Below the pieces are notes generated by a model that saw only the letters and a list, made by a program, of their open reading frames with translations, was not told where the DNA came from and did not search any database. From the IMG/VR virus record IMGVR_UViG_3300044641_008909: a DNA stretch of 20,000 bases, one strand, 5' to 3'. Shown piece after piece: positions 1 to 20,000 of the stretch. A program made the translations under genes and the position numbers. Origin of the DNA: an uncultured virus (IMG/VR IMGVR_UViG_3300044641_008909). Lineage: Duplodnaviria; Heunggongvirae; Uroviricota; Caudoviricetes. Each line of letters opens with the position of its first letter. Position 1 is the first letter of the stretch.

Positions 1-182
1 GGTTTGAAGATGAAGGATTTTGCTATAAATTAAATAAGATCGGATATAAGATTGCATACTCAAATAGAAGCTATGTTAAACACATCGGATCTCAGACAAT
101 AAAATATTTAGTTAATAAAAATAGGAAAAATTTAGATGTAATGAAGTCAAATATAAATTTATTAAATAAAATTAAAAAGTAG
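1..182 (+). CDS. 3' end of a GT2-family (GT-A) glycosyltransferase, 5'-truncated by the window
   Basis: Frame from nt 3 is open to TAG at 180-182: FEDEGFCYKLNKIGYKIAYSNRSYVKHIGSQTIK..., matching the GT2 C-terminal pattern ED-x-x-F-C...G-Y-K-I...V-x-H-x-G-S-x-T. Not in the ORF track. Confidence 0.75.
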   Translation, partial: FEDEGFCYKLNKIGYKIAYSNRSYVKHIGSQTIKYLVNKNRKNLDVMKSNINLLNKIKK

Positions 183-186
183 ATCC

Positions 187-192
187 TAAATA
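187..192 (+). promoter_or_regulatory. Candidate T4-like late promoter core (TAAATA)
   Basis: TAAATA lies just upstream of the AAAGGAGG RBS of the 210 ORF. The same hexamer precedes other genes, but AT-richness makes chance matches possible. Confidence 0.35.
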
Positions 193-209
193 TATTAAAA
201 GGAGGATCT

Positions 210-392
210 ATGGACAATTCCGTATTTACAAATTCGATTAGCTGTATTAATAGCTTAGGGGCAACAGTTACTGTAACTATCAGAGCTTTCCCACCAAGCT
301 GCCCAAAAATTAATTATAATAATCAGTGCAGCACAACCAACAGTGCATGGTTGCCAGCTATTACTGTCTGTCGCCAATCTCTTTTTGCTTGA
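210..392 (+). CDS. 60-aa hypothetical Ser/Thr/Asn/Cys-rich peptide
   Basis: Strong SD (AAAGGAGG) 4 nt before the ATG, TAAATA upstream, 4 Cys. Overlaps the 3' end of the 361-1233 gene tail-to-tail. Confidence 0.6.
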   Translation: MDNSVFTNSISCINSLGATVTVTIRAFPPSCPKINYNNQCSTTNSAWLPAITVCRQSLFA

Positions 393-1233
393 TTTTCAAT
401 AATTTTCTTTTGGTTCTTGCAGGAGTTTCAATAACCTTGCAAGAACCGTCTTTATTTAAATTCTTTTGCTTTTGTTTTACGAATGTTGTGCTGTCTTTTT
501 TATCATAGCTACTAATATTGTTGTTGCCACCTGATGTAAATTTTTGAACATTATATTGAGCATAAAATCTAGCAGCTTTTTGAGCATTAACATCCCCAGC
601 ATTAATCATTTGCTCAGTCATAGTCCAATCTGATGTAAATGACTGTCTATGAACAGGAACTAATTGTGCAATTGGAGTTTTATCACTAGGCTTAAATCTA
701 ATTGGTTTAAATTTTTGTGTGAATACAAGGTTCATCCATATGTCATACTGCATCCAGTCTGTTTCAAGCATACCTTCCATGATGTAGTAATGTTGCCGTT
801 CAGGAAAGTTTATAGGTGATCTAATTTGCAAACACCAATTTGGATTAGTTTTAAATATGCATCCTGTGTAAACCTGAACGACCCCTGCTTCAACCAATCC
901 ATATGTAAATTTTGATCTTCCCGTTCCAGTACTGCACCATTTTTCCATCTTAGCCAATTCTGGTGCTCTTAAAATGCTAGAAATTATTCCGTAATCTGAA
1001 TCGTCATATTCTTCATAATTTTTATAAGTAAAATCTTTACCTCCATGCCAAGTGATCTCAAAGTCTATAGGAGGATATATCCAGAAACCCATTTGGTTGG
1101 CAATCTTGTATGGCATACACCACTTGATGCCATTCTGGTCGGCACTTTCATTGAGAGTTTTTTCTGCTCTTGCGATTCTACAGGCTTGTGGATGAGTTTT
1201 AAAAACTTCAAGATTTAACTGTTCTTCTCGCAT
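361..1233 (-). CDS. DUF6065-like hypothetical protein
   Basis: 290-aa ORF with CMPYKIANQMGFWIYPPIDFEITWHGG, EGMLETDW and PIAQLVPV, resembling DUF6065 motifs as I recall them. Confidence 0.65.
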   Translation of the reverse strand: MREEQLNLEVFKTHPQACRIARAEKTLNESADQNGIKWCMPYKIANQMGFWIYPPIDFEITWHGGKDFTYKNYEEYDDSDYGIISSILRAPELAKMEKWCSTGTGRSKFTYGLVEAGVVQVYTGCIFKTNPNWCLQIRSPINFPERQHYYIMEGMLETDWMQYDIWMNLVFTQKFKPIRFKPSDKTPIAQLVPVHRQSFTSDWTMTEQMINAGDVNAQKAARFYAQYNVQKFTSGGNNNISSYDKKDSTTFVKQKQKNLNKDGSCKVIETPARTKRKLLKIKQKEIGDRQ

Positions 1234-1278
1234 TTCCTTGCCCTCTTAATAATTTAAAAGAGTAAAGCAAAACAACCC

Positions 1279-1307
1279 TTGACCTAGTTGGTGAAATTGT
1301 CTAAGCT
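1279..1307 (+). promoter_or_regulatory. Candidate sigma70-type promoter for the ParB-like gene
   Basis: TTGACC (1279-1284), 17-nt spacer, TAAGCT (1302-1307). Confidence 0.4.
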
Positions 1308-1355
1308 TGTTTCATGTGGGAAGAGAATCCCATGTTAACGCCAAGGAAGTTACAC

Positions 1356-2633
1356 ATGAAAGCAGTTGATGTTGAAGCCGGTCTGTATCGTGTTGCTTTT
1401 GCTGATATTAAACCAGCTAAAGATTTTGATGAGTTTGAGTTTTCTTTCTTCAATCCTAGAATTCTCGATAACAATAAAAAAGAAATGTACGGATTTTCTA
1501 AGGAAGAAATCGATAGTCTTAAAGAATCTATCAGAAGCAAAGGATTGATGGAAAATCTTAACATCAATGCCAATAACGGAGAATGTGGTCTTCTTGATGG
1601 TCATCGCCGACACGAAGCTATTTCTCAGTTAATCAGTGAAAACGCTCCTTGCTTTGACAATCATACCAACCAGTGGGTGGCAGCTAAAGATCTTTACAAA
1701 GAAGTTATTGTAAAGGTTTTTAATAACCTTTCACCAGCTGATTGTTTCAGCAGGGCTTTTGATAGTGATAGCAATAAAGTTTCTTTTGGTGAAAATGCTA
1801 GCATCCGATTTGTTGATTATTGCATCAACTTTAGGATGACAGAAAAGAAAATTGTCGAGATGTGTGGTAAAACCATTTCTTGGTTGCGCTATATTAGCAA
1901 ACTGTTGTCCAAAGTTAACAAAGATCCTGTTATCAAGGATGCTTTGCTAAACGGTAGTATTAATGCCACTGCTGCTGATTCTTTAATGGACATTGAAGAA
2001 GAGCAAGAACGCCACAATGTTTACAAGGCAGCTTTGGAAAAAGCAGAAGAAGATTTTGAAGAAAAAGTAAAAAAGACTAATCTTGCTATTAAAAACACCA
2101 ACAGAAAGATAGAGATTGCTAAAAAGAAGAAAGAAGAAGCAGAAGAATTTGGTGATATTGGAGATATTACTGATGCTGATGCTTTGCTTGAAAAGCATTC
2201 CACCACCTTGGAAATAAAGAAACGGGAGAAGAATGAAATTTCTCCAAAAATTAATACCAAAAACATTGAACAAGCTCTTGATGAAGTTGGTCTTGACATC
2301 GAATCTGATGAAGAATCAGATGATGAATCTCCAAAAGCTACCAAGAAGCCAAAGATGTCTATCAAAAGCATCAAAGATGCTTGGATGAAAGAGATTGAAT
2401 CTTCTATCAACCGTGGACATATGACAGAAGAACAAGAATCAATTCCACCGATTCTCAACAATTGCTTTATCGATATGATTAAGGCAATGTTTGATGAGAA
2501 AATCAGCTATCAAGATTTCATTTATCGCTGGACAGATAAAATGATTGATGCTGGTCTTAATTTGAATGCTGGATTCACTCAGACAAAGTCTGAACCAGAA
2601 GATGAAGATGATGATGAAACTGGCGATCTATAA
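1356..2633 (+). CDS. ParB/Sulfiredoxin-domain protein with coiled-coil and acidic C-terminal region
   Basis: FNPR...IDSLKESIRSKGLMENL...LLDGHRRHEAI is the ParB/Srx N-domain with the GxRR motif; a possible HTH follows (EKKIVEMCGKTISWL). Start placed at 1356 (AAGGA 8 nt upstream); in-frame ATGs at 1314 and 1332 are alternatives. Confidence 0.8.
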   Translation: MKAVDVEAGLYRVAFADIKPAKDFDEFEFSFFNPRILDNNKKEMYGFSKEEIDSLKESIRSKGLMENLNINANNGECGLLDGHRRHEAISQLISENAPCFDNHTNQWVAAKDLYKEVIVKVFNNLSPADCFSRAFDSDSNKVSFGENASIRFVDYCINFRMTEKKIVEMCGKTISWLRYISKLLSKVNKDPVIKDALLNGSINATAADSLMDIEEEQERHNVYKAALEKAEEDFEEKVKKTNLAIKNTNRKIEIAKKKKEEAEEFGDIGDITDADALLEKHSTTLEIKKREKNEISPKINTKNIEQALDEVGLDIESDEESDDESPKATKKPKMSIKSIKDAWMKEIESSINRGHMTEEQESIPPILNNCFIDMIKAMFDEKISYQDFIYRWTDKMIDAGLNLNAGFTQTKSEPEDEDDDETGDL

Positions 2634-2655
2634 CATTTTGATTTAGTTAAAATAT

Positions 2656-2686
2656 AAAACCCACAACAAAAGTTGTGGGTTTTTTT
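2656..2686 (+). terminator. Intrinsic terminator, potentially bidirectional
   Basis: AAAACCCACAAC-AAAA-GTTGTGGGTTTT perfect inverted repeat running into a T-tract, 22 nt after the ParB-like stop. Confidence 0.85.
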
Positions 2687-2697
2687 ATATACCTGAT

Positions 2698-2703
2698 TAA
2701 ATA
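2698..2703 (+). promoter_or_regulatory. Candidate late promoter core (TAAATA)
   Basis: Between the terminator and the ATG at 2710. No SD present, so the transcript may be nearly leaderless. Confidence 0.3.
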
Positions 2704-2709
2704 TGATAG

Positions 2710-3015
2710 ATGAAAATATCTTCTTGCCCATTTTGCGGAAAACCATTCCCTCAAATTTTGCACGATGGAATTATTTTTTGTGATAAATGCAATCACATGG
2801 TTGAAAGCTCACTTAGAAACAAATTGTTAAGCGTATTCAGATCAGTAGAAAAATATAATGGTGTAAGTCTTAGTCAGATAAAGTATGAAGCAGAACTTGA
2901 TGATCAATCATGGCAATTGATCATCAAGTCCTATGAGGATTGTTTATCATGGCAGGAATTTCAGGAATTACTAAATAAAATGTCACTGTCATCTTCTTCT
3001 TCAAGCTTGTCTTGA
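2710..3015 (+). CDS. Small zinc-ribbon protein
   Basis: 101 aa with N-terminal CPFC...CDKC pairs followed by a short helical region. Confidence 0.65.
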   Translation: MKISSCPFCGKPFPQILHDGIIFCDKCNHMVESSLRNKLLSVFRSVEKYNGVSLSQIKYEAELDDQSWQLIIKSYEDCLSWQEFQELLNKMSLSSSSSSLS

Positions 3016-3188
3016 CGACCAAGAAGTTCTTCTCTTGCGATCACATAGTCTTTGTCAGCATCGATACCGATTTTTACTCTTCCGTTCTTACCATAACCTT
3101 GAATTCCACAGATTGTTAAGGCAATGTCTTTGCCTTCTGGGGTTTTGATGTAAACTTTTTCGTATAACTTGCGTGTAAGTACTAACAT
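2961..3188 (-). CDS. csrA: Carbon storage regulator CsrA/RsmA-family RNA-binding protein (75 aa)
   Basis: MLVLTRK...VKIGIDA...IAREEL is the CsrA signature. True start is ATG 3188 with SD AAGGAGG; the ORF-track start at 3278 is too far upstream. Confidence 0.88.
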   Translation of the reverse strand: MLVLTRKLYEKVYIKTPEGKDIALTICGIQGYGKNGRVKIGIDADKDYVIAREELLGRQDKLEEEDDSDILFSNS

Positions 3189-3194
3189 GAAGCC

Positions 3195-3203
3195 TCCTTG
3201 TAT
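3195..3203 (-). promoter_or_regulatory. Putative CsrA-binding site overlapping the csrA Shine-Dalgarno
   Basis: Leader reads AUACAAGGAGG, matching the first 9 positions of the CsrA SELEX consensus RUACARGGAUGU. Confidence 0.5.
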
Positions 3204-3270
3204 GTTTATACAAATTAAATGAGTAACGGTAACTAACTTAATTTGGATTTTCTCCTCAAGGACGCAATAA

Positions 3271-3723
3271 ATGTACAATCTAAAGACAATAACAAAAAAA
3301 GTTCCTTTATTTGTTTACGGAACATTGAAAAAGGGTGAAAGAGCTTACAATAGACTTGAAGGGTCAAAGCTCATAGCCATGGCTGAACTTCAACCAGAAT
3401 ATAAATTACTTAATTGTGGAAGATATCCAGCACTAGTAAAAGCCAAGAATGGTACGAATGCTATTTCTGGCGAAATTTATGAAGTTGCTAAAGATGTTCT
3501 TGAAAATTTACACAATTATGAAGGTGTAAGTTCTGGTTTGTTTTATTTTGATTATTTGTCTTTAGGCGAAATTGAAATTGTTAATCAACCAGAAGACAAT
3601 TTAACCAAAATGATGCTCAACAGAAGTCTTGCTTTTGGTTATCTTTATGTTAATCAAAATGAAAATTTACCAGAAATAGAACACTGGTCTACTGATTTTC
3701 TCTTTTCTCTAGCCATTCGTTGA
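3271..3723 (+). CDS. Gamma-glutamylcyclotransferase (GGCT/AIG2-like) family protein
   Basis: LFVYGTLKKG, YPAL, ISGEIYEV and LHNYEG motifs; AAGGA upstream. Confidence 0.85.
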   Translation: MYNLKTITKKVPLFVYGTLKKGERAYNRLEGSKLIAMAELQPEYKLLNCGRYPALVKAKNGTNAISGEIYEVAKDVLENLHNYEGVSSGLFYFDYLSLGEIEIVNQPEDNLTKMMLNRSLAFGYLYVNQNENLPEIEHWSTDFLFSLAIR

Positions 3724-4624
3724 AACTTGGCATGTTGTGTTCTTTCAACATATATTTTTTCTTGCTTTTGCGCCATGTGCCGCCATGTTTCTTATAGTCT
3801 TTTGCTGCCCATGCATTTGCATAAGCTGAATTTCCTGTAACACATGGTTGATCATTAATATTGGTCACCCATGTGCCTAATGATGTTTCTGGACACCAAA
3901 CCATTTCATTACCAGATGGATGTATTTCAAAATTGCTTAGTAAAGGCATTCCTTCATCAACAAACAATTTGGTATAGGATTGAAATCCCATTGTAGATTC
4001 AAGCAATAATTGATCGTTCTGTTCAATAACCCATTTATGATCAAGGGTAGATGTGCAGAAATAATGTCCATCAGTGTAAATTTCATGCACAGGAGCATTT
4101 TTATGGATGTGTATGTTTTCTATTTTAACAAATTTCCTTATTCTTTCATTAAGATCAAATGCAGCAATCTCATCTCCAACTTTTAATTCATTAACGTATT
4201 TCCACCCATCCTTAGTTAAAGCTGGATAAGATACAGGCAAACATGGATACACATCAAATTTTCTTTTAGCTTTAGCTTTTGATTGTGCCCACAACTTGGG
4301 ATTATTTGGCAAGTTTTTGCCTTCACTAAGATTTTCGTGAGATACCATAACTGGTTTTCTCCCTTTGTGATGAGGGTTTTTCTTTTCTGCTCTGCGTTTT
4401 TGGGCAGTAGCCTTTTCTTTAAGCTCAGGACTCATTGCAGCGGCTTTTTTTGCTGGACGGCACTTGGGGTAGGCTTTCTTCTGATCGCCCTTTCTAGACC
4501 CCTTTTTGGAGCTTGCACCACATGGTGGATGTTTGCCTGATTTGTCTTTGCGAGAAATGTCTACCCATTTCTCGTCAAACCATTTACCAAGACCTGAGTT
4601 TTTGTATGTTTCGTTAATATCCAT
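3689..4624 (-). CDS. Lys/Arg-rich DUF5872-like viral protein, intein-containing precursor
   Basis: GLGKWFDEKWVDI...CG...YPKCRP, and after intein removal KAKRKFDVYP|SAYANAWAAKDYKKHGGTW; both are motifs I recognise from basic proteins of large dsDNA viruses. Confidence 0.7.
   Translation of the reverse strand: MDINETYKNSGLGKWFDEKWVDISRKDKSGKHPPCGASSKKGSRKGDQKKAYPKCRPAKKAAAMSPELKEKATAQKRRAEKKNPHHKGRKPVMVSHENLSEGKNLPNNPKLWAQSKAKAKRKFDVYPCLPVSYPALTKDGWKYVNELKVGDEIAAFDLNERIRKFVKIENIHIHKNAPVHEIYTDGHYFCTSTLDHKWVIEQNDQLLLESTMGFQSYTKLFVDEGMPLLSNFEIHPSGNEMVWCPETSLGTWVTNINDQPCVTGNSAYANAWAAKDYKKHGGTWRKSKKKYMLKEHNMPSFNEWLEKRENQ
3830..4243 (-). mobile_element. Mini-intein (138 aa, C128-N265), no homing endonuclease
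   Basis: Block A CLPVSYPALTKDGW...ELKVGD, block B TLDHKW, block F VWCPET, block G VTGN followed by Ser+1. Confidence 0.9.
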
Positions 4625-4636
4625 GATAACATTATA

Positions 4637-4642
4637 TATTTA
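4637..4642 (-). promoter_or_regulatory. Candidate late promoter core (TAAATA) for the intein-containing gene
   Basis: Minus-strand TAAATA ends 12 nt before ATG 4624; no SD in between. Confidence 0.35.
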
Positions 4643-4667
4643 CCTGCAAAAAAATATTAATGACCTG

Positions 4668-4675
4668 TATAAATA
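4668..4675 (+). promoter_or_regulatory. T4-type late promoter consensus TATAAATA
   Basis: Exact 8-mer in the intergenic region, divergent from the box at 4637-4642. Confidence 0.45.
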
Positions 4676-4679
4676 TAAT

Positions 4680-4805
4680 TGGTTTCACATAGTGGTGGGC
4701 GTTTTTGCTGTTTCCTGCTCCGGTATGTGATTAAGGATTGTTCTGAAGATTAACAGCGTCAAGACATCCCCTGAAAACCGTAACAATTTGTTACGGTTTT
4801 ATTTT
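4680..4805 (+). ncRNA. Candidate ~120-nt small RNA or structured leader
   Basis: Bounded by TATAAATA and a terminator hairpin. TCACATA (4685-4691) can pair with TATGTGA (4724-4730). No ORF with an RBS. Confidence 0.3.
4774..4805. terminator. Bidirectional intrinsic terminator
   Basis: AAAACCGTAACAA-T-TTGTTACGGTTTT perfect 13-bp inverted repeat, followed by ATTTT on the plus strand. Confidence 0.75.
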
Positions 4806-4815
4806 GGATAAAGTT

Positions 4816-4965
4816 ATGAAAGATTTTTTAGTTATTTGGCGAAGAGCCTTGGACTTAAATGAGAATGATCACTGCTTAACAGTGATCATTCGTACATTCT
4901 TTTGGGTGATAAATATAATTACATGTGGTTTTATTATGGCTAATTGTACAAGACATTGGAATTAA
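4816..4965 (+). CDS. 49-aa single-TM phage membrane peptide
   Basis: MKDFLVIWRRALDLNENDHCLTVIIRTFFWVINIITCGFIMANCTRHWN. The W-x-x-A-L...IIRT...IT...RHW pattern resembles a small protein common in aquatic myoviruses. GGA 7 nt upstream. Below the ORF-track cutoff. Confidence 0.7.
   Translation: MKDFLVIWRRALDLNENDHCLTVIIRTFFWVINIITCGFIMANCTRHWN
4863..4891. repeat. Perfect 12-bp inverted repeat inside the small ORF
   Basis: GAATGATCACTG-CTTAA-CAGTGATCATTC. Confidence 0.9.
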
Positions 4966-6587
4966 TTTTTTGTCATTTCGACAAACAAACTAATTTCAGG
5001 CAACATGTCAATTGTTTCTTTAATAATTTGTTTGTTTCCATTACAAAATGTTTTCTTTTCAACAACAAATCCTGCTTTTTCACCCAACGTCTTTAAACCA
5101 GCAAAATCATATGCAATCTTATGACCTTCAAATAGCAATGACCATAATTTACCTGATTCAAATTCATTTCTAGCACAGCCATCGTTAATTTCATCAAATA
5201 CATTCAATTGATTGGCTTGATAATATTTAATCAATTTATCAGCATCTGGTACTGCAATACGCAATACAGCACCTTTTTTCATGCAACGATAACATTCACT
5301 AAGGAAACTGATACCTTCTGCGACAGTCAAGTGTTCAAACATATGACTTGAATAAGCCAAATCAATAGTTTCATTTTGAAAAGGTAATGGATTTTGTGCA
5401 TTAATTGCTAAAAACTTGTATTTGTGCCTAGATGCAAAATCTTGTAAATTCAAAACATCAGTATTGATCCATCCGTAATGGAACATATTAATAAAGCTGC
5501 CAAAGTTAACCTTAAGTTTATTGTCGCCAGCAGGAATGTTGACAGCAATATTTCCACGCTCTAAGTCTTCTTTGTCAACAACCAATTGCGTTGATGGCAT
5601 TCTTTCAAGCCACCATTCCTTAGTTCTCAAAGTACAATGAGTTTTATCAAATCCATCATCATTTTCACCAAAATCAACACCATGCAAGCCACGCTTACTA
5701 ACTCGATCCATTTCTTTCAAAACAGCATCAAGATGTTCTTCTGGAATATGTTCAAAAACCGCTGTTGAAAACGCTAAATCAAATTCTTTGTCTTTGAAAT
5801 TCCAAGGAGTCTGACAAATATCCCATTCAATCACATCATTGGTAACTCTGGTTAGTTGACAATGATGACTGATTTCTAATCCTTTAGACCTAACTCCAGC
5901 ATCATTAAATTTCTTAACCATGTACCCTCTAGCAGCACCAATCTCTAGAATGGATTCGGGATTGTGTTCCATTACTTTTTGATAAGTAACCCAGTGAACA
6001 GGATAATCCCAATATCCTTCATGAGCGTAACCGCCAACTTTGCCACCACCATTGAAGTAATGTTTGTCGAATAGACTTTTGCGATCTTCTTTTTTTGGTT
6101 TTGTAACTTCAATAATCATGTCTGTTCCTAATTCCCCATGTGGTAAAACTACTATGTTTTCAAACCCTGCTTCACGCATTAGCTTGATTGCATAAACAGG
6201 ACAAAGACTGTTTCTGTGCGTGTTTTCATCATAATTCTGATCACCAAATATAATGGAAGAACTGTCATCATTCCATTCTTCTTGATTCAATACCCATTCC
6301 ATTTGTCTTTTTGTGTTAGCTGTTATAAAAACGGCTTTGCCACTATCACGAAGAATTCTAAATACTTCTGAAACAAAAAGTTTGACTTTACGCCAAGAAA
6401 GATGTTCAATACAATAGCAACTAAAAACACCATCGTATGTGGAATTTGTAAGAGGCAAAGATTGATTGAAATCAGCCACTACATCCACAGTGTCACCAGA
6501 ACGAACATCAACATTTGGACGGAAGTAAGGATTGTCTCCTCCACCCAATTCAATTACATTTTTCGTAAACGGAAAAGTATAACTCAT
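4962..6587 (-). CDS. Triple class I SAM-dependent methyltransferase fusion
   Basis: Three motif-I segments (VIELGGG; ILEIGAARG; VNFGS), each followed by a D...S...EH motif (DGVFSCYCIEH; DLAFSTAVFEH; DLAYSSHMFEH). Start at 6587 gives an ATGA overlap with the upstream GT4 stop. Confidence 0.88.
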   Translation of the reverse strand: MSYTFPFTKNVIELGGGDNPYFRPNVDVRSGDTVDVVADFNQSLPLTNSTYDGVFSCYCIEHLSWRKVKLFVSEVFRILRDSGKAVFITANTKRQMEWVLNQEEWNDDSSSIIFGDQNYDENTHRNSLCPVYAIKLMREAGFENIVVLPHGELGTDMIIEVTKPKKEDRKSLFDKHYFNGGGKVGGYAHEGYWDYPVHWVTYQKVMEHNPESILEIGAARGYMVKKFNDAGVRSKGLEISHHCQLTRVTNDVIEWDICQTPWNFKDKEFDLAFSTAVFEHIPEEHLDAVLKEMDRVSKRGLHGVDFGENDDGFDKTHCTLRTKEWWLERMPSTQLVVDKEDLERGNIAVNIPAGDNKLKVNFGSFINMFHYGWINTDVLNLQDFASRHKYKFLAINAQNPLPFQNETIDLAYSSHMFEHLTVAEGISFLSECYRCMKKGAVLRIAVPDADKLIKYYQANQLNVFDEINDGCARNEFESGKLWSLLFEGHKIAYDFAGLKTLGEKAGFVVEKKTFCNGNKQIIKETIDMLPEISLFVEMTKN

Positions 6588-7591
6588 GATTCTAACATTC
6601 CTCTCCAAGTATTAATGTAACATTCCCTTATATTTTTCCAATTGTATTTTTTAACATAAGACATTAATTCTTCTCTATAATCCCATGTATTGTTCTTATA
6701 CCAATCAATCGCTTTAGCAATACAGTTGGGATCTTTCTTCAATACTAGTTTACAATTATTATTCAAACAATCAGCAGCACCAACTCCGTATGAAGCAATA
6801 ACTGGTCTTCCAAATGTCATGGCTTCAAGAATCTCAATTCCAAAACCTTCCGTAACACTCGGTTGGACATAAACATTAATTGATTTAAAAAATTCATCTA
6901 ATGTTTTCACATAACCTAAAATATTATAATTAGCTCTACCACCAAATTGACGAATCATATGAATCAAATATGGCGATTGCTGTCCTGCAAATGTTAATAC
7001 TGCATCCTTATAATTCAATTTTGCCCAAGCCTCAATTAAATATTTAACTCCTTTATCTGGTCCAATTTGACCCAAGTACCCTACTGAAAAGGTTTTAGGA
7101 TAAGGATAGTTAACCCCTTCATAGCATCCGTGAGGTATTACAGTTGTGTTTTTGCAGCCAAATTCTTGCATTACTTTATTGCTATGTTTGCTTGGACAAA
7201 TAACAAGATCAGCATCAATATAACTTGATATATATTGATTCCATAGTACGGGATTGCTAATGTGTGGAAAGTCATAAGGAATGCCAAGGATTTTAAATTC
7301 CTCTTGGCTTGCTTTAATATCGTGGGCTGCTGCCGTATAAGAAATCTTGATACCTTTTTCTTTCAATTTTTTAGTTAATTTAGGAAATGTTCCAGCATAA
7401 AAGTGTGCTAGTTTGTATTTTTCTAAATTGGGAATATCAATTACATTTTCTGCTTCAAACGGATCTTGAGTTGGTTGAGGATTAACTACATCAATTGGAC
7501 CCAAATTGCTAAGTGCTTCCAATTCATTTTTGGTAACTGTGCCACCACCAGTTCCATTGCCAATTCTATCACAAGTGATGTAAAGAAACAT
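6584..7591 (-). CDS. GT4-family (GT-B) glycosyltransferase
   Basis: GYLGQIGPDKG and YVQPSVTEGFGIEILEAMTFGRPVI (E-x7-E motif). Confidence 0.92.
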   Translation of the reverse strand: MFLYITCDRIGNGTGGGTVTKNELEALSNLGPIDVVNPQPTQDPFEAENVIDIPNLEKYKLAHFYAGTFPKLTKKLKEKGIKISYTAAAHDIKASQEEFKILGIPYDFPHISNPVLWNQYISSYIDADLVICPSKHSNKVMQEFGCKNTTVIPHGCYEGVNYPYPKTFSVGYLGQIGPDKGVKYLIEAWAKLNYKDAVLTFAGQQSPYLIHMIRQFGGRANYNILGYVKTLDEFFKSINVYVQPSVTEGFGIEILEAMTFGRPVIASYGVGAADCLNNNCKLVLKKDPNCIAKAIDWYKNNTWDYREELMSYVKKYNWKNIRECYINTWRGMLES

Positions 7592-7651
7592 TTAATAATT
7601 TCCTTTTAAGTAAAGTTTGTCTGACTATCCGCAAATGCTAGTAAAGAAAAT

Positions 7652-8710
7652 TTACCAACCACCTGTATCAATCGCCTCATAACACAATTCTTCATACCTA
7701 TTAACCATATTTTCATAAGAAAATTGTCTTGCCCACTCAATACAGTTTTCTGACTTAATATCATTAACAGCATCAGACCTAATCAAATTTTCCATCTCAT
7801 CCTGAGTCCTAACCAAGAATCCAGTCTCACCATGCTTAACTGTTTCACGCATTGCACCATTATCCCATGCAATAACTGGCATTCCACACAACTGCGCCTC
7901 AACAGGAGCTAATCCAAATGGTTCCCTGTAGTGCAAATTGGGGTGCAGAAGGGCTTTATTTGTATTAAACCAATCTACGCATTCATTCCTGTCTTGATGC
8001 CCTATATAACGCAAATTTGGAGAAATAATACATGCGTCTTTAATCTTACGCAACAAATCTGGTTCACCAGTGATACGATCATCTCCAACTAAATCCAAAC
8101 CAACTCCACATATGTTTGCAACACTACAAGCAATATGTGGACCTTTAATAGAACTGATTCTTGCTAAAAACAAATATCTGTTATTTCTGGCTTTATTACT
8201 TCTGGAATAAAAATCAACATCAACACCATTATAAGCAACTCTTGACCCGCACTTTAAATGTGTTGTGCATACTTCTGATTGATCTTTGCTGATACAAATA
8301 AAAGAAGGAAAAGGAACAGGAGGAGCAATGCTGTACATTGTTTCTACAGGAGCATGTAGGACACCTAAGATAGGTTGTGGAAGATGACCTTCCATCTTTA
8401 AGATATAACTCCATTTTTCCCAGCTATGGTCAATAATTACATCAAATTGTGTTAGTTTTTCCCAATAACCAGAATATGCTTGTCTTTCAGATTCACCTAA
8501 TGTGGTTTCATGTAAATTTGCGTTAGTTTTTGATCCTTTAGGAGCAACAAGTGTTACATCATGACCTTTAGCATGCAAACCTTCGGCGCATTGCCAAGAA
8601 ATCATCTCCAATCCAGCATATCCAGTTGGGGGACAAGGTAAAACTGTCGTTGATATTACACAGATCTTGAGTTTTTTGGTGCTGCTTGTTGGTAAATGTG
8701 TCATTTTCAT
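7652..8710 (-). CDS. GT4-family (GT-B) glycosyltransferase
   Basis: PPTGYAGLE...GHDVTLVA, YNGVD, FLARISSIKG, EPFGLAPVEAQLCGMPVIAWDNGAMRETVKHGETGFL. Confidence 0.93.
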   Translation of the reverse strand: MKMTHLPTSSTKKLKICVISTTVLPCPPTGYAGLEMISWQCAEGLHAKGHDVTLVAPKGSKTNANLHETTLGESERQAYSGYWEKLTQFDVIIDHSWEKWSYILKMEGHLPQPILGVLHAPVETMYSIAPPVPFPSFICISKDQSEVCTTHLKCGSRVAYNGVDVDFYSRSNKARNNRYLFLARISSIKGPHIACSVANICGVGLDLVGDDRITGEPDLLRKIKDACIISPNLRYIGHQDRNECVDWFNTNKALLHPNLHYREPFGLAPVEAQLCGMPVIAWDNGAMRETVKHGETGFLVRTQDEMENLIRSDAVNDIKSENCIEWARQFSYENMVNRYEELCYEAIDTGGW

Positions 8711-9378
8711 GGTTTGATCTCCAATGGTTTGAATCCTTCAATACTGCTGCTACCAAGTCCACAATGAACGCATTGTATGCTTGTATCAACGTGGATCTTA
8801 AAGCCATGATTTCGTGCATGTTTGCAGAAGGTGAAATCTTCGCTGGTCTTTTCTAAATGGGGAAGATCTGTCCTATCACAACGCCATTCAAACCAATGAC
8901 AGCGATTGCTTAATGGTGGCAAACTCTCCAGAACAGATCTGTGAATCAAAAGACATCCAGCCCCGACATAGTCAACTTCTACAAGACTGTTAGCCGGATA
9001 TTCAGTTATCCACTGTGGACCATTTTGCGAATCTAGAAGCATTACGGGTGCTAACGGAGCATAACGCCTGTAATAGACACCACTTACGATTGGTTTGTTG
9101 TGACTTACTAATTTTGCTATTACATCAGGAGGCGGAATTACATCATCGTCTAAAAAGAAAAGCCATTCCCAGCCGAGTTCTAAGAGTTTTAAACACCCTG
9201 TATTTCTGGCATGATCAAACGGCATTCCCTGAAGTGCGGTCCACGCTCCACTTGGCATGTATATATTTCTTAAGCCAAATGCCCATGCTACTGTGCATGT
9301 TTCTCTTGTTAATATGCAGCCCAGAACTCTATTTTGATTGACTGGTGCTGTGTTGATTTGTTCCCATGATGCTGGCAT
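8707..9378 (-). CDS. GT-A fold (GT2-like) glycosyltransferase
   Basis: ARN...FFLDDDV (DxD), VSGVY, VGAGCLLIHR, SEDFTFC, H-x-G. Probable start MPASW at 9378 (ORF track 9414); stop overlaps the next ATG (ATGA). Confidence 0.85.
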   Translation of the reverse strand: MPASWEQINTAPVNQNRVLGCILTRETCTVAWAFGLRNIYMPSGAWTALQGMPFDHARNTGCLKLLELGWEWLFFLDDDVIPPPDVIAKLVSHNKPIVSGVYYRRYAPLAPVMLLDSQNGPQWITEYPANSLVEVDYVGAGCLLIHRSVLESLPPLSNRCHWFEWRCDRTDLPHLEKTSEDFTFCKHARNHGFKIHVDTSIQCVHCGLGSSSIEGFKPLEIKP

Positions 9379-9441
9379 AAAATTAATATAGAACAATTTA
9401 ATTATAAATTTCATCTCTCTTTTAAAACATAGGAGAAAAAC

Positions 9442-10611
9442 ATGAGCGAACTTATTCCGATTGATGAACGAGTTAATAAAGCAATTGATTTAGTAAAGGA
9501 AATGGAATCAGCTTTCCTTGAAATTCAAATGCCAAGAACAGAATTTGTTCTAAATAAGTTTGTAGTTGGTCAACATGACCACGATACCCTAGCATATTCT
9601 CAATGCGTTTTGGAGCTTCAAATCAAATATGATAATTTAAGGAGAGCAAAACTAGGAAGAAGAAAGATTGAAATTCAGATTAAGGAACTTGAAGACAAGG
9701 GAACTGAGATTGATCAGATTGACGCAGATCTAAAACGAATTGACCTAGAAGAGCAAGATCGTGCAGTATTGGGCGCTTTAAGAGAGTTTGAATCTCTTTA
9801 TAAGATTTGGCAAAGTTTCCCCAAGAAGTATACACGACAAGAAATTGATGCTGCTCAACCTGATTATTGGAAGCTTCGTCTAGAAAGACAAGCACAACAA
9901 GATCTTCAGGCGACTGGTAGAATTGGTGTTGGCAACAGTGAAGCACTACGCCAGATCAATCTTACTGGTACACCTAAGTTGGATCATATTCGAGAGGTCG
10001 AAAAAAAATATTTGGAAGTCGGTGATGTTAAAGTTTTAATTGTTGTTCCGACAAGGGAAAAGGCAGAGACTTTGCCTGTATTAGAGAAGTTAGCTATTCC
10101 TTCTGGTGTTCAGATTAAGTATCTTAACGTGTTTGGCAGATCGACAGCCGATGCATATAATGATGCTATTCAGACTGCTTTGGATGATGGTGCAGACTTC
10201 CTTCTTACTGTAGAAGATGATACTTTTCCTCCTGATGATGGATTCTTTAAGTTGTTGCAAAGATACAGGGAAATTGGCGATCCGAAGGTAGTTTTGGGCG
10301 GATATTATGTGAAAAAGCAAGAAAACAGGGAAGGTGTTCATATACAAATCGTCGGGGGAAAGAGACAATCCCTGACGTTATGTAACAAAGATGTTGGTGT
10401 ATATGAAGTTTACACGATTGCTCAAGGATTTACTCTTTTCCCTATGGAATGTTTTTTACAGACCGAGTATCCTTGGACTGTAACAACGGCTCATCTTACA
10501 CAAGATAGTTTCTTATCGCAAAAGCTTCGTGACAAGGGATTCAAGTTGTTGGTCGATGGTAATGTCAGGTGTCGTCATTTGGATGTGACTAGTGGAAAGT
10601 ATTATGAATGA
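9442..10611 (+). CDS. Fusion of an N-terminal coiled-coil phage domain and a C-terminal GT-A-like glycosyltransferase domain
   Basis: aa ~1-175 helical (FVVGQH...QCVLEL...YWKLRLERQAQQDLQATGRIGVGN); aa ~195-389 VLIVVPTR...AYN...LLTVEDD...GFTL...QDSFLS...CRHLD. SD AGGAG. Confidence 0.75.
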   Translation: MSELIPIDERVNKAIDLVKEMESAFLEIQMPRTEFVLNKFVVGQHDHDTLAYSQCVLELQIKYDNLRRAKLGRRKIEIQIKELEDKGTEIDQIDADLKRIDLEEQDRAVLGALREFESLYKIWQSFPKKYTRQEIDAAQPDYWKLRLERQAQQDLQATGRIGVGNSEALRQINLTGTPKLDHIREVEKKYLEVGDVKVLIVVPTREKAETLPVLEKLAIPSGVQIKYLNVFGRSTADAYNDAIQTALDDGADFLLTVEDDTFPPDDGFFKLLQRYREIGDPKVVLGGYYVKKQENREGVHIQIVGGKRQSLTLCNKDVGVYEVYTIAQGFTLFPMECFLQTEYPWTVTTAHLTQDSFLSQKLRDKGFKLLVDGNVRCRHLDVTSGKYYE

Positions 10612-10635
10612 AATTAAGTGTATTTTTGATAATTT

Positions 10636-13600
10636 TTAGATGTTATAAGGTAAGTTGCCTTGAAATCCTGATCTATTAATTCTTGGTGAAGGCATAACGA
10701 ATATTCCTCCGCTTATTGCAATACCAATTTGTTGTTGCATATTACCTGATAGGAATGCAGCCCCAGAAGATGTTCCAAGCATTCCGCTTAGATTGACTAT
10801 ATTGCCACCTGAGCCTACATATAATGGTAGTCCTTGGAATCCAGAAATTCCGTTATTTAAACCAGAGTTTTGGGCAAGTGTTCCAGTTCTTCCAACTCCT
10901 CCTAAATAAAACACTCTTCCTGTTGATCCGCTATTAACATTTCCGCTTGTCACACCAATTGCTGGCAATCTTAGTCCACTTGCTCTTTGTGCCCTTGATA
11001 TTCTGCCTCCAGAAGTAATGCATACTGCTTTGATACCTGAACACTGTTCTTGGAAAATAAACGAATCAGACAAAGGAAAATTTGTATTTAATCCTGCTGT
11101 TTGGGCGAAGTCAACGGCAGGATCAATTGAACCAGAACCAACCATGCTGCTTGTGACAATGAAGTTAGAAGAAAAATGTCCTGAATTGATTTGGCGATCA
11201 CCAATATTTCCTGATCTTATTGGATCACCAAGCAGATCTACTAGTCTTAAAAGACCGCTTGAGAAGTTACCAGAGAGTAATGTTTCACGGGCAAAATGTG
11301 ATGGACCAATTTCTCCAGATGGAATGTGTCCACTATTGACTGCTGCTCTTCTTGTTGCGCTAAACCATCTTGTAAATGGTGTATATCCTCCGATAACGCT
11401 GAATATTGAGTTTGAATTAATATTACCGCTTACAACTGAATTGTCTGCAAAGCTAGCAGCTATTATTCTATTAGCTGCTGTTGTTGTTAGTTTTCCTGAT
11501 GTGACAATTTCATTGTAACTAAATATTGGTGAACTTCCCCCATCAACACCAGCTAAATAAGCTCTTGCTTGACTTAAATTAGCAGTTGTTTGTGCAGTAG
11601 TTGTATCTGTCGAATACGTTAATTTATCTGCTGTTGAAACATAGACAGTGTTACCATTCCCGCCAGCAAAATAACCTTTTGTAGATAGTTCCGAAATCCC
11701 AGCTGGACTATATCTTGCTTGGCTTAGATTTGCAGTAGTTTGAGCAGAAGTTGTATCCGTTGAATATGTTAATTTATCTGCTGTTGCAGCATCTACTCCA
11801 GCACCAGTTAATCCACCAGCGAAATAGCCTTTTGTTGAATCACCAGAACAACCAGCTAAACGCCCTTTCGATTGACTTAGATTTGCTGTTGTTTGAGTGG
11901 CAGTTGTATCACTTGAATATGTCAACTTGTCTGCTGTTGCAACATAATTTCCAGTATTTCCTCCAGCGAAATAACCTTTTGTTGAATCGCCAGAACAACC
12001 AGCTAAACCTTCTCTTGATTGACTTAAATTAGCAGTTGTTTGAGCAGCTGTTGTATCACCAGCGTATGTTATTTTATCTGTGGTTGCAACAATTGCACCA
12101 CTATCTCCACCAGCGAAATAACCTTTTGTAATTCTCTCTGAAACTCCAGCTAATTCATATCTTGCTTGGCTTAAATTTGCTGGTGATTGAGTAATAATTG
12201 TAGCTGTTGCATATATTAATCTATCTGTTGTTGTAAGCAAAGTGGCACTAGATCCTCCAGCGAAATAGCCTTTTGTTGAATCGCCAGAACAACCAGCCAA
12301 TCCATATCTTGCTTGGCTAAGATTGGCAGTTGTTTGAACGACCGTTATATCTGTTGAATATGTTAATTTGTCTACTATTGAAAAAGAGCCAGCATTGAAT
12401 CCACCAGCAAAATATCCTGCATTTTCATAAGATTGAATGTATTGAAATGCGTTGTTATTAATTGAACCAATACCACCACCACCAGCATCAAAATAACCAG
12501 CGATAATACCGCCTGAAACAAGTTGCGAATAAGGAACAGCCCATAATCCACTTGTTAAACTATTTCTATCGACACATCCGAAGTTAAAACTTCCTGAAGA
12601 TAGTGCTGCATCTCCAAAGTGTCCACTATTAATAAATCCTGAGCTTGTATGGAATCTAAATATTTGACCGCTGGCAATAGCTCCGCTTCCAACTCCTTGA
12701 TTACTTATTTTTGTATTACCTATAATTCCGCTTCTGATACCGCCGCTTAGAATTGAATTAAAGGTTAAATTAGTAGTCAAAATTGAAGCTGCAAATATTA
12801 GACTAGCTCCTGCTGCAATTGAGGCGGGTTCTAAATTAAAAACTGACTGACTGCCTAATCTGCTACTGGCATTTACTGCTCCAGATGCAATGTTAAAACT
12901 ATTTATTTCTCCACTTGCAATGTGTGGAGAGCCAATTTTTCCACCAGAGTTAACGGCAGAACTTGCAAGAATTTGACCACTTCCAACAGATTCATTGCCA
13001 AAACTACTGCTAATAAGAAGACCAGAGCTTAGAGAAAATACTGGTATTTGTCCTGAAGCTATTGCTCCGCTATAAATTGATTGATTAGAAAGTTTGAATC
13101 TTGATATTATACCACTTCCGATTAGACCGCTGCTAACAGATTGATCAGATAAATGAAATGTTGAAATTTGACCAGAAGAAATATTTCCACTAGTTACAGC
13201 AGTATCACCAAAAACTCCACTATTTAAGATGGGATTTAGAAAACTATTTCCTCCTTGCCCAACTCCAGCCAAAAAATTTCTTGCTTGACTTAAATTTGCA
13301 GTATTTTGTGCGGCAGTTGTATCAGTTGCAAATGTTAATTTGTCTGCTGTTGTAACAAATGATCCAGTAGTTCCGCCAGCAAAATAACCTTTTGTTATTC
13401 TTTCTGAAGCACCAGCTAAACCATATATTGCTTGACTTAGATCTGCTGTTGTTTGTGCAACAGTTGTATCTGTTGAATATGTCAATTTGTCTGCTGTTGC
13501 TACAGCTGCACCTGTAGATCCACCAGCAAAATAACTTTTTGTTGATTCTTCAGAAACTCCTGCTAAGTATCCTCTTGCTTGACTTAGATTTGCGCTTGTT

Positions 13601-15744
13601 TGAGCAGTAGTTGTATCTGTTGAATACGTTAACTTATCTGCTGTTGCTACTACTGTATCAAGATCCTGATCTACGACACCACCGGCGAAATAACCTTTTG
13701 TTGACGTTCCATCAACACTAGCCGTATATCTTGCTTGACTTAAATTAGCACTTGTTTGAGCAGTAGTTGTGTCTGTTGAATATGTTAATTTATCTGCTGT
13801 TGAAACAACTGCACCTGTATATCCACCAGCGAAATAACCTTTTGTTGTTCCTTCAGAAACTCCTGCCGAAAAATATCTTGCTTGACTTAAATTTGCAGTA
13901 GTCTGGGCAACAGTTCCATCACTTGAATACGTTAATTTGTCTGCTGTTGCGACAAGAACAGCAATTCCAGTATATCCACCAGCAAAATAACCTTTTGTTG
14001 AATCTCCAGAACAACCTGCCAATCGACTTCTTGCTTGGCTTAGATTTGCGCTTGATTGAGCAGTAGTTGTATCAGTTGAATATACCAATTTATCTGTTGT
14101 TGCGGCAACTGTTGTCAGGTCAAAACCAGTATTTCCACCAGCAAAATAACCCTTTGTTAGTCCGAATATCGACGTAACAGGATTAGTTGCATTATTTGTT
14201 GCTCCAGAGGAAAAATGAAATTGTCCAATTTGACCAGAAGATATATTGCCACTAGTTATAGCATTATTGCCAATGTTTCCAGATTGAACTTGTCCAGAAG
14301 AAAGAACAATTGCTCCAGAACTAAGGTGAAATCTTCCAACCTGCCCAGACGCAATATTTCCACTAGATACAGCATTATCACCAATATTGCCAGATTTAAC
14401 TTGTCCAGAAGATAACGTAATTATAATGTGAAACTGTCCAACTTGTCCACTTGCAACATTTCCAGAAAAAATGCAATTGTTTCCAAATACTGTTGTATAT
14501 TCTTGACTTGCACCAGCCAGCCCGTTTCTTGCTTGGCTTAGATTTGCGCTTGTTTGAGCAACAGTTGTGTCTGTTGAATATGTTAGTTTATCTGCTGTAA
14601 CAACATATGCACCTGAAAATCCACCAGCAAAGTAACCTTTTGTTAATCCTTCTGAAACACCAGCTAAACCTGTCCTTGCTTGGCTTAAGTTTGCACTTGT
14701 TTGAGCAGCTGTTGTATCTGTTGAATATGTCAGCGAATAAGTCAATAGTATTCTAACTGGAGAAGCACCGCTTCCTGTTTGACCTCCTGCAAAATATCCT
14801 TTTTTTGTATTATCTGAAACAGAAGATAAAGATGATGTCGCCTGTATTAAATTGGCACTTGTTTGAGCAGCAGTAGTATCACTTGAATAAGTGATTTTAT
14901 CCGTAGTCGATACAAAAGTAAGAGCACTTGTAGCTCCTCCAGCAAAATAACCTTTATTCCTTTCTCCAGAACATCCTGTTAAAATTTGTCTTGCTTGGCT
15001 TAAATTAGCACTTGTTTGAGCAATAGTTATATCATTTGAATATGTGATTTTATCTGTTGTTGTAGAATAATTATCTGAAAATCCACCAGCAAAATAACCT
15101 TTTATTGACCCCTGAGTGACACCGCACAAATTATCTCTGGAAGAACTTAAATTTGCAGAAGTAATAGCGTTGGTAGTTTCTGCAAGATATGTCAATTTGT
15201 TTGTTATTGTGAGATTACCTCCAGCAAAATAACCTTTCGTCCCTTCTCCAGAACAGCCAGCCAATCCTTGACTTACTTCTTTGAGATTTGCAGTTGTTTG
15301 TGCGGCGGTTGTATCATTGATGTATGTGATTTTATCTGATGTTGCGACAGTAGCGCCTGAAAAGCCGCCAGCAAAAAATCCTTTTGAACCACCTGTTGCA
15401 TTATTTACCAAAATTCCAACATTATAATCATTTATTTGATATTGACCCACCTGACCAGAACCAATATTTCCACTATTTACAGCATTGTTACCAATATTTC
15501 CAGAAATAACAGAACCAGAAGCAAGAGATAATCCACCACCACCTACACCACTAGCCAAATGAAAAGATCCAATACTACCACTAGCAATATTTCCACTGAA
15601 GACAACAGGAGTACTTAATTGCCCACTTGTTACGTTTCCAGAAGATCCGACTGAAGCCCAATAAACATTATTCCAAATCCAACTTTTGGATAAGTAGTCA
15701 TATCTTTGACCTGAAGATGGTGAGCTTGGAAAATCAATTGGCAT
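10636..15744 (-). CDS. 1702-aa fibre/adhesin-like virion protein: SG-repeat shaft with three Kelch-like 6-blade modules
   Basis: N-terminal MPIDFPSSPSSGQ...WIWN..YW motif, SG-x-I-x-SG repeats, 18 GYFAGG-type repeats, C-terminal domain shared with the 708-aa neighbour. Confidence 0.75.
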   Translation of the reverse strand: MPIDFPSSPSSGQRYDYLSKSWIWNNVYWASVGSSGNVTSGQLSTPVVFSGNIASGSIGSFHLASGVGGGGLSLASGSVISGNIGNNAVNSGNIGSGQVGQYQINDYNVGILVNNATGGSKGFFAGGFSGATVATSDKITYINDTTAAQTTANLKEVSQGLAGCSGEGTKGYFAGGNLTITNKLTYLAETTNAITSANLSSSRDNLCGVTQGSIKGYFAGGFSDNYSTTTDKITYSNDITIAQTSANLSQARQILTGCSGERNKGYFAGGATSALTFVSTTDKITYSSDTTAAQTSANLIQATSSLSSVSDNTKKGYFAGGQTGSGASPVRILLTYSLTYSTDTTAAQTSANLSQARTGLAGVSEGLTKGYFAGGFSGAYVVTADKLTYSTDTTVAQTSANLSQARNGLAGASQEYTTVFGNNCIFSGNVASGQVGQFHIIITLSSGQVKSGNIGDNAVSSGNIASGQVGRFHLSSGAIVLSSGQVQSGNIGNNAITSGNISSGQIGQFHFSSGATNNATNPVTSIFGLTKGYFAGGNTGFDLTTVAATTDKLVYSTDTTTAQSSANLSQARSRLAGCSGDSTKGYFAGGYTGIAVLVATADKLTYSSDGTVAQTTANLSQARYFSAGVSEGTTKGYFAGGYTGAVVSTADKLTYSTDTTTAQTSANLSQARYTASVDGTSTKGYFAGGVVDQDLDTVVATADKLTYSTDTTTAQTSANLSQARGYLAGVSEESTKSYFAGGSTGAAVATADKLTYSTDTTVAQTTADLSQAIYGLAGASERITKGYFAGGTTGSFVTTADKLTFATDTTAAQNTANLSQARNFLAGVGQGGNSFLNPILNSGVFGDTAVTSGNISSGQISTFHLSDQSVSSGLIGSGIISRFKLSNQSIYSGAIASGQIPVFSLSSGLLISSSFGNESVGSGQILASSAVNSGGKIGSPHIASGEINSFNIASGAVNASSRLGSQSVFNLEPASIAAGASLIFAASILTTNLTFNSILSGGIRSGIIGNTKISNQGVGSGAIASGQIFRFHTSSGFINSGHFGDAALSSGSFNFGCVDRNSLTSGLWAVPYSQLVSGGIIAGYFDAGGGGIGSINNNAFQYIQSYENAGYFAGGFNAGSFSIVDKLTYSTDITVVQTTANLSQARYGLAGCSGDSTKGYFAGGSSATLLTTTDRLIYATATIITQSPANLSQARYELAGVSERITKGYFAGGDSGAIVATTDKITYAGDTTAAQTTANLSQSREGLAGCSGDSTKGYFAGGNTGNYVATADKLTYSSDTTATQTTANLSQSKGRLAGCSGDSTKGYFAGGLTGAGVDAATADKLTYSTDTTSAQTTANLSQARYSPAGISELSTKGYFAGGNGNTVYVSTADKLTYSTDTTTAQTTANLSQARAYLAGVDGGSSPIFSYNEIVTSGKLTTTAANRIIAASFADNSVVSGNINSNSIFSVIGGYTPFTRWFSATRRAAVNSGHIPSGEIGPSHFARETLLSGNFSSGLLRLVDLLGDPIRSGNIGDRQINSGHFSSNFIVTSSMVGSGSIDPAVDFAQTAGLNTNFPLSDSFIFQEQCSGIKAVCITSGGRISRAQRASGLRLPAIGVTSGNVNSGSTGRVFYLGGVGRTGTLAQNSGLNNGISGFQGLPLYVGSGGNIVNLSGMLGTSSGAAFLSGNMQQQIGIAISGGIFVMPSPRINRSGFQGNLPYNI
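11540..12425 (-). repeat. Kelch-like repeat block 3 (6 units of ~48 aa; boundaries approximate)
   Basis: Six GYFAGG...D[KR][LI]xY...ANLSQ units. Confidence 0.85.
13255..14160 (-). repeat. Kelch-like repeat block 2 (6 units; boundaries approximate)
   Basis: Six K[GS]YFAGG...DKLx[YF]...LSQA units. Confidence 0.85.
14500..15390 (-). repeat. Kelch-like repeat block 1 (6 units; boundaries approximate)
   Basis: Six KG[YF]FAGG...TY...ANL units. Confidence 0.85.
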
Positions 15745-15757
15745 AAATTAAACTCTT

Positions 15758-17884
15758 TCAAACATCATAAGGTAATGAATTAGCAAATCCACTTCTAATA
15801 ACACAAAGATTTGGCATTACAAACATACCACCACTAACAGATATTCCTATTGATTGCTGCATGTCTCCAGAAAGAAATGGTGCTTGTAAAGTTCCGCCAG
15901 CATTAGTAAATCCACTTCTACTAACAACATATCCACCAGATCCAGTATAAAGCAAAGTGCCGTCAAATCCACTAGAAATCATACCAGAAGCAGTGTTAAA
16001 TATTCTTCCATAAGAAACAACTGTACATGCTGTTCCACTTAATGCACCACTCATTGTCACACCTATTGCAGGTAATCTTAATCCAGATCCAGCTTGTGCA
16101 GCCAAAATAACACCACCAGATCCCATACACACAGCTTTAATACCAGATATTAGCTCTCCAGCATTGAAGTTTGTAGTTATAATTCTTGATGCTTGTGCTG
16201 CTACTGTTGTTTGGGTTATATGAATACTATCAATTTGACCACTGCCAATATTGGTTGCTGTTATTGCTCCATCAGCAATGTGTACGCTTCCGATTTGTCC
16301 GCTGCCAATATTACCAGAAAGTAAACCGCCTGCTGCTATATTAACCCAGCTGATAACACCGCTGGCAATGATTCCACTAACAAATACTCCACTTGCTAAA
16401 TGAACACCAGCAAATTGTCCCGATGCAATCGATCCGCTTCTTACACATCCAGAACCAAGATGAAATTCTCCAATTTGACCAGACGCTATTGCTCCACTTG
16501 TTATTGCACCTGATCCAATATTTGTACTTAAGATTGCACCTGAAGCAATGTTATTGCCATTTATTTGACCTGAAGCAATATTGGAGGCAAATACAGCAGA
16601 ATCACCTACCATGCCTGATTTTATATCACCAGATCTAATATTTGGAGTTGTAAAAATACCACTGGCAAGGTGTCCACTAGCAATTTGTCCACTTGCTATA
16701 TTACCACTGACAATAGCTCCGCTACTGATCTTGCCGCTAGTGATAGCTCCAGATGCCAAATGAAATTGTCCTATAGATCCACTCGCTATATTTCCGCTTC
16801 TTACAGAACCAGATGCAAGATGATTGATACCAATTTGTCCACTAGCAATGTTTCCACTAAGAATAGCATTATCAGCTATGGCATTGATATCAACGGCTCC
16901 TGACGCAATATTACCAGAAAGAACTGAGAAAAGACCAAGATTTCCACTTCTTACTGCTCCAGAAGTAATATGATAGCTTTGTATTGCAAATTGAGCTATG
17001 TGAAAACTTTGAATTGCACCACTTGCTATATGTAATTGACCAATTTGACCAGAAGCAACATGTGCGCTCATGACTGCGCCTGCATTTATTTTACCGCTTG
17101 TAATTGCACCGCTTGCAATGTGGAATGATCCAACTTGACCAGAGGCAATATATCCAGATGTAATTGCACCAGAAGCTATATGAAATGATCCAATTTGACC
17201 ACTTCCTATATTTGAACTAGTTACTGCACCACTTGCAAGATGAAATTGTCCAACTTGACCACTTGCTATATTTCCGCTAGTTACAGCATTATTGCCAATG
17301 TTTCCAGATTGAACTTGTCCAGAAGAAAGAACAATTGCTCCACTTGCAAGATGAAATTGTCCAACTTGACCACTTGCTATATTTCCGCTAGTTACAGCAT
17401 TATTGCCAATGTTTCCAGATTGAACTTGTCCAGAAGAAAGAGTAATTGCTCCAGAACTAAGATGAAATTGTCCAATTTGACCAGAAGCGATATTACCACT
17501 AAATATTGCATTATCACCAACATTTCCAGATTGAACTTGTCCAGAAGATAATACAATTGCACCACTAGCTATGTGAAATTGTCCAATTTGACCAGATGCG
17601 ATGTTTCCACTAGTTACAGCGTTGTTACCAATTAAACCAGAAGTCACAGAACCAGAAGTAAGACTAGCCCCACCGCCACCGCCTACACCAGAAGCTAAGT
17701 GAAAAGCTCCAATTTGCCCACTAGCAATGTTACCGCTAAAGACAACAGGAGTACTTAATTGACCACTTGTTATATTTCCAGAAGCTCCAACAGAAGCCCA
17801 ATAAATATCATTCCAAATCCAGCTTTTGGATAAGTAATCGTATCTTTGACCGGAAGATGGTGAAGTTGGAAAATCAATTGGCAT
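15758..17884 (-). CDS. 708-aa SG-repeat fibre-like virion protein, paralogue of the 1702-aa protein without propellers
   Basis: Near-identical first ~70 aa, long SGNIASGQIGQFHLASG-type repeats, shared C-terminal domain (GIKAVC...SGLRLPAIGVT...MQQ.IGI..SGG.FVMP...LPY). Confidence 0.78.
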   Translation of the reverse strand: MPIDFPTSPSSGQRYDYLSKSWIWNDIYWASVGASGNITSGQLSTPVVFSGNIASGQIGAFHLASGVGGGGGASLTSGSVTSGLIGNNAVTSGNIASGQIGQFHIASGAIVLSSGQVQSGNVGDNAIFSGNIASGQIGQFHLSSGAITLSSGQVQSGNIGNNAVTSGNIASGQVGQFHLASGAIVLSSGQVQSGNIGNNAVTSGNIASGQVGQFHLASGAVTSSNIGSGQIGSFHIASGAITSGYIASGQVGSFHIASGAITSGKINAGAVMSAHVASGQIGQLHIASGAIQSFHIAQFAIQSYHITSGAVRSGNLGLFSVLSGNIASGAVDINAIADNAILSGNIASGQIGINHLASGSVRSGNIASGSIGQFHLASGAITSGKISSGAIVSGNIASGQIASGHLASGIFTTPNIRSGDIKSGMVGDSAVFASNIASGQINGNNIASGAILSTNIGSGAITSGAIASGQIGEFHLGSGCVRSGSIASGQFAGVHLASGVFVSGIIASGVISWVNIAAGGLLSGNIGSGQIGSVHIADGAITATNIGSGQIDSIHITQTTVAAQASRIITTNFNAGELISGIKAVCMGSGGVILAAQAGSGLRLPAIGVTMSGALSGTACTVVSYGRIFNTASGMISSGFDGTLLYTGSGGYVVSRSGFTNAGGTLQAPFLSGDMQQSIGISVSGGMFVMPNLCVIRSGFANSLPYDV
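17229..17450. repeat. 111-bp coding tandem repeat (37 aa)
   Basis: 17229-17330 is identical to 17340-17441 (102 nt); more diverged copies continue to about 17620. Confidence 0.9.
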
Positions 17885-17913
17885 AAATCAAAACTTTCTT
17901 AATTTAAATTAGT

Positions 17914-17919
17914 TATTTA
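17914..17919 (-). promoter_or_regulatory. Candidate late promoter core (TAAATA) for the 708-aa and 1702-aa genes
   Basis: Minus-strand TAAATA in the 39-nt intergenic gap, about 30 nt before ATG 17884. Confidence 0.35.
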
Positions 17920-17923
17920 ATGG

Positions 17924-20000
17924 TTAAAATTGTACCCATTGCGAACTACTTCCATCATTTACATAAGTTAGTAATACTCCATCATCTGTATAATACCATC
18001 TATCTCCCTCACTAGGACTAGATGGTGCTGATGAACTAGATGTAAATTTAGCTACACTTCCAGATGAAAAATGGATAGTTCCAATTTGTCCACTACCAAC
18101 ACTTCCACTGACAATAGCGGCATTACCTATGTAGCCAGATGTAACACTACCAGAAGTAAGACTTGATCCTCCTACACCAGAAGCTAAGTGAAATTGTCCA
18201 ATTTGACCACTACCAATTGCTCCTGAAAGCAATCCGCCCGAAGCAATATGTAATGTAAATATTTGTCCAGAAGCAATATTTCCACTTACTACAGCAGCGT
18301 CACCTATGAATCCAGAAGTAATATTTCCTGAAAGTAATCTGAAAACTACGCCACTAGCAATATTTCCAGAAGTTACTTGACCAGAACCAAGGGACAATGT
18401 TGTGATTAATCCAGAAATTAAATGATTAACACCAATGCTTCCACTAGCAATACTTCCACTGACTACAGCAGCATTTCCAATATTTCCACTAGTGATAGAT
18501 CCTGAAGCAGTTGTGTTCATTACCTGAACAGCAGTTAAAATGACAGAAGGAATAGCTGGGTGAATATGACCACTAATCAAAGCTTCGGCGAATAATCTTA
18601 AATCTGCATCTGCGGAATACCAAGCAATTTCTGTATAATCACCTGAAGAAACAGATAAAACCCAGTTCCATGCTGCTACTACTTTAGCATTATTTCCAGT
18701 CAAATCAAGTCTTGTGCTACTATCAGCAACATTTGCGCCATTTCTTTTTAACCAAATATCAATTTGATCTGTGCCAGAATCTGTTTTATCAAGTTGCGCT
18801 GAAAACTGAATATTATAAGTTCCGGGGTATCCAAATACGATATTTGATCCCGATCTAACTGAAATTCCATTTGCTTCGGCAACATTATTATATGTCATTA
18901 AATTGCCAGAAGCTAATCCAACATTAGTTTGCGTTACATCTGAATATGCTGAAATGTAATATCCAAGAGGAACTTCACCTGTTGTTCCAATTGTAACCAG
19001 ATTAGGATTATTTGTGATTGATATATTTCCAGCAGCGGCAATTGTTTTGTATTCATTTGCTGTTGCTCCAGCATTGATTCCAAGAATTTGATTTGCTGTT
19101 CCAGAAATATAAGTCGGAACTAAAACACCAGAAGCAATATGATTTCTTCCTATTTGTCCTGACCCAATACTTCCAGAAATGACAGAACTGTCACCTAATT
19201 TACCACTTAAAACACCACCAGATGTAATGTTATTATTGAAAACTGCACCTGCACCAATCATTCCAGAAGTTATGATTCCAGAAGTCAAAAAGCCAACAAC
19301 AACTCCCGAAGCTAAATGAACACTTCCAATGCTTCCACTAGCAATACTTCCGCTTACTACAGCAGCATTTCCAATAAATCCAGATGTAACAGAGCCAGAA
19401 GTAAGACTTGCTCCACCACCACCTACACCAGAAGCTAAGTGAAATTGTCCAATTTGTCCACTGCCAATACTTCCACTTACTACAGCAGCGTTACCAATAA
19501 ATCCAGACTGAACTTGTCCGCTTTGTAGCACAACAGCGCCGTCTGCCATGATGTTTGTGCTAACACCACCGCCACCGCTTGTAATTTGAAGATAAAAACC
19601 TCTAGCACTACCACCTTGTTCAAAAAATCTTAATCTATCTTGATAAAGATCTATAGTAACACCAGTACCACTTAGTGTTGTGTTGGTCTGTGCTTTAGCT
19701 AATAGTATTTCTCCACCTTCATCTCCCACTGAGTTTGTTAGTGTGAGTAGATTTGCACTTAAAATTGTGCCATCCCATGTCAAACCAGATGAACCAGTTA
19801 ATGCTGCACCATTATTTACTTGAACTTGTCCAGAAGAACCACCAGTTATTGTTCCACTAGCAATGTTTCCACTAACAACGCTATTTGCAGCTAAATGTCC
19901 ACTATTAACAGCACCAGAACTCAGATGCATTCTGCCAATTTGTCCAGAAGATATATCTCCAGATTGAACTGCACCATCAGCTAAATGAACAGAACCGATA
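17924..20000 (-). CDS. SG-repeat fibre-like virion protein, 5'-truncated by the window
   Basis: Frame stays open beyond the ORF-track Met 19930 to the window edge (IGSVHLADGAVQSGDISSGQIGRMH...). Contains a GDEGGEI...RFFEQGG module (~19580-19740), a C1q/BclA-CTD-like beta-sandwich (GTYNIQFSAQL...IWLKRNG...WNWVLSVSSGDYTEIAW, ~18510-18965) and a C-terminal APSSPSEGDRWY...SSQWV motif. Confidence 0.78.
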   Translation of the reverse strand, partial: IGSVHLADGAVQSGDISSGQIGRMHLSSGAVNSGHLAANSVVSGNIASGTITGGSSGQVQVNNGAALTGSSGLTWDGTILSANLLTLTNSVGDEGGEILLAKAQTNTTLSGTGVTIDLYQDRLRFFEQGGSARGFYLQITSGGGGVSTNIMADGAVVLQSGQVQSGFIGNAAVVSGSIGSGQIGQFHLASGVGGGGASLTSGSVTSGFIGNAAVVSGSIASGSIGSVHLASGVVVGFLTSGIITSGMIGAGAVFNNNITSGGVLSGKLGDSSVISGSIGSGQIGRNHIASGVLVPTYISGTANQILGINAGATANEYKTIAAAGNISITNNPNLVTIGTTGEVPLGYYISAYSDVTQTNVGLASGNLMTYNNVAEANGISVRSGSNIVFGYPGTYNIQFSAQLDKTDSGTDQIDIWLKRNGANVADSSTRLDLTGNNAKVVAAWNWVLSVSSGDYTEIAWYSADADLRLFAEALISGHIHPAIPSVILTAVQVMNTTASGSITSGNIGNAAVVSGSIASGSIGVNHLISGLITTLSLGSGQVTSGNIASGVVFRLLSGNITSGFIGDAAVVSGNIASGQIFTLHIASGGLLSGAIGSGQIGQFHLASGVGGSSLTSGSVTSGYIGNAAIVSGSVGSGQIGTIHFSSGSVAKFTSSSSAPSSPSEGDRWYYTDDGVLLTYVNDGSSSQWVQF

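Follow-up and report, generated by a model that had tools for sequence, protein, structure and literature searches.

Receptor-binding fibres decide the host range of phages, and tail-fibre assembly proteins are classically encoded directly after a fibre gene; among them are the Tfa-type chaperones and assembly factors of lambda (Tfa), Mu/P2 (Tfa) and T4 (gp38 and gp57A). We know of no Tfa protein that is fused to a glycosyltransferase (GT), and to our knowledge the only phage structural proteins with demonstrated glycosylation are, to date, mycobacteriophage capsid and tail-tube proteins. Outside phages, FlmG, the flagellin O-glycosyltransferase of Caulobacter crescentus, combines TPR repeats with a GT-B-type domain. 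According to the cited account, the N-terminal flagellin-binding domain of FlmG sets the substrate of its GT domain (PMC7591256), and mycobacteriophage GT genes are described as decorating the phages' own structural proteins at the C-termini of capsid and tail-tube subunits (Freeman et al. 2023, via PMC12619734).

The gene described here, at 9442-10611 of a 20,000-nucleotide stretch of phage DNA (the window), encodes a 389-aa protein in which an all-helical N-domain is joined to a predicted GT-A domain, an arrangement suggesting that this phage, a large aquatic one, may direct glycosylation to the fibres with which it binds its host. As Tfa-type proteins are generally described, they are small (about 175–200 aa) and are encoded and co-expressed right after a distal fibre or receptor-binding gene, a position that stand-alone relatives of the N-domain fit; the N-module differs in being all-helical with a long hairpin and in that its presumed partner is a Kelch propeller instead of a trimeric fibre tip. 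FlmG, as presented in the cited account, is also a cytoplasmic modular protein GT whose N-terminal helical binding domain directs it to a surface-appendage subunit before assembly or export. The two proteins are non-homologous, the window protein pairing a helical-hairpin module with GT-A and showing no Pfam match (E ≤ 0.01) to TPR repeats, so the resemblance is one of design, not descent; moreover, substrate binding was demonstrated for FlmG in that account, whereas we infer it here. The cited description of the mycobacteriophage system includes no docking domain fused to the enzyme, and the presumed target in the window is instead a receptor-binding fibre. The genes of the window that bear on this comparison are as follows.

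4962-6608, minus strand: multi-domain SAM methyltransferase, 547 aa (Pfam, PHROGs, NCBIfam)
6584-7591, minus strand: first GT4 glycosyltransferase (Pfam, PHROGs, NCBIfam)
7652-8710, minus strand: second GT4 glycosyltransferase (Pfam, PHROGs, NCBIfam)
8707-9414, minus strand: GT-A paralogue of the C-domain, 234 aa (C-domain HMM, phrog_1574)
9442..10611, plus strand: fusion gene, 389 aa (P0001), ATG start; N-module, linker and GT-A
10636..15744, minus strand: 1701-aa fibre P0315 with three predicted six-blade Kelch-type propeller cassettes (translation, blade positions, phrog_19111)
15758..17884, minus strand: 707-aa fibre paralogue P0316, without propellers (translation, tail-fibre PHROGs)
17924-19930, minus strand: third fibre gene

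The fusion gene thus lies on the plus strand, flanked on one side by the enzyme operon and on the other by the fibre genes, all of them on the minus strand. It is divergent from the GT-A paralogue, with a 27-nt spacer, and convergent with the 1701-aa fibre gene, with a 24-nt gap. The paralogue was recognized by the C-domain HMM (E = 3e-11, at 766-1473 of L001) and by phrog_1574 (E = 1.3e-15), and the two fibres P0315 and P0316 have their N- and C-termini in common. A search for relatives of the fusion gene returned 268 full-length metagenomic proteins, and relatives of 385–410 aa with approximately 100% query coverage and 55–96% identity back the start and length of the open reading frame. A scan of positions 9200-10800 for promoters and terminators gave counts no higher than those in shuffled sequences. 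The original prediction had placed a two-part protein on the opposite strand between the GT operon and the propeller fibre, and the open reading frame together with the two halves of its AlphaFold2 model bore this out. The parts of the protein are listed below.

9442..9972, plus strand: N-domain, aa 1-177, all-helical (AlphaFold2 models; phrog_1409; alignments A1 and A4)
9973..10020, plus strand: flexible linker, aa 178-193 (pLDDT below 50)
10024..10608, plus strand: C-domain, aa 195-389, GT-A fold (Foldseek against PDB)
10213..10221, plus strand: E258-D259-D260, DXD-type motif directly after strand 253-257
10576..10578, plus strand: H379 (in C377-x-H379-x-D381), candidate third metal ligand, near-invariant in alignment A2

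The AlphaFold2 model of the whole protein has a pLDDT of 89, with a disordered linker (aa 178-193) and a pTM of 0.53, so that the two domains have no fixed mutual orientation. By its modelled fold, a single Rossmann-like alpha/beta/alpha domain, the C-domain (block-mean pLDDT about 90) is a GT-A glycosyltransferase: Foldseek returned 162 PDB matches at E ≤ 0.001, and all of the matches listed are GT-A enzymes. The top match was 2c0n (STIV A197; E = 2.1e-9, TM 0.71 normalised to the target), followed by LH3 (E about 2e-7), ColGalT1, mimivirus R699 and ppGalNAc-T. STIV A197, LH3 and ColGalT1 all carry a DXD-type acidic motif, at 11–17% identity to the C-domain, a level from which a CAZy family is not assignable, and the likeness to LH3, ColGalT1 and ppGalNAc-T is of the generic GT-A kind (12–17% identity), which does not identify the acceptor. 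Among 40 fused proteins (alignment A2), E258, D260, H379 and D355 are near-invariant, and with the predicted fold this makes the domain look catalytically competent; the GT-A domain with an EDD motif of the original prediction is therefore matched by both fold and conservation. Some GT-A enzymes use the DXD motif plus a C-terminal His, and by analogy H379 is a candidate third metal ligand. The window protein scores under the Pfam gathering cut-offs of PF00535 Glycos_transf_2 (22.3 bits versus 27) and PF13641 Glyco_tranf_2_3 (19.2 versus 23.3), and some fused relatives pass PF00535 (P0219, 27.0; P0218, 24.7; P0200, 24.7). In a word-indexed search, the C-domain alone gave 12 hits, mostly fragments on contigs under 2 kb and few of them close to it in length, so this search revealed no clear stand-alone lineage of the GT-A domain.

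The N-domain modelled alone (pLDDT 90) forms an intramolecular antiparallel hairpin of helices 48-86 and 89-125, against which four or five shorter helices pack. The N-half had been called a coiled coil in the original prediction; its helical nature holds, and the label is only roughly right for such a hairpin. The conserved motifs (alignments A1 and A4) are FVVGQH, QCVLELQ [Q.(C)VLEL], RE..L, YW..RL.RQA and GRIGVGN, which, RE..L apart, are those named for this half in the original prediction. Conservation peaks in the polar motifs at the hairpin base (mean top-residue frequency 0.69 for aa 29-60 versus 0.45–0.54 in the hairpin). Fold and profile searches yielded no specific homologue of solved structure: Foldseek gave no PDB match at E ≤ 0.001, a profile search of PDB sequences gave a best E of 0.11, and VIA-align in wide mode gave generic helical hairpins (ESCRT-III, prefoldin, BBSome and others) at Z-scores of 8.7–10.3, under the tool's meaningful level for helical proteins. 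In the ESM Atlas, aa 1-185 had no usable match and P0161 matched only unnamed clusters (0.75–0.76). A Cys/His catalytic site (H45, C55) was considered and rejected, the aligned positions of the P-SSM4 homologue being Gln and Ala.

The N-domain belongs to a phage family of 1131 representative clusters, mostly stand-alone proteins of 170–220 aa (E = 1e-18 to 1e-104 for stand-alone relatives), and it carries the family motif set FVV(G/N)(Q/S)., Q..(L/M)E(L/I), YW..R(L/M)..Q(A/S) and G(R/K)(I/L).(V/A/T)GN. None of the cluster members that we checked has a name beyond 'hypothetical protein'; no Pfam model exists for the family, and its sole PHROG, phrog_1409 (hmmscan E = 3.7e-10 over aa 27-173), is of unknown function. 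Across Pfam, PHROG and NCBIfam, neither the N-domain nor its stand-alone members matched a tail-fibre assembly family. The whole protein had no tblastn match at E ≤ 1e-5 among 50,697 phage records, and at E ≤ 10 the N-half gave only weak cyanophage matches, for which profile comparisons later confirmed distant homology. By hhalign, P-SSM4 PSSM4_034 aligned with A4 over 140 columns (probability 98%, E = 2e-13), and a BFVD Foldseek search with the N-domain found proteins of S-ShM2 and S-SKS1 (E about 1e-5). These distant homologues, which belong to T4-GC353/phrog_1409 (P-SSM4 PSSM4_034, S-RIM2 SWUG_00027, S-CAM4 gp162), also lie in the fibre and structural region; they differ in their length of 250–280 aa, with an extra C-terminal tail, and in carrying no GT fusion in the records examined, and all are annotated as hypothetical. 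Cultured phages with the distant homologue are P-SSM4, P-HM2, Syn33 and S-ShM2. In T4-like cyanophages, phrog_1409 follows phrog_1417 and phrog_1604 proteins, which are not clear Kelch propellers; phrog_1417 showed one blade-like segment against Kelch (hhalign probability 14%), with two or three weak blade-HMM matches per region. Neither PSSM4_034 nor T4-GC353 was found in the main texts of the literature searched.

Within one subclade the N-domain has a fusion partner: GT-A, a sugar-type methyltransferase or the two together. The GT-A domain is present in 17 of 144 classified representatives (from the best 150 of the 1131, the other six being unclassified); one of these 17, P0200, adds a methyltransferase to the GT-A, and another of the 144, P0204, has a Methyltransf_24/RMNT_CmcI methyltransferase in place of GT-A. 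These fusions are a gene-fusion link between a fibre-associated module and sugar tailoring, and through both kinds of enzyme they tie the same helical family to it.

The fibre gene next to the fusion gene encodes 18 full KGYFAGG blades, each about 49 aa long, in three groups of six.

14494..15390, minus strand: propeller cassette 1, about aa 119-417 of P0315 (from blade positions, boundaries approximate)
13240..14160, minus strand: propeller cassette 2, about aa 529-835 of P0315 (from blade positions, boundaries approximate)
11530..12507, minus strand: propeller cassette 3, about aa 1080-1405 of P0315 (from blade positions, boundaries approximate)

P0315 matched phrog_19111 in five stretches (E = 4e-106), and it shares this PHROG with the members of A3, a profile of related single propellers. 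Against solved Kelch propellers, A3 gave E values of 4.6e-24 to 1e-8 overall, led among PDB sequences by the designed Kelch protein SAKe6 (4.6e-24), KLHL12 (6e-14) and Keap1 (about 2e-8). Judged by sequence, the propellers of the window fibre are Kelch-type, six-bladed and built of repeats that carry a GG doublet and span approximately 49 aa. Propeller proteins that stand alone measure about 310–330 aa and are nearly all blades, with only about 25 residues outside the six. We found no paper on GYFAGG-type motifs and nothing joining Kelch, bacteriophage, receptor-binding protein and beta-propeller, and the titles and abstracts of the matches listed for Kelch, phage and tail fibre contained no description of this system.

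An N-HMM-positive open reading frame was present in 65 of 71 viral loci, a set picked up via two N-domain motifs and redundant (nine clusters at 50% identity). The gene calls were naive, and the blade HMM took its seed from the fibre of the window itself and was then iterated over these loci. On this basis, a propeller gene of the tail-fibre module (at least three blades, mostly six) lay directly upstream, at −1 on the same strand, of 38 of the 41 complete stand-alone N genes; two more had one at −2 and one had none, against a background of 87 blade-carrying genes among the 910 called in these loci. In an independent check with PHROGs on 16 sampled loci, phrog_19111 occupied −1 in 13 and −2 in one further locus. 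The linkage is kept in eight of nine N-clusters (50% identity), and the gaps between propeller and N genes range from −56 to +30 nt, with a median of −4 over 41 pairs. Stand-alone N homologues beside GYFAGG-repeat proteins, as named in the original prediction, thus exist, and an uncharacterised helical family of more than 1,000 clusters, including the conserved cyanophage gene T4-GC353, is now tied to Kelch-propeller tail proteins. Separate searches with the two halves and a tabulation of gene neighbours gave propeller linkage for the N-homologues and a GT-A fold for the C-domain. Only 2 of 16 sampled stand-alone N loci have a GT within two genes; as most stand-alone loci are without one, glycosylation is not the basal role of the N-module.

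The fused genes partly retain this arrangement. In L020, L021 and L051, divergent fused genes stand in the same −1 arrangement, so that the fusion takes the place of the stand-alone gene. A propeller-bearing gene lies within three genes in 16 of 24 fused loci and is the immediate neighbour in the window. Among the eight fused loci with no propeller gene in the retrieved stretch, L002, L003, L004 and L008 have little flank or end inside the adjacent fibre gene, and L015, L017, L018 and L027 have fuller flanks that are still without one. A counterpoint to docking is that the fusion gene of the window converges on the fibre gene and is not co-directional with it. Co-folding of a cognate stand-alone pair, the L039 propeller (332 aa, A3) and the L039 N protein (181 aa, A4), run without controls, gave scores of 0.20 and 0.28 against a mark of 0.32 and weighs neither way on binding.

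We tentatively favour the reading, a quite possible one, that the N-domain serves as a propeller- or fibre-docking module and keeps a tailoring enzyme tethered to the fibre while it is assembled, with binding and glycosylation as predicted steps. The gene product would be a soluble, modular tailoring enzyme. Its stand-alone counterpart would be made together with Kelch-type tail-fibre propellers and, acting as a docking or assembly factor, would most likely bind them while they assemble. Within one subclade a flexible linker of approximately 15 residues joins this module to a GT-A that is probably metal-dependent, and relatives carry a sugar-type methyltransferase, or both enzymes, at this place. 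The N-domain would hold the enzyme on the adjoining propeller fibre (10636-15744), the enzyme would add a sugar to that fibre while still in the cytoplasm, ahead of virion release, and extension and methylation of the glycan would fall to the divergent GT-A/GT4/GT4/methyltransferase operon. The fused enzymes need UDP-sugar or SAM, which points to intracellular action and not to action on virions already released, and a disordered linker without a fixed domain orientation is as expected of a tethered enzyme. FlmG supplies a precedent for such modularity. Physical binding, the acceptor, the donor sugar and an effect on host recognition are what we infer in this model. A vague co-occurrence of propeller fibres and tailoring enzymes in aquatic phages thereby becomes a binding and glycosylation question that is directly and cheaply testable; if true, the model would supply a substrate-targeting mechanism for phage protein glycosylation and an annotation handle for hundreds of hypothetical tail-module genes.

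A more specific version, which we consider doubtful, casts the N-module as a dedicated Kelch-blade docking domain, widespread among aquatic phages, which in the fused clade directs a self-contained system for fibre glycosylation to its target. Glycan synthesis by the tethered GT-A would begin on the repeated Ser/Thr-rich loops of the blades (TYSTDTT.AQTSANLSQ) or on a near-invariant blade Lys, the operon would extend and methylate the product, and the phage would in this way tune or mask its own receptor-binding propellers chemically. Between the enzyme gene and the fibre gene, the closest relatives have a TIGR02466-family oxygenase-like gene; combined with the structural resemblance to LH3 and ColGalT1, it would even permit a collagen-like route in which hydroxylation precedes glycosylation.

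The original prediction also held that the N-half is a fibre chaperone or adaptor and that the fusion links fibre assembly to glycosylation. Propeller linkage and the enzyme fusions partly support this; the N-module may be a chaperone, an adaptor or a structural part. It seems unlikely that the N-module is an assembly chaperone of the fibre or propeller whose fused GT acts elsewhere, on a host envelope glycan, a lipid carrier or phage DNA, the fusion serving only co-expression or co-localisation at the assembly site. The position of the N gene directly after a fibre-module gene, with ends overlapping or nearly so, fits a chaperone well, and so does the scarcity of GTs at stand-alone loci; the cited accounts (PMC12619734, PMC12801897), besides, frequently give phage GTs a role in modifying DNA or the host surface. 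However, the fusion has been kept over wide divergence with both halves intact (55–96% identity; 17 GT-A fusions among the 144), three enzyme combinations on one module are hard to explain without a functional link between partner and enzyme, and the known tail-fibre assembly families in Pfam and PHROG are unmatched.

Quite unlikely, in our judgement, is a virion structural adaptor that anchors small propeller proteins to the tail fibre through the hairpin and keeps the GT-A on the particle, where it might, for instance, bind carbohydrate or act as a virion-associated enzyme. A SAM-dependent methyltransferase, or a nucleotide-sugar GT with conserved metal-site residues, makes little sense extracellularly, and the window propellers are already built into a 1701-aa fibre, even though stand-alone propellers consisting almost entirely of blades would need an attachment partner and a conserved core with a more variable hairpin would suit an adaptor. 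The proteomic-data column for T4-GC353 is blank (PMC3037559, supplement file 2), and the phages with virion proteomes there (S-SM1, S-PM2, Syn9; PMC3037559) appear without a T4-GC353 gene.

That the helical hairpin simply serves to oligomerise or scaffold a complex for glycan synthesis, and lies near propellers through shared late expression only, is very unlikely: the generic hairpins returned by fold searches (Z about 10, with no Foldseek PDB match at E ≤ 0.001) would suit it, but conservation is strongest in the base polar motifs (aa 29-60), not in the hairpin, and shared timing would produce a far weaker association than the one seen at −1 with a single gene family.

The open reading frame at 9442–10611 on the plus strand encodes a protein of 389 amino acids from an ATG start. 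Among 5.8 billion proteins, a word-indexed search returned 268 relatives at E ≤ 0.001, and the best 120 of these are nearly all 385–410 amino acids long, cover approximately 100% of the query at 55–96% identity and are all unnamed or labelled 'hypothetical'. P0058 is a homologue with 79% identity. The gene is flanked on both sides by minus-strand gene sets.

Genes flanking the fusion gene
4962–6608, minus, putative multi-domain SAM methyltransferase (enzyme operon)
6584–7591, minus, GT4 glycosyltransferase (enzyme operon)
7652–8710, minus, GT4 glycosyltransferase (enzyme operon)
8707–9414, minus, GT-A protein of 234 amino acids (enzyme operon), divergent from the fusion gene
10636–15744, minus, fibre gene, 1,701 amino acids, 18 KGYFAGG repeats (phrog_19111, E = 4e-106)
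15758–17884, minus, fibre gene, 707 amino acids, paralogue of the 1,701-residue fibre
17924–19930, minus, third fibre gene (fibre set)

The AlphaFold2 model of the protein, built on a 40-row alignment of fused relatives, has a mean pLDDT of 89.2 and a pTM of 0.53. Residues 1–177 (the N-domain) are all-helical and dominated by an antiparallel hairpin (helices 48–86 and 89–125), the linker at 178–193 has pLDDT below 50, and residues 195–389 form an alpha/beta domain. Because pTM is 0.53 though local confidence is high, we interpret the model as two domains on a flexible tether, in agreement with the original prediction of a two-part protein between a glycosyltransferase operon and a propeller fibre. 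A Foldseek search of the PDB with the whole model returned 162 matches (E ≤ 0.001), every one of them a GT-A glycosyltransferase aligned through the C-domain, as had been anticipated. The top match was STIV A197 (2c0n; E = 2.1e-9, TM 0.71 on the target), with the glycosyltransferase part of LH3, ColGalT1, mimivirus R699 and ppGalNAc-transferases also among the leading ones. With identities of 11–17%, these matches establish the fold but not the acceptor; judged by its predicted structure, the C-domain is a GT-A fold glycosyltransferase. E258-D259-D260 directly follow strand 253–257, and E258, D260, D355, C377, H379 and D381 are nearly invariant across the 40 rows. Pfam GT2 models scored the window protein below their cut-offs (22.3 versus 27 bits and 19.2 versus 23.3 bits), which some fused relatives exceed. 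When searched alone, the C-domain gave 12 matches, mostly fragments and almost none of similar length, and its HMM identified the 234-residue GT-A neighbour as a paralogue (E = 3e-11).

The N-domain matched no Pfam or NCBIfam family, and fold and sequence-profile searches found no specific match among solved structures. Modelled alone it has a pLDDT of 90.0 and a pTM of 0.77. None of its matches among predicted viral structures (E = 2e-5 to 1e-4) is a characterised protein; they include proteins from Synechococcus phages S-ShM2 and S-SKS1 and from Ralstonia phage RP12. Residues 27–173 match phrog_1409 (E = 3.7e-10), a family of unknown function that corresponds to cyanomyovirus gene T4-GC353 (for example P-SSM4 PSSM4_034, S-RIM2 SWUG_00027 and S-CAM4 gp162); when the stand-alone family was compared profile to profile with PSSM4_034, the probability was 98% (E = 2e-13, 140 columns). 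The domain alone retrieved 51 matches, proteins of around 165–230 amino acids on contigs of up to 327 kb. A profile of the window N-domain and 19 stand-alone proteins, searched against 1.84 billion representatives, retrieved 1,131 proteins at E ≤ 0.001, 522 at E ≤ 1e-10 and 149 at E ≤ 1e-30. The family shares the motifs FVVGQH(D)T, Q(C)VLELQ, RE..L, YW..RL.RQA and GRIGVGN, with residues 29–60 the best-conserved segment (mean top-residue frequency of 0.69, compared with 0.45–0.54 in the distal hairpin). A candidate Cys/His active site was rejected because PSSM4_034 has Gln and Ala where the window motifs have His and Cys. The N-module has another recurrent neighbour, a gene resembling phrog_1604/phrog_2618 (L041, L031 and L073–L075); the order in L041 is propeller, phrog_1604-like, N, and that in T4-like cyanophages is phrog_1417, phrog_1604, phrog_1409.

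Scanning IMG/VR with two N-domain motifs yielded 71 loci, for which we made simple gene calls; 65 contain an N-HMM-positive ORF, and the other six (L019, L026, L035, L062, L070 and L071) were left out. The N genes comprise 24 GT-A fusions, 41 complete stand-alone genes (two in L061) and one cut by the contig end (L022). Using a blade HMM seeded on the window fibre and iterated on these loci, we found a same-strand gene with at least three blades immediately upstream of 38 of the 41 stand-alone genes, bearing out the claim that this half occurs as a separate protein beside GYFAGG proteins; the upstream gene has six blades in 33 cases and a length of 300–349 amino acids in 32. Of the remaining three, two have a blade gene at the second upstream position and one has none; as background, 87 of 910 called genes in these loci carry blades. 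An independent PHROG comparison of 16 sampled loci placed phrog_19111 at the first upstream position in 13 and at the second in one, usually after collagen-like or other tail-fibre genes. Propeller-to-N gaps range from −56 to +30 nt (median −4, 41 pairs). At 50% identity the N genes collapse to nine clusters, eight with the arrangement, so the independent observations are few. Among the 24 fused genes, three have the same arrangement (L020, L021 and L051), another 13 lie within three genes of a propeller-bearing fibre, and eight have no propeller gene within the retrieved stretch, four of which (L002, L003, L004 and L008) have short flanks past the fusion gene or end inside the adjacent fibre gene. 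The closest relatives (L002–L016) carry a gene of 196–222 amino acids between fusion gene and fibre (for example L002:2091–2687); the L002 member matches TIGR02466 (NCBIfam, E = 2e-33), which we take to be a 2OG-oxygenase-like family, and tblastn found no copy in the 77.8-kb contig of the window.

Of the best 150 representatives, six were already known and left out; the other 144 comprise 117 proteins of up to 235 amino acids, 8 of 236–320 and 19 of more than 320. Seventeen of these 19 have the GT-A domain of the window protein, one of them (P0200) together with a methyltransferase; P0204 has a Methyltransf_24/RMNT_CmcI-type methyltransferase in its place, and the last is a low-complexity artefact rather than a fusion. 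In a tree built from 138 N-domains (excluding 10 partial rows), a single 33-row subclade (SH-aLRT 94) holds all 18 fused forms, interspersed with 15 stand-alone forms. At least nine fused/stand-alone changes are required, and because these fall on weakly supported branches, we retain the reading that a single fusion may have been followed by losses, splits or fragments.

The stand-alone N protein would be co-transcribed with a tail-module Kelch propeller, probably with translational coupling, and thus most likely acts on or with the propeller. Propeller linkage and enzyme tethering together lead us to read the window protein as a glycosyltransferase that would be docked on the fibre by its N-module, with the adjacent GT-A/GT4/GT4/methyltransferase operon presumably supplying the remainder of the glycan pathway. 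We tentatively favour docking of the N-domain on the propeller or fibre, holding the tailoring enzyme there during assembly. Counting against this, the fusion gene and the fibre gene of the window converge; a glycosyltransferase lies within two genes of the stand-alone N gene in 2 of 16 sampled loci, with most such loci lacking one; and the cyanomyovirus homologues are preceded by phrog_1417 and phrog_1604 proteins, not clear propellers. Tethering to enzymes also argues that the partner of the N-module is what those enzymes should reach; the rival reading, in which the N-module is a chaperone and the enzyme fused to it has another site of action, is unlikely. As the enzymes require UDP-sugar or SAM, their tethering argues for action inside the cell during assembly, and a role as a virion adaptor appears more doubtful still. 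That the N-module is a mere scaffold is the least probable. The proposal that the fusion joins fibre assembly to glycosylation thus stands in part: synteny, the fusions and the GT-A fold are its basis, and we infer all further steps of the mechanism.

On this reading the protein would be a modular protein glycosyltransferase aimed at its substrate, in which a new docking module probably directs the enzyme to the phage fibre. Such enzymes are a known kind, and the N-module is the new part: in FlmG, an N-terminal flagellin-binding domain gives substrate specificity (PMC7591256), a similar design in a different family. Phage glycosyltransferases are mostly treated as modifiers of DNA or the host surface, and virion glycosylation is known in mycobacteriophages (PMC12619734, PMC12801897); in PMC12619734, a lineage of large aquatic phages with genomes of up to 307 kbp is described as having four core groups of glycosyltransferases. 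Our literature search found nothing on the N-module or KGYFAGG repeats, and T4-GC353 solely as a hypothetical entry.

The 18 full KGYFAGG repeats of the 1,701-residue fibre, approximately 49 residues each, form three groups of six, embedded in a fibre built from SGNIxSGQIGxFH repeats. The 707-residue paralogue shares its termini and lacks propellers, so that the longer protein resembles the shorter one with three Kelch cassettes of six blades each set between SGNIxSGQIGxFH stretches, which suggests that receptor-binding propellers were inserted as modules. A profile of stand-alone propellers (L021–L069) matched solved Kelch domains (designed SAKe6, E = 4.6e-24; KLHL12, E = 6e-14; Keap1, E of around 2e-8). 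In every one of its six blades, a DKxTF motif contains a nearly invariant Lys (K55, K105, K156, K209, K258 and K305 in the L039 protein), which may be structural or else a repeated modification site. Residues 603–666 of the third fibre-like protein weakly match the PHROG 'L-shaped tail fiber protein assembly' (E = 8.7e-4), and its C terminus may be an intramolecular chaperone-type end. Three separate methyltransferase-domain matches in the 547-residue product of 4962–6608 (residues ~30–110, 210–306 and 395–469) suggest a multi-domain methylase.

The viral record spans 77.8 kb (CheckV completeness 18%), and because its remainder carries Pol III alpha, a DnaB-type helicase, gp32-like and RecA-like proteins, ThyX, PhoH, PrkA/DUF444/SpoVR, ribosomal protein S21 and IF3, we consider the source a large phage. 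Elsewhere on the contig, beyond the window, the gene for a DnaE-type Pol III alpha (35153–40689) is split into an ORF with the PHP domain and start of the core (35153–36496) and one with the rest (38221–40689); between them lie ORFs of 450 and 97 amino acids, both on the opposite strand and without Pfam matches. The same contig carries the PrkA/DUF444/SpoVR trio at 29167–34046 (E = 5e-78, 2e-61 and 5e-97) and, at 44796–48271, translation and folding genes for ribosomal protein S21, IF3 and a Cpn10-like protein.
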